Origin: Basidiobolus meristosporus CBS 931.73
Taxonomy: Eukaryota > Fungi > Basidiobolomycota
DNA: 64,000 nucleotides
NCBI GenBank assembly: GCA_002104905.1
Contig: MCFE01000050.1
Coordinates: 124,001 to 188,000 of the forward strand
Direction: 5' to 3'
How positions within the stretch are numbered: position 1 is the stretch's first letter; the number at the start of each line of letters is the position of its first letter. Under the pieces are notes generated by a model. It had not been told where the DNA came from, searched no databases, and saw only the letters and a program-made list of their open reading frames with translations. A program made the translations under genes and the position numbers. Of this stretch, positions 1 to 64,000 are shown piece by piece.

Positions 1-205
1 AGGGGCTTCTTGTAGTGGTCTCTAAAGTGGACTTTACACTAAAGGGGTGCCTAAAGGGTCTTCTTTAGTGTAAAGGGGCTTCTTAAAGGGGTCTCTAAAG
101 GGGTCTTTACACTAAAGGGGTGCCTAAAGGGGTGTCTTTAGAGTAAAGGGGTGTCTAAAGGGGTGTCTTTAGAGTAAAGGGGTTTCTTAGAGGGGACTTT
201 TCCAA
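1..205. repeat. Imperfect tandem array of TAAAGGGG(TGTC)-type units, including CTTTACACTAAAG and CTTTAGTGTAAAG in both orientations
   Basis: TAAAGGGG recurs about every 12-17 bp from the window start to ~200. The 13-mer and its reverse complement both occur. Confidence 0.85.
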
Positions 206-444
206 CAGAAAAGTGGTAGTTTCTTGTAGAACTTAGATTGGATTCTTGTGAGCTTTGCAGTCTCTTTACTGATGTAGTACCAATCAAAGTCAGAATACTC
301 AACAGTGCAAGTGATGCAGGGGAAGTCTTATAACCTTTAAACTTGTAATTGTAGTGTGGAGATTCTGGAAAGAGAGGCTCTCTTTTTATTTTTCAGCTGG
401 GGAAGTCATATATATGAAAATTTGAAGGATCAAAGTTTTTGGGC

Positions 445-565
445 AATTGCGCAAGCAATACACGTGATACAAAGCTAAAATTTTGCAGTGGCGCAGATCG
501 GACATAGGCGCAGCACCTGTGAGATTTTCACGTGATTTGATTGGCTGGTTTGAAAGTTACACGCG
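445..565. promoter_or_regulatory. Small CpG-retaining promoter-like island inside CpG-depleted DNA
   Basis: Cluster of CG dinucleotides with two CACGTG, one CACGCG and a GATTGG (CCAAT) box, while the flanks are nearly CG-free. Confidence 0.4.
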
Positions 566-1181
566 ATCAAAGTCACCCTAGTAATCCTAGCAATAAGGCT
601 TAGTATTTATAATAATTGGACTCTTTTGGTCATAACTCCTTAAGCACTGCTTCAAATGAGCTGTAATTTGAAACATGTGTTGGCTACTATGTGCTCTGTA
701 TGACATAATATTCTTGGGTGGATTGCTTGTCAGGGTCTGGAGCATTTGCTCTTCAAAGTTGGAAATTCTTGATCTTTCACTTGTGTGTTACGATAGCAAA
801 AGCAAAATAAAGAAATGAGTGCAATATTGGTTTAGAGATATTGTAGTAATGGAATACTTTCCATTACCACAGATGGTGTGCTAGACTTTGGACAGCTTCT
901 TGAATATTAGTCCACTTTTCATTATTGCACTCAATGCCTTTACAGATCTTCAATGTCTTTTGATTTTTAGGCTTTGGTATAAATACCACATTATCTCCCT
1001 CCAATGCTGTGATAGGTTTTTCTGTGGGCTTTATCTTTGGGGACTGTTGTTATGCTTCAAAGACTATATGCTGTTCCTCTGCTGTTACATCAGGAAATGG
1101 CTCAATTCTTGGCTGTGACATTCAGCTACTTGAGTTCCTTCTTTGCAGCAAAAATACTGCTTTCTCTACCTGGGATATTGA

Positions 1182-1568
1182 TTACTCTACATGTATTATG
1201 TGCTCATCCTGATCCTGGACTATTTCCTGATTTCTCTGGGCCATTGCATCTATCCTATCAGCCACTGCACCTAATTGCTTCATTAGTGCTTTGATATGAG
1301 CTGACAACATACTTGCTAATGTGGGTGCTGGTGATGTTATAACAGCCACTTGATGGTCTTCAACTGAGGGTACGGCGTATGCCACATTCTCATCTGCCTG
1401 AGCATAATGGTCAGCTTGTGGCTCCACAGAGGTTCTCAATTGTGTACTTGACTGAGAGCCTGAGGAGTCCACATTATTACCTTCAATGGGCACACTATTC
1501 ACAGGACTTATTTTGGATGTAGCCCTGCTTGTTGCACTGAATGTCAAAGCAAGCTGTTGTCCAACCAT
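1182..1568 (-). pseudogene. Degenerate low-complexity/coiled-coil ORF remnant, possibly the second ORF of the CACTA element
   Basis: 128-aa open stretch (…HIKALMKQLGAVADRIDAMAQRNQEIVQ…) oriented divergently from the transposase in CpG-depleted DNA. No family recognised. Confidence 0.3.
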
Positions 1569-2231
1569 TCTTCAGTTGCTGTCAGAGGTGGGGTTTGGTT
1601 GAGAACCAGACAACTTTGCTTTATTTTTTGGCAGAATATATATGGAAGTGAGTCAATCCAAAGGGGAAATAGTGTTACGCATACATGTGTATGTGGTGCC
1701 AAAACTTCATTTATAATGCTTACTATGGTGGGTCATCATTGAATCTTACATTCATGCAGGTGCAATGTCTCAAATACAAGACTGACTTAAATTGACATGA
1801 TTATTGACCAAAAAGTGATATAATAGGACTATGTTGTTGAAGGCCAAACTGTTTACCCCATCAAGAAGACTACTTTGACTCAACACCATAAGAAAAGTGA
1901 AAAAAGATCATGTGGCTATTGTAGTAAGCTGTTCAGCCATGAAGCACAAACACAGCATAGGAAGTATTACAAGGATCATGGCCAGTGTTTTGCAACACAA
2001 GTCATATTTGAACATTCATTGGTCACTACTGTACCATCATTACCTTGCCAACCAGTTGATACTTCTATATTGGCACCTGTCTGTCTTTGTCACCTTGCAC
2101 AAACTGAGTCAGGTGAGTTTTTGATGCCTTTAGGCCCACCTCAGCCTTCTGAATATGGCATGCAGAGTGATAGCTTTGACAAAGAAGGTTCACTGATGGA
2201 TTTTTAGCCTATCTCCCCTAACAACAGCACC

Positions 2232-4083
2232 ATGTATGAGCCCAGTCAAATCCCCATATGCAATGAGACAACACCCACTGAAACAAATGCCAAGGATACT
2301 TTATGGAGCCAAGTGAGCCCAGTAATCCATCTACTGGTGAATGATGTAATGCTGTGGCTAGAGAAGTGGTGTTTTCCCACTAATATCAGTGATGGGGGCT
2401 TTGAGAATTTATTACTACTTCTGGCCAAAATCTTACCAGGAAGCAACCTACCATGTACATGGTACAAGTGGACAACTGTCATGCAGCTGGCAACATGTGA
2501 TCCAGAGACTGTCCTGATTCCAGCATGTGTTAACGGTTGCATGGCATTCACATCCAAAAATGCTACCGTTGCAACATGTCCAAATTGTTAGGAATCCACC
2601 ACCATTAAGGGAGAACATTGTTCACACTCCAGATATATTGCAGTCATATCCCATCTGAGGAAGCTGATGCAGTCTGATAAATATTGCAAAGCTATGCAGT
2701 ACCACACTCAGTATCAATCTAGTGCAAACATATCCAACATTTCTAAAGGCAAACATTACAAACAGCTAAGAAGCCAGGGCTACTTTGAAGGTATGTATGA
2801 CCATGCCTTTACTTTACCGCTAGATGGATTCTCATTAAACAAGTACTCTACCAGCAAATCCTGCCAGCCATTGATTCTCATCAATCTGAATCTGCCACCC
2901 ATCTTATGGTGTCAGAGTAATAATCTGATGGACACAGAGAATGTACAGAAGTAAGCATGCCATTGCAGCAAAGTTGGCAAGCTATAAGCCATTGGCCAGA
3001 TTATGGAATTAATTGGAAACCAGAGATACTTAAGATAGATGGTATCTGTTGGAACAAATTATTCATATGCATATGCAACAGTACAAATGCAAAGACTGGA
3101 TGAGCTGGTTTATATTTATTCAAGTGGTGTTCTGAACCCATTCCTACCAAGAGTACATTGGAAGCATTTGGAGTCATATGTGGACACTGTAGGAATATTT
3201 ATCCAAAAGCAGATCTCCAATACCAACTTGATGCATCTACAGCTGTTGTGCAAAGAGTTTGTGATGGGATTTGAGTGGCTATACTACAAACATAAAGCTG
3301 AATGCCTAGATCTCTGCCACTACTGTATCCATTTGCTACTCCATCTTGATTGGTGTGTTAAGAATATTAGGCCTTACTTCACCTTTTGGGAGTTTCCTAC
3401 AGAGCAGATGTGTGGGGTGATAGGAAGACAAGTCAAGTTGCAGGTACTACCATATCCCAATCTCATCCAGAATATTACTTTCAAGTCCATCATGGATTTG
3501 ATGAGTTGGCACATGGAGGACAGCCAGGAAGAGTTGGAAAATACTAAGGACAAATGTGCACATGGAGACACCTATGCCAATGGCATTAAGAAGCTAAGCA
3601 GCCCCAATGCATGGGTAATCAGTTAAGTAATGCAAAGTTGGGTAAGGTGCAACAAGCAACTAATTTTTATCAGGAAAACTCTATCAAGGTATGCCAGATT
3701 CCTCTTGGTTACAAGCCAACTTCTACACCATTCAATACAGAATTTGCACAAACAAAAGCCAGAGTGCCCCTATAAGGGGGACTAGAATCCAGCAGGGAGA
3801 AGGAATATATTGGCTAAATACCAAGAAGTTCTTTGTGGATATGCAGGAGGTATTCATGGCAGAAGTGGCAACAACCAAGCATATGTTTACAAGATGTATA
3901 TGTTACCAGCAGTACATGGTATATGGCAACTTTGCAAGTATCACACTTAAGAGCCACAAAGTTGAGGTGATAAAATTATGTCAATTGTGGCAGGTGTGCA
4001 CATTTGTAGAGGTTAGTAAGCAGGAGGCCATAGTTTTTTTTGATTTAAACTATATGTGGAGTACCCAAGGTAGTAGTGGGTGA
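2232..4083 (+). mobile_element. Degenerate CACTA/EnSpm (Tnp2/Transposase_21-type) transposase pseudogene
   Basis: Motifs IPACVNGCMAFTS..TCPNC; LPLDGFSLNK..PLILINLNLPP; FVMGFEWLYY..CIHLLLHL..PYFTFWEFPTEQMCG..PYPNL. Multiple stops and frameshifts. The central catalytic segment appears deleted near 2,950-3,040. Confidence 0.8.
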
Positions 4084-4114
4084 GCCAATAGAGAGCGGTG
4101 ATTCTACAGCCAAA

Positions 4115-4849
4115 TAGACTTGTTCCGTTGGATAGTGCCATATTGAGCCATGAGTGCCAAATGATGCCATAGTGTGCCAGAGAGGCCAAGTGAATCTATA
4201 CTTGGCCGCAGAGTGTGAAACAGAGCTCTGCATCTTCATGCAAAGCAGCCCCTGTGTTTCACCTATGATGTAGGAGAAAATCCATTTTTTGATGTTTTTT
4301 TGTGGATCAATGTTGTGCAGAATGTGTAAGAGCACAGAAGAACTGAAGACATGCATCAGGTACACAATACCCATGGCACTCTGAATCTAGCTCCTGTGGC
4401 TTATAGCATGTAACAAAAATGGATGGCACTATCTTGGTCCACTGGTACTATCTGGCACTATGATTGCTTTGTATAGATTTTACTTTGGGGCTAATAAGTA
4501 AATATAGTGCCAGATAGTACCAGTGGACCAAGATAGTGCCATCCATTTTTGTGACATGCTACAAGCCACAGGAGCTAGATTCAGAGTGCCATGGGTATTG
4601 TGTACCTGATGCATGTCTTCAATCTTATTGTACTCTTACTCATCCTGCACCACAGTGACCTAAAAAAAAGGTCAAAAAATGGATTTTCTCCAACACAATG
4701 AGTGAAACACAGGGGCAGCTTTGCATGAAGATGCTGAGCTGTGTTTCATACTCTGTGGCCAAGTATAGGCTCACTTGGCCTCTCTAGCACACTATGGCAT
4801 CATTTGGCACTCATGACTCAATGTGGGACTATCCAACAGAACAAGTCTA
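4115..4849. mobile_element. Foldback/MITE-like element: ~345-bp inverted arms (4115-4461, 4504-4849) around a 42-bp spacer, TA at both ends
   Basis: Left end TA|GACTTGTTCCGTTGGATAGT and right end ACTATCCAACAGAACAAGTC|TA. The arms align as reverse complements along their length and contain repeated (A)TAGTGCCA/TGGCACTA motifs. Confidence 0.9.
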
Positions 4850-5297
4850 ATATATGAATTGCACAACAGGAGTTAGAAATAGGAAATACTATATGGTAAA
4901 TTGGTATGGTAGCATTATACAGAACCAGCTGTAGGCTGTCATACTGCCAATATAATGCCATAAACATCTTACTGTGAGGCCATCAAAATGCCATCAGGTT
5001 TCTTGCCATATAAGGCAACTGGAATGTCCTGGCCAGTTGGATCCACTTAAAATAGTTGTAGAGCACTAAAAGACTGCTACAATACCATGCAACTATTGTC
5101 ACAGCACCAATAAAGTATTGTCAAGCTTATCCCTTTATTTGGTAGTAAAATTAGCAGAACACCATTGTAATCCTGTCATAAGATTGTTAAGAGGGTCACT
5201 AATTCCAAGCTGCTGGTACTATGATGGTCTCTAAATGGGATCCTGATGGTTAATCTGGATTGGATCCACCTACAGGACCAAATTATTTTTCATAGGG

Positions 5298-7539
5298 GAC
5301 CCAAATGCATCCAATTGATTTTTGGTTGATTGGTAATTTGACCAAGTCCCAAGTTTGATTTTCCATCAGGGCCTGATATTCCTCAGTCATTGCAGATCTC
5401 CAAAACTTCATCTGAAGACTATTTAGGGCCACTTTACAGTCTGCAGTTCATTAATATGGACTGAATAGGCATAGGCTAAGCTTGTACCCTCATTGATATA
5501 GTAGTTTGGGCTCTTTCTTCTCTGGTTGGAGTTGAGATCAAGTTTTTGTCATTATGTGATGTCATTTTTTGTGAAAATTTTGAATTTTCATCAAACAACA
5601 CATCCCTGGACCTGATTAGCTTCTTTGCTTTGTTATTATAGAGTCTGAATGCTTTGCTCTCATTGCAGTAGCCTAGAAAGAAGCATTTTACACTTTTTGG
5701 CTCAAATTTTGACTGATTTCTGGGCAGTTTCTTAGCATCTGCTGTACACCCAAATATTATTAGATGTTCTGCACTTGGTCTGTATCCATACCATGCTTCA
5801 AATGGAGTCAAATCACAAAGTGTTCTGTTGTAACTCCTATTTTAAGGTATACAGCTGTGGCAACTGACTCTGCCCAAAAATCATAGAATAACTTTTGATC
5901 ATGGATCATAGTGTTGTAAAAAGATTTGTATTCCACCTAAAAATTCACCTAACTTAGTCACTTAGATCATCACCTTCAAATCCTAGAGAATACTGACCAA
6001 ATTCCTTGCTGGGATTTACTTGGAATATACTCACCAAAATACCAGGTACCCAGAATATGAAAATTCTCAAAGTTGTCCAAACAGTCCCAAAATTTGCACA
6101 CATGTTCTTGGGACCTTCCTTAATCTATTCTATGTGTTTGTAATGCCAAGACCAGGTAAAAGTATAAATACTACTTTTACATTCAATAAATCATTAAGTG
6201 AAAACCACGTAATCTACTTGCTCTCCCAATCACTTCCAATATCACCAGGACTTCTGCTACACATAGATCTTGCCATATCAACTATTGATCTGTATGGATG
6301 TTCTGCTTCTTCATTTTGCTGTGGAGAGTATGGTACAGTAGTCTCTTGCTTTATCCCATGAGTTTTGCAGAAGTGGATGAAGAGTTTTGAGGTTTATTAT
6401 CCACCATTGTCTAACTGTATTTTCTTGATATTTCTCCAGTTTCTCGCTCCACCATGACTTTAAACTCCCTGAACTTAGACAGAGCTTCTTCCTTTCTCTC
6501 CATGAAGTAGACCCATGTGAATCTAGTATAATCATCAATAAAAGTCATTAAATACTTCACCCCACCTAAGGATAAATTTTGCATAGGTCCACACAGATCC
6601 ACGTGAATTAGATCTAATTTCTTCTTAGCTTTGATTAGCCCAGAGCTCTTGAATGCTTGTTTGGCTTGCTTCCCATATATACAGGGTTCACAGTGCTCCA
6701 AATTAGCTGGGGGATCAATTTTACTCCAGAAATTAGCTGATCTTTGATCATTTTGCACAAATAATCACAATTGATGTATCCAAATCTTCTGTTCCAAAGC
6801 ATTGGTGTTTCTTCATTTAGGTTACTTATATTGGCTTCCAGATATGATGGAATATAAGTCAACTTGTATAGATTTTCATCTGGGATATTCAAAGCAATAT
6901 TGGCACCATTTTGATCAGTGGTCCTGCATCCACAATTATCAAAGCTGAAACTGAGTCCTTCTGCTGTGGCCCTGCTTACAGATAGTAGGTTCTTGGCTAT
7001 TTCTGGTACATAGAGTACTTCTTTAAAGGTCAGTGTATGGCTTCCTGCACTGCTTCTAAGGTTTACTTGGATAGTTCCTTCTCCCACTGCATCAAGTGTT
7101 CTATTGTCACCTATGAAAACCTTCTTAATTGGAGTTTCTTGATATTGGGTAAAACTTCTTTTTAGTGTCTAAAGTGTTGTGATGCTCCAGAGTCAATATG
7201 CCATGTCTGAAAATCCTTGTTTGTGGTCATATTTAGTGCAGATATGAATAGACTATCTTTGGTTGTTGCAGCGTACCCATATTCAGGCTTCTTTTGCTGA
7301 TTATCTCTCTTTTTGAGACACCAGTCTGATGTGTGTCCTTTCCTTTTGCAGTAGTTGCAAAACAGGTTGCTGTTGCCTTTGTAGGGTATTTGGTACCTCC
7401 TTTGTTGGTTATCACTGCTTATTAAAGCATTTTCTTCTTCTTTCTTATTGGCGCTTGATTCTCTTAATTCTTGATCCAGGAACCTTCCATATATGCAATT
7501 TAAGGTCAAATCTTCAGTTCTGGACTCTAGGGCTGATAC
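5298..7539 (-). mobile_element. Ty1/copia copy A, degenerate: partial gag with CCHC, protease, GAG-pre-integrase, integrase and start of RT; interrupted by a solo LTR
   Basis: CNYCKRKGHTSDWC zinc knuckle, WHIDSGASQH protease, LDLIHVDLCGPM integrase, KCFFLGY. Near-duplicate of 9,320-11,345. Confidence 0.9.
5912..6261 (+). repeat. Solo LTR (350 bp, TG…CA) with 5-bp target-site duplication CATAG, inserted antisense into the integrase of copy A
   Basis: CATAG at 5907-5911 and 6262-6266. The uninterrupted site (GGATCATAGATCTTGCC) is visible in copy B near 10,065-10,081. Confidence 0.95.
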
Positions 7540-7891
7540 TGTTGTAAGAGTCTTGGAGATATTGGAAGTGATTTGGTGAACAAGTAGATTATGTGGTTTT
7601 CACTTAATGATTTATTGAATGTAAAAGTAGTATTTTATACTTTTACCTGGTCTTGGCATTACAAACACATAGAATAGGTTAAGGGAGGTCCCAAGAGCAT
7701 GTGTGCAAAGTTTGGGGCTGTTTGGACAACATTTTGAGAATTTTCATGTTCGGGGTACCTGGTATTTTGGTGAAAATATTCTAAGTTAATCCCAACAAGG
7801 AATTTGGTCAGTATTCTCTGGAATTTGTAGGTGATGATCTAAGTGACTAAGTTAGATGAATATTTAGGTGGAATTCCAAATTTTTACAACA
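7540..7891 (-). repeat. 3' LTR of copy B
   Basis: TGTTGTAA…TTACAACA termini. Polypurine tract TGAGTGGGAG (minus strand, 7892-7901) directly adjacent. Confidence 0.93.
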
Positions 7892-10800
7892 CTCCCACTC
7901 AGCTAAATGTTCATACTGACTAGTCCTAATTTTGACCTAAAATATTCAAACTTGTCTCTAGCTAATGGTTTGGTAAATGTGTCTGCAATCATTTCATCTG
8001 TAGGACAGTAAACTAAGATAACTAAGTTATTCTCTGTAGCTTCACATATGAAATGATGTCCAATATCTATGTGCTCAGTTCTAGCATGAAAAGTTGGATT
8101 TCTACCTAATATACATCCTGGATTATCTTGAAATAAAGTAATAGGCGTTTTTTGACATAGGCCTAAATCTGTAAACAGCTTTCTTAACCACATTGCTTCA
8201 TTTGTAGCTTCACAGGCTGCCATATACTCTGCCTCTGTGGTGGAAAGTGCTACGGTTGGTTGCTCTCTTGAATTCCATGAAATTGCTGCTTTACAGTAAA
8301 GAAAGGTGTATCCTGTGGTGGATCTTCTGTCTTTCAAATTTTGTCCCCAATCAGCATCAGAGTATCCCAGAAGATCCTGTTTTGAATCCTTATAAGTGTA
8401 TCTTAAGCAGATATCAGCAGTTTCTTTTAGGTATCTAAAAATCTGTTTAACTGCTGCAATATGATCAGATTCATAGTTCTTATTATGTTGGCTGACAACT
8501 CCCACTGAATATGAGATATCTGGACGTGTTCCAAGCATGATATACATCAGACTGCCGACCATAGATTGATAAAGAAAGTCAGGGCTTTCAGATGGCACCA
8601 AGCTCTCTTGATTTGGTTGAGTTTTGACCAAGTTAAGGTTTGTCTCCATTGGGGTAGCTGCCGGTTTACAGTCTTCCATTTGGTACTTCTTTAGTATGTC
8701 TTGAATATACTTGGATTGGCTTAGGGTGATAGTGTGGGTACTTATGTCTATGGAGAACTTAATCCCTAAGTAGTAACTGAGTTCTCCTAGATGGGACATC
8801 TTGAACTCTTTTGATAGGCTGGATTTAGTCTCTTCCAATGTTGCTAGGTTATTGGCAGCTATAATAAGATCATCCACATATAGAGCTAATAGAACTGGAT
8901 TTGCTCTATCTGGCTTATAATGTATACTATAGTCAGCATTACTCCTTTTGAAACCCAAAGATTCCAAATAAGAATCTATCTTGCAATTCCAGGCTCTTGG
9001 TGATTGTTTGAGACCATATAGTGACTTTTTAAGCTTGCAGACCAAATGTGGGTTATCTTGATCAACAAACCCATCAGGCTGGTCCATATACATGTCCTCA
9101 TCAAGTTCTCCATTCAAAAATGCAGTTCTTACATCCATTTGATGAATAAAAAACTTATATTTGGCTGCAATAGCCAATATTAATCTGATGGAATTAAACT
9201 TGGCTACCAGTGCAAAGGTCTCAGTATAGTCAAGTCCTTTTGTTTGAGAGTATCCTTTGGCCACAAGCCTTGCTTTGTATCTTTCAATTGTACCATCAGC
9301 CTTGTATTCTGTCTTGAAGACCCATCTGCATCCAATTGATTTTTGGTTGATTGGTAATTTGACTAAGTCCCAAGTTTGATTTTCCATCAGGGCCTGATAT
9401 TCCTCAGTCATTGCAGATCTCCAAAACTTTATCTGAAGGCTATTTAGGGCCTCTTTTACAGTCTGGGGCTCATCAATATGGACTGAATAGGCATAGGCTA
9501 AGTTTGTACCCTCATTGATATAGTAATTTGGGCTATTTCTTGTCTGATTGGATCTCCGGGCATTTGATACTGAAATGATCACTTATGGGATATTCCTGGG
9601 CACTGATTCTGGCTGAGCCACGGTTGTAGAGTCCTCTGGAGTGAAAAAATTTTCATTGTTTTGCTGTGATTCAATCCTGACAATTTATGGACTTGAGATC
9701 AAATTTTTGTCATCATGTGATGTCATTTTTTGTGAAAATTTTGAATTTTCATCAAACAACACATCCCTGGACTTGATCAGCTTCTTTGCTTTGGTATTGT
9801 AGAGTCTGTATGCCTTACTCTCATTGCAGTAGCCCAAAAATATGCATTTTACACTTTTTGGCTCAAATTTTGACTGATTTCCAGACAGTTTTTTGGCATA
9901 TACAGTACACTCAAATATTCTTAGATTTTCTGCTCTTGGTCTGTATCCATACCATGCTTCAAATGGAGTGGAATCACAAAGTGTTCTGTTATAACTCTTA
10001 TTTTTAAGATATAGAGCAGTGGCAACTGATTCCACCCAAAAATCATGAGATAATTTTTGATCATGGATCATAGATCTTGCCATATCAATTATGGATCTGT
10101 TAGCTCAATCTGCTACTCCATTTTGCTGTGGGGAGTATGGTACAGTAGTCTCTTGCTTTATCCCATGAATTTCGCGGAAGTGGATGAAGAGTTTTGAGGT
10201 ATATTCTCCACCATTGTAAGAGCGTATTTTCTTGATTTTTTCACCAGTTTCTCTCTCCACCATGGCTTTAAACTCCCTGAGCTTAGACAGAGCTTCTTCC
10301 TTTCTCTCCATGAAGTAGACCCATGTTTATCTTGTATAATCATCAGTTAAAGTGATTAAATACTTCATCCCGCCTAAGGATAAATTTTTCATAGGTCCAC
10401 ACAGATCTGAGTGAATTAGATCTAATTTTTCTTAGTTTTGATTAACCCAGAGCTCTTGAATGGTTGTCTGGCTTGTTTCCCATATATGCAGGCTTCACAG
10501 TGCTCCAAATTAGCTGGGGGATCAATTTTTACTTTGGAAATTAGCTGATCTTTGCTCATTTTGCACAAATAATCAAATTGATGCGTCCAAATCTTTGGTG
10601 CCAAAGCATTGGTGCGTCTTCATTTAAGTTACTTATATTGGCTTCCAGATATGATGGAATATAAGTCAACTTGTATAGATTTTCATCTCTGATACCCAAA
10701 GCAATATGGGCACCATTTTGATCAGTGATCCTGCATCCACAATTATCAAAGCTGAAATGAGTCCCTATGCTGTGACCCTGCTTACAGATAGTAGGTTCTT

Positions 10801-11857
10801 GGGTATTTCAGATACATAGAGTACTTCTTTAAAGGTCAGTGTATGGCTTCCTTCACTGCTTCTAAGGTTTACTTGGAGAGTTCCTTCTCCCACTGGATCA
10901 AGTGATATATTGTCACCCATGAAAACCTTCTTAATTGGAGTTTCTTGATATTGGGTTAAACTTCTTTTTGGTGTGTAAAGTGTTGAGATGCTCCAGAGTC
11001 AATATACCATGTCTGAGAATCCTTGTTTGTGGTCATTTTTAGTGCAGATATGAATAGTCTATCTTCAGTTGTTGCAGCAAACCCATATTCAGGCTTCTTT
11101 TGCTGATTATCTCTCTTTTTGAGACACTGGTCTAATGTGTGTCCTTTCCTTTTGCAATAGTTGCAAAACAGGTTGCTGTTGCCTTTGTAGGGTCTTAGGT
11201 ACCTCCTTTGTTGGTTATCACTGCTTATTAAAGCATTTTCTTCTTCTTTCTTACTGGTGCTTGATTCTCTTAATTCTTCATCCAGGAACCTTCCATATAT
11301 GTAATTTAAGGTCAAATCTTCAGTTCTGGACTCTAGGGCTGATACAAGGCCCTGAGACTTGTCTGTCAGGCTATTCATGTTGGTAACTATCACATCCTCT
11401 TCAGTAGTTGGTACACCCACAGATTCCATTTCATCTACCAGCAGGGTAATTCTGTTAATTAGATTTTCCATTTCTTCTCCTGGCTGCATTTTTGTAGTAA
11501 AGAATTTTTGTCTCAGATACATCTTCTTAGCAGCTGAACATGACTGTAGGTGTCTTCTAATGCTTTTCAGGCATTCATTGCTGTTTTGCTCTTGAGCATT
11601 GAATTAGCAATTTGTCTTTAACATTAAGGCAAATGCAGTTAAAGGCACTTTGTTCTTTCTTCTGGTACTTCAAGGCTTCCTCTGTCATGTTTTTAGGAGG
11701 GCATTCTTCTCCCATGACCATATCCCAAAGGCCTCTTTCTTGTAGCAGCATCTTCATCTTCACCTTCCACACTTAGTAGTTAGATCCATCCAACTTTTCA
11801 GCATAGGGAAAAATTCCAGTAATAGCAGTAGTCAACATTGCAGAGAGTGACACCTTG

Positions 11858-11869
11858 GGGCTCATAACC
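11858..11869 (-). promoter_or_regulatory. Primer-binding site GGTTATGAGCCC
   Basis: Directly abuts the LTR at 11870. Resembles the GGTTATGGGCCC PBS of Drosophila copia-type elements. Confidence 0.75.
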
Positions 11870-12217
11870 TGTTGTAAGAGTCTTGGAGATATTGGAAGTG
11901 ATTGGGAGGACAAGTAGAATATGTGGTTTTCACTCAATGATTTATTGAATGTAAAAGTGGTATTTATACTTTTACATTGTCTGGGCATAATGAACATGTA
12001 GAATAGGCTAAGGAAGGTCCCAAGAACATGTGTGCAAAGTTTGGGGCTGTTTGGACAACTTTGAGAATTTTCATGCTCTGGGTAACTGGTTTTTTGTGAA
12101 AATATTATAAGTAAATCTCAACAAGGAATTTGGTCAGTATTCTCTAGGATTTGAAGGTAATGATCTAAGTGACTAAGTTAGGTGAGTATTTAGGTGGAAT
12201 TACAACTTTTTACGACA
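11870..12217 (-). repeat. 5' LTR of copy B
   Basis: TGTTGTAAG…TTACGACA termini, homologous to 7540-7891, with the PBS adjacent. Confidence 0.92.
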
Positions 12218-12654
12218 GTAAGATCCATCCAACTTTTTCACAGAGAGAAAAGCTCCAGTAATAGCAGTAGCAACATTCTAGGGAGTGACAGGTCAGAGTT
12301 CATAACCTGATGTAAGGGTTTTGGAGATATTGGAAGTGATTTGGAGAACAAGTGGAATGTGTGGTTTTCAATTAATGATTCTATTGTATGGCAAAGTAGT
12401 CTTTGTACTTTGATATCGTCATGGCAAAGCAAGCATGCAGAGTATCTTTAGGAGATTCCATGTTTGTGAGTGCCAAGTTTGGGGGTGTTGGGACAACCTA
12501 TCACAATTGCATGTTCTAGCACCTCATGATTTAGTGACATTATTCTAAGTAAAGCCTTACAAGAAATTTGATCAAAATTCTCTAAGAATTGTAGATAGTG
12601 ATCTAGGTGGATAAGCTAGTCAAATGTTTAGGTGCAATACAAGTTATTACAACA
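12218..12654 (-). mobile_element. Leader/PBS remnant plus an older, more diverged 5' LTR (12308-12654), probably the 5' end of copy A
   Basis: 12218-12307 aligns with the leader of B (AGATCCATCCAACTTTT…CATAACC). It is followed by TGATGTAAGG…TTACAACA. Confidence 0.8.
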
Positions 12655-12840
12655 TAACTCTCATTGGGACTGTAAAGGAGCAATCTCAAGATATTAAAGA
12701 CAACAACCAACTGTAGAACTTTGAACTGCAGTAGCAGAGTATATGGTAGCCTGCAAGGCTGCATAGGAAGCAGTGTGGCTAAGAAAGCTCTTTAAAGATT
12801 TGGGATTTAACCAAATATACCCTGCTACAATATTTCAAGA
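12655..12840 (+). mobile_element. Copia RNaseH fragment in the opposite orientation
   Basis: Translates as …QPTVEL*TAVAEYMVACKAA*EAVWLRKLFKDLG…, matching the RNaseH of copy B. Confidence 0.8.
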
Positions 12841-12925
12841 TTTGTCTGCAAGAGTTAGAGAACTCTGGTCAAATTCTTTGTTGGGACTTACCTGACATAT
12901 TTTTTCCAAAATATCAGGTACCCAC

Positions 12926-13275
12926 TGTTGTAAAGATTTGTAATTCCATCTAAGTTTTTACCTAACTTAGTCACTTAGATCAATACCTAAAAATCTTAGA
13001 GTATACTGACCAGATTCCTTGTTTGGATTTACTTAGAATATTTTTACCAAAACATCAGGAACCCAGAACATGAAAGTTAGATAAGTTGTCCAAACAGACC
13101 CAAACTTTACACACATGTTCTTGGGACCTTCCTAGGCATTTTCTGTGCGCTTTTTTTTTGCTAATACAATGCATGGTATAAGTCCCACTTTTAATTTCAG
13201 TAAATCAGTCAGTGAAAACCACATAATAAAAATATTCTTCCAATCAGATTCCAATATCTCCAGAACTCTTATAAG
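12926..13275 (+). repeat. Further LTR copy (+ orientation), preceded by a partial LTR fragment at ~12,855-12,925
   Basis: Begins TGTTGTAAAGATTTGTAATTCC, homologous to 5912-6261. The 3' end is degraded and no TSD was found. Confidence 0.85.
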
Positions 13276-14180
13276 TTACAGCAGCAGTACCAAATCCTAA
13301 TGTTCATACAGATAGGCAATACATCAAAAGCATTGCTGGAATCTGCCAATAACACCATGAGCATAGATCTTAAGACTGGCTCACTGAAAAGCATGCCTTC
13401 CATACTTGCAACAAACACTTGCCCTTCTACTATTTGGGATGTATTTTCCATGGTTTGGTGGTCAGAAAGGCTATCTGGATAAAGATTCAAAATATAGCAC
13501 TAATGGACATTTATGGTAGACTTCTGCAAGGTGCTTTGTAAGTTGCATACACAATGAAGGGGGAACCATAAGGTATGGTAGGCTTGACTGCCTGATCTAC
13601 TTGCTTTGGCAGGCAAGCCAGCTGAAAAGATCACATGGTTGGTGCAATGAAAGGGTTCATATAACTAGGAGTGACCTAAAGTGGCAAATCATTGAAGTCA
13701 ACATGTCTACTCAACAAATCAATAAAGGAGAGCTAGGAGTCCTTTCTGATAGCTTAGAGATTCACACTATACACATGCATGACAATTGCCTGAATGAGTC
13801 TATTAGGTACACCAACGCACACATACTTGACATTTCCCGAGAGCATAACCTGTACTCGGGGATCCTTTGGAAATCTACCCACGACCTTCCCCGAGATAAA
13901 GATTCATTGCATATGGTGGTTACGTAGAGTGCCCAAGAGAAACGAGACGGGGGGTGGTCACCAGGCATGAGCCACCCACTTACCGAAGGGCGAGGGCAAA
14001 GGCGAGCGGACCATTGAAATGGATCAGATTTGTTATGGGAGCGAATTCATTGGCGAGGATCGATGGGGGATTGTTTTGTTTTTCCATCTGATGGATTGGC
14101 CAGATCCAACACCATCCGATCTATCATCATACCCAACTGTCGTAGGTCCACGAGCACCAGAGTAGTCAGTTAGAAACGCA

Positions 14181-16849
14181 ATGGAGACCACACATCCCGA
14201 AGAGCTTGCCCAACAGTTGTGGCGCTGGGCGCAGAACGAACTAGGATACAAGCGAGTGGTGAATTTGAGCTCCACCTCGGAGAAGACCGAATTTGGGGAG
14301 GCAGAACTGCAACCGTAAGTATTGGCGGGGGATGGCCACCAGTCTCCCCTCCTTTGGGGGTCAATCAGCAACAGAGGCTAACCCACAAGTATGCACCGAT
14401 AGGCTCTGCAGGAACCAATGGATCCCCATATTTCAGCACCTGCTGAACCACGTCTCCTCAAGAAGGTACGTCCCCCTCTTGTTTGTAAGCTCCCCACACC
14501 TCCGGTTCTCAACTCCCCCGTTCGCTTCAGAAAAGTCCAGCATGTTCGCAACGTCCTCGCAAGGTAACTAGTTGGACCAAAGTGGAAACGGTTTTTGGGC
14601 CCTCCGTGGTAACGGTTTTTTAGTCACCAGGGTGTCGAGCACGGACTTCAGGAGCATAGCGGCTCTTCCAAGTCGCTTGCCCTCAAACAGCTCCTCGCCT
14701 CCAGGCTTGGGGAGGAGGAAACGTTGAAAGGTCGCAATCAGGAGAAACGGGAGCGTTGTCGGAAGAGCATTACTCGTCTCAAAGATATAGGTAGGTGGCA
14801 CCTTTAGCTCAAGGCACTTGTTTACTGCCCCACCTGGCCCCCCCATGGACTTACCAACCCTACGATTCTTCAGAGGCCAAGATCCGACAGGCCCAGTTCC
14901 GAATGAAGCAGAAACGGATCCAGCTCAGTCTGAAGGAACACTACATCACCCATCTGAAGAGGTTCCAGAAGATAAGCGAGAACTACCTGAACATGATCCA
15001 ACAGATCGTGGATCGGGAGAAGCACCTGGAGCCGAAGAACCACCTGGACGGGATTCGGGAGATATGTGTGGGCATGTCCGAGATGACCAGGGAGATCATC
15101 CGTAAAGGGGAAAGCTCTAACCTGGAGGAGGTGAACCAGCGTCTTGAAACGCTGGTCGACGGCACCCCGCCAGTGGAGTTCCTGCGGTACATCATGGGGG
15201 CCATCAAGGAGAGCTACACCGAGCTGAAGCAGCTGGGCCCGGCATGGGTCACGGAGCTGGAGAACACCGACATCCCCAACCTGGATAGCATGCTGGAGAG
15301 GTGCCATTCCGAGCAGATGGCCAGGTTCGTGGAGATCGAGGAGATGCTGAACGCCATCGAGGATCAGAAGCGCTCCATCGGCCAGAAATTCACCGAGCTC
15401 GACGCCGACATCGCCAACACCTTCACCGAGGATATCGGCAGCCTGGTAAGCGACTTGGTCAAGGCCAAGGCGGAGTATCAGTCGGCCATCGTTGCCCAGA
15501 ACGCTATCCAGGACGCCCTTCAGACGGCCCGCGACGACGAAAGCCGGTTTTTGGAAGGATCTTCCGACCTGGAGGAGCAGCGTAGAGAAATCCAAGCCGT
15601 GGGCAGAGAGATTGTAAGTGGCTCTCGAGCGATCCAGGTCACCTGCGGTACTAACCAAGGCCCATCTAGGACTTGAAATGCCTGGTTCTGCAAACGCTGG
15701 CGAGAAACAATCTGCGTTATCGGGTGAACACGGTGGAGCAGCTGCAGCAGGTAGGTCCATCAGCAGCCGAGCTGACGTGCGGATGGTTGCTAACCCGGAG
15801 AGACTAGTTTTCAGGATTCTCTCAGGAGCAGATCGAGCCGATGAAAGAGAGATTTAATGGAACGGTTAGCAGATTAAAGAACTTCAGTATCAACGACTGC
15901 GCTACCTACGGCAACGTCAGCCTGTCTACTGAAGGAACATCTACGGATGGGTAAGTCGGCTACATTCGGGTTGCAGTATCATAGCACCGCCGTGAATAAC
16001 ACTCGACATATCTTAGGAGATCCATGAACCTCACCATCCACCGAATCAATCAAGACCCCTTCATCCTCAAGCTGAAGGACATTCTAGGCTGCCCCTCATA
16101 CATGGTAAGTACCCGACAGGAACCTCCTTCGTTCGCGAGCTCGTCCATTCAACCTTCTCTCCTACAGGGAGCCGAGACTTTCTTGAGTTATTTGTCGACG
16201 CAGATGCAGGATGGTAAGTACCACACCGCATGAGCGCCACCTTTCGAGCGACCCAGCTGACACAAGAATTTATCTAGTTTGGAGGATGAGGACGGTGAAG
16301 AGACACTTTGCCACCCACAACGAAAACTTCAAATCCCTGTGGGATTACGAACTGGAGAAGCTAGGTTCGGTCGAATTCTGACTCTGCCATGGCCTCATCA
16401 ACGCGACTAACCTGTTTCCTGTTTCTTCGAAGACTGCCCCAGCGGCCTGATCGACACCACCTCAGAGGACGGCTCCCTCAACATCCTGCTCACAGTTAGG
16501 AGTCTTCGGGGTAAGCGACCGGTACATCCCGGAGGATATGTCGAGGTCTCACTAACCGCATTTCACGAAATCAGACTATGCCGTCGCCCAAGGAGATCAA
16601 GCAGCTAAGGAAGAGTTGGCCAGGATCGAGAGCCGGTTGAGCCAATACCCGGCGCTCATCCGGACCCAGAAGATGCTCTTACAGTTGGCCAAGGAGAGGT
16701 AAATCGTTTGCTAGGACCGCGGCCAGACCAGCGTACTAACGAGCATCCCTAGAAACGCGCTTTACAATGGAGAGATCGGGTCGATAGTTGAACAAAACGG
16801 AAGAACCCTTCGGGAGTACTTACATGAATGGCGTAAACTTGTTGTTTAA
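14181..16849 (+). CDS. HAUS5: HAUS augmin-like complex subunit 5 (multi-exon)
   Basis: Spliced N-terminus METTHPEELAQQLWRWAQNELGY…LCRNQWIPIFQHLLNHVSSRRKVQHVRNVL resembles HAUS5 (W-A-x-E-M-G; LC..IW.YI..HV.S.RTV..IRGNL). Long coiled coil in the 14795-15676 ORF. C-terminus GRTLREYLHEWRKLVV*. GT-AG introns. Confidence 0.7.
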
Positions 16850-16996
16850 TGAATATATGTATTTCGCTTGTTCAATTCGCGTGTAAAATTCTTTTGATCA
16901 CATTGTAAACAAAGACTAAAATAAACCCCCTCCTCCCTCCCCCTCGCATCAACAACAAGAAATCCCAAGGGTGCATATATATTTACAAGGAACCAG

Positions 16997-19590
16997 TTAC
17001 TTGTGCCGTTTTAGCTTACTCATGATCTTGCCATGGCTGGATCCCCTTCTTCCGCCGGAGTGCGACCGCGCCTCGTCCTCCGAGGAATCCAGCGGCTCCG
17101 AGTCGTCCGAGTGGTAGTGCCCGTTCCTGTTCCCGTTCCCATTCCCGTTACCATACCCATTGCCATTTGCAAGTTGTTTTCGCGGGGATTTGTAGATGTG
17201 CTTTCCTCCCTCTTGGCGCCTTCCCCCGTCACTCTCCTGTGAGCTGTCATCAGACGTGCTATCGAACGGTTCTTGCTTTTTGGTTCTCGGGGAGCTTGAA
17301 TGCTCCCGGGCCCTCCGGGGGGACGAGGCCGAAGAGGAGTGGCTGTCGGTGCTGCTGTCACTACTTGGGGAGCCCGTATCACTGTCGCTCTGGCTGGAGG
17401 CTTGGTTCCGGGAGCCGCCAGAGTCAGGCCGATGCCGGTATCTATGAGGTTTTTGAGGGGACTTGAGCTTTAGTATAAGCCGCGTTTTGTCAAGATTCGA
17501 GCTCTTCGGCTGGCTTTCTGGCGTGGAAGAGGAGGAGGAGGAGGAAGACTCGCTCCCGGGGGACTCGGGGGTTTCTGCCTTTTTGGACTCATTCAAGACG
17601 ATTCGAAGTTTCAACGGAGGCTGCTTCGAATCGGGCTCCTCCGAGGAAGACCCGGACTCCGAGCTGATGTCTCCATATTGTCGGCTAATGACCTTCCTCC
17701 CTAGGGAAATGGCCAGGTTCAAGGGATCTCGGATGGATGAGGGGATATGGGCCTCGATCTGGGCTTTCTCAGCATCGGAAATGTTGGTCTCGAGCTTGCG
17801 CACCTGCGACTCCAAGTATTCAGCGAGCTTCTTCAGCCCATCTAGCTCCCGCAGTGAGATGACGGTCTCCTTGCCTAAAAAGGGTGAGCTGATCAGAGAC
17901 GCGTGGGATAGAGATCGGTGCTGTCCATACCTCGCAGGAGATGAAGGTAGTGCTGCCCCGCGTACCAGCAGATCTCCTCAAAATACGGGAACCGGAATTT
18001 CGCGGAGACCTTGGTGCGTTTCTCGATGCCGGACACCGCTAGCTGAAGGTCGATGTTGATTCCATGGAGGAAGTTACCGCCGATCACAATGGAATCGACT
18101 GGTGTATGCACAGCATGGATCCAACCAGTAGGGATGATCCTAAGAAGAGGGATGAGCTTGGGCTTGGGTAGGCTGGGGGAGCAATGAGGGGAGGGGTTAC
18201 ATGGTGTTTCCGGGATACAGGTGGACCTTGTAGCATTTCTTGACTTGGTCTCCGAGAAATGTCGTTGCTTGGTCGGCAGAACTGCTCCACTTTTCGTACT
18301 TGCGGAGATTGCTCTGAGTGGGCTCTATGAAGTAGAAGACTTTCTCTCCGGAGAGAATATGGTAAAAAACCTAGAGGAAGCGGGGGGTCAGTCTCTCGCG
18401 GGGCAATCAGGGAACCGGGCATCTTACGGAGGAGCCTCCGAAGTCTATATGGCTGGAGGAGGCCGGTCAGTACGCAAGTCCACCAACATCCCAAGGAAAT
18501 CACTTACAAATCGGTGAAGCTGTCTTTCACGCTCATTAAGCAGTACAGCTGCACCTTGGGGTATTCATGCTTTTTCTTCAACTCGCCGGGCCAGACCTGG
18601 TCCGTCCAATCGAGCTCTCTGTGGTATGGGTTAGAACTGGTGATGTGCTAGCAATCCGTTAGCCACAACAACTTGCCGCACGATGCGAGGCCTTTTGATC
18701 TGCAACGCCAGGTCAGTGTCGCTGATCTCGAGGCTGATCACGTTCAGTATCCGGTCTTTTTCGGGTCGATTGAAATAGTCTGCCCATTGAAGCATCGTCC
18801 AAGGGGCAATGTTGGATTGTGTGGCGACGTCTAATCATGAAAAGCAGGGGTTTAGTAGGAAGGCAGTCAGCTCACCGGAAACATTGTCGCTCACCCATCA
18901 CGCTGACCTCTCGGTAGCCACCTAGCACCCAGATGTTTAGCAGTCAGTTCACCAAACTCCCTTCAAGCCTATACGTACCGATAATGTGTGTGATGTCTGA
19001 GACGGTGATGGACGGCCTTGGCATGGTCATGTCTAAACCTTCTTTGTCTTCTATGATGATAGGCTCGTCGAGGCCATTGATTCGGACCCAGTCAAGAGTC
19101 AGCACATCCCCAGTAACCCGCTGGAAGCTCTCCGCGGCGAACTTCTTGTTCTTGAGGGATTTCACGTAGATATTCTGATTGGATGGGAGCCCGTTGTCCA
19201 GCGCGGCGTAGTTCACGTTGGAGTGTTCCCGGGAGGACTTTCGTTTTTGCTTTTTGTCTGTGGTGGGCCGGACAGGACAGAAGGGATGTTCAGTAAAGTG
19301 GGTTTGTTGGGGCGCATATGGGGCAAAAAGGTGGGAAACCTACAGGTGCTGGGGCCGTTCGGGACTACGCAGTTAGGGCAATGGTATTGGTCGAATTGTT
19401 CGCATTCCGCTTCATTGAGTTTCAAACAAGCCGCGTGATACCAGACCTCGCAGGAATCACACTGCAGCCAGGTCTCTATTCGTCCGGTCCAGGAAATACT
19501 GGTATGATTCTCTGGAGGACAAAGCGGACAGGTCTCCACGTTTAGTTGAGGGGCAGTATCAGCGTTAGTAGGCCACTGCTTCATGGGAAG
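16997..19590 (-). CDS. JHD1: PHD-finger + JmjC histone demethylase (JHD1/KDM2-like) with S-rich C-terminal tail; start approximate
   Basis: [24 protein letters not shown] finger. JmjC-region motifs [19 protein letters not shown] and [27 protein letters not shown]. Confidence 0.85.
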
Positions 19591-20126
19591 AATAGACACA
19601 AACATCAGAAAACAGTGGTGCACACGAAGCAGAAATGAGTCCTTTTGGGAATACGTACTTGAGCCATGGGTTCCGATAGAGAGGTTTTTACGATCTATCA
19701 AAGGGGTTGTGGAATTGAATAGTATGTCTCGTGAGCGCGAGTCGTGACCACGTCTTTTCACTAATATCACTGGAGTATGGAGGTCAAGAAGGTAGTTACA
19801 AATTGAAGGTTAATTACGTCACGTGATCAGGTAACCTCGTTTAATTTGTGTAGAATTTTCACACAGTTGATTTAGGCAAGGACGTGAAGATCACACTGCC
19901 ATCGCAACAGCGTCATAAGAGGCCAGTTTATTTAGGAAACGGTACCACTGCGAGAAGGGGAATGAAGGAGGTGTATTCGATGTAGTAAGGGTGGAGGAGA
20001 TCTAACTGATTGTATCAAGGTCAGCAACAAAAAGACACAGGATATCAAGAGTCTTGGGTGGTGTCGTAACAAAAGGAGCCAAATCGTCTTGGCCAAAACC
20101 TAGATGCAATTTATATACATTCACAA

Positions 20127-21050
20127 TTAACGGCCTGGATTTTCCTTGAAGCACCAGACTTCCAACTCCACGCAAATGAACCGGGGTTCACTGGACAAGA
20201 CTTCATTGTCAAATGTGGGACAGTGCGAGCTTGATCCATTCTCGAGTTCGGAGTCGAGCCACAGCCCAAACTGGCCATCACTTGATGCCGAGATGTTTTG
20301 TGAGTGTCGAGTATCTGCAAACAAGCCGTGGTTCCATGCTTACCCTCCTCCCACAGCAATAAACTCGTTCTCACAAAGAATACAATAATCATTCTTGCCC
20401 GTCCAAGGGAACACTTTGACCTTGTCCTTCTCATCTATTTTCCAAAGGAAGCTGTAGAGTGACCCAGTGAGTGTGTTATCTTATACAGACAAGCATCCGG
20501 TCGCAATTGTAGAATACACTGACCACTCTCCGGAACCATAAAAGTTAGGATGGGGCGTGAATGCATCGGACAAATAAGCTCCAAAAACCTGTCCCAAAGC
20601 CCGAGGTGAGGACAACTCTCTTAACCATAAAGCACATCAGGCGGAAAACTTACGGAGCCTGCAGCATCTTTGATAGCCAATAGTAAAGGAGACTTCCCTT
20701 TGGCGAGGCGTAACAGTGTATGCAGACTGATTCCATGCTGGCTCATGCTGTAAAGCAGTTTCCAGTTTTTCTCCAGCTGAATGCGTCGAGGGATTTTGGT
20801 TTTCAACTACGCGAAGGACTCACTGGTTACCTCGGCTTCTTGTTGGCGAAAGGGGAGTGGCTTACCTGGGCAGCATGATTTTCTGTGAGAACAACTTCAG
20901 TAGTGGGATTTCTTCCAACCAACATTCTAGCGAACCTGACGAGGGGAGAGGTGGAAATTAAACTTGTTGGCCCTCGCTTTAAATAGGCAACCACTAGAAA
21001 CACATACGTAGGACGACTCAACCTTGTTTGTTGGTTGCTACAAAAATGGA
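20127..21050 (-). CDS. OXR1: TLDc-domain oxidation resistance protein, paralogue 1; start uncertain
   Basis: LVGRNPTTEVVLT; IPRRIQLEKNWKLLYSMSQHGISLHTL; GQFGLWLDSELENGSSSHCPTFDNEVL; ELEVW. Confidence 0.85.
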
Positions 21051-21198
21051 CGGTTGACCAATTTGATCAAATTTTCCATGAAAAAGCGTCGCAATAAACC
21101 ATGTTGCAAGAATCAAATTAAATCCATCAGTGCACCAAAAATAAATCCACTCATTCACCAATCCGTTCGCCATCGCGTAACTTAGACTACTACCTCTT

Positions 21199-24100
21199 AT
21201 GTCTGCGGTGACAATAAGTGAGGCGTTCAATCAGTTTTTGGATATAGCTTCCCAAAAACTATCGGCCGCTAGCTCAAGGCGCTACGAACGTGTAAGCCTT
21301 GATCCGACTTGTTGAGGATTTCCCAGGACCCCGTTGTTTATTAACAATTGGTTAGTTTATAGACCTATTCAAAATATATCTAGAGCTACAGCACGAAAGT
21401 ACTCCCGAAGACCCTTCCTTCTGTAACTCTACGCCAGCCAGCCGCATACCAGAATTTGCTCATGATTTCTTTTTGTAAGTCTTTCTATTCTGACTGGTGT
21501 ATTTTCGTGACATGCTGAGCCACTTACGACACGTAGTACCTATCTTCCTCAGCGCAACGTCAGTATCGACATCAAATATGGCACACCAACCATTTTGCGA
21601 CGTCTTTTGTCTTGGCTCTGTGGGTATCTGAAGGTGATTCAGCCAAAAGATGTCAAGGAACTGGTAAATCTCCTCAGCCGATCAGCACAATCCAGAGGAG
21701 AGATCGATAACTGGTGGGAGCAGAATATAGCGCGACCCGGTGCAAAGAAGGCTGCAAAAACTGCAGATTCAAGCTCCCCGATGACTGCTTCAGATTCATC
21801 CATCCTTCCGAAAAACATCCCTTCAGCCCGCAGAAGTCCACCCAAGGTGAAAAATGTGAGCTCTAGTAGCCACACGGATGAAAAATATCCATTCTACGAC
21901 GACGACGACGGCTTCCAAGGAAGTGCTTTGCAAATAGGTGACGATTCATTTTATGATCAAGTAGAGCTTACAGTGGTCGAGAATTACACCCCATATTCAT
22001 GGGATAAGGAGAATGTGGTTAATGAAGAAGATGATGCTCAGCTATTCGAATTCTCTGGGATGCATGCCGAAGATAGTAACTGCCCAACGACTAATACTCC
22101 CTTGTTAAACGAGCCCGTTGTAGAATCACCACGAGACGAAAAGCAGAAGCGTCCAACCTCATCACTCCCTCATCGACATCAAAGCGATAGAAGCACACAA
22201 ATAGTTGAGGCTGAGAGTTCTCGCAACAGGCACTCCGAGATGTCGATCAAAGAACGGCCAATTGAGCACAGACACGATGCATCACGGCGGCATGAAAGCA
22301 AATCTAGAGATACTCGAAGAGACGACCCCGAGCAGTACGTGAAAAGCAGCTCAAAACTCTCAACCAAGAAGTATTTTTCCGAAAAAGATCATGGCCGTGC
22401 CAATGAGAGAAAAAGCAAATCATACCATCAATACGAGAGCAAATCCAGAGACCATCAAAGGTACGACGCCGACCAAGATCGGAGTCGTGACTCGGAATGG
22501 TCAACTGAGAAGCGAAGGGAATCGTTCCACCGACACCAAAGCAAATCCAGAGATACTCGAAGAGATAATATCAAAGATGATCGAAAGAGCAGTTACAAAC
22601 ACTCCACTAGAGAGCATTCAATCAAGAGAAATTCCCGATACACCAACGAACATAGTGAACCATACCGTCCACATGAAAGTAGATCAAAAGATGACTACCA
22701 TCAATATAATGGCTCAGCAACATCAACGCACAGTTACTCAGCCAACAAAAGCTATGGCCATGGTGATAAACACAGATATGTGTCTAAGGATTCTCGACGA
22801 GATGGCGCCAATCTATATCGACATAGTGCTTCAGAAAGGTTTCCTAAGGACCGCTCGGCTACCAAGTATAGCGATGACCTTCGTCAACATCTCAATGAGC
22901 CGTCTCATCAACAGGAAATCAGGTCCAGTGATGCCCGAAGCCGTGCTACTCAAAAGCGCCCAAATGAGAGGAGCCACAGTCCGGCCGATAAGTGGAAGAG
23001 CGAAAGTAAATCCAAATATTCTCGTAGGAGAGACACAGAACAAGGTCGAATAGAGAATCCAACAGAGCTGACCAGAGATCGCTCAGCTGATAGGGATCGT
23101 AACCGTATGAAGCGCAGAAGAAGCAACAGTAGATCTAGGGAATCTCGAAGTGATGAAGCAAAACAACACTCGAAGAAGTACAATTCGGAAAGATCGACCA
23201 GAGAACGTTCAACTGAGGGCGATCACGATACTGGCAAGCAGCAACGAAGCATGCCATCCCACCGACAAGAAAGCAAACCTAGCGAAGCTCTTGATGACAA
23301 AGAGGTCAGACATTCAACCAATCATGCGGTACCTTCATCTAAGCAGTCGTGTGAGAAGGATCCATATGTTATGGGTCAGAACCGATACGAAAGTGAATCT
23401 GGAGGTTCCCAAAGAGATGAGACTGGATTTTCCCGAAAGAAGCGTTTGAAAGTTGAACGGAGTAGCGATTTGCCACACGGACATGAAAGCAAATCCAGAT
23501 ATCTTGAACAACCTACATCGAAGAGCTCAGACCACTCGACCAGAGGACATCCTTTCCAGAAGCCGCCTAGTCAACCCGCTAATGAGCCAATACAATGGCG
23601 CGAACCCAAGTCAGCTGAATTCAAGCACTGAACGTCCACCTAGGGAAGACCAAGTCCATTTCGACCATTCGACAATCGAACCACATGACATGTGCGAGAG
23701 TAGGGATATCCATATCAACGAGCAGAGAAATGAATCATCAAACCGACACCAAAGCAAAGTTGAGGACAATGAATACGAGAGGGGGTATAGAGGGGCAACA
23801 GCTCAGGAAGGCTATCGACACACCATCAACCTTCCAGTTGATGAATATACAAAGAGACACTCTGCAGAAACCGCAGGATCTATGAAGCACCAAAAGAGAG
23901 CGAGATCTCCGAAAACAGAAAGGCGCTCCGGGGCTGAGGAGCATCCAAGAAAATCCCCAAAAATCGCTGACAGTAGTCACCATCGAAATCCAGAGCAGAA
24001 GTCACCACACACGAGAAGATCAGAGCCAGCTTTACACAAAGCAGAGAGGGAGTACCGGCATGGTCAATCTTATAGCAGACATTCCAACGCACATGCGAGA

Positions 24101-24463
24101 GATGCGTTGCAAGAACCAGTGGACAATAGTGCAAAATACCGCCATGAACAAACGACCACCAGAAACCATGCAAAAGCATACCTACGTAGACCTCATCCAG
24201 CACCATATGACCCAGAGTATTACGAAGGGACCCCGTTGGTGATAGAGAAAGCCATCTACGACGATTTAGATGATTTCTCTCCATTGTCCAAATCCAACAC
24301 CTCATCTAAACCTCGCGTTGTCCCATCTCGTAACCCTGAAACTGAGGCTGCACCGACGAAGACGAGGAGTCCAGATGTCACACCACACAAACTATCGAAG
24401 AAGCAGGATCCAGCAAAGATCTACTCCCTCGATCGTCTACTAAACCTAATGTCGGAAAAGTAG
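21199..24463 (+). CDS. Uncharacterised ~1,030-aa protein: helical N-terminal domain plus long H/E/S/K/R/D-rich repeat tail
   Basis: ATG 21199. Introns 21292-21355 and 21475-21536 splice in frame into the 21595-23631 ORF. A frame change to the 23453-24463 ORF is resolved by a 34-nt GT-AG segment (23610-23643) or reflects a frameshift. Confidence 0.75.
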
Positions 24464-24731
24464 GCGATTGCTGGGAGAGCACACACGATCCATCACCATC
24501 GACATCACCACCACTACTGCCGAACATTCTTTGATAGACTTTCACATCTACAGGATGACCACTCTTTGACAGAGCGGCCCTCCACTTTGTAATATATGAA
24601 GCAGCGACGATTGTAAGCGATTTTGGATAGAGGCTTATTTTGTAATTAAAAGATAGAAGGATTTATATTGCGGAGCAAGATGTACATTGAAGGAGCATGT
24701 GGGAAACAGTTGAATGCAGGATATCACCCCA

Positions 24732-26146
24732 CTAACACGACCAAATCTCCAACTCCATACAGCTGAAGGCGGACGAAGTGGCCAGGACCTCATTGTCGAA
24801 GGTGGAGCATCTAGCGGAGAAGCCCCTGTCCAGGTTACCATCCAACCAGAGGCCAAACGTGCCATTTCTAAGAAGGCAGAACACGGGGGTCAGTCAGAGA
24901 AGAAGCCGAAATCCCCTCCACATCGGGATGGGTCAGTGAGAATGTAGTTACCCTCCACCCACGGCGATGAATCGGTTTTCAGATAACATGTAGTATTCGT
25001 TCTCGCCGGTACGCTTGTATACCTTGACCCGGGGGTGGCCGGGGTCGGGACGAAGCTTCCACAGGAAACTGAATGCAGGTTAGTACCGAGAGCAGATCCA
25101 TCCTCGATGCCATCCCTAGATAGTTACCATTCCCCGCCACCGTAATAGGATGGACTTGGTTTGAAATGCTCGGTAACGAAGGCCCCAAACACCTGTCGGC
25201 CGGATTAGCTCAAAGCGGGGGCAATCGAAAGTTCGCAGTACCTACCGAACCGCATGCATCCCGTATCACCAGCACCGAGGGTCCCTTGTTTTGGGTGATC
25301 TTGAACAGTGTGCTAAGGGTGCATCCGTGTTGCTCTAGACTGAACAAAAGTCTCCAGCTACGATTGAGGCGTAGGCGATGCGGGATGTGGCGAGAGATCT
25401 ACAGGACTCAAGGGTTAACTCGAAATCACCCACCTAAGACCATGCTTAAGTGAAACTATCACGGACCTGTTCGGCCATCCCCACCGTCAGGAGAGGTTCT
25501 TCGTCGAACGATCGGCCGATCAGTTGGATCGGGGGTAGCTCGAGGGCTTTCTGGAGAGGCTTCAGGAGGTTGACTTTAGAGGGCTCGATTGGCAAGGATA
25601 AGGTGCGTCTATGCACGTGTCTATAATTATGGGATAATGCTATGAACGAGTTGAGCTGGTCTTCGGGATCCGAGTGATACTCCTCATCCTCCTCGGTGTG
25701 GTGGGCATGTATGGAGGTGGAGTAGGACGATATCAGTCTGGCGGGATGATTGAAGTTCACTCGGTGTACCTGGCGTGGAACCATTGTAGGAACCGAGTGG
25801 GCTCTCCACTTTCTCACAGTGTGTCTGCCAGCTTTGTCGGATAGTTTAGGGGAGCCAGGAGGCGATACTGCATTACACTAAGACACGGGAACGAGAACAA
25901 GGGATCGAGTTAGTATGGGCCAACATCTGGTCCACAACAAACACCCCTTACCTGTACAGCAACATAATCGACAGCAATCGTACCTTTATCTTGAACCTGG
26001 GGGAAGATCCAGTGGTGCCCACCGCTAGCCTTAGAGGTCAGCATAGGGGATCGATGATGCCTTTTGCTTATTGAAGGGTGTGGATGACCAGATAGCCTGT
26101 GAAGGGTAGAGGTAGTTGGCATTGTAGATCGACACCTGGATGGCAT
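24732..26146 (-). CDS. OXR1: TLDc-domain oxidation resistance protein, paralogue 2 (multi-exon)
   Basis: Spliced: PPIQLIGRSFDEEPLLTVGMAEQISRHIPHRLRLNRSWRLLFSLEQHGCTLSTL…VFGAFVTEHFKPSPSYYGGGECFLWKL…FGLWLDGNLDRGFSARCSTFDNEVL…ELEIWSC*. Confidence 0.85.
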
Positions 26147-27468
26147 GTTCGCTTTGTATATAAAGGGAGAGGGAGTTAAGTGGGAATAAAAAGAGGGAAG
26201 TTTTAGTGATTCCGGTTAGGAAATCCAGTAATTTCTATTAGAATGAAGGTAAGTGTGTTGAGGGTAGGGGTGGGCAACAAGCATCCTTGTCACGTTTTTA
26301 TAGCGACTGCGGGATCGGTGGGAAGTGGTGATCCACGGTCCACTAATAAAAGCTGTGCTACAGCCTTTGGTCCATAAATAACTCTTGTACACTGATAATA
26401 ATACATGCATGCAGTCCAAAATTTTCCATCCAGCTCAAACCCATCTTGCTTTGAACATGAACGAATCCCACCGCATGATGTATGAAACTACCATAACATC
26501 TGATTTCCACAGTGGGATTACCATGGGTGCAACAACCAGTCCACGTGTGTTGGGCTTGGTTGATGGCCTATCCTGGATGTTTGGTGTGTGCTCTGTGGCT
26601 TAGATGGATCAATCGTCATCCCCAGCATATTTCTGCCGTAACCGGACTCTAACAAACGCCGGAATAGTGAGAACGAGTAAACATAATCAACTTGATTAAC
26701 AAACGTATTGTTGATTCTGGATGTGGCTGCGAGGGGGATCTCATCATCGAATCCATTCCCAATCACTCGGCTCTCCTGCTCTGTTCCGGAACGGACATGA
26801 GCGCTGGATGTGAACATCATACCCAGAGCGTGAGTAAAGGTTTCGGAAGAACGCTCGTGACCTCAGGAGATCGAGGTTTGGTTCACTAGGTTTTACTACG
26901 TATTCCCTATCAAAGTAAATTGAACCATAATACCTCTACCTGAACCAAGGTGCAATCGCTTCACACATCACAGCTTCAGCTTCACCCACGCCAGGGGTAG
27001 GGTCAAGCCTAAGCCATCACGTCCCCCAGGAGCAAAACCCCCTTCCTTAGAATAGAGGCCAAGTACATGGTGGCGAATGCAAGAGCACAGAATAGGCCAA
27101 TTTATATATATTCACGTATATACATAGTTATACGTTTCACTAAAAGCAGATGACCAACGACCACTTCCATCCCGATACTGGGCAACATTACCATGGTTGG
27201 GAAAGACAGTCATGGCGATACCCTTAAGAAACATCAGTCTGGCCCCGAAGCTGGATCTTTCTTTTGGGATTGGACTAAATCAAGTGAAATTGAATGGCTA
27301 TCTCGCTCACCGTCCACCAATTATGGCCCGCCACTAACGGTTAAGGAGGGTGGGATGCGTTTTGAGAAAAGGCAAACCAGCGGAAAGTCCCTATAAATAG
27401 CTTGGGGAGCGCCGGGGGAATTTAAGCTCCACGCCATCCTTAACATCGCCCACTCGCCTTCCATAGAT

Positions 27469-28195
<727 letters not shown>

Positions 28196-28449
28196 GCGTC
28201 AAAGCTTGGTGCTATCCCATAATAGAAACCACTTGTCCCTTTAGCGGCCCCCCCCACAGTTACATCACTTTATCAAATAATGAGCTAATGTACAGCTGAT
28301 GTATATATTGGCCAAATAAATCCTGACCGATCAAAGATGATGTTCCGATCGAATATAGAAAGAACCACCCTCCAGAAACGTCATTTGACAGTATCGGTTA
28401 GTTCAGCACATTCCCCGATATAAATACCAATGTCGCAGAGACCACGCCC

Positions 28450-28868
28450 ATGGCTGAGTATCCAGAAATATTCAACGGTCTTGACGACGCTGAGCTGACA
28501 GAAGTTAGAGGTAAACCAGTCCATGCTTTGTTGTGTTTTTTCAGTGTTTGACTGTGCATACTTCAGCCCGGGAACGCACGTTTGATGGAGCGTATTGGCG
28601 CTCGGCACTAAGTGTCCTTGGCAGAGGCGTGGTTGTACTTAAGGTATTCACCCACGAGTTCTACAAAATGGGAATGGTTTATATTGCTTTGGGGATTGGC
28701 CTCTTGCTGATCGCTATACATCGACGTCGATCGTTTTACCGCGACTTGGACATGAACAACGGCTACAAAACCAGCGGGAAATCCGTAGTCCTTATAGGCT
28801 TGATGGCGATATCGGCCTACATACTCATGCTGATATTTTTGTTTGAAATTATCGATCATGGAAGCTGA
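28450..28868 (+). CDS. Small membrane protein, DUF202-like
   Basis: Spliced MAEYPEIFNGLDDAELTEVRARERTFDGAYWRSAL followed by three hydrophobic segments and YKTSGKSVV. Confidence 0.75.
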
Positions 28869-29059
28869 TTCCGTATTGCTGAATACCACCTTGCTGCGCT
28901 CTGTAAATAAATCATAGAGAAATTAAATTTAATCAAACTTTCCACAGATATCCAGAGTTCAATTTAATCAACTTGATCTTCGAACAGCCATTGCACAGAT
29001 AAACCTAATCCACCTTGGTCTTCAAGCAACCATTCCCACATATCCCTCGAGTACGTGAT

Positions 29060-29084
29060 CTTCTCGCAAGTTCCAGCAATTTCC
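29060..29084. promoter_or_regulatory. Heat-shock-element-like array cTTCt-cGCAa-gTTCc-aGCAa-tTTCc
   Basis: TTC at exact 10-bp spacing three times, with GCA in place of GAA. About 475 bp upstream of Hsp90. Confidence 0.5.
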
Positions 29085-29376
29085 AGCCGATCGAATGCCG
29101 TCGATGGCTCCTGAGCATTCGTACCCAATGATACACCATCAGTCTCGGAAAAGCAGAAGGGTTTATCAGCCAATCACGAATCGACAAAGGGGAATTTCCA
29201 TACCATTCCATTGGTGAGGAGAGACGCAGCCCACAATATTGGAGAAATATCGGATTGCCAGCAGGGAATTGGGGGGAATCTCAGCGCAAGCAAAACAAAA
29301 GTGGATAAATAAAAAAAAATCGGACAAAAAAACGCAAGCGAACTAAGCACAGATCAGCTAATGCGTAGAGAGTGAT

Positions 29377-29406
29377 CGAATAAATACGAATATACTAGAA
29401 TGTTTT
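29377..29406. promoter_or_regulatory. Step-type heat shock element upstream of Hsp90
   Basis: GAA at 29378, 29388 and 29398 (10-bp period). TATA-like TTTATAAG near 29,470. Confidence 0.55.
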
Positions 29407-29558
29407 TGTTCCATCTCATTCCATGGAACGAATGGATCTGGGGAGGAAAACAACGAAACGGCAAAACCTTTATAAGCTAGCGACGCACCTTCCCTGGCAA
29501 GTCGTATTTCTCTTTTACTTTACTTTTACCTTTAAGTAACTTAAACCGGATAAATATA

Positions 29559-31682
29559 ATGTCTGACAACACCGAGACCTTCGCTTTCCAGGCTGAGATC
29601 AGCCAGTTGATGTCCTTGATCATCAACACCTTCTACTCCAACAAGGAAATCTTCCTTCGTGAGTTGATCTCTAACGCCTCCGATGCCCTTGACAAGATTC
29701 GTTACGAATCCTTGACCGATCCTTCCAAGCTCGATGCCCAAAAGGATCTTTTCATCCGCATCATTCCCGATAAGGAGAACAAGATTCTTTGCATCCGTGA
29801 TTCCGGTATTGGTATGACCAAGGCTGACCTCGTTAACAGCCTCGGTACCATCGCCAAGTCTGGCACCAAGGCTTTCATGGAGGCTCTCTCCGCTGGTGCC
29901 GATGTCTCCATGATTGGTCAATTCGGTGTCGGTTTCTACTCCGCCTACCTCGTTGCCGACAAGGTTGAGGTCATCACCAAGCACAACGATGACGAGCAAT
30001 ACATCTGGGAATCCGCTGCCGGTGGTTCTTTCACCATCACCCTCGATACCGTCAACGAGCCTTTGGGCCGTGGTACCGAGCTCAGACTCCACATGAAGGA
30101 GGACCAACTCGAATATCTCGAGGAGAAGACCATCAAGGATATTGTCAAGAAGCACTCCGAGTTCATTGGCTATCCTATCCAACTCGTCGTCGAGAAGGAG
30201 GTCGAAACCGAGGTTCCTGATGATGAGGCCGAGGAGGAAGTCAAGGAGGAGGAAGACAAGGACGAGAACTCCGCCAAGATCGAGGAGATCGAGGATGAGG
30301 AGGAAGACAAGGACAAGAAGAAGACCAAGAAGATCAAGGAGATCAAGAAGGAGACCGAGGAGCTTAACAAGACCAAGCCCCTCTGGACCCGTAACCCCGA
30401 TGATGTTACCCCCGAGGAGTACTCCGCCTTCTACAAGGCTCTCAGCAACGACTGGGAAGACCACCTTGCCGTCAAGCACTTCTCCGTTGAAGGTCAGCTT
30501 GAGTTCCGTGCTCTCCTCTACGTTCCTAAGCGTGCTCCTTTCGATCTCTTCGAATCCAAGAAGAAGAGAAACAACATCAAGCTCTATGTCCGCCGTGTCT
30601 TCATCATGGATGACTGCGAGGACTTGATCCCTGAATGGCTCAACTTCATCAAGGGTGTCGTCGACTCCGAGGATTTGCCCCTCAACATTTCTCGTGAAAT
30701 CCTTCAACAAAACAAGATTCTTAAGGTCATCCGCAAGAACCTTGTCAAGAAGTGCCTCGAGATGTTCGCTGAAATCGCCGAGGACAAGGAGAACTTCAAC
30801 AAGTTCTACGAGGCCTTCGGTAAGAACATCAAGCTCGGTATCCACGAAGATTCCCAAAACCGTGAGAAGTTGGCCGACTTGCTCCGTTACCACTCCACCA
30901 AGTCTGGTGACGAAGTTACCTCCCTCAAGGACTACGTTACCCGTATGCCCGAGAAGCAAAAGAACATCTACTACATCACTGGTGAGTCTAGACAAGCTGT
31001 TGAGAACTCTCCCTTCTTGGAAGTTTTGAAGAAGAAGGGCTTCGAAGTTTTGTTCATGGTTGACCCTATTGATGAGTACGCCGTTCAACAACTCAAGGAA
31101 TACGACGGTAAGAAGCTCATGTGCGCCACCAAGGAAGGTCTTGAGCTTGAAGAAGATGAGGAGGAGAAGAAGCAATGGGAAGAGCAAAAGCAATCCTATG
31201 AGGAATTGTGCAAGCAAATCAAGGAGATCCTTGGTGACAAGGTCGAGAAGGTCACCGTCTCCAACCGTGTTGTCTCCTCCCCATGCGTTTTGGTCACTGG
31301 CCAATTCGGTTGGTCCGCCAACATGGAGCGTATCATGAAGGCTCAAGCTCTTCGTGACTCCTCCATGTCTTCCTACATGGCCTCCAAGAAGACCATGGAG
31401 TTGAACCCCAACCACTCCATTGTCAAGTCTCTCAAGGAAAGAGTTGATGCCGACAAGAACGACAAGACCGTCAAGGACTTGACCTACTTGTTGTACGAAA
31501 CCTCTCTCCTCGCCTCTGGATTCTCCTTGGACGATCCCTCCGGTTTCGCCAGCCGCATCCACCGTATGATCAAGTTGGGCTTGAGCATTGACGAAGAGGA
31601 ACCCGTCCAAGAAGATGCCCCTGCCGACTTGCCTGCTCTTGACGAAGTCGACGAGGCTTCCAAGATGGAAGAAGTTGATTAA
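29559..31682 (+). CDS. HSP90: Cytosolic Hsp90 chaperone (intronless, strong codon bias)
   Basis: [34 protein letters not shown]; [15 protein letters not shown]; C-terminal MEEVD. Confidence 0.99.
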
Positions 31683-31850
31683 ATCCAACGGGAGTTGGGA
31701 ATCAACATTGTTAAATAGTTTTTTCACTTTGAATCGCTTTGTACTCCGAATAACTACTCCTCATAATTGCATAGATTCAATACCACGATGTTTCTTAGGG
31801 TTATTTATTTAATAAAGTAATCTCACAGAGATGTCGAAATCTACATGTCT

Positions 31851-32615
31851 TCAGTAAAACATTGGTTTCCTGGAGGATTTGTTGGTTTTGGACTGAAGGC
31901 ACGGATTATTATGAAAATTGGTGGACTTTGCGGGATCCGGCACGGACGAGGGGGATGCCATGGTGATGAAAGTGGATTTGCAATTCGGAAATTTCCATCT
32001 CCACACTTCCTTACCGGAGCTGGCGCTTAGGGCAAACACTTGTTTTTTGCAGGTCATGAATAGGAGGGAATTTTGGTGGTCCAATAATAGAAGAGGGATC
32101 CCGTGTTGCACCTCCGGTAGACACATTTTCCACCGGATGCTGCTGGTTTCTTTGTCGATGGCTCTTACGTCGGATAAGGATGCGACGAATATTAGGCCTG
32201 GGTCCAGCGTGGGCTGCACGTTGTCGTGCGCGGGGTTGGGATTAGCGGCGGTCGAAATGCTAGTTTCCTGGCCACCCAAGTGTCTCGGGGGCTGTGTTAT
32301 TGACGTGGTTGAGATTTCATAGGAAGGCGGTGAGGCCTGTGTGGGGAAGGAAGGTGTGGCCAACACGCTAACATGGTAGTAGCCCAAATCAGTGACGTGA
32401 TTGCGCCAGACCTCTTCTCCGTTGCTTAACCGTAGGGCAGCTATCTTGCCCTCTACGCCGCAGATCAGCAAATCCGACGGAGCAGGGCAGCAATACAAGG
32501 CAATGGAAAGTTCGGAGCCACATACATATGATCTCCACACAACGATTCCAGTGAACTTTTCGAAGGCGTAGACATATCCCTGTGCACCGCAAAGTAACAG
32601 TGTACTCAAGTCCAT
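31851..32615 (-). CDS. PQQ-like beta-propeller repeat protein (intronless)
   Basis: Four blade motifs: VYAFEKFTGIVVWR, IAALRLSNGEEVWR, VRAIDKETSSIRWK, VFALSASSGKEVWR. Confidence 0.75.
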   Translation of the reverse strand: MDLSTLLLCGAQGYVYAFEKFTGIVVWRSYVCGSELSIALYCCPAPSDLLICGVEGKIAALRLSNGEEVWRNHVTDLGYYHVSVLATPSFPTQASPPSYEISTTSITQPPRHLGGQETSISTAANPNPAHDNVQPTLDPGLIFVASLSDVRAIDKETSSIRWKMCLPEVQHGIPLLLLDHQNSLLFMTCKKQVFALSASSGKEVWRWKFPNCKSTFITMASPSSVPDPAKSTNFHNNPCLQSKTNKSSRKPMFY

Positions 32616-32975
32616 CGAGCGCTATGTTCGTGGACAAACAAATGCTAGATCGGATATGGACATGGTTGGACTAATTAAGCGAGAGAATCGACCCCGAGCC
32701 ACGCATTTTTGGAATTGGATAGTCATGGTGACCATAGGCAAATACACAGTCCAATTGCCTTTAGCCTCCTCGCATAATCGGCATAACTACGGAGAATCCC
32801 CGGGCATCGTTTACCTGCTGTATAGTTGTATTTCATTATTTGCTCTATGCTCACGCCTGATCGTTTTCTGTATGTTTGTATTTCATAGCCATGATCTAGA
32901 CTTGTTGGTAAAATTGTCAGCCATTTATTTATCGAATAGATAAGATGTCTGTTGAGTGGTCAAGATCCGGGGAAT

Positions 32976-34624
32976 TTAGCAAGCGCCTAGATCAGTCCAA
33001 ACATTCTGTCCGTTGTTACCAGGAGTATCGTTCTGAGTCCACCACTTCGCTTGCCAAAGATGCCCGTTATAGGTAGCCTTTTGAGCCCCATTGTAAGCGA
33101 CGCTGGAACTCCAGGCGGCAACTCCGGTGCAGATGCCGGTTCCAGATGTGGGGGAAGGCTTGGTGGTGGTGGAGGTGGTGACAGAGGTAGTGGTAGTGGG
33201 GCTTGTGACCTGACTCTGGGTTTTAGAGGTGGTTGCGGTAGAGCTGGTGGCTGGAACTGAGGTTTGGGTTGGAGTGGTGGATGTTGGTGAGGGGTTGGTG
33301 GCAGTAGTTGTTGCACCAGGTTGACGGATACCTTGGATTGCATTTAGCAACTCATCATTACCATCATTGGTCATATCCCAGTACATCACTCCACGAAGTC
33401 CTTGCTGCTTGGTATAGTCGACCTTGACCTTCAGCGATTGAGGATCGTCGTAGGAGATGTATGTTTTGCTACTGGCGCTGAACAACCAAGGAGTCTGGGT
33501 GGTATTGTCCCAGTAACGACTCCACCCAGCAACAGGACTGGTCGGGCCACTTGTTAGGATCTGGCTTCTAAGGTATTTCCAAGCCCAGAGTCCGCCGTAG
33601 GAGGTTCCCTCATTGCAGAAAAAGTTTGGATCATTCGAGTCGGATGGATCTCCTTTGGGAACCACGGCCTCCTTGGCCACATACTGATTGGATGGGTCGG
33701 AGTTCATGTCGACCTTGGCAGTTAGTGATCTTCCGTAGAAGGGCAGGCCCATGACCAGCTTGTTGGCCGGCCATTTGGCGTTCAACCAAGCTTGCATGGC
33801 TTGACGGAATGAGAATGGATCTCCACGCTTTGTGTCATAGTCAAACGGAGCATTGGGACCAGTAGTTGCTGACCAGTCTCCCATGATATCGTAGGCCATA
33901 ACATTAATAAAGTCAAAATATTGCGCATATTGTGAGACATCTGGAAGTGGAGTCCCATTTGGCCCGTCGAATGGCTGCACCCTAACCGCTGCAGTCAGAA
34001 GTTTGTGCTCATTAGGGAACTCCTTGTCGAGTGCAGCGCGAAGCTCCTTCAGCAGCAACAGGTAGTTGGCCGAGTCGGCGGCATCATACACATTACAGAC
34101 AGCGGCAGCTCTGCCAGGGTATTCCCAGTCGATGTCGATGCCGTCAAGGTCCCAGCCATTCGGAATGCCATCATCGCTGGTCTTCGTGTTCTTGCGGACA
34201 AACACCAAAGCGTTGTTGATGAACTTCTGGCGAAGAGCTGGATCCTTGACTACAAGAGAGAAAGTCTGGCTTCCGGTCCAACCTCCGATGGACATCTGAA
34301 CCTTGACACCTTTAGCCTTGGCAAGATCCCTCAGCTTTTGAATGGCATCCCCGTCATAGTAAGGATCTATGAAGATGTTGGCGGGATCATTTTTCTTGGT
34401 CAAGACACCGAAACCTAGAAGACAACGACATTAGCGGATGAATGGAACCTGACAGCTGGAGTGAGATGCATACCGTAGTTGATGTGGGTTACTTTGTCGT
34501 AGCTGAGCTGGTTGGGCTCAACATTCCCCCAGGGAACGTAGTAGCCAACAACGACCTTGTCACCATCAGCCAGGATCAAAGGGACAAAGGCCAATGCAGA
34601 GAGCAGAGCGACTGTGAACTTCAT
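32976..34624 (-). CDS. Secreted GH18 chitinase A with Ser/Thr/Pro linker and C-terminal CBM5/12 (ChtBD3) module
   Basis: Signal peptide MKFTVALLSALAFVPLILA. One intron (~34,415-34,472). Catalytic DGIDIDWEY. Tail AWSSSVAYNGAQKATYNGHLWQAKWWTQNDTPG. Confidence 0.95.
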
Positions 34625-35271
34625 TGCTTGAAGATTTCTGATTCTCAAGTCCAGCCCAAGCTTCGCTTATATAGCTGTCATGTACTCCGTCTGCCGTTGC
34701 ACCTTTCATGAGTGAACGCGATGAAGAGCTTATGATGGAAATTCCATATAAGTCTTTATTAGAATTGCTCATTAGCTAGTAAAGTTGGACAGTGAGATGA
34801 GGGTATAGTTCGCAAGGTACACTGTTCGAGTCACCTGATCCGAACAACTCCTAAGACTAGCCTCCAACCTGAACGATGGCCAATTTGAAAGGATTTCTGC
34901 TGATCCCAGCGGTCACTGTCCATACTGAGTTAACATCACACTCTACTTTAACCTAAAATGGCGGGGTCACACGCAAACAAGTTTGCCGCTGCCTTGAATA
35001 AACGCGATTTGTTACAATCGTGTGTTGCACTCGAACCGGTGGAGGTTACGAGCAATTTAGCCATGTTGGTGGGCAAGCTACGTTACTGTTTAGTGATATG
35101 CACCGGCTCTTGCATTTGTTGGAAGCGTCAACAATCCATCAACGGATTCATGCAGGCTGGTAAACAAAGCTACGTTTGAGATCTACCAGAGATCCCAAGC
35201 ATCGACGGGGGCGGGTATATATTTGATTCCCAAGGGGTACGGTGCCGTGGAGATTTTTCTCTTTGGAAGCG

Positions 35272-36814
35272 ATGAGGCTTGACTTGCTCTTGATTTTCAC
35301 CCCATTTGTGATCGCTAAAGTATCCGGGGATGAAAACGATAAGGTCGTGGTCGGTTATTATGTTCCTTGGGGAAAGGTCCAACCTAACCAGCTTAACTAC
35401 GATAAAGTAACCCACATTAACTACGGTAAGCCTCGAGTTTGATGCCTTTGTTCGGCTGCTCATGCCTTCGCCCTCTAGGTTTCGGTGTTTTGACTAAAAA
35501 AGACGACCCTGCCAGCATCTTCATAGATCCTTTCTACGATGGGAATGCTATCAACAAATTGAAGGAATTGGCCAGGCCCAAAGGCGTCAAAATTCAGATG
35601 TCCATCGGAGGTTGGACCGGGAGCCAGACTTTCTCTCTTGTCGCAAGGGATCCAGCTCTTCGCCAGAAGTTCATCAACAACGCTTTGGTGTTTGTCCGCA
35701 AGAACACGAAAACTAGCAATGATGGCACTCCGAATGGCTGGGACCTTGACGGCATCGACATTGACTGGGAATACCCTGGCAGAGCTGCCGCTGTCTGTAA
35801 TGTGTATGATGCCGCCGACTCGGCCAACTACCTGTTGCTGCTGAAGGAGCTTCGCGCTGCACTCGACAAGGAGTTCCCTAATGAGCACAAACTTCTGACT
35901 GCAGCGGTTAGGGTGCAGCCATTCGACGGGCCAAACGGGACTCCACTTCCAGATGTCTCACAATATGCGCAATATTTTGACTTTATTAATGTTATGGCCT
36001 ACGATATTAATGGAGACTGGTCAGCAACTACTGGTCCCAATGCTCCGTTTGACCTATGACACCAAGGGAGGTGATGCCGCCTCATTCCGCCAGGCCATGG
36101 CAAGCTTGGTTGAACGCCAAATGGCCGGCCAACAAGCTGGTCATGGGCCTGCCCTTCTACGGAAGATCACTAACTGCCAAGGTCGACATGAACTCCGATC
36201 CATCCAATCAGTATGTGATAAAGGAGGGCAGTGTCCCCAGGGGGGACCCCACAGACTCCCTGGAATCGAACTCCTTCTGCCGAAGCGAATCAACATATGG
36301 TGGACTTTGGGCATGGAAATATCTTCGAAGCCAGATCTTGACAGATGGCCCGACCAGTCCTGTTGCTGGGTGGAGTCGTTACTGGGACAATACTACCCAG
36401 ACCCCCTGGTTGTTCAGTGCTAGTAGCAAAACATACATCTCCTATGACGACCCTCAATCATTAAGGATAAAGGTCGACTATACCAAGCAGCAAGGGCTTC
36501 GTGGGGTTATGTTTTGGGACATAACAAACGATCTGAACGATGAGTTGTTGGATACTCTCCAGGCAATCCGCGACTCCTCCTCCATAACTAACAGGAGAAC
36601 AACCACATCGAAGATCGCGAAGCAGATATCTTCCAATCCTTTAACCGAAGTCAACCTATGTGCCAATGCCTCCCCTTGGAGACCTGAGGTAGGCTACGGC
36701 GGAACGCAAAAAGTAATCTACAGGGGCCGCTTGTGGCAAGTAAAATGGCAAAACAAAGGTGACACCCCCGGAGAGGGAGCACGGAGTTGGAGCAATATCG
36801 GCGCTTGTAATTAA
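35272..36814 (+). pseudogene. GH18 chitinase B (inverted paralogue of A) with two +1 insertions: pseudogene or sequencing errors
   Basis: Same intron position and DGIDIDWEY. Extra C at ~36,054 and extra G at ~36,100 relative to copy A. Shorter linker and diverged CBM5/12. Confidence 0.85.
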
Positions 36815-36896
36815 CTATACTTGGCGTGGCCTTGCTGCACTTGTAATTAGTCATACTTGGCGTGGTCTTGCCGCGCTTGTAATTAGTCATACTTGA
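36804..36896 (+). repeat. 36-bp tandem repeat (~2.6 copies) spanning the chitinase B stop codon
   Basis: CTTGTAATTAACTATACTTGGCGTGGCCTTGCTGCA / CTTGTAATTAGTCATACTTGGCGTGGTCTTGCCGCG / CTTGTAATTAGTCATACTTGA. Confidence 0.9.
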
Positions 36897-37283
36897 CCTT
36901 ACTCACTTGGCCAAAAATCAATGCTTTAATGGCATTTTACTCATCGTTGTAAGTTTGATCTGGACTCCCCTTCTAATCAGAAATGTCGGCCTAACCATAT
37001 TATCTGGCACATCACTGTGATATTAATAAAATTCCACCTCAGATACTGCTCAACTTGTTGATTTGACTTCAATTTTCACCAATCACCAGTCTTCGAGTCA
37101 TTTGGATAAAGAGATGGTGGATGCCCCTTGTCCTGGAGATAGCATTGATGTTTATAGAATTGGTTAATTCCGGTTAATTACGCCTACGATAAATAAATTT
37201 CTCCAAAAATATGATCCAACGTATTACCGTAACTCAATAGTAGACGTCGCTTACCACTTGCACCGTGAAGTAACCGCTAGAAA

Positions 37284-38392
37284 ATGAGCTCAGCACGTAA
37301 TCCCGATATCTCCTCACCACCATTGCTCGATGACGATGACCTGAACGTCGATCTTTCTACCACACCTTCCATGACCATGCCTAGCGTGTCAGGAAACATC
37401 GGATCTGACCCCAACGGCCAAGCTAACCCAAGGAGAACCTTTGAAGATACCCTTGATGAGCCAATCAGCGTAACACTTGTATGTATTCCGAGCAGATTTT
37501 CCAGGTCCATACCCCTTCTCGACGGGAAGCTCCTACGGATGGAATCCCCTTGGGCGTGGGGGCTCCCCAAACTCTGGATGGCACGTTTACTTCGATTGCA
37601 AAACTTATTCCTTCCTTGTTGATATCGTAGATGCGTGATTTGGGGAATATCCAAAAGAAGTGCAAGCAAGTCCTCCTGCCAAAGGGAAGAGAAAATGCCC
37701 TTAAAGAATGTGAGTGCGGCGTTGCGTAGCGTTTATTAGGCGCGTTTCTTTCCTTCACCACCTGGCTGATATGTTCGGTTGTCTAGGGGATCTCTGGGGA
37801 CCGTTGTTGCTATGCTTGGTTTTGGCTATGTATATATTGAACTGTTGAACGCTGTACCCTTGTGAGCGTTACTGACTGCTTTGCTTCATAGTATGCTGAG
37901 TCTGAGAGCACCAAAGGATCAATCAGCGTCAGTGTTCACAGGAATCTTCGTCATTATTTGGTTTGGAGCAGCAGTTGTAACGTTGAATGCTAAGCTACTT
38001 GGTGGCAAAGTGTAGGTGGATGTGGTGGGTTGTGGCGAGTCTTAGTTCATCAGATACTCATTGCGACTACGTTTGCTTGCAGATCGTTCTTCCAAAGCGT
38101 ATGTGTTCTTGGATATTGTGTGTTCCCGCTCGATATTGCCGCCATCCTCTCTTATTTCATCGGTTGGATATTGATCCGTCTCGTGTTTGTTGTTGTGGCA
38201 TTCTGCTGGTCCACCTATGGTAACGTTGCTCAACGATGTTCAAAGCAAGTGCATCTACTTAACTCTTCCCTCTTACGAACAGCTTCCGTTGGCTTCCTCA
38301 GCGACGTTCATTTGAATAACCGTCGTACTCTTGCAGTCTACCCAATCTTCCTATTTTACTTTGTCATCTCATGGATGATCCTTATCTCTTAA
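37284..38392 (+). CDS. YIP4: Yip1-domain Golgi protein (YIP4/YIPF6-like, multi-exon)
   Basis: DTLDEPISVTL; WGPLLLCL; GAAVVTLNAKLLGG; FFQSVCVLGYCVFPL; LAVYPIFLFY. Confidence 0.88.
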
Positions 38393-38589
38393 ACGCTCTT
38401 CTGCTCAGTAGCACAGTATCATCACTAGTAAAGTTGTTTATTGACTATGGTACACCTAGCATCCCTTGCGATGGTAGCCTCCCAAAATAAGGACGATTCC
38501 AGTCCATTTCCATTCTACTTATTAATTCCTTTTTTCCATATAAACAGTGATCAACACTAAACCTTTTACAAATATAAAATGCATCCTAT

Positions 38590-40310
38590 CTATGGCTGCT
38601 CAGTGGATTCTGGCTCACTGGTGCGAGTGTTTCTCAACTCCTCTTCTAACAACTTTTCAGCCTCCAGCATCAACCGTGCTCCAGCATCCGAGTGAGTTCT
38701 GTAGCAAAAGTATAGACAAAGGTTCCGGATTGCCTCCCGTGCCTCCTGGTCTGAATACAGTCTTTGTTGCCCAATATCACGTGCTGGGTTCAGGCCACAT
38801 GTGTTGATAGCGTGTTGGAATGATTGAGTAGTTGTCTGCAAGGCTGCTGGATCCTCACTATCTGCATTACTGGTGGCTGATGAATCATGAGGCTCGCTGA
38901 CAACATGGTGATTGTCCAAAATCAGAGGGCATTGCTGATTGCTTGTCTCGGGACACTCAGGCAGTGCCAAGAAGGCGGCATATGTGGCAGGAGCTACACA
39001 TTTCAGGCGATCCAGAATGGCTTGCGTGTCCACGGAAATGGAATCCATTGATGGTAGCTGGAGAACGCTACGAGAAGATCCTTGTTGTTGTGATACAATC
39101 TTGGTAACATTCCAAGAATCTTGGATTACAGCGGTCGATAGTCCATGCCATGATTGGGTAACTAACATCAGTGCGTCGATAAGATCTAGACGAATAATCG
39201 ACTGAGTACAATCCATTGCAGCCAGCTGAGCAAGCCGTGATACAATGGAGTGCTTGAAACGTGCCCGGAAATCCCTCAAAATCCCGGACTTCATAGGGGT
39301 TATTGTCATATCGGATGGCAAGAATTGAATCTGAATATGTCGTAGATGACACTTCTCTGCTGTTGTACGGTGCTCTTCTTCTAGAATAAGGGCGACATTT
39401 CGGCTGGCTGTGCGGTCCTCAAACCATCGAAGCCATCTAGTATGAGAGCATAGGTTACAACCTCATTGATGAACAGTTTAATGGCCATGAAAACTAGCCT
39501 TTGGAAAGTTTGATCAGTTAATTGAGCGAGCGGATGGAACTCGTATTGGATATCTGACGGAAGTGCGCGGGTAGTGTGGCGTTGACCAACTACCATAGGA
39601 AGGGTCATATCGCTGCCGTCAGCATTGCAGCAAAGTAGCGCCAGAAGACTCTCCTTGTTGTCGCCTGGATATTCTACTTCAGTGGCGGCTAAATTGCTGT
39701 GACTGTTGAGCTTTTGAGAATCCAAAGCAGTGAGCTCCAGTAAATCTTACCTGTAATACAGCTTCGTAGCAGCAAATGAATAAACATCCTGCAACTTAAA
39801 GCCCGATAAAGATGCTTGCAGCTCAGCTATTGCAGTTGGGACGAGGTCTCTTTTGGCTACACGACTCCCGCGTGTTGTGGTGCTTTGGCGGAGGCCATTG
39901 CGTTTTTTGAACCTGTCGACCCAGCCGTTGGAAAAAGATAATGCCCCCTCCGGAAGTTGAAGTTCGTGAGCAATTTTCTGCGCTTTTGCTATGATCATTC
40001 TATCGCTGATATTGGAATCGGTGGTTTGCATATACAGACACCAATCCTTCAACAAGCTATCTAATTCAGGATATTTCACTCCTCGTAAGCGCTTCGCATC
40101 CAGGTTATAGCCTCCGTGCATATACTCGTCTCGTCGTTTCAGCACCTTGGAGACGGTTGACCGATCGATCAGGACATCGAACTCATCTTCCACCCATTTG
40201 GACAACCGCGACTGTGTCCAAGAAGGATTTTCCTCTGCCTGGCGACACAAGCTTTGGCGCTGCTCAATAGATAAGGAGCCGTTTCTCCCACCCGACTTCG
40301 TGGCTCGCAT
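38590..40310 (-). CDS. Pogo/Tc5-derived CENP-B/Pdc2-like DNA-binding protein with degenerate DDE domain (probably domesticated)
   Basis: Two HTH motifs (QSRLSKWVEDEFDVLIDRSTVSKVLK; KYPELDSLLKDW..FSNGWVDRFKKRNG) and DDE_1-like LCCNADGSD. Two introns. No TIRs seen and CpG content is normal. Confidence 0.85.
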
Positions 40311-40978
40311 GACAAAACCGTAGCGAATTCTTGGTTAGTGGGTATCCGCTGGAACGATCGATTTCTATACGGCCAGTGCAAAAAGTGACAACAGCAAAGC
40401 CTAATACTCCACTCCTCCCACCTCCCTCCTGGCTTGGTATTGTTCACAAGTTAAGCAAATCATAAGCAGATTTAGCTAGACGAATAGGAGATCAGCATAC
40501 CAGGGGGGATGTTTTGGCCAATCACTCCTTCTAAGCTTAATTTGCCATTGTTATCCCCCTTTAGCGACTTCTAATTGATTGGACAAAAGGTACTGCTCAT
40601 TCCCAACTTGTTGCATGGCCAATTAATTGAGTTGCTTTTGTAGTTAATGCTCTCTGCCCTTAACTCCCCAACAAGCATGGTTTCCAGTAGCCCTCCGAGT
40701 GAAATTACCCCACTTCCTCAACCCGAGTGCAATGCTCTCACCAATCAGTTGATGCAATGGGCCTCCCCTGACACAGAATAATACCCCTCTCACCCGTTAT
40801 ACCCGAGCATCAACATGCTCTTATTTCATGCTCCAGGGTACTCAAAAGGTAGGCTCGAACGTATGTGAAACCGTATCGATTCTTATTAAGTCTGGCTTAG
40901 TCTTTCCCATAGCTCCCCAATTCAATCCTCTGCCTCCTATATTCTTCGTCAGAGCTTCAGTCCTATTACCCACACAAA

Positions 40979-43126
40979 ATGGCCACTAAAGCAAGCACTC
41001 TCTCCGGCCTCGACTCTGCTACGTTAGCTGCTCTCTCTAAGACTCCCACTGTCCCTTCTTTCTCTGAAACTCGCCTTTATGTTCGTACCATCCCAGTCAC
41101 CGCAACGTTAGATGACTTGAAGTTGATGTTCAAAACCACTCCCCCCAAAAGGTGAGTCTATGCCACTCAGCATATCTTGACATGTTACTCTTTCTTAACT
41201 CAGCGTCATCTAGCTTCCGAGTTGCCCATTCCAACTCGCTGGTTGGTTGTATGCTAGAGTTCTTTAATCCAGGAGAAGGTATGTTTACGCTAGTTACGCC
41301 AGTGCAGTGGTTTGTTTAACCTAATACGAATACCTTTCCAGCTGAAAGAGCTTTCGCCACCATGAATAATACATACATGAAAGCCCATAAGGGACTCATG
41401 GGGTTGACTTATTTCGACCCCAACTCTGGCAAAATCGAACAAGAGCCTCCTTGCCAAACCATCATGGTGAAGCATGTCGCACCCGAGGCTGACGAAGTGT
41501 CTATTTACAACATGTTCCGTGAGATTGGCCACATCTACTTGTGCAAGCTCGGAATGGACGAAAACGGGACATTCCGTGGATTTGGACTGATTCAGTATTG
41601 GAGCCCAGATGATACCAATACCGCATATGAAAGAATGGTTTGTTGAAGCAAATGAGGATCCACATTGTGTTTTACTAATTGTTGTTTTCTTGTAGAACGG
41701 CGCAGAGTATAAAGGCTCAACTATGTATGTATCAAATCTGATAGCTCCATGATCAACGCTAATATCCTGTTCTACTTCTCACAGCACCTTGACCCAATAC
41801 GTCCCTCGTGACAAGAAGACTGGCAAGACCCCAACTAGCTCTCTAAAGGTTGGGTCGGTTGGTGGCAGTATGCGGGGTCGTCCGGGCCTTTCGTTCGATC
41901 TATTCACTCCTCCTAGCCAGAGTAGTACCAAAGATCTTGGATCACAAGCCTCAGAATACGCAGTGGCTGATCCCACTCCACTGAATGGAAACAGCAATGG
42001 CGCTAGCCTAAATCAAACCGATGCATTCGATGTCAACGACCTCAAAAGCGCTGGCCTCGATCCCTGTAATTTATATATCAAGAATCTTGATCCCTCTATC
42101 AAGAGTTCGGATCTGTTCTATGAGTTCCACAACTTTGGGCACATCATCAGTGCACGTGTGATGATGGATGAGGCCACCTTCAAGTCCAAAGGCTTCGGCT
42201 TCGTCAGTTTCCGAAATGCCGACGACGCAGCTAGAGCAATGTTCGAGATGGACGGTCGCCCTATCCGTTCTAAGCCCATCACTGTATGCATTGCTGAGCC
42301 CAAAAAGATCCGTGAGGCCCGCTTAGCTGCCACCTTCGGTAGTGATTCATCCACCGGTCGGGTGAGCGACAGCGACGCTGGGGGTTTCGTTGGAAACGAG
42401 GTCCAACTTAACCCATCACTTCTTGCATCTCTCAGTCTTGCAACCAGAAATGGTATTCTTAGTACGCGGTTGAACTCTCAGTTGAAGAAGATTCAATCTA
42501 TCCCGGAACAGGACCATGCTAAAATCATCGATGCTTTGCTCACTCTCAAGATAGATGATGTTGTTCTTTTGATCTCGTACCCTAAGGCTTTGGAGGAGAA
42601 GGCTGTGGAAGTACGCATCAAGCTTTCCAATGGCAGCTGGTCTTCAAATCAGCAAGATTTGGCCGAATCATTTGGTCCAGATGCTGAAAAGCAAAAAGTC
42701 CGACAGCTGGTCACATCCGTTCAAAAAGATCATGTTGACGAGATCACTGACTTGTTGCTCGGCTTGTCCAACTTCGAACGTGCTCAAGTGATCTTCAACC
42801 CCGAGTATCTTTCCCAGAAAGTATCTGAGGCCAAGAGTGCTTTGAACCTGACCCAAGCCAGTGATGCTTCTCAGAACTCTTCAACCGATACCAAGTTCCC
42901 CCTCTCTCCGGAGAATGAGAAGTTTGTATCCGAGTTGAATGGCAAACCAGAGTCTGAGCGCAAACAGAAACTGGGCTCCAAGCTTTTCCCCGTCGTGAAG
43001 AGCCTTGGAATTCCCGAGCCATCCAAGGTGACCGTGAGACTGTTGGACTCTCTTGCAACCCGTGAATTAGTATACCTTCTTAATGAGCCCGCTCAACTAT
43101 CCACCAAGATCAGTTTGCTCAAGTAA
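40979..43126 (+). CDS. RRM4: Rrm4-like RNA-binding protein (3 RRM + 3 MLLE)
   Basis: RRM3 DPCNLYIKNLDPSIKSSDLFYEFHNFGHIISARVM..KGFGFVSF..IAEPKKIRE resembles Ustilago Rrm4. Three MLLE-like helical repeats end in ERKQKLGSKLFPVVK..SKVTVRLLD. Confidence 0.8.
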
Positions 43127-43482
43127 ATTTGAAATTCATCCTTGTCCTATACAAAACCTTACTTGAAATATATATTTCTTTTCCTTCGCTCCATACTCTT
43201 AGTTACCCGGTTATTCTGCTTCTAAATATCTCTTCAATATGATGTTCACCACCTATGTATTCATCCGATGTCCTTATCTGTGCTCTTGGCTAATCCACAA
43301 TTTGAGCACTGCATGAGGGATTTTGGAATGTTTAATATTGGTTAGATAATTTAGATGATAATAGCTTGATTAAAATGTGTGAATAGTTTGGAAAGTCTGT
43401 AGAAGGGATATATACATTGGGTAGGAGGCGGTTTTTTTAAAAGCAATGGCCGGCCTGTGAAGTCAGTTATAGTGTGCTTATA

Positions 43483-46400
43483 TCATATCCCAGTATTCAA
43501 ATCTTGGACGAACTTGAGGCTATGGGTCTTTGCAACGGAAAGGAGCAGAGGCATGTCCGACTCTTTGAGACTTCATATATTGACATTAGCTGATTAGCTC
43601 GTTTCCGCGAGATTTAGAAGCTACAAAATTCTCATACCTCACAATCGAACCAAGAGTTTTCTGATCAAATGTTCGATCCATCTCTTGACCATCCAGAAAT
43701 TCAGCCACCACCCGGCTTTTCAAATACAATTCTTGAAGCATATCTTCGAAATATCTAGCACACTACGGTAAGGAGTTTAGATGTTGCTCATTATTCAGCA
43801 CAAAATGGAAACCACGTACAGATTCGGCAGGGATACCAAGTCGGAACAGGTGCTGAACCTGGGTAAGCATCTGACGAATGAAATCTGAAGGCAACACGCG
43901 CTGGATGGAAACGCCTTTTTTGGGAGTGAAGTTATCTTCGAACCCTGAATCAAACAACTGTGGCTTTGGTGAATAATCGACCAAGTTGCATTGCCTGTTG
44001 AATGTTGATTTTAGTCTACGATCTCACCGAAGTTCATCGCACGATCCTTACCAAGTATTGGTGTCAGCAATGACACAGCTTGATTGCGAAATGGGCCCAT
44101 CCACATGGAACTATAACCTCGACATTAAACACCGACTCAGATGCTTATGTAGATTCACACGTAATCTTTACCTGTACGGAATCTTTTAGATCATTCTCCA
44201 ACTCGTCCAAAAAATCAAATCTTGGAAGCCCCATCAGCACGAATTCCGGCATATACTTTGAGCAGTAGCCAACCATCATTGATCGGCCGAAGCTCTTTGT
44301 GAATAACCGATCTGGTCTCGTTTCCTTGCATTGCTCAGATGGGTCCGAGAATTCAGCATCTGGGATTTGAGCAACCATTTGCGACTCGATCATTGGGATC
44401 TCAACAAACCCATCGGGCTTCAATGGAAGGCCATCATTACCGGTCATTTCGCCATCGACTATAAAGCTTTTGGGTCCGACTCTTGCCTTACTAACCGGGA
44501 TTGTGCCCCCGCTATTCAATGACTTTGTCTTCTCTGAACCTGTCTGAGTGAGAAGTTGCTTCAGTCACCTGGCTGACTTGGTGTCTTGTATCCAGTGTTG
44601 CTAGGTTCGGTGCTTTTTGGAAGTTGCCATCGAACTCTGTAGGTGAGGAAGACAGATTCGTGCTCAAAAGCTGATTTCGCACTAAATGATAGCACTCTCC
44701 ATTCGCCGGTCTGCCGTCTACAGGGAGTTTCTGGTTCGCTTCGCTTGAAAGCCTGTTGGTCAGTTGCTTGAGGAATGTCAGAATACTCCGAAAAGGAACT
44801 AATATCATCGGCCGAAAGCTCTTCGACATTTTCAAAAACCTCATTACATCTCAGCAGATAACTGAGAATATAGAGTAGACGCTTCACAAAGGTAGCACTA
44901 GTTCCTACAACAATCACTCTACAAAGCCTTGATGGACTTCCGGTATTCCCATACAGATCACTATACATTACGATTATAGAATCAGAATACGCGCTTCTAC
45001 TCTACAACAGGATTGCTTATATATACCTGTATTGTGCCCAGAGTGGATTATACGATAGGCCGGCGCTGCCAAGTGCGTGGCTCTAGAAACCATGTTAGCA
45101 ACAGTTAAGATATGAGCGCCATTTGTACGAGATATGGATGGAGAACTGACTGTTTCGAAGATTTTAAGATCGTCCGAGCCAGGAGGAGTAACGGTTGGCA
45201 CCCAAGAAAGGTGGTTTGACAGTACAGCTGTAAATAGGGTGGAAATGAAACTAATTTCGAAGAGTGAAAGATTTACAATATGCATTTAAATCAACAAGTT
45301 CATCGAAGCGGTTGAAATGGATACTGGTTGTATTTTGGTGTTTCGAATTTATCCAGTATGTCAGTTAGCTCGGAAACGAACGATTGATAGTACGTTGTGC
45401 TATTATGAGGGTAAGTATGGAGATTCAGCCAAAGCGGAGTCTAAAATGTTGTATTAGCCTATGTCTGTTGTGTACCAATGCCTTGTTCCCAAGCACAACC
45501 CACCTGAAGTCTAGGAGTCTGATAGAGATCGCATATATCCTGGATAAACTTGGATACGGCTTCGTTCAGCGTATTCTCGTGCTGCAAGCTGTATGGAGCT
45601 AGAGATGCCAAGGTTGATCCGCCTTTGTGTGGATACATCTACCCTCTAAATTAGATAAATATATTCGTTGTATAAGAATGCACTCCATAAACTTACAGGA
45701 TTCTGAGGATTCATTTGTGCTTTCAGTATGTGCTTTCTAAGTAGTGGACATAACAGGCTCATAACGACGCCATGTAACTTATGCAACCGAGCCTCCAGGA
45801 GTGAAAAGTGGGAAAAGAGGTATTCTTTGAGGGATTGATTACCCTCGAGGGATATGACAACGCCAATAGAATACATAATAGAGCGTGAGCTGTGTTTCAA
45901 TACACTCTATAAGAGTGTGTCAAAATTGATAAGACGATCATGCGTTGGAATTGATAATCAATACAAACCGATGTTCCAAAGAATGATTTCCCAGGCAATG
46001 GGGTTGGATTGAACACACCATTTTCTATACTCGTTTGGCTTGACCTCCACAGTCGTCTATCTTTATACGAATTGCTCACAGAGGAATTAAGGCTTTGACT
46101 TGGAGTATCTCGGAAGTTTTTAGCGGTAGGGATACCGGTGGGGTAGGCTCGGAGAGTAGGATCCTCCTCACTATTGCTTTCTTCCACAGAAAAAATGCTC
46201 GAGGAGAGGCTGCCTTGGTGCGAGTGGTTTTCAAGACCTTTGCTTAACCCAACATTGATTCCATTTCTGTTCGTGGGATTATTATTCCAGTGATCATTAT
46301 TTGCGGTGTTCCAGGATTCAATTGAAATGTCACTACATTCTGACGCGATAGACATTGATCGATTTGGCTTTCCAGATAATTGCTCTAAATCTCCGGTGTT

Positions 46401-47103
46401 GATAGAGAACAACTTTGTCAATAAAATTTGAGGCTTCTCTCCTTTAGTGAGATGTATTTTTGTGGTCATCCCTTTATAGGATAAAGGGACAGCACCAAAC
46501 ATCATCTCGCCTATTACATCCAGATTATAGCCTAACTGTGAGCCAAAATTAATAAGTCAACTAGAGTGATTGGCAGCACGGTTCATTGTTCCACCCCTTA
46601 CCTTCTTATGAGAGGATGTAGAGGGAGTACATCCAGTTGAAGAGACGCTATTAAGAGAGCTTCTCTTTGAACGAGGTCGGGTCAAGAACAGGCCGCCATC
46701 AGACCAGGAAGAGCTCAATATATTACGTTTAGCTGAGGGTGTGGTTTCAGTTGTTGAGTCCTCGCGAGCGAGACTGGTATCCAATAGCGGTAGCTTTCGT
46801 TTATCACCACTGTCTTGACACACCAGGACTCTAATTTGGTGAGGCTCGAAGGGTATTGGAGACCAGCTTTTCGTTGAATTCCAATATTCGATTCGGCAGA
46901 ATATACGAGAAATGGTGGGAAAAGTAATAGAAAATCAGTGACTGAATAAAAATAAAGCTCAAAGCAAAATTTATTGCATAAAACTTAAGCTTGAGCTATC
47001 ACACTTTTCGATTGAGAAAGTACCTCGTGGGTTCTAACAACGCATCGATGTTCTTTTCCTGAGATTGTTTGAGAGAGTGCTTCCGAAATAATTTTTGTAA
47101 CAT
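43483..47103 (-). CDS. FNIP1: Folliculin-interacting protein (FNIP/Lst4 family, multi-exon)
   Basis: IRVLVCQDSG; MMFGAVPLSYKGMTTKIH; SDLYGNTGSPSRLCRVIVVG..RLLYILSYLLRC; FGRSMMVGYC; ESDMPLLLSVAKTHS. Confidence 0.85.
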
Positions 47104-48617
47104 GTGTAGGACTTTAACGCCGCTTCGTCAAACAACAAAGGTTCATAAAGCCGTCCACCGAAGAACGTGTAGTGTTCCTTTTTCTTTACTAATAATAAGA
47201 TAGTATGGATAGGAAAGTAGAGAGGATAACAAACTTCCAGAAGTGATTTAGCACCCACAAAGAAAAATATATAAATTGAGGGGTTATAAAAAGAACCTGT
47301 AGCAAAGTGCTTCCGTGCAAATAGGCCTAACTTGAAGGGAAAACAAGCACGCACAGGTAGGAAGGGGTAACAAAGAAGGTTCAACAATTGGTTATATGAA
47401 CAGGTAGACCAGGACACTATAAAGGAAAATAAATGGATCAATTACGATAATATGTCGCAGAAAATTTTCAAGTTTCGTGTATAGATATTCATATTCATCA
47501 ACTATTTGATACTCCAGTTTATGCATTTACTCAAAAGATATAAATAGGCCAGCATTGCATAAATGAAAATATCAACATGCACGCGCACTCCGCCCTTTCT
47601 TGCTGTATCAACAGCTGATGAAACAGCTTGTGATTGTAAATTCATATCCAGGAGAGGCAAGGCTGCCCATATAACACGGTTGTTGCATAGGGTTTCGATT
47701 CAGATAAGAAGGGCACTAACCATATCCAAACTTGGAGCTTATCAAGGGAGCTTGTCTAATTTTAGAATGCTTTCCACCAATCCGGTCGGATAAAGAGATC
47801 ATCAGGACAATATTAGGTTAGTAGATTGATTGCGTCTGGTTTGCATATTTGTTCTCTAAACTCCGCTTGAATCCAATAATTAAGCTGACGAACACTCGAT
47901 GGAATCTACTCTCGAATTAACTCACTTGGCTTGCGAAATAATTGCTGTTTCGAGTTTGTACTCTATTATAAATCGTAGTAGTCACGGTGCTCGTGCCTCA
48001 TCTCGATATTCTCTGTTCAATCAGAATGAAGACCTCACAAATCTCCAGCTATACTCTTTCATTACACACACTAACACTGTTTGCCAAGTTGAATAGATAT
48101 CTTCGGTATAGCTGTTTTGCGATATTTGCATGTTTAGCCCACATCAACCGAATAGGCATGTTGTGTTTCACAAGAATGTCTTGTAACAAAATGCTACCTA
48201 ACTTACTATGCGTACAGCAAAGTTGGCTAAAACATCTGGCTTATCTTTGAAGTCACGATGAAAAAGGCTAATCGTGGATAAACCTATTTTGCCAACGCCG
48301 ATCTGTTCAAATACCCAACATATACAAGTTTTATTGTAGAGAACACAAAACTTGGATAGCAGAGCATGAAATATCTCGCTTCTTTCGTGATTACACCTCA
48401 GCTAGCCATGTTGTTTCTTGGTACATTAGTCGTCCGGTTTGAGGGGCCTACAGGAATTCAGGGATCCAGGCAATCCATGTGACTGTTTAGTGAATGATCG
48501 ATAGAGATAGAAGATTTCCATTTGAGACAGCGACCCTTGGGAATACGAAGTAAATTATATTTATAAGCCTCCAACCCACCACAATTTTTGTTTTATCTTT
48601 CCTTACCGTTGGGCCAT

Positions 48618-51501
48618 ATGTCATTTGAGAATCTTCAACAATCAAAAAATCACGTCGCAGTTCAGCTGCCAAAGCCACCAAATCTTACGTCATCACAACA
48701 TGTAAATCTTGAATCCACCAACCCATATGATAACACTGAGATAGACAACGATCAGGGGAATATTATCAATCGTCAAGTAGATGTAAGCAAAGCAAATTAC
48801 AAAGGAAAACACCTTGAGTTTGGTAACAGCTCTGTCGAGGACTGTACCAATAATAACCAAGGTCAAAACCATACATCAGACATTGATGACACCTTCACAG
48901 ATCCAGCTTATGCCCAAGAAGCACTGAACCAACCTTTAGAGGCAAGCTCCTCGATTGACCGTCAAAAGAGAGGTATCTGGACAAACCATCCAGAGCAAGA
49001 TTGTGATCGTAATGAGGATGAACATGCACCACTCCTTGGTGTTTCACAAAGGAGCAGAGCTTCTGGGCTCTCCCTTCGAGAAGGGTTTGCTAGAAGCCTC
49101 TTCTCATATATCTTAACTTCATCGAAAGCGATGGCAAAGCATATAAGGGCTTGGTGGCAGAGGCTTTCCTTCATATGGCGTTGGGTTCTTATTGCACTGA
49201 TTATTTTACTAGCTCAACTGCTTTTGTTTGCTTTGGCAATCAGGCTGGTTAAACCAGGACTAGCTAAAGATATTTTGAAAAGCAGCGAGCTAACGTTTAG
49301 TTCGGCCACTATATCTCATTTTCAGGAGTCTTCATTTCGAGTAATGACTAATGCCTCCATCGCAAATTTCCCCGAGTATTCAGTTACTTCCGAACCCACT
49401 ACCATCAACGTCTTGTACCAGGATAGGCTTATGGGCAAGATCGACATACCAGGGATATCACTTGGTCCCCATTCAAGTTGGTTTATGGTTAATTCAACCA
49501 TGGAGATTCGAGAGCCACATACGATGAATGATTTCATGGATGATCTAATGACCACGGATAACCTCACCTGGAGCTTACAAGGGAATTTGATTTTACACTC
49601 TGATGAATCGAAAACGCAGAATTTTACTTTCACAAAAGATGTGCAGCTGCACGGTCAGTATTGAATCGATGAAATATGCATATCAGAGAGACAAGCCCTG
49701 AATTGTTGACTCGGTATTTAGGTTTGACGACGGTTCGAGACTTGACTATGCCCTTCTTGGATTTATCGGCAAATGACGATGAGGGTGATGTCCGCGTGGA
49801 TGCCGCAATCTCCCTGATCAACCCTTCCAACATGACCGTATTCCTTGAAAATATCCCGTTTGACATGCATTATAATGGTGTAAGGCTTACTCAGCTCCAG
49901 GCAGAGGATGTTACGTTAACACCCGGGGAAAACAGAATGACCATATCCGGGAGGATACACCCCGACTCGGAGCAAGACTATGAGGCTGTATCGGAGTTCG
50001 TGTCACGCTACCTAAGAGGAGAAAGTACAACGGTGCACATCCGTGGATCAGAATCGTCCATTGCTACACCATGGTTAGCGAAAGTCATTCAAAGCATGCA
50101 AGCAACGGCTCCAATCTCCGGATGGTCCACTCCTCCCATTATCACGGAGGCAAGTGTGCAGAATATAAGCAGTGGATTTCTTGGGACTGATTTGGTACCA
50201 GTGATAAGCGGATCATTTCGGGCAAAAATCAAGCGACCCACCTCGTTTCCTATGAAGGTCAGATACCTCACGCAGTTTTCCGAGCTGTGCATTTACCATA
50301 GGGTTGCCGATGAGAAATGCATACCCTTTGCCCGGTTGGCGTTGATGTCCGTTCCGACGGAGAGCACAACAGCGAGCGACTTTGTGACCATCTCAGCAAA
50401 CTTCGATCGAGCCCCTTTGATGCCAATCAAAGACAAAGACACGTTTGAATATGTGGTCAGGCGACTGTTTGCTGATGACGATCTGTCTTTCAAGATCGCC
50501 GGAGCAACATCAATCGTAGTGGACACCATGTGGGGGGCGATGGAGCTGGATCTGCAGGACGTTGAACGAGATTTCTCCATCACAGGTAACTGAAAAGACT
50601 GGGGATGCATATCCCAGGAGTGATATTAATCGTTTTGTTTAATCATCCAGGAATGGCCAACTTCCGGAACCAGCCACCATCCATTACGAAGATGAACCTG
50701 GTCAAGGCCAAATCTGAACTTGCGTTTGAATTGGAAGTGAGCCTGTACAACCCAGGTAACTTCACATCAAGCTGGGGACCACTGATGTTTGACTTGGTAT
50801 TAGAAGGCACGCACATCGGACAGGTGCTGATACCAGATTTCCGGATCAAGCCTGGAGAAAACCGTATTCCCTGCGTTGGCCACCTGTTTACTTCTGGTAA
50901 CGACCAAGTCAACCATGCGATCCGGTCAATACTCAGCAGCTACATTTCAGGTAAGCTAATTTCCGACATCATTCACAAGCTCACCTAACGATTCCCATCA
51001 GGCTCAGAAACCGCTCTCAGCATTGCTGGCAATGAATATACCACGGAGATTCCGCGTTTATCCAACTGGTTCAAGAATTTTACCAGCGTCGTATCGATAC
51101 CTGGAGCTTCTGAGAGTTTGGTAGCAGACTCGGTGTTCCACATGATCTTCGTCAGTTTTACTACCCACATTCTAAATCCTATGCAGCAAGTGCCCTTAAC
51201 AATCAATTACATCAATGCAACGCTCTCTGCGGAAGAGCAATCAATTGCCAGAATTGAGGCAAATCTCCAAAATTCGTGGTGGCTGTCGCCCATGACCATA
51301 CCTCCGGGCGAATTTCAGCGCACCCCCAGACTTCCACTACTCTTCAACCCCGCTGGGTACAAATTCCTTAGGGAATCGGGAAAGAGGACCGTAGAGGTTG
51401 ATATGGTTGGCCATGTATTGGTGGTCGTTAACGAGGTTCAGATGTTACTAGAGTTTCAAGAAAAAGGCATTCCCGTTTTGATAGATGCAAGATTTTTGTA
51501 G
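48618..51501 (+). CDS. Single-pass membrane protein with repeated DUF3712/LEA2-like beta domains (Tag1-like)
   Basis: Acidic dileucine-like DEHAPLL, one TM (WRWVLIALIILLAQLLLFALAI), then repeated beta-rich units (e.g. ISLINPSNMTVFLENIPFDMHYNG; VSLYNPGNFTSSWGPLMFDLVLEG). Confidence 0.7.
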
Positions 51502-52490
51502 ATCTGAATATATTGCAAGTTGGCCAACATTAAATTCCTTTCATCAAGAGCGACACTAATTTGCAACCATAAAGAGTATCGTTCATCAGTCTGGCAAAGA
51601 GTAAGGTGAGAATCTGGCCAGTGTTGCCCATCAAAGGGTGAGAACCTTTTTACGGCCAATTAAACGGATAGTAAGGTGGAATAGCCAACTTGGGTTCGCA
51701 GGTCAAATTGTATCAAGAACGGTATTTTAATATGATTATACGAACTCCACATGCTCACGTAAACGTAATGTACATTGAATATACAACATGATATCTCGAG
51801 CTAGCCTTGATCTTTTCCTATATATTATCCGCATTGCCCAAGCCGAGAATTCGATAGTTTTCAAGCAATCTCTATGCTTTTATATTCCGTATAATGCTAA
51901 CAGGAAATTTCTGGGTAAAGGGGTATTGATTTAGTAAATTCAAAATTTGTTTTTTGATTCGAAATTCACGACGTTCTCAGAGTAAATTTATGATTAATCA
52001 ACGAATGTGTCTTTTTAATATAACTGTCTTTTTCTGACTTTACCAGCCTGAAGGAAAGGACATTCACCGAGCACCTCGATCCTTTTTATTCGGTATACAA
52101 GATCCTTCGTTCAAAAGCTCAAGAAATCTGAGGTCCCTTTTTATCGAAGAAGCTACTGCTAGTTTACCCTAAATTTCTAGTAGTCTTGGCTCAGCCCTAA
52201 TCTTCCATCTTGTTCGTTTCTGACTCGTCTTTGCTTAAATTTCCCTCCCTTCCGCTCTGAAAAGACTCATCTTCCTACCAAAGTACCAAAGCGATTGCTG
52301 CATCACTTTCGATCCATATTCTTGGTAAACCCACAGAAAGCAAACCAAGCTGCCTGATACACGAGATATTTTACGAATACCCAAGGGGAATGCATCATCA
52401 ATATTACTAGTTCTGGCAGAGATTAGAATTAGATCACACTACATCATCGAAAAAGCGAATTTCCGACTCGAACATTAAATAAGGCACACG

Positions 52491-55400
52491 ATGGAGATCT
52501 CTACGAAGCGACGTGTGAAAGTGTATGAATTGGGCGACGATAGTTCTTGGAAGGATAAAGGAACCGGCTATTGTGTCTGCATGTTTTATGAGGTAAGATC
52601 CTCAATACCACTTTTCGTTGTGGCTCTACTTCCACGCGCAGTGGTGATGAATATAACATATTAATGGTGTTGCGCTATAGGATAAAGAGGAGCTGGACCT
52701 TCTGGTTCGTTCTGAAGAAGAAAATGCACCAATCCTGCTGAACTCCAAAGTTGTCAAGGGGGATGTGTATCAGAAACAACAAGGTTGGTGATTTTTACGC
52801 GATATCGTTGCTACTTTGACATCATCTCTAAGGATGCAATTTACTAACGATTTTTGAAGAAACTTTAATTGTTTGGACCGAGCCAGATGGCCAAGATCTG
52901 GCTCTTAGCTTCCAAGAGGCTGAGGGATGTGCTGAAGTATGGTAAGTTGGATAATTTGGGGCTATTTTCTCATCTACCGAGAGAGAGTTGTATTGTAGCG
53001 AGTACCTGACCTCCTTCCTCTGTACAGGGATATGATTATGGATATGCAGAAGCGGCTTCCTGACCCACCAATAGGTTGGTTCATGTCATTCTTGAACGAA
53101 GTGAACGTTTACTGACCCGTTTCTCGCTCGTAAGACCCGAATTCATCGGAGTTTTTCCAAGATTCCGCTGACAGTTCAATCACTCTACCCCCTCCTGAGC
53201 TTTCAAATTTACCAGAGATAGAGGCAATCGTCAAGCAAGTTGGCCGGTTTGTATATGGCCGGGACAATTTAGTTAGTTACGTGATCCAAGAGGTAATTAG
53301 CCATTATTCAGATATCAATGCTTGCATGAACGCTCCAGTAACCTGGCAAACGTTTCGATCAAGAAATATATAGACAAACTTCTTCCTCTTCTGGAAATCT
53401 GCGAAGATCTAGACGATATTAAAGACTTACACATCCTCTGTAATATCATGAAAGGCCTAAGTAAGAGCATTCCCGTTTGCTGATCATCTTCGGTAGAACC
53501 ATTCTCTTACGCACGCCCATGTGGCTCTTTCAGTTTTATTGAACGAGAATGCTATATTTGAATACATTGTCCAAGACGACGTGATCTTAGGCGTTGTGGG
53601 CATGTTGGAATGTAAGAAAATCCCTCACCCTGCACGCACCACACCTCGGCATACTCAAAGAGTTCCCCATTTTAGACGACCCGGACTACCCGAATGCAAA
53701 AGCGCAGCACCGTGAATACCTGGCCAACAACTCCAAATTCAAGCAGGTCAGTTGACCCACTCGGACACTGCTACGAGCAGCCGTATCCTTAGTAACTTTG
53801 AATCACCCAGATTGTTCCCATCAAAGATCCCACCGTGGAAAGCAAGATCCACCAAACGTTCCGTTTGCAATACTTGAAGGATGTAGTCCTGGCGCGGATT
53901 CTAGACGACAACACTTTCTCGATTTTGAACTCCCTGATCTTTTTCAACCATGTAGACATTGTCAATCATCTGCAGCACGACCATGAGTTTCTGAAGCAGC
54001 TTTTCGGTATCCTGGATAATGCAGAGGAGTCCAGCGAGCGAAAGCGCGACGTGATCTTCTTTGTGCAACAGTTCTGCGCGATCTCGAAGAATCTACAGAT
54101 GATGAGTCGGTCCGGGCTCTATAGAGCTCTGAGTCAACATGGGCTGTTTTGCATCTTCGACTATTCATTGCCTGACCCAGACTCCTCGGTTAGAATTGTT
54201 GGTGCGGAGATTCTCTGCTCCATCTTGGACCATGACCCCAATCTAGTTCGTTCATACATCCTAGCCCAGGTCAAGCAATCCAGGAAGCCGCTGATCGAGA
54301 CGGTAATTGAGCGTCTTATCGCGGACGAGGACATAGGCGTCAAAGTACAGTACGCGGAGTTGATTAAGGTGCTGCTTGACACAAGTTCTGGGTTTGGGGA
54401 TCACTCGTTGACCGGTCCGGCAGAGGTATGCTTCAAATTAGCTCAGACAGTGTTTCTTATCCAACAATCCTCACAATCCTCATCTCTAACCCAAAGGCTC
54501 TAATGCAACAAAAGAACGATCCCGAGGCCAACGAGCTGCTCACGCTGTTCTATGACCGCTTCATAAAGCAACTTTTCACTCCAATACTGAACCTTGCTGA
54601 TTATAAAGAGGACGCTCAAGGTTTGCCCTGCTGCTAGCTTGCTTTCTATCCGGGATTTTTGTCTAACTCGCTATGGTCTTGTAGAATTGGTGTTCGATAT
54701 TACCCAGTCGGCCTTATATTTCCATCTGTGCGAGCTGATGTGTCTGTTTATACGAGCCCACACTTTCCGGAGCAAATACTTTGTTCTTTCTACGAACATC
54801 GGTTCGAAATTCGTGACTCTGTTCAAGAGCCGCGATAAGCACCTGAAGCTTGGTAAATTGGTTTGAACTTTGTTATCTTGGGGATTCACAGATTAAGTAA
54901 CATTACAATAGCTGCACTTCGTTTCATCAGAACGTGCGTTGGTATGCGGGATGAGTTCTACAACAAACATCTAATCCAGTACAACCTGTTCGCACCAGTG
55001 GTAAACACACTTTTGCAAACCGGAAACCGCGATAATTTGGTGAATTCTGCTTGCCTGGAGCTTTTTGAATTCATCCGAAAGGTAGCTAACAGATGCCTTG
55101 CTATTTCCATTTCCCGATCTCCACACTTACGCGGGCGTTTCTGATTCACAGGAAAACTCCACGAACCTAGTCAACCACATAGTCAAGGAGTACGGTGACC
55201 GCCTTGAGAAGGTTGATTATGTGGAGACATTCAAACTCTTACAGAGGCGTTATGAACAGAATATCGATAGTGCTAATACTAATGCCACGGCGGCCTCAAC
55301 AACCGAAAGGTATTCATCGGGCTCTAACACCTTTCTGCTTTGACTATTGCTAACGCATCTTAATAGTGGGACTGTTCGTACCGGGCGCCAACCAGGCCAG

Positions 55401-55811
55401 TCCGCCTGGGAATCAGCGACTCTTGATGACGATGAGGAGGCATATTTCAACACTTCCGACGACGATGATGCCACTGATCAATCTGGGACCGATTCACCGA
55501 GCTCCAATATCACTCCAGTATCGACCGAAGACAAACCAAAGCCCAACGGTAGCCTGGTGAATTATTCTGATGAGGATGAAGACGAAACCTCTCCTAAGTT
55601 GAACTCCCTCGCCTCAGAAACAGAGCCCGAGAATCTGATCAACAAAGGGGAGAAGCGCCCTCGTCCTGAAGATGGGATCGACAGCGCTATGAACGACAAA
55701 AAGCTTAAAGAAGCCGGAGCGAATGAGAAATCGACAAACGGGGATTCAAAACAAAACCAAGAGGATGAGGTTGCTACCGAGAAAACAAATGACCTGGCTC
55801 CTAGTGAATAG
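52491..55811 (+). CDS. PSY2: Protein phosphatase 4 regulatory subunit 3 (SMEK/Psy2), many introns
   Basis: EVH1-like [17 protein letters not shown]; [20 protein letters not shown]; [16 protein letters not shown]; [15 protein letters not shown]; [13 protein letters not shown]. Confidence 0.93.
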
Positions 55812-56671
55812 TGATCTCTGCTATAAAACTGCTTATTTCCAAACTTATTTATGATAACTCTTGTCAGCAATAGATTATCGAAAGTTACTCCATTCTAACT
55901 TCCACCGAAGGGACCACGATTATCTTACCTTTATGCTCTTATTCATTCACCTTCCCGCCACTTTCTCTTACATATTCTTTCAGTTCTTTACCATCACACC
56001 CTATGTTACTTCTACAACGGTCATTTTGTTCATCCTCTTTTCATACTGTACTCTAAAAATGGTTCTTTTCCACAAAAAAATCAACAAAACCCTTTCATCT
56101 CTAAAAATATAGGGTGTGCTACGTGCTCGCTAGGCTGAGGTACAGGTGTGTGCAAGTGCGCGTACGTATGTAGTCAGAATAGTCATTATTTGTTGGGGAA
56201 ATGCTTGAGTCAGCTTTGCTCATTGTGAGAGCAGGAAAATTGGAGGGATTAAAATAGGATCATCAATTCAATAAATCGAATTACCATTTGGCTGACACAC
56301 ACGCTTTCTTCGGGTGATACAGAGCGCATGCTCATAAAAGCACCGCTCCACCCATATTAGGCAATTCACTTAACGGACAAGAGGCATCGCCGACGCTTAC
56401 TAGCAAGCAGACAACCTATTCCGGAAGTTCATGTTCCACCCGCCAAGATAGATGGTAAGTAAGTATGGAGGCTATCAATTCTGAAAGTTATACAGAACGC
56501 TCGCATCGTTTGGGGTCGTACATGCTGTTTGACTCGAGAGTGAATTTGTTTCATCTGACACTTCAGAATGACTCACGATTCCTTAGCCAACTTATAAATA
56601 ATTCACTGTCACGCTTGACATGTTTACTCGCAACTCATTCGGTGCTATCATCAGTGCTTTCATATCATATC

Positions 56672-57640
56672 ATGGTTTGGTCCATAATTAACGCATCGAC
56701 ACGTCAAAGAATACCTTCGATAGTACTGGTAAGTCCACTTTAACGTACTGTAGTTTGAGTTGCCAGATTACTAACTTGGTCTTGTTAGAATCGATCTCTT
56801 GTCTATCGATTCGTTCCGTCGATAACGAGGCTTGATGCCGCCAAGGGGTATTCGACGTCCGACAACGCAGCCAGTGATCGTAAATCAGACAAGCCTCAAC
56901 CAAGGTTCAAAAAACTCCCAGCCCTACCTAATCTTCCAACTCTTTCCGCCAAAGAGGCTGTCAGCAACATTGTATATAACACCCCTCCAACACCCTCCAC
57001 CTCTGCTAGCAGACACGTACTGAATTGTCTTGTACAAAATGAGCCAGGCGTGTTGTCTCGCGTGACAGGCATCCTGGCCGCTCGAGGATTCAATATTGAC
57101 TCACTAGTGGTCGCCAAAACCGAGGTGCCTGACCTTTCTAGAATGACCATCGTATTGATAGCACAGGACACCGGTGTAGAACAAGCAATGAAACAGCTGG
57201 AAGATCTAACCCCCGTATGGGCGGTGCTTGATTACACGAATACCAAAATGGTTGAACGCGAATTGCTTCTCGTAAAAGTGTCAGTTCTCGGCGCTGACCA
57301 TGAGCAGGCCATAATCCACGGAGAGCCTAATCCGGAATCCGATTTATCCCCCGGAATGCGCCTTTTGAAAACCCACGAGAACCTTAATGCATTGAATCGT
57401 CTAACAGAGATGTTCAGAGGCCAAATGTTAGACGTCAGCAATGACTGTGTTACTATCCAGGTTCCCGGAAAGTCGAGCAGAATTGATGCATTCATGAAAC
57501 TCGTCCAACCCTTTGGTATTCTGGAAGCATCGAGAAGTGGGATGATGGCAATGCCCCGTTCAATGGCTTACCATGAAGAAGAAGAGGAGTTTGAAGAGCA
57601 AAGCGAGCAGGTAGATGCTACCATGCTCCCTCCTGGTTAG
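56672..57640 (+). CDS. ILV6: Acetolactate synthase small (regulatory) subunit, mitochondrial; first exon approximate
   Basis: HVLNCLVQNEPGVLSRVTGILAARGFNIDSLVV..DLSRMTIVL; ERELLLVKVS; PFGILEASRSGMMAMPR; DATMLPPG*. Confidence 0.95.
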
Positions 57641-58552
57641 CCATGTGCACTGTATAGTAGTATAATGATTAATAAACCTTTTATTTCAATGTTCTGCATA
57701 ATCAATACCAACATATACTAGTCTATCTTTTCCAACTAAGAATATGCTAAAATATTGCCTTACAAACGCCCCACAGTTTGTTGGATTTGATTCAAAATTG
57801 CCCTCTTATCTGCGCATTGAGTGAACCGTAGGAAAGTCCGCAAGATACCAATTCTGAAGACGTGGAACTTTGTATGATTACTGTTGGATACAGTAAAGTG
57901 AATTGTGCCCACTGCCTACTACGATGAGAAGACAATTGATGATTTATTCGAGCGTTTTAACAAAAGCTTTTTTAATACAGTGATTTGCGGCAATAAGGTT
58001 AAAGGGCATGTTAATCCATCCATAGCTTTTCACATTCTCGGGTACGCAATCCTCATCACAGAAGGGCAGCCACCAGAAGAATGTGAAGAGGAAAACTTCG
58101 GCTGATGATTCAATATATATGTATATTTATGGTTGAGGCCAGTGACAAAATTAACCGAGGAAATCCAGTAATCTGGCCAGGTACACACAACGTCAAAAAG
58201 CATGATTTCCAATTTTAATACATATCAAATCATGTAAAGCAGTCCAGATTCATGGATTTGCCATTCGGGGCTTTTGCCATTTCCACTCTCTTATCGGCCC
58301 ACCTCCCTAGGGCGTTTACACGGAAACGGCTATTGATGTTACAAAGCGTATATCGGTTGCTGGTCTAGCACCGTACTCTTAAGCAGTACTCCAACATAGG
58401 TCTAATTTCCTCGAAATAATGGAGTCGGTTAGTCCATTGACAAACCATCCTTTCTTACTCTTTTATTGCTATACGCATTCAACTAAAAATACACAATTGG
58501 GAACAAACCATGGTTTCCAACCTGGGCACTCCAACCCAGAAGGAGTAGCCAC

Positions 58553-61500
58553 TCACTTTTGCATGACGGTCTCAAACTTTTGTATTACTTTTTGTACATC
58601 CAACGGCTCCACTTCAAAATTCTTACCATCAGCATTTGTGCGACTCTCCTGTTCAATGAAACCACTCGCTGAATTGTAAATTCCCTGCGATGACAAGGTG
58701 ACCAAATCGATGCATCCAGCAAGAGGCTTGGTGAGGAAACTAATACTACCAGCAGCGAATCCCTTGCCCAATCCCGGCATCCCCTCCTTCATTGCACCTT
58801 TGACTGGCTTGGTGAAAAAGTCCGCGAACCCTGTAATCAACAGGCTTGTTAACGCTAACCTTGGCCCAGGAGTCGTTGAGTACCTACCTTCGCCCACGCC
58901 TCTTCCAAATTCCTTGAATCCCTTGGCCACACCGTCAACAGCTCCACCAACCATAGGAGTGGGTCTTACAGGCTCACTCTTGTCTATCAATGCCGTGGTG
59001 TTTCTGAAGCCATCCCCTAGGCTTTGCAGAGATTTCCCTCCTCCTAAACAATCGATAGAGATAAGCCACAAGTTGAAGTAAATTTCAACTCAGACTACAA
59101 ACCTAATATGGTATGTCCCAGCGTGCCCGCCAATCCCTTTCCGACTCCTAGTAGAATCTCCTTGGTAGCCTGATCGATCGGCTTGCCCTGTGCTTTCTGT
59201 ATGCCCTTCGATGATTCCGAAACCACACTAGTCGTGCCCTTCACAAATCCATGGCATAGAGCCCATGCAGCGCTGACAGAAGCCGAGAGTAGGTTTTCCA
59301 GCACCACTTCAGTGTACCAGTGCTTTGGCCCATACGGGCGTAATTTGTCGGCCTTAATTCTCCCCTGCGATAAGAGAATCTCGGCTACCGCTGGGCAGAG
59401 CTTGAGACGCACATCTTCGGCGTAAAGAGTCGCCAAGCGGGTGGGCTCAACATCGCACATCATATCATCCAAAGGAAGATTGGCAAGAAAAGTATCCACG
59501 GTCGCTATCGCCCCGTTCTCCGACTGAATCTTTCGCCCTATTTCCATCGCCTGTTGGAGAGTGTCGGCCGAGACGGCGAAACGAATAGCGTCAGCCAGAT
59601 TTTCTTTAGTAAGCTGTTTAAATGGAATCGGTGGGGGGCCGCATCCGATATCGGCAGTCATTCTTCCCCAAAAGGGCTGGTCACCAAAGAACGGAACGAT
59701 GATGGTGCTTTTTCCGGCTCTCAGGCCAGCGGCTGTGGTGCCAGCACCTCCATGATGACACACCGCAACACAGCGCGGAAACAGCCAGTCGTGTGGACAG
59801 TTCTCAATAATCATTACATCCTCGGGGATGGGAATCTCATCTCCACCCAAGCCACCCCACCCTTTGGAGACAAGAGCGCGGACCCCTGCTTGACGAACTG
59901 CATCAAATATGGTCTTGGTCAGCTGATCAGGGTCATCTACCACTATGGAGCCGAAGCCAATGTAAACAGGAGGTGGTCCTGACTCCAAGAAGGTCTTCAG
60001 AGAAGATGATGGGCTGTACTCATTTGCTAGATCCAAAAAACTGAAGCCTGAGACGTTGATGTGTGGTCGCCAGTCTTGAGGTTTGGGGATTAAGCTTGGA
60101 CTCCAGCAATAGGTATGGGGTACGCCCAGATCCTTGAGCAAGTATGGGCCAACTGTAAACTGTAATCCGGGCAGTTGTAGTGTGCGTTTGCGAAAATTGT
60201 TGATGATATCGCCTAGCCCTTGCCATGTTAGTGTTTCTATAGCATCGTAAGACAAGAGATTCACAACTTCACGAGGGCTGTTTGTGTAATCGACCATGTT
60301 GGAGAGTGGGTGGGGAAAGGCGCGTGTGGGCGACCATGGCATAGTGAACATGATGTGTAACGGGATGCAGAGTTTCTCTGCGCAGTGGATGTGCGCAAAG
60401 GATGGCGGATTGGCGATGATCACATCAGCAAGAAATGGGCGTTGGTTTTCCTCATCCGGCTTTGTACTGACGGAAGGTTAGTGCTCGACGCGACCGACGT
60501 ATATCTTGATCATTACTTACCAAGAATCCCAAGCAGAATCAAGGATGTCCTTGATCATTCGACGCTTCTTGGAAATATCCCCCTCCTTGATGCTTTGAAT
60601 GCTGGGTAGAAGGCCAGGATCTGAGTGCTCAGTTAGCTTCCGCCATGCAAAAGACTACCGTACGAAATGCATACTTACTCTTTACCATGTATGCCATGAG
60701 CTCAACTGGGTCTGAATAAGAGCAAGAATGCAAGGTTAGCCGTACAACGGGATAATACAACTACTGCAGACACAAACCCCCTGCTAAAGGATAGAACTCC
60801 AACCCAGCGTCTGTGATAAATTTCCGGAACGTTTCATGTGTTGCCAATCTAACCCGGTGCCCACGCCTAAGAAGCTCCTGACCAATAGGTAAAAAAGGCT
60901 GGACATCTCCGCGACTTCCAACAATTTGAATGACCACATTAAGGGAAGGAATGTAGCGGTCTTTCGTGTATTGCGGAACTTCGAAAATCGGCGGATCGTC
61001 AACTAAATACCCATCTTCAACAATCGCGTCATGGATGGTAACATCAAAGCGGCCATCTTCGTGCATGTGTACTTCGTATGAATTAGGTTGAGGATCAGGT
61101 GTCAATGCTGGATCGATTGTTGTAGAGTGCTTGTTGGCTTTTGCTGATTTCATGTACTTCTTGATTATCTTCTGGCGCCAATGCACGTACTCCAGGGGAG
61201 TAGCACAAGCCTGAGCAGTGCCAAAAATGGTTAAGGCAGGTATAGGGCATTTCAGGTTAGAAGCCATGACATTTACCTTGCCCACAATCGGAGCACAAAG
61301 ATGTTCAGTTGCTCTGACTCTGGCTACCTTTGCTTTCCATATCGCTTTATCATCGACCATCGCTTCCACAAAACTATCCACAAAAGTGCGGCAGTTATCC
61401 CATGCACTGTTGTATTTGGAATGTGTAGTATTCCAGGCCTCGACAAATCGAGCTGCGTCCTCCGGAGACTTCGATCGGTTAGCAAGCTAAGGTTTGGTGA

Positions 61501-62051
61501 CAACTGCTACTAAAATATACCTTGTGAGTAGCCCCAACTTCAGTTAGTGTATCCAATGAATTCTTCTCTTCCCACGCACTGAGCATAGAATCAACACTGG
61601 CTCTACCAGCACTAAGCTCTGTGACTAATGTTTCCATCGTCTAAGTACATGTATAAGCATGAGTGTCTGCTTGGTAAGTCATTGACAGTTGACAACGGTT
61701 CACCTTAAACTTCTGTTCAACAAGGAGGATCTCGTACTAGGGAAAATGATATTATAGGTTGGCTCAATATTGAGAAAGTATTCGGCTAACCTTGAGTAGA
61801 GTCATTATTCCGGATTCCGGATAATCTTCCCAGGCGATGATGCTATAGGCATGTCGCGATCTTTGGTCAGTGTACAGCTGTTTCTCGATCCCGCGCAGGG
61901 CTGACAGGAAGTGGCCAGGTGCCTCTAGTGGAGAGGTTCCCACAAACACCCGTTTAGGCTCTGGATGTAGGTTCGAGGCTGAGGGCTTCTCTTCCTCCTT
62001 TTTCGAAGACCCACCAGTAAAATTCGAGCTAGAATTCTCCATATTGCTCAT
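58553..62051 (-). CDS. Sterol 3-beta-glucosyltransferase-like (GT1/UGT80-type: Glyco_transf_28 N-domain + UDPGT), multi-exon
   Basis: VVIQIVGSRGDVQPF..GHRVRLATH; IIANPPSFAHIHCAEKL; VYIGFGS; NCPHDWLF..HHGGAGTTAAG..VPFFGDQPFWG. Confidence 0.92.
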
Positions 62052-62849
62052 CAAGGTCTGTGCTCTTGGTGGACGCTCACTTTAAATATTTATTTGGTCT
62101 GTATCCCTGATGTTATCGATATAGGAGGCTTGTTCAAGAGGCCTTGTGTGACGTATGTGATAGATCAAAGTGTGCCATACGGGAATCTGGCAACACTCTT
62201 GGCGGGCCAGTAAGCGTGCAAGGCTAGATGGAAATGACACCGATGCCATATCCCCTACAGATTCCTGAATGCCAAGCATACAAATCAGGTTTGTCTTGTA
62301 TTTAAATAATACAGATCGGATGAGTTTATACTTTTATCCGAGCTTTGTGCCACTAGTCTCAAGTCTGTCTTGGTATGCATCGGCAAATGTAAATCCTAAA
62401 TAATATCTTGGCATCCAGATTACCCTGTTTGATCGATCAATTTCAAGCCAAGTATGAACTTATTTATATACATTAAATCAATAGACGGTTTGAAATTCCA
62501 TCCATCTTGGTGGTATTGTATGCTTTGGGGGTGTGGAGCAGTAAGCAGAAACTACATGCCCTTTTCTTTTGATATGTGAATGATTATTGATTGATATGCT
62601 TAATAAACAATTCCTTGCTTATACAGAGCAAGTAAAGAGAAGTGAAGCCCTCCTCATACCAAAAAAGGTTATCTCACTTCCAATCAACAGGATTACATCA
62701 AGTATCATCAGTCGTATTGCTTACATAATAACTGTTCTTGATGGGGGAGCGCACTTAATATGTGATTTGAGGCTGACATCATTTTCTGCTATTTAGTATT
62801 GAATTTTTCGGGGTGGAGTGGGGGGTTGGATATACTATGTAGGCCAACA

Positions 62850-63740
62850 TAAGCTGCAGGACTTGGCGAGGTCAAACAAAGCTTATATAAATTTAGAGAA
62901 ACTCTATAACACTAGCTATACAAATATTACAGCCAAGTCTCATGCAGCAGTATTGTAAATTAGATGCTGAAAATCTTGATAATTTCCAAGACAGCACTGA
63001 TTCAGAAAGTCAGCTCATAATTTGCAAGCTAGGTTTTGGTAATAATCAACAGTTTGGAGATTAGTAAGTATAAACGTTGGGACTTATGACCCACTCAAAT
63101 ACTAAGCCAATTTCTTCCAAATCTTCAACAAGGGGAGAAACTCCAGCATAGTATTAGTGGATATTCCAGGGAGTGATAGCTTGGGGCACACATATCTTGG
63201 ATATACTGGAAATAACTGGAAGAGAAAACAGAGAATGTGATGATATTGCATATATTTCTGATACTTGCATACTGTCACCAATGAGTAAATGTTGTTTCCT
63301 GTATCTTAAATGTCTTCATTGCACACTATCTTGGACAAACAGTCTACCAAAGCTTACGTTTATGGCAGCAAAAGCTAACTTTGGTGTACTGATGAAGCTA
63401 TGCACCTTTAGCTGCATCACTTTGTGCTACATCTCTACATACCGGACGAGAAGATTACTTAATATGTGTATCTCATCTACTACGCCTTGGAGGATCCAGC
63501 TTTCACGTGAATCTTTGAGGGGACTCAATGCAAGTACCTAAATTGCACCAATGTTGCAGGCCCATGTCAAAGATAAGATGGATAATCCGTTTCAAGTCAT
63601 GATAGTTGAGAGCCGGTTTCCTTTTGGCTGGTCAACTTGGGTATTAACATTAGGCTAGCTCAGAAATTAAAGTAAATTAGCTTGCATCATTTCGGTACTT
63701 GCCCTGGTATGTAATAACAGCTTTTAGGCTGTCATTTTGG
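62850..63740. other. CpG-poor degenerate sequence, probable relic of a repeat or pseudogene
   Basis: Few CG and many TG/CA, with broken coding-like stretches. No family recognised. Confidence 0.3.
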
Positions 63741-64000
63741 ATCCCTGTTTACACCAGCGGAGACCAATATTCTGGATGAAGGTGAATAGCACCTAAGCAG
63801 CTTGAAATGTGGGATGTCATTATTTGTTAAAATGTGAAGACACATGTATATTTGCATGCATAGAATAAATCACAAAGAAGTCGACCTGATCTATTGCTGT
63901 ATTACGCGAGTAATCATCAACATAATCGCATAACCGCATAATTTTAATACACACCACTGATCATTGGAAAAAGTATGTATATGGGTATCAGAGCCCAATA

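Follow-up and report, generated by a model that had tools for sequence, protein, structure and literature searches.

A Basidiobolus gene encoding a predicted helical head, possibly of the recombinase core-binding type, and a charged repetitive tail

Tyrosine recombinases carry a C-terminal catalytic domain (Phage_integrase) with the active site R-K-H-R-H/W-Y. The core-binding domain binds DNA by inserting its helices B and D into the major groove. The DNA-interacting domain with which the MRG domain was compared in a 2006 paper in Structure is reportedly this recombinase core-binding domain. In its title, that paper, which is cited in PMC1747190, calls the MRG domain structurally homologous to a DNA-interacting domain. 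Genes derived from Cryptons or tyrosine recombinases, among them those for DUF3504 proteins, fungal Gcr1 and Cbf2, have non-catalytic nuclear DNA-binding or regulatory functions in fungi and animals (PMC3212892).

Here we describe a gene of Basidiobolus meristosporus CBS 931.73 that lies in a window of 64,000 nucleotides (contig MCFE01000050.1, positions 124,001 to 188,000). Its gene structure, splice positions and conservation are presented. The encoded protein has no catalytic recombinase domain and no sequence relatives beyond its orthologue in B. ranarum. We propose, with a probability of roughly 0.5, that this Basidiobolus-only gene encodes a non-catalytic nuclear adaptor, in which a helical head of the core-binding ("SAM-like") type would be joined to a disordered tail.

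Gene structure and conservation in Basidiobolus

The N-terminal head of the protein is distributed over three exons. The helices named below are predicted.

21199..21291, + strand: exon 1, ATG and first 31 head codons, helix 1 and the onset of helix 2
21292..21355, + strand: intron 1, 64 nt, phase 0, GTAAGC...TTAACAA...TTAG
21356..21474, + strand: exon 2, 39 codons plus 2 nt, remainder of helix 2, loop and helix 3
21475..21536, + strand: intron 2, 62 nt, phase 2, GTAAGT...GTAG
21537..21741, + strand: head portion of exon 3, helix 4 with RRLLSWLC, two more short helices and a WW motif at the end
21537..23631, + strand: open frame of exon 3, 698 codons up to the TGA at 23629-23631

Both introns are canonical. 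Exon-by-exon translation shows that their removal restores a single reading frame, while read-through of intron 1 or intron 2 leads to stop codons. An in-frame TAA lies 7 codons 5' of the ATG at 21199. The initial annotation had claimed two in-frame introns of 64 and 62 nt, and this claim holds: the exon translations equal its peptide exactly and B. ranarum shares both junctions. A tandem duplication of 23 nt (2 copies, 84% match) is found at 21115-21161, just 5' of the ATG, in what is likely the promoter or 5' UTR.

The only relative of the gene was found in B. ranarum. When the exon 3 part of the head (71 aa) was searched against 1.84 billion representatives with phmmer, a single match was returned (P0002, E = 1.8e-5). 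A cluster mate of this match, P0003, contains the whole head. It is the product of B. ranarum K7432_012492 (KAK9696405.1, 629 aa), annotated as a "hypothetical protein". The description of the protein as an orphan is therefore correct in that its sole relative among these representatives is the B. ranarum orthologue. The head had also been called hidden. It is indeed absent from the B. meristosporus annotation, but the B. ranarum record annotates it in full. P0002 and P0003 are two annotated isoforms of K7432_012492. The 539-aa isoform begins at a Met within helix 4 and is without most of the head, perhaps because an intron is retained or a different transcript is made.

In the B. ranarum locus (L002), the introns are 59 and 63 nt long and agree with those of B. 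meristosporus in codon position and phase. Amino acid identity to P0003 is 68% for exon 1, 62% for exon 2 and 43% for the head part of exon 3. DNA identity by codon position is 74/90/35% in exon 1, 72/88/38% in exon 2 and 59/77/39% in the exon 3 part, so that the exon differences between the species lie mainly at third codon positions. The interiors of introns 1 and 2 are 30% and 37% identical. This pattern of exon codon positions, set against the intron identity, indicates purifying selection on the spliced frame and thereby confirms the two-intron gene structure. Splicing at both junctions is thus supported by the comparison between the species.

The two genes share the head, the intron positions and three tail motifs, whose order is also conserved. 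They differ in length (629 aa in B. ranarum versus roughly 1,040 codons in the window), in the expanded H-x-S-K-S-R-D repeat region, which K7432_012492 lacks, and in their neighbouring genes. On the available records the gene is lineage-restricted, being known solely from these two species of Basidiobolus, and the family has no name. A 2025 preprint describes 19 further Basidiobolus genomes (10.1101/2025.03.31.646025).

The neighbours in the window are ordinary eukaryotic genes, namely HAUS5, a JmjC protein, two TLD-domain genes, UPRTase, HSP90 and a GH18 chitinase. The TLD-domain (Oxr1-like) paralogues flank the gene at 20100-20810 (- strand) and 24630-25350 (- strand), on the strand opposite to it, and share a similar C-terminal motif FGLWLD...TFDNE..L. 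The B. ranarum orthologue adjoins a TMEM18 gene instead. On the 3' side of that orthologue, L002 6868-7605 matches the window at 6030-6240, 7562-8076 and 11891-12080. The matched genes lie 9-15 kb 5' of the one described here, and one of them is matched at two places. Together they suggest that the microsynteny is rearranged and that a coding segment is locally repeated.

When 19000-27000 was searched for repeats, no terminal repeats were seen to frame the gene. A mobile element was considered and rejected given the ordinary neighbour genes and this lack of framing repeats. GC content is 46.6% for the gene and 46.0% for the head exons, compared with 45.0% for the window, and no paralogue was identified in the window when the exons were used as tblastn queries. 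The locus has the properties of a host gene: canonical introns conserved in position, native composition and ordinary neighbours. Judged from its sequence, the spliced three-exon gene is a genuine, single-copy, protein-coding gene.

Tail, frame break and public gene model

The features downstream of the head are as follows.

21937..21993, + strand: motif 1, GDDSFYDQV-E/D-L..-V/I-E.Y.P, acidic and hydrophobic, conserved between species
22250..23770, + strand: charged region of low complexity, containing basic clusters (e.g. 23104-23151) and degenerate units of H-E/Q-S-K-S-R-D
23494..23719, + strand: interval of the +1 frame break, register in frame 1 up to 23493 and in frame 2 from 23720
23633..24463, + strand: C-terminal part in the second frame, with motifs 2 and 3, ending at the TAG 24461-24463
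24221-24247, + strand: motif 2, YEG.PL.IE, conserved between species
24422-24460, + strand: motif 3, C-terminal, YSLD.LLN, conserved between species

In frame 1 the tail comprises 631 residues (20% K+R, 17% D+E, 21% S+T and 15% hydrophobic). The tail in the second frame has about 276 residues and a similar composition. The initial annotation gave a tail of about 900 aa. Both parts together account for such a length, but they are joined only across the frame break. The three short motifs are the only tail islands kept between the two species, and the tail is fast-evolving, highly charged and probably disordered. Motifs 1 and 2 share an L-x-V/I-V/I-E core beside acidic residues, which would resemble a SUMO-interaction motif. 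Several of the basic clusters look like nuclear localisation signals.

The public gene model differs from this structure. The ORF at 21595-23631 matches the B. meristosporus CBS 931.73 protein K493DRAFT_405076 (P0001) at 99% identity. This JGI model begins at an internal Met (21781) and is without the head. It splices out 22076-23158, a stretch of 1,083 nt that is exactly 361 open in-frame codons and contains repeat units. The 148-nt "intron" (23305-23452) by which it then changes frame has weak signals and was rejected, since it throws a repeat unit out of register. The model probably needs re-annotation. As it stands, K493DRAFT_405076 misses the only folded domain of the protein, which the structure given here supplies.

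A frame change is nevertheless present further downstream. Units of the repeat family D1 (...H-R-H-Q-S-K) are in frame 1 at 22405, 22507, 23239 and 23455 and in frame 2 at 23720. This switch of the repeat register places a true frame change between 23494 and 23719. Among the GT...AG pairs of length 3n+1 over this interval, none has convincing splice signals. A one-base error in the assembly or a recent mutation would explain the break. The second-frame part up to 24463 is, from its motifs, part of the gene, as motifs 2 and 3 are collinear with P0003 residues 414-435 and 612-622.

If the break were a real mutation, the B. meristosporus copy could be a decaying pseudogene, with only the B. ranarum gene functional. 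The ORF of the same composition that continues in the +1 frame after the stop at 23629-23631, the passage of the repeat register from frame 1 to frame 2 and the lack of a plausible intron would all be expected of such a copy. However, the frames on both sides are long and open (698 and 336 codons), the C-terminal motifs are intact and collinear with P0003, and the head shows purifying selection. A single-base assembly error accounts for the break equally well. We therefore consider a pseudogene unlikely.

Sequence searches and predicted structure of the head

The exons were searched one by one, with the annotated B. ranarum P0003 as the full-length proxy. Neither P0003 residues 1-140 nor the individual window exons gave a Pfam match (hmmscan, up to E = 10), and PF02899, PF13495, PF13102, PF14659 and PF12834 were not listed for either. 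The head was likewise without a family match in NCBIfam and PHROGs and without a match to PDB sequences (phmmer and profile). Word searches in which exon 3, the first 75 residues of exon 3 or alignment A1 served as query identified no family or relative, and the ESM Atlas returned no relative for the N-terminal part of exon 3 alone. Among 50,697 phage records, tblastn gave chance tail-fibre matches only. In 185,579 genomes of bacteria and archaea, a pattern scan identified no relative of the head. A degenerate DNA pattern for FKIYLELQH had five chance matches in metagenomes, none of them in an open frame.

Alignment A1 was compared by hhalign with E. coli XerD and with a 75-sequence XerD profile, and the probability was 0.4%. 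Neither the global score (z 0.3) nor the local score (z 1.7, equalled in 13 of 200 shuffles) exceeded those of column shuffles. This negative is weak evidence because the XerD profile is narrow, its 75 sequences being from Enterobacteriaceae only and 78-99% identical. The best local alignments fall at structurally equivalent helices (head 11-31 with XerD 9-31, and head 91-98 with XerD 79-86). No HMM, profile or BLAST method linked the head to SAM-like families.

Other parts of the protein were equally devoid of known domains. The catalytic Phage_integrase domain (PF00589) is absent in Pfam searches of P0003 and of both window ORFs, and the head is followed by charged sequence of low complexity. 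This agrees with the initial annotation, in which no catalytic recombinase residues were said to follow the head. Pfam DUF3504 and GCR1_C were matched on no part of the protein, and MRG (PF05712) was not matched on P0003.

Structure prediction is the one source that drew the head towards recombinases. For P0003 residues 1-126 as modelled in the ESM Atlas, the neighbours in eight of the ten family sets are tyrosine-recombinase N-terminal domains (TM by query 0.56-0.69, 101-124 residues aligned). The other two sets are an unnamed actinobacterial cluster and an MRG/EAF3 cluster at 0.63. Neighbours by language-model features (score 0.93-0.95) are small bacterial proteins, some of them with PF02899, PF13495 or PF12834. 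Structure neighbours and feature neighbours of the Atlas are counted as one source.

AlphaFold2 was run in two ways. With a four-row alignment, pLDDT was 49.9 and the structure-search matches were uninformative. For P0003 residues 1-108 without an MSA, pLDDT was 51.6, and integrase N-domains were on top in both Foldseek and the Atlas but tied with generic four-helix bundles. Both models place helices at 6-17, 23-45, 58-73 and 87-105. The 104-residue integrase domain 3nrw was covered end to end (TMt 0.42). The AlphaFold2 models, of low confidence, are weakly compatible with a core-binding fold and non-discriminating. The predicted pI of the B. ranarum head is 9.1, and the computed net charge of the B. 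meristosporus head is 0.

The SAM-like or core-binding resemblance noted in the initial annotation is thus borne out by the Atlas neighbours, but by none of the HMM, profile and BLAST searches. From the models, we put the chance that the head fold is core-binding-like at about one in two.

A real possibility, if not the favoured one, is that the head is a lineage-specific helical bundle unrelated to recombinase core-binding domains, in a young or fast-evolving orphan, and that the Atlas resemblance is a false lead. Every sequence and profile search being negative is what such an origin would produce. The AlphaFold2 models also match generic bundles equally well at low confidence, and few features are shared in the Atlas. 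Random resemblance, however, should yield mixed neighbours, and not integrase N-domains in most of the Atlas sets at the TM values given above. The MSA-free AlphaFold2 model, moreover, again ranks these domains first in Foldseek and in the Atlas.

The MRG/EAF3 neighbours raise the question whether the head is a divergent domain of the MRG type, which is known from Eaf3, MRG15 and Alp13. The head would then be a eukaryotic module for interactions between proteins in chromatin complexes and would not derive from a recombinase. This is very unlikely, as Pfam PF05712 is unmatched and the integrase family sets outnumber the MRG sets. The MRG domains, of about 165-185 residues, are also covered only partly (TM by target 0.25-0.31), in contrast to the end-to-end coverage of 3nrw. 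If the head is core-binding-like, recurrent MRG matches are expected because MRG resembles that fold class.

A bacterial origin was also proposed in the initial annotation, where the head was said to resemble an uncharacterised bacterial family and to be perhaps horizontally acquired. Under such a scenario the head arrived as a stand-alone SAM-like small protein and gained its introns and tail later. Most of the Atlas feature neighbours are hypothetical proteins of bacteria and are small (100-133 aa), which points in this direction. Basidiobolus is also reported to be rich in genes of bacterial origin (PMC7466969). However, the 1.84 billion representatives, the word search and the scan of 185,579 genomes contained no bacterial family or relative of the head. 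The GC content is native (46% versus 45%) and the two introns are at conserved positions. Horizontal transfer is therefore unsupported, given the lack of a bacterial relative and the native composition, and we regard it as exceedingly unlikely.

Proposed role and comparison with known systems

We favour a protein with a modular plan, consisting of a folded head, a disordered tail and three conserved short motifs, in a gene restricted to Basidiobolus. The alpha-helical head of about 105-135 residues would comprise four main helices and two short ones. Its architecture is most likely that of a tyrosine-recombinase core-binding domain with no catalytic domain attached. The docking site of the head may be DNA, chromatin or another protein, and the short motifs of the tail may recruit partners, two of them perhaps through SUMO. 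In B. meristosporus the tail is expanded by repeats of the H-x-S-K-S-R-D type. We infer that the protein is probably nuclear and that its putative role is that of a non-catalytic adaptor.

The source of the head can be addressed only tentatively. A core-binding domain could have been detached from its catalytic domain and domesticated alone as a docking head, its source being a recombinase element of the host itself and not a bacterium. We consider this conceivable though rather doubtful. If true, it would be recombinase domestication of a kind undescribed so far, as the known cases keep the catalytic-fold domain. A head that is truly core-binding-like would represent a rare reuse of the recombinase DNA-clamp domain without the enzyme part. 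If it is not, the gene is an ordinary lineage-specific orphan.

Core-binding domains (PF02899, PF13495, PF13102, PF14659; 3nrw, 2kiw, XerA 5hxy and XerD) are N-terminal and about 100 residues long, like the head. Their four main helices are similarly spaced, and they are its closest predicted-structure neighbours. Motifs of XerD are echoed at equivalent positions of the head, with F-L-D ... L-S ... Y-x-R in helices 1-2 and R-R-L ... L in helix 4. Unlike these domains, the head has no HMM or profile match, is followed by no catalytic domain and contains two spliceosomal introns. It also has two additional short helices (residues ~106-135) and is continued by a disordered tail that is 500-900 residues long.

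The MRG domain (Eaf3 / MRG15 / Alp13) is all-helical like the head, recurs among its structural neighbours and is itself eukaryotic and nuclear. It differs in its length (~165-185 residues), its C-terminal position, its pairing with a chromo barrel, the lack of a Pfam match and the partial alignment.

The Crypton-derived genes provide a precedent for recombinase-derived nuclear proteins like the one proposed here (PMC3212892). A core-binding-like head would be new because the known recombinase-derived host proteins keep the catalytic fold (PMC3212892). In Crypton-derived genes the catalytic-domain fold (DUF3504), GCR1_C or both are still present, whereas the gene in the window would keep the front domain only.
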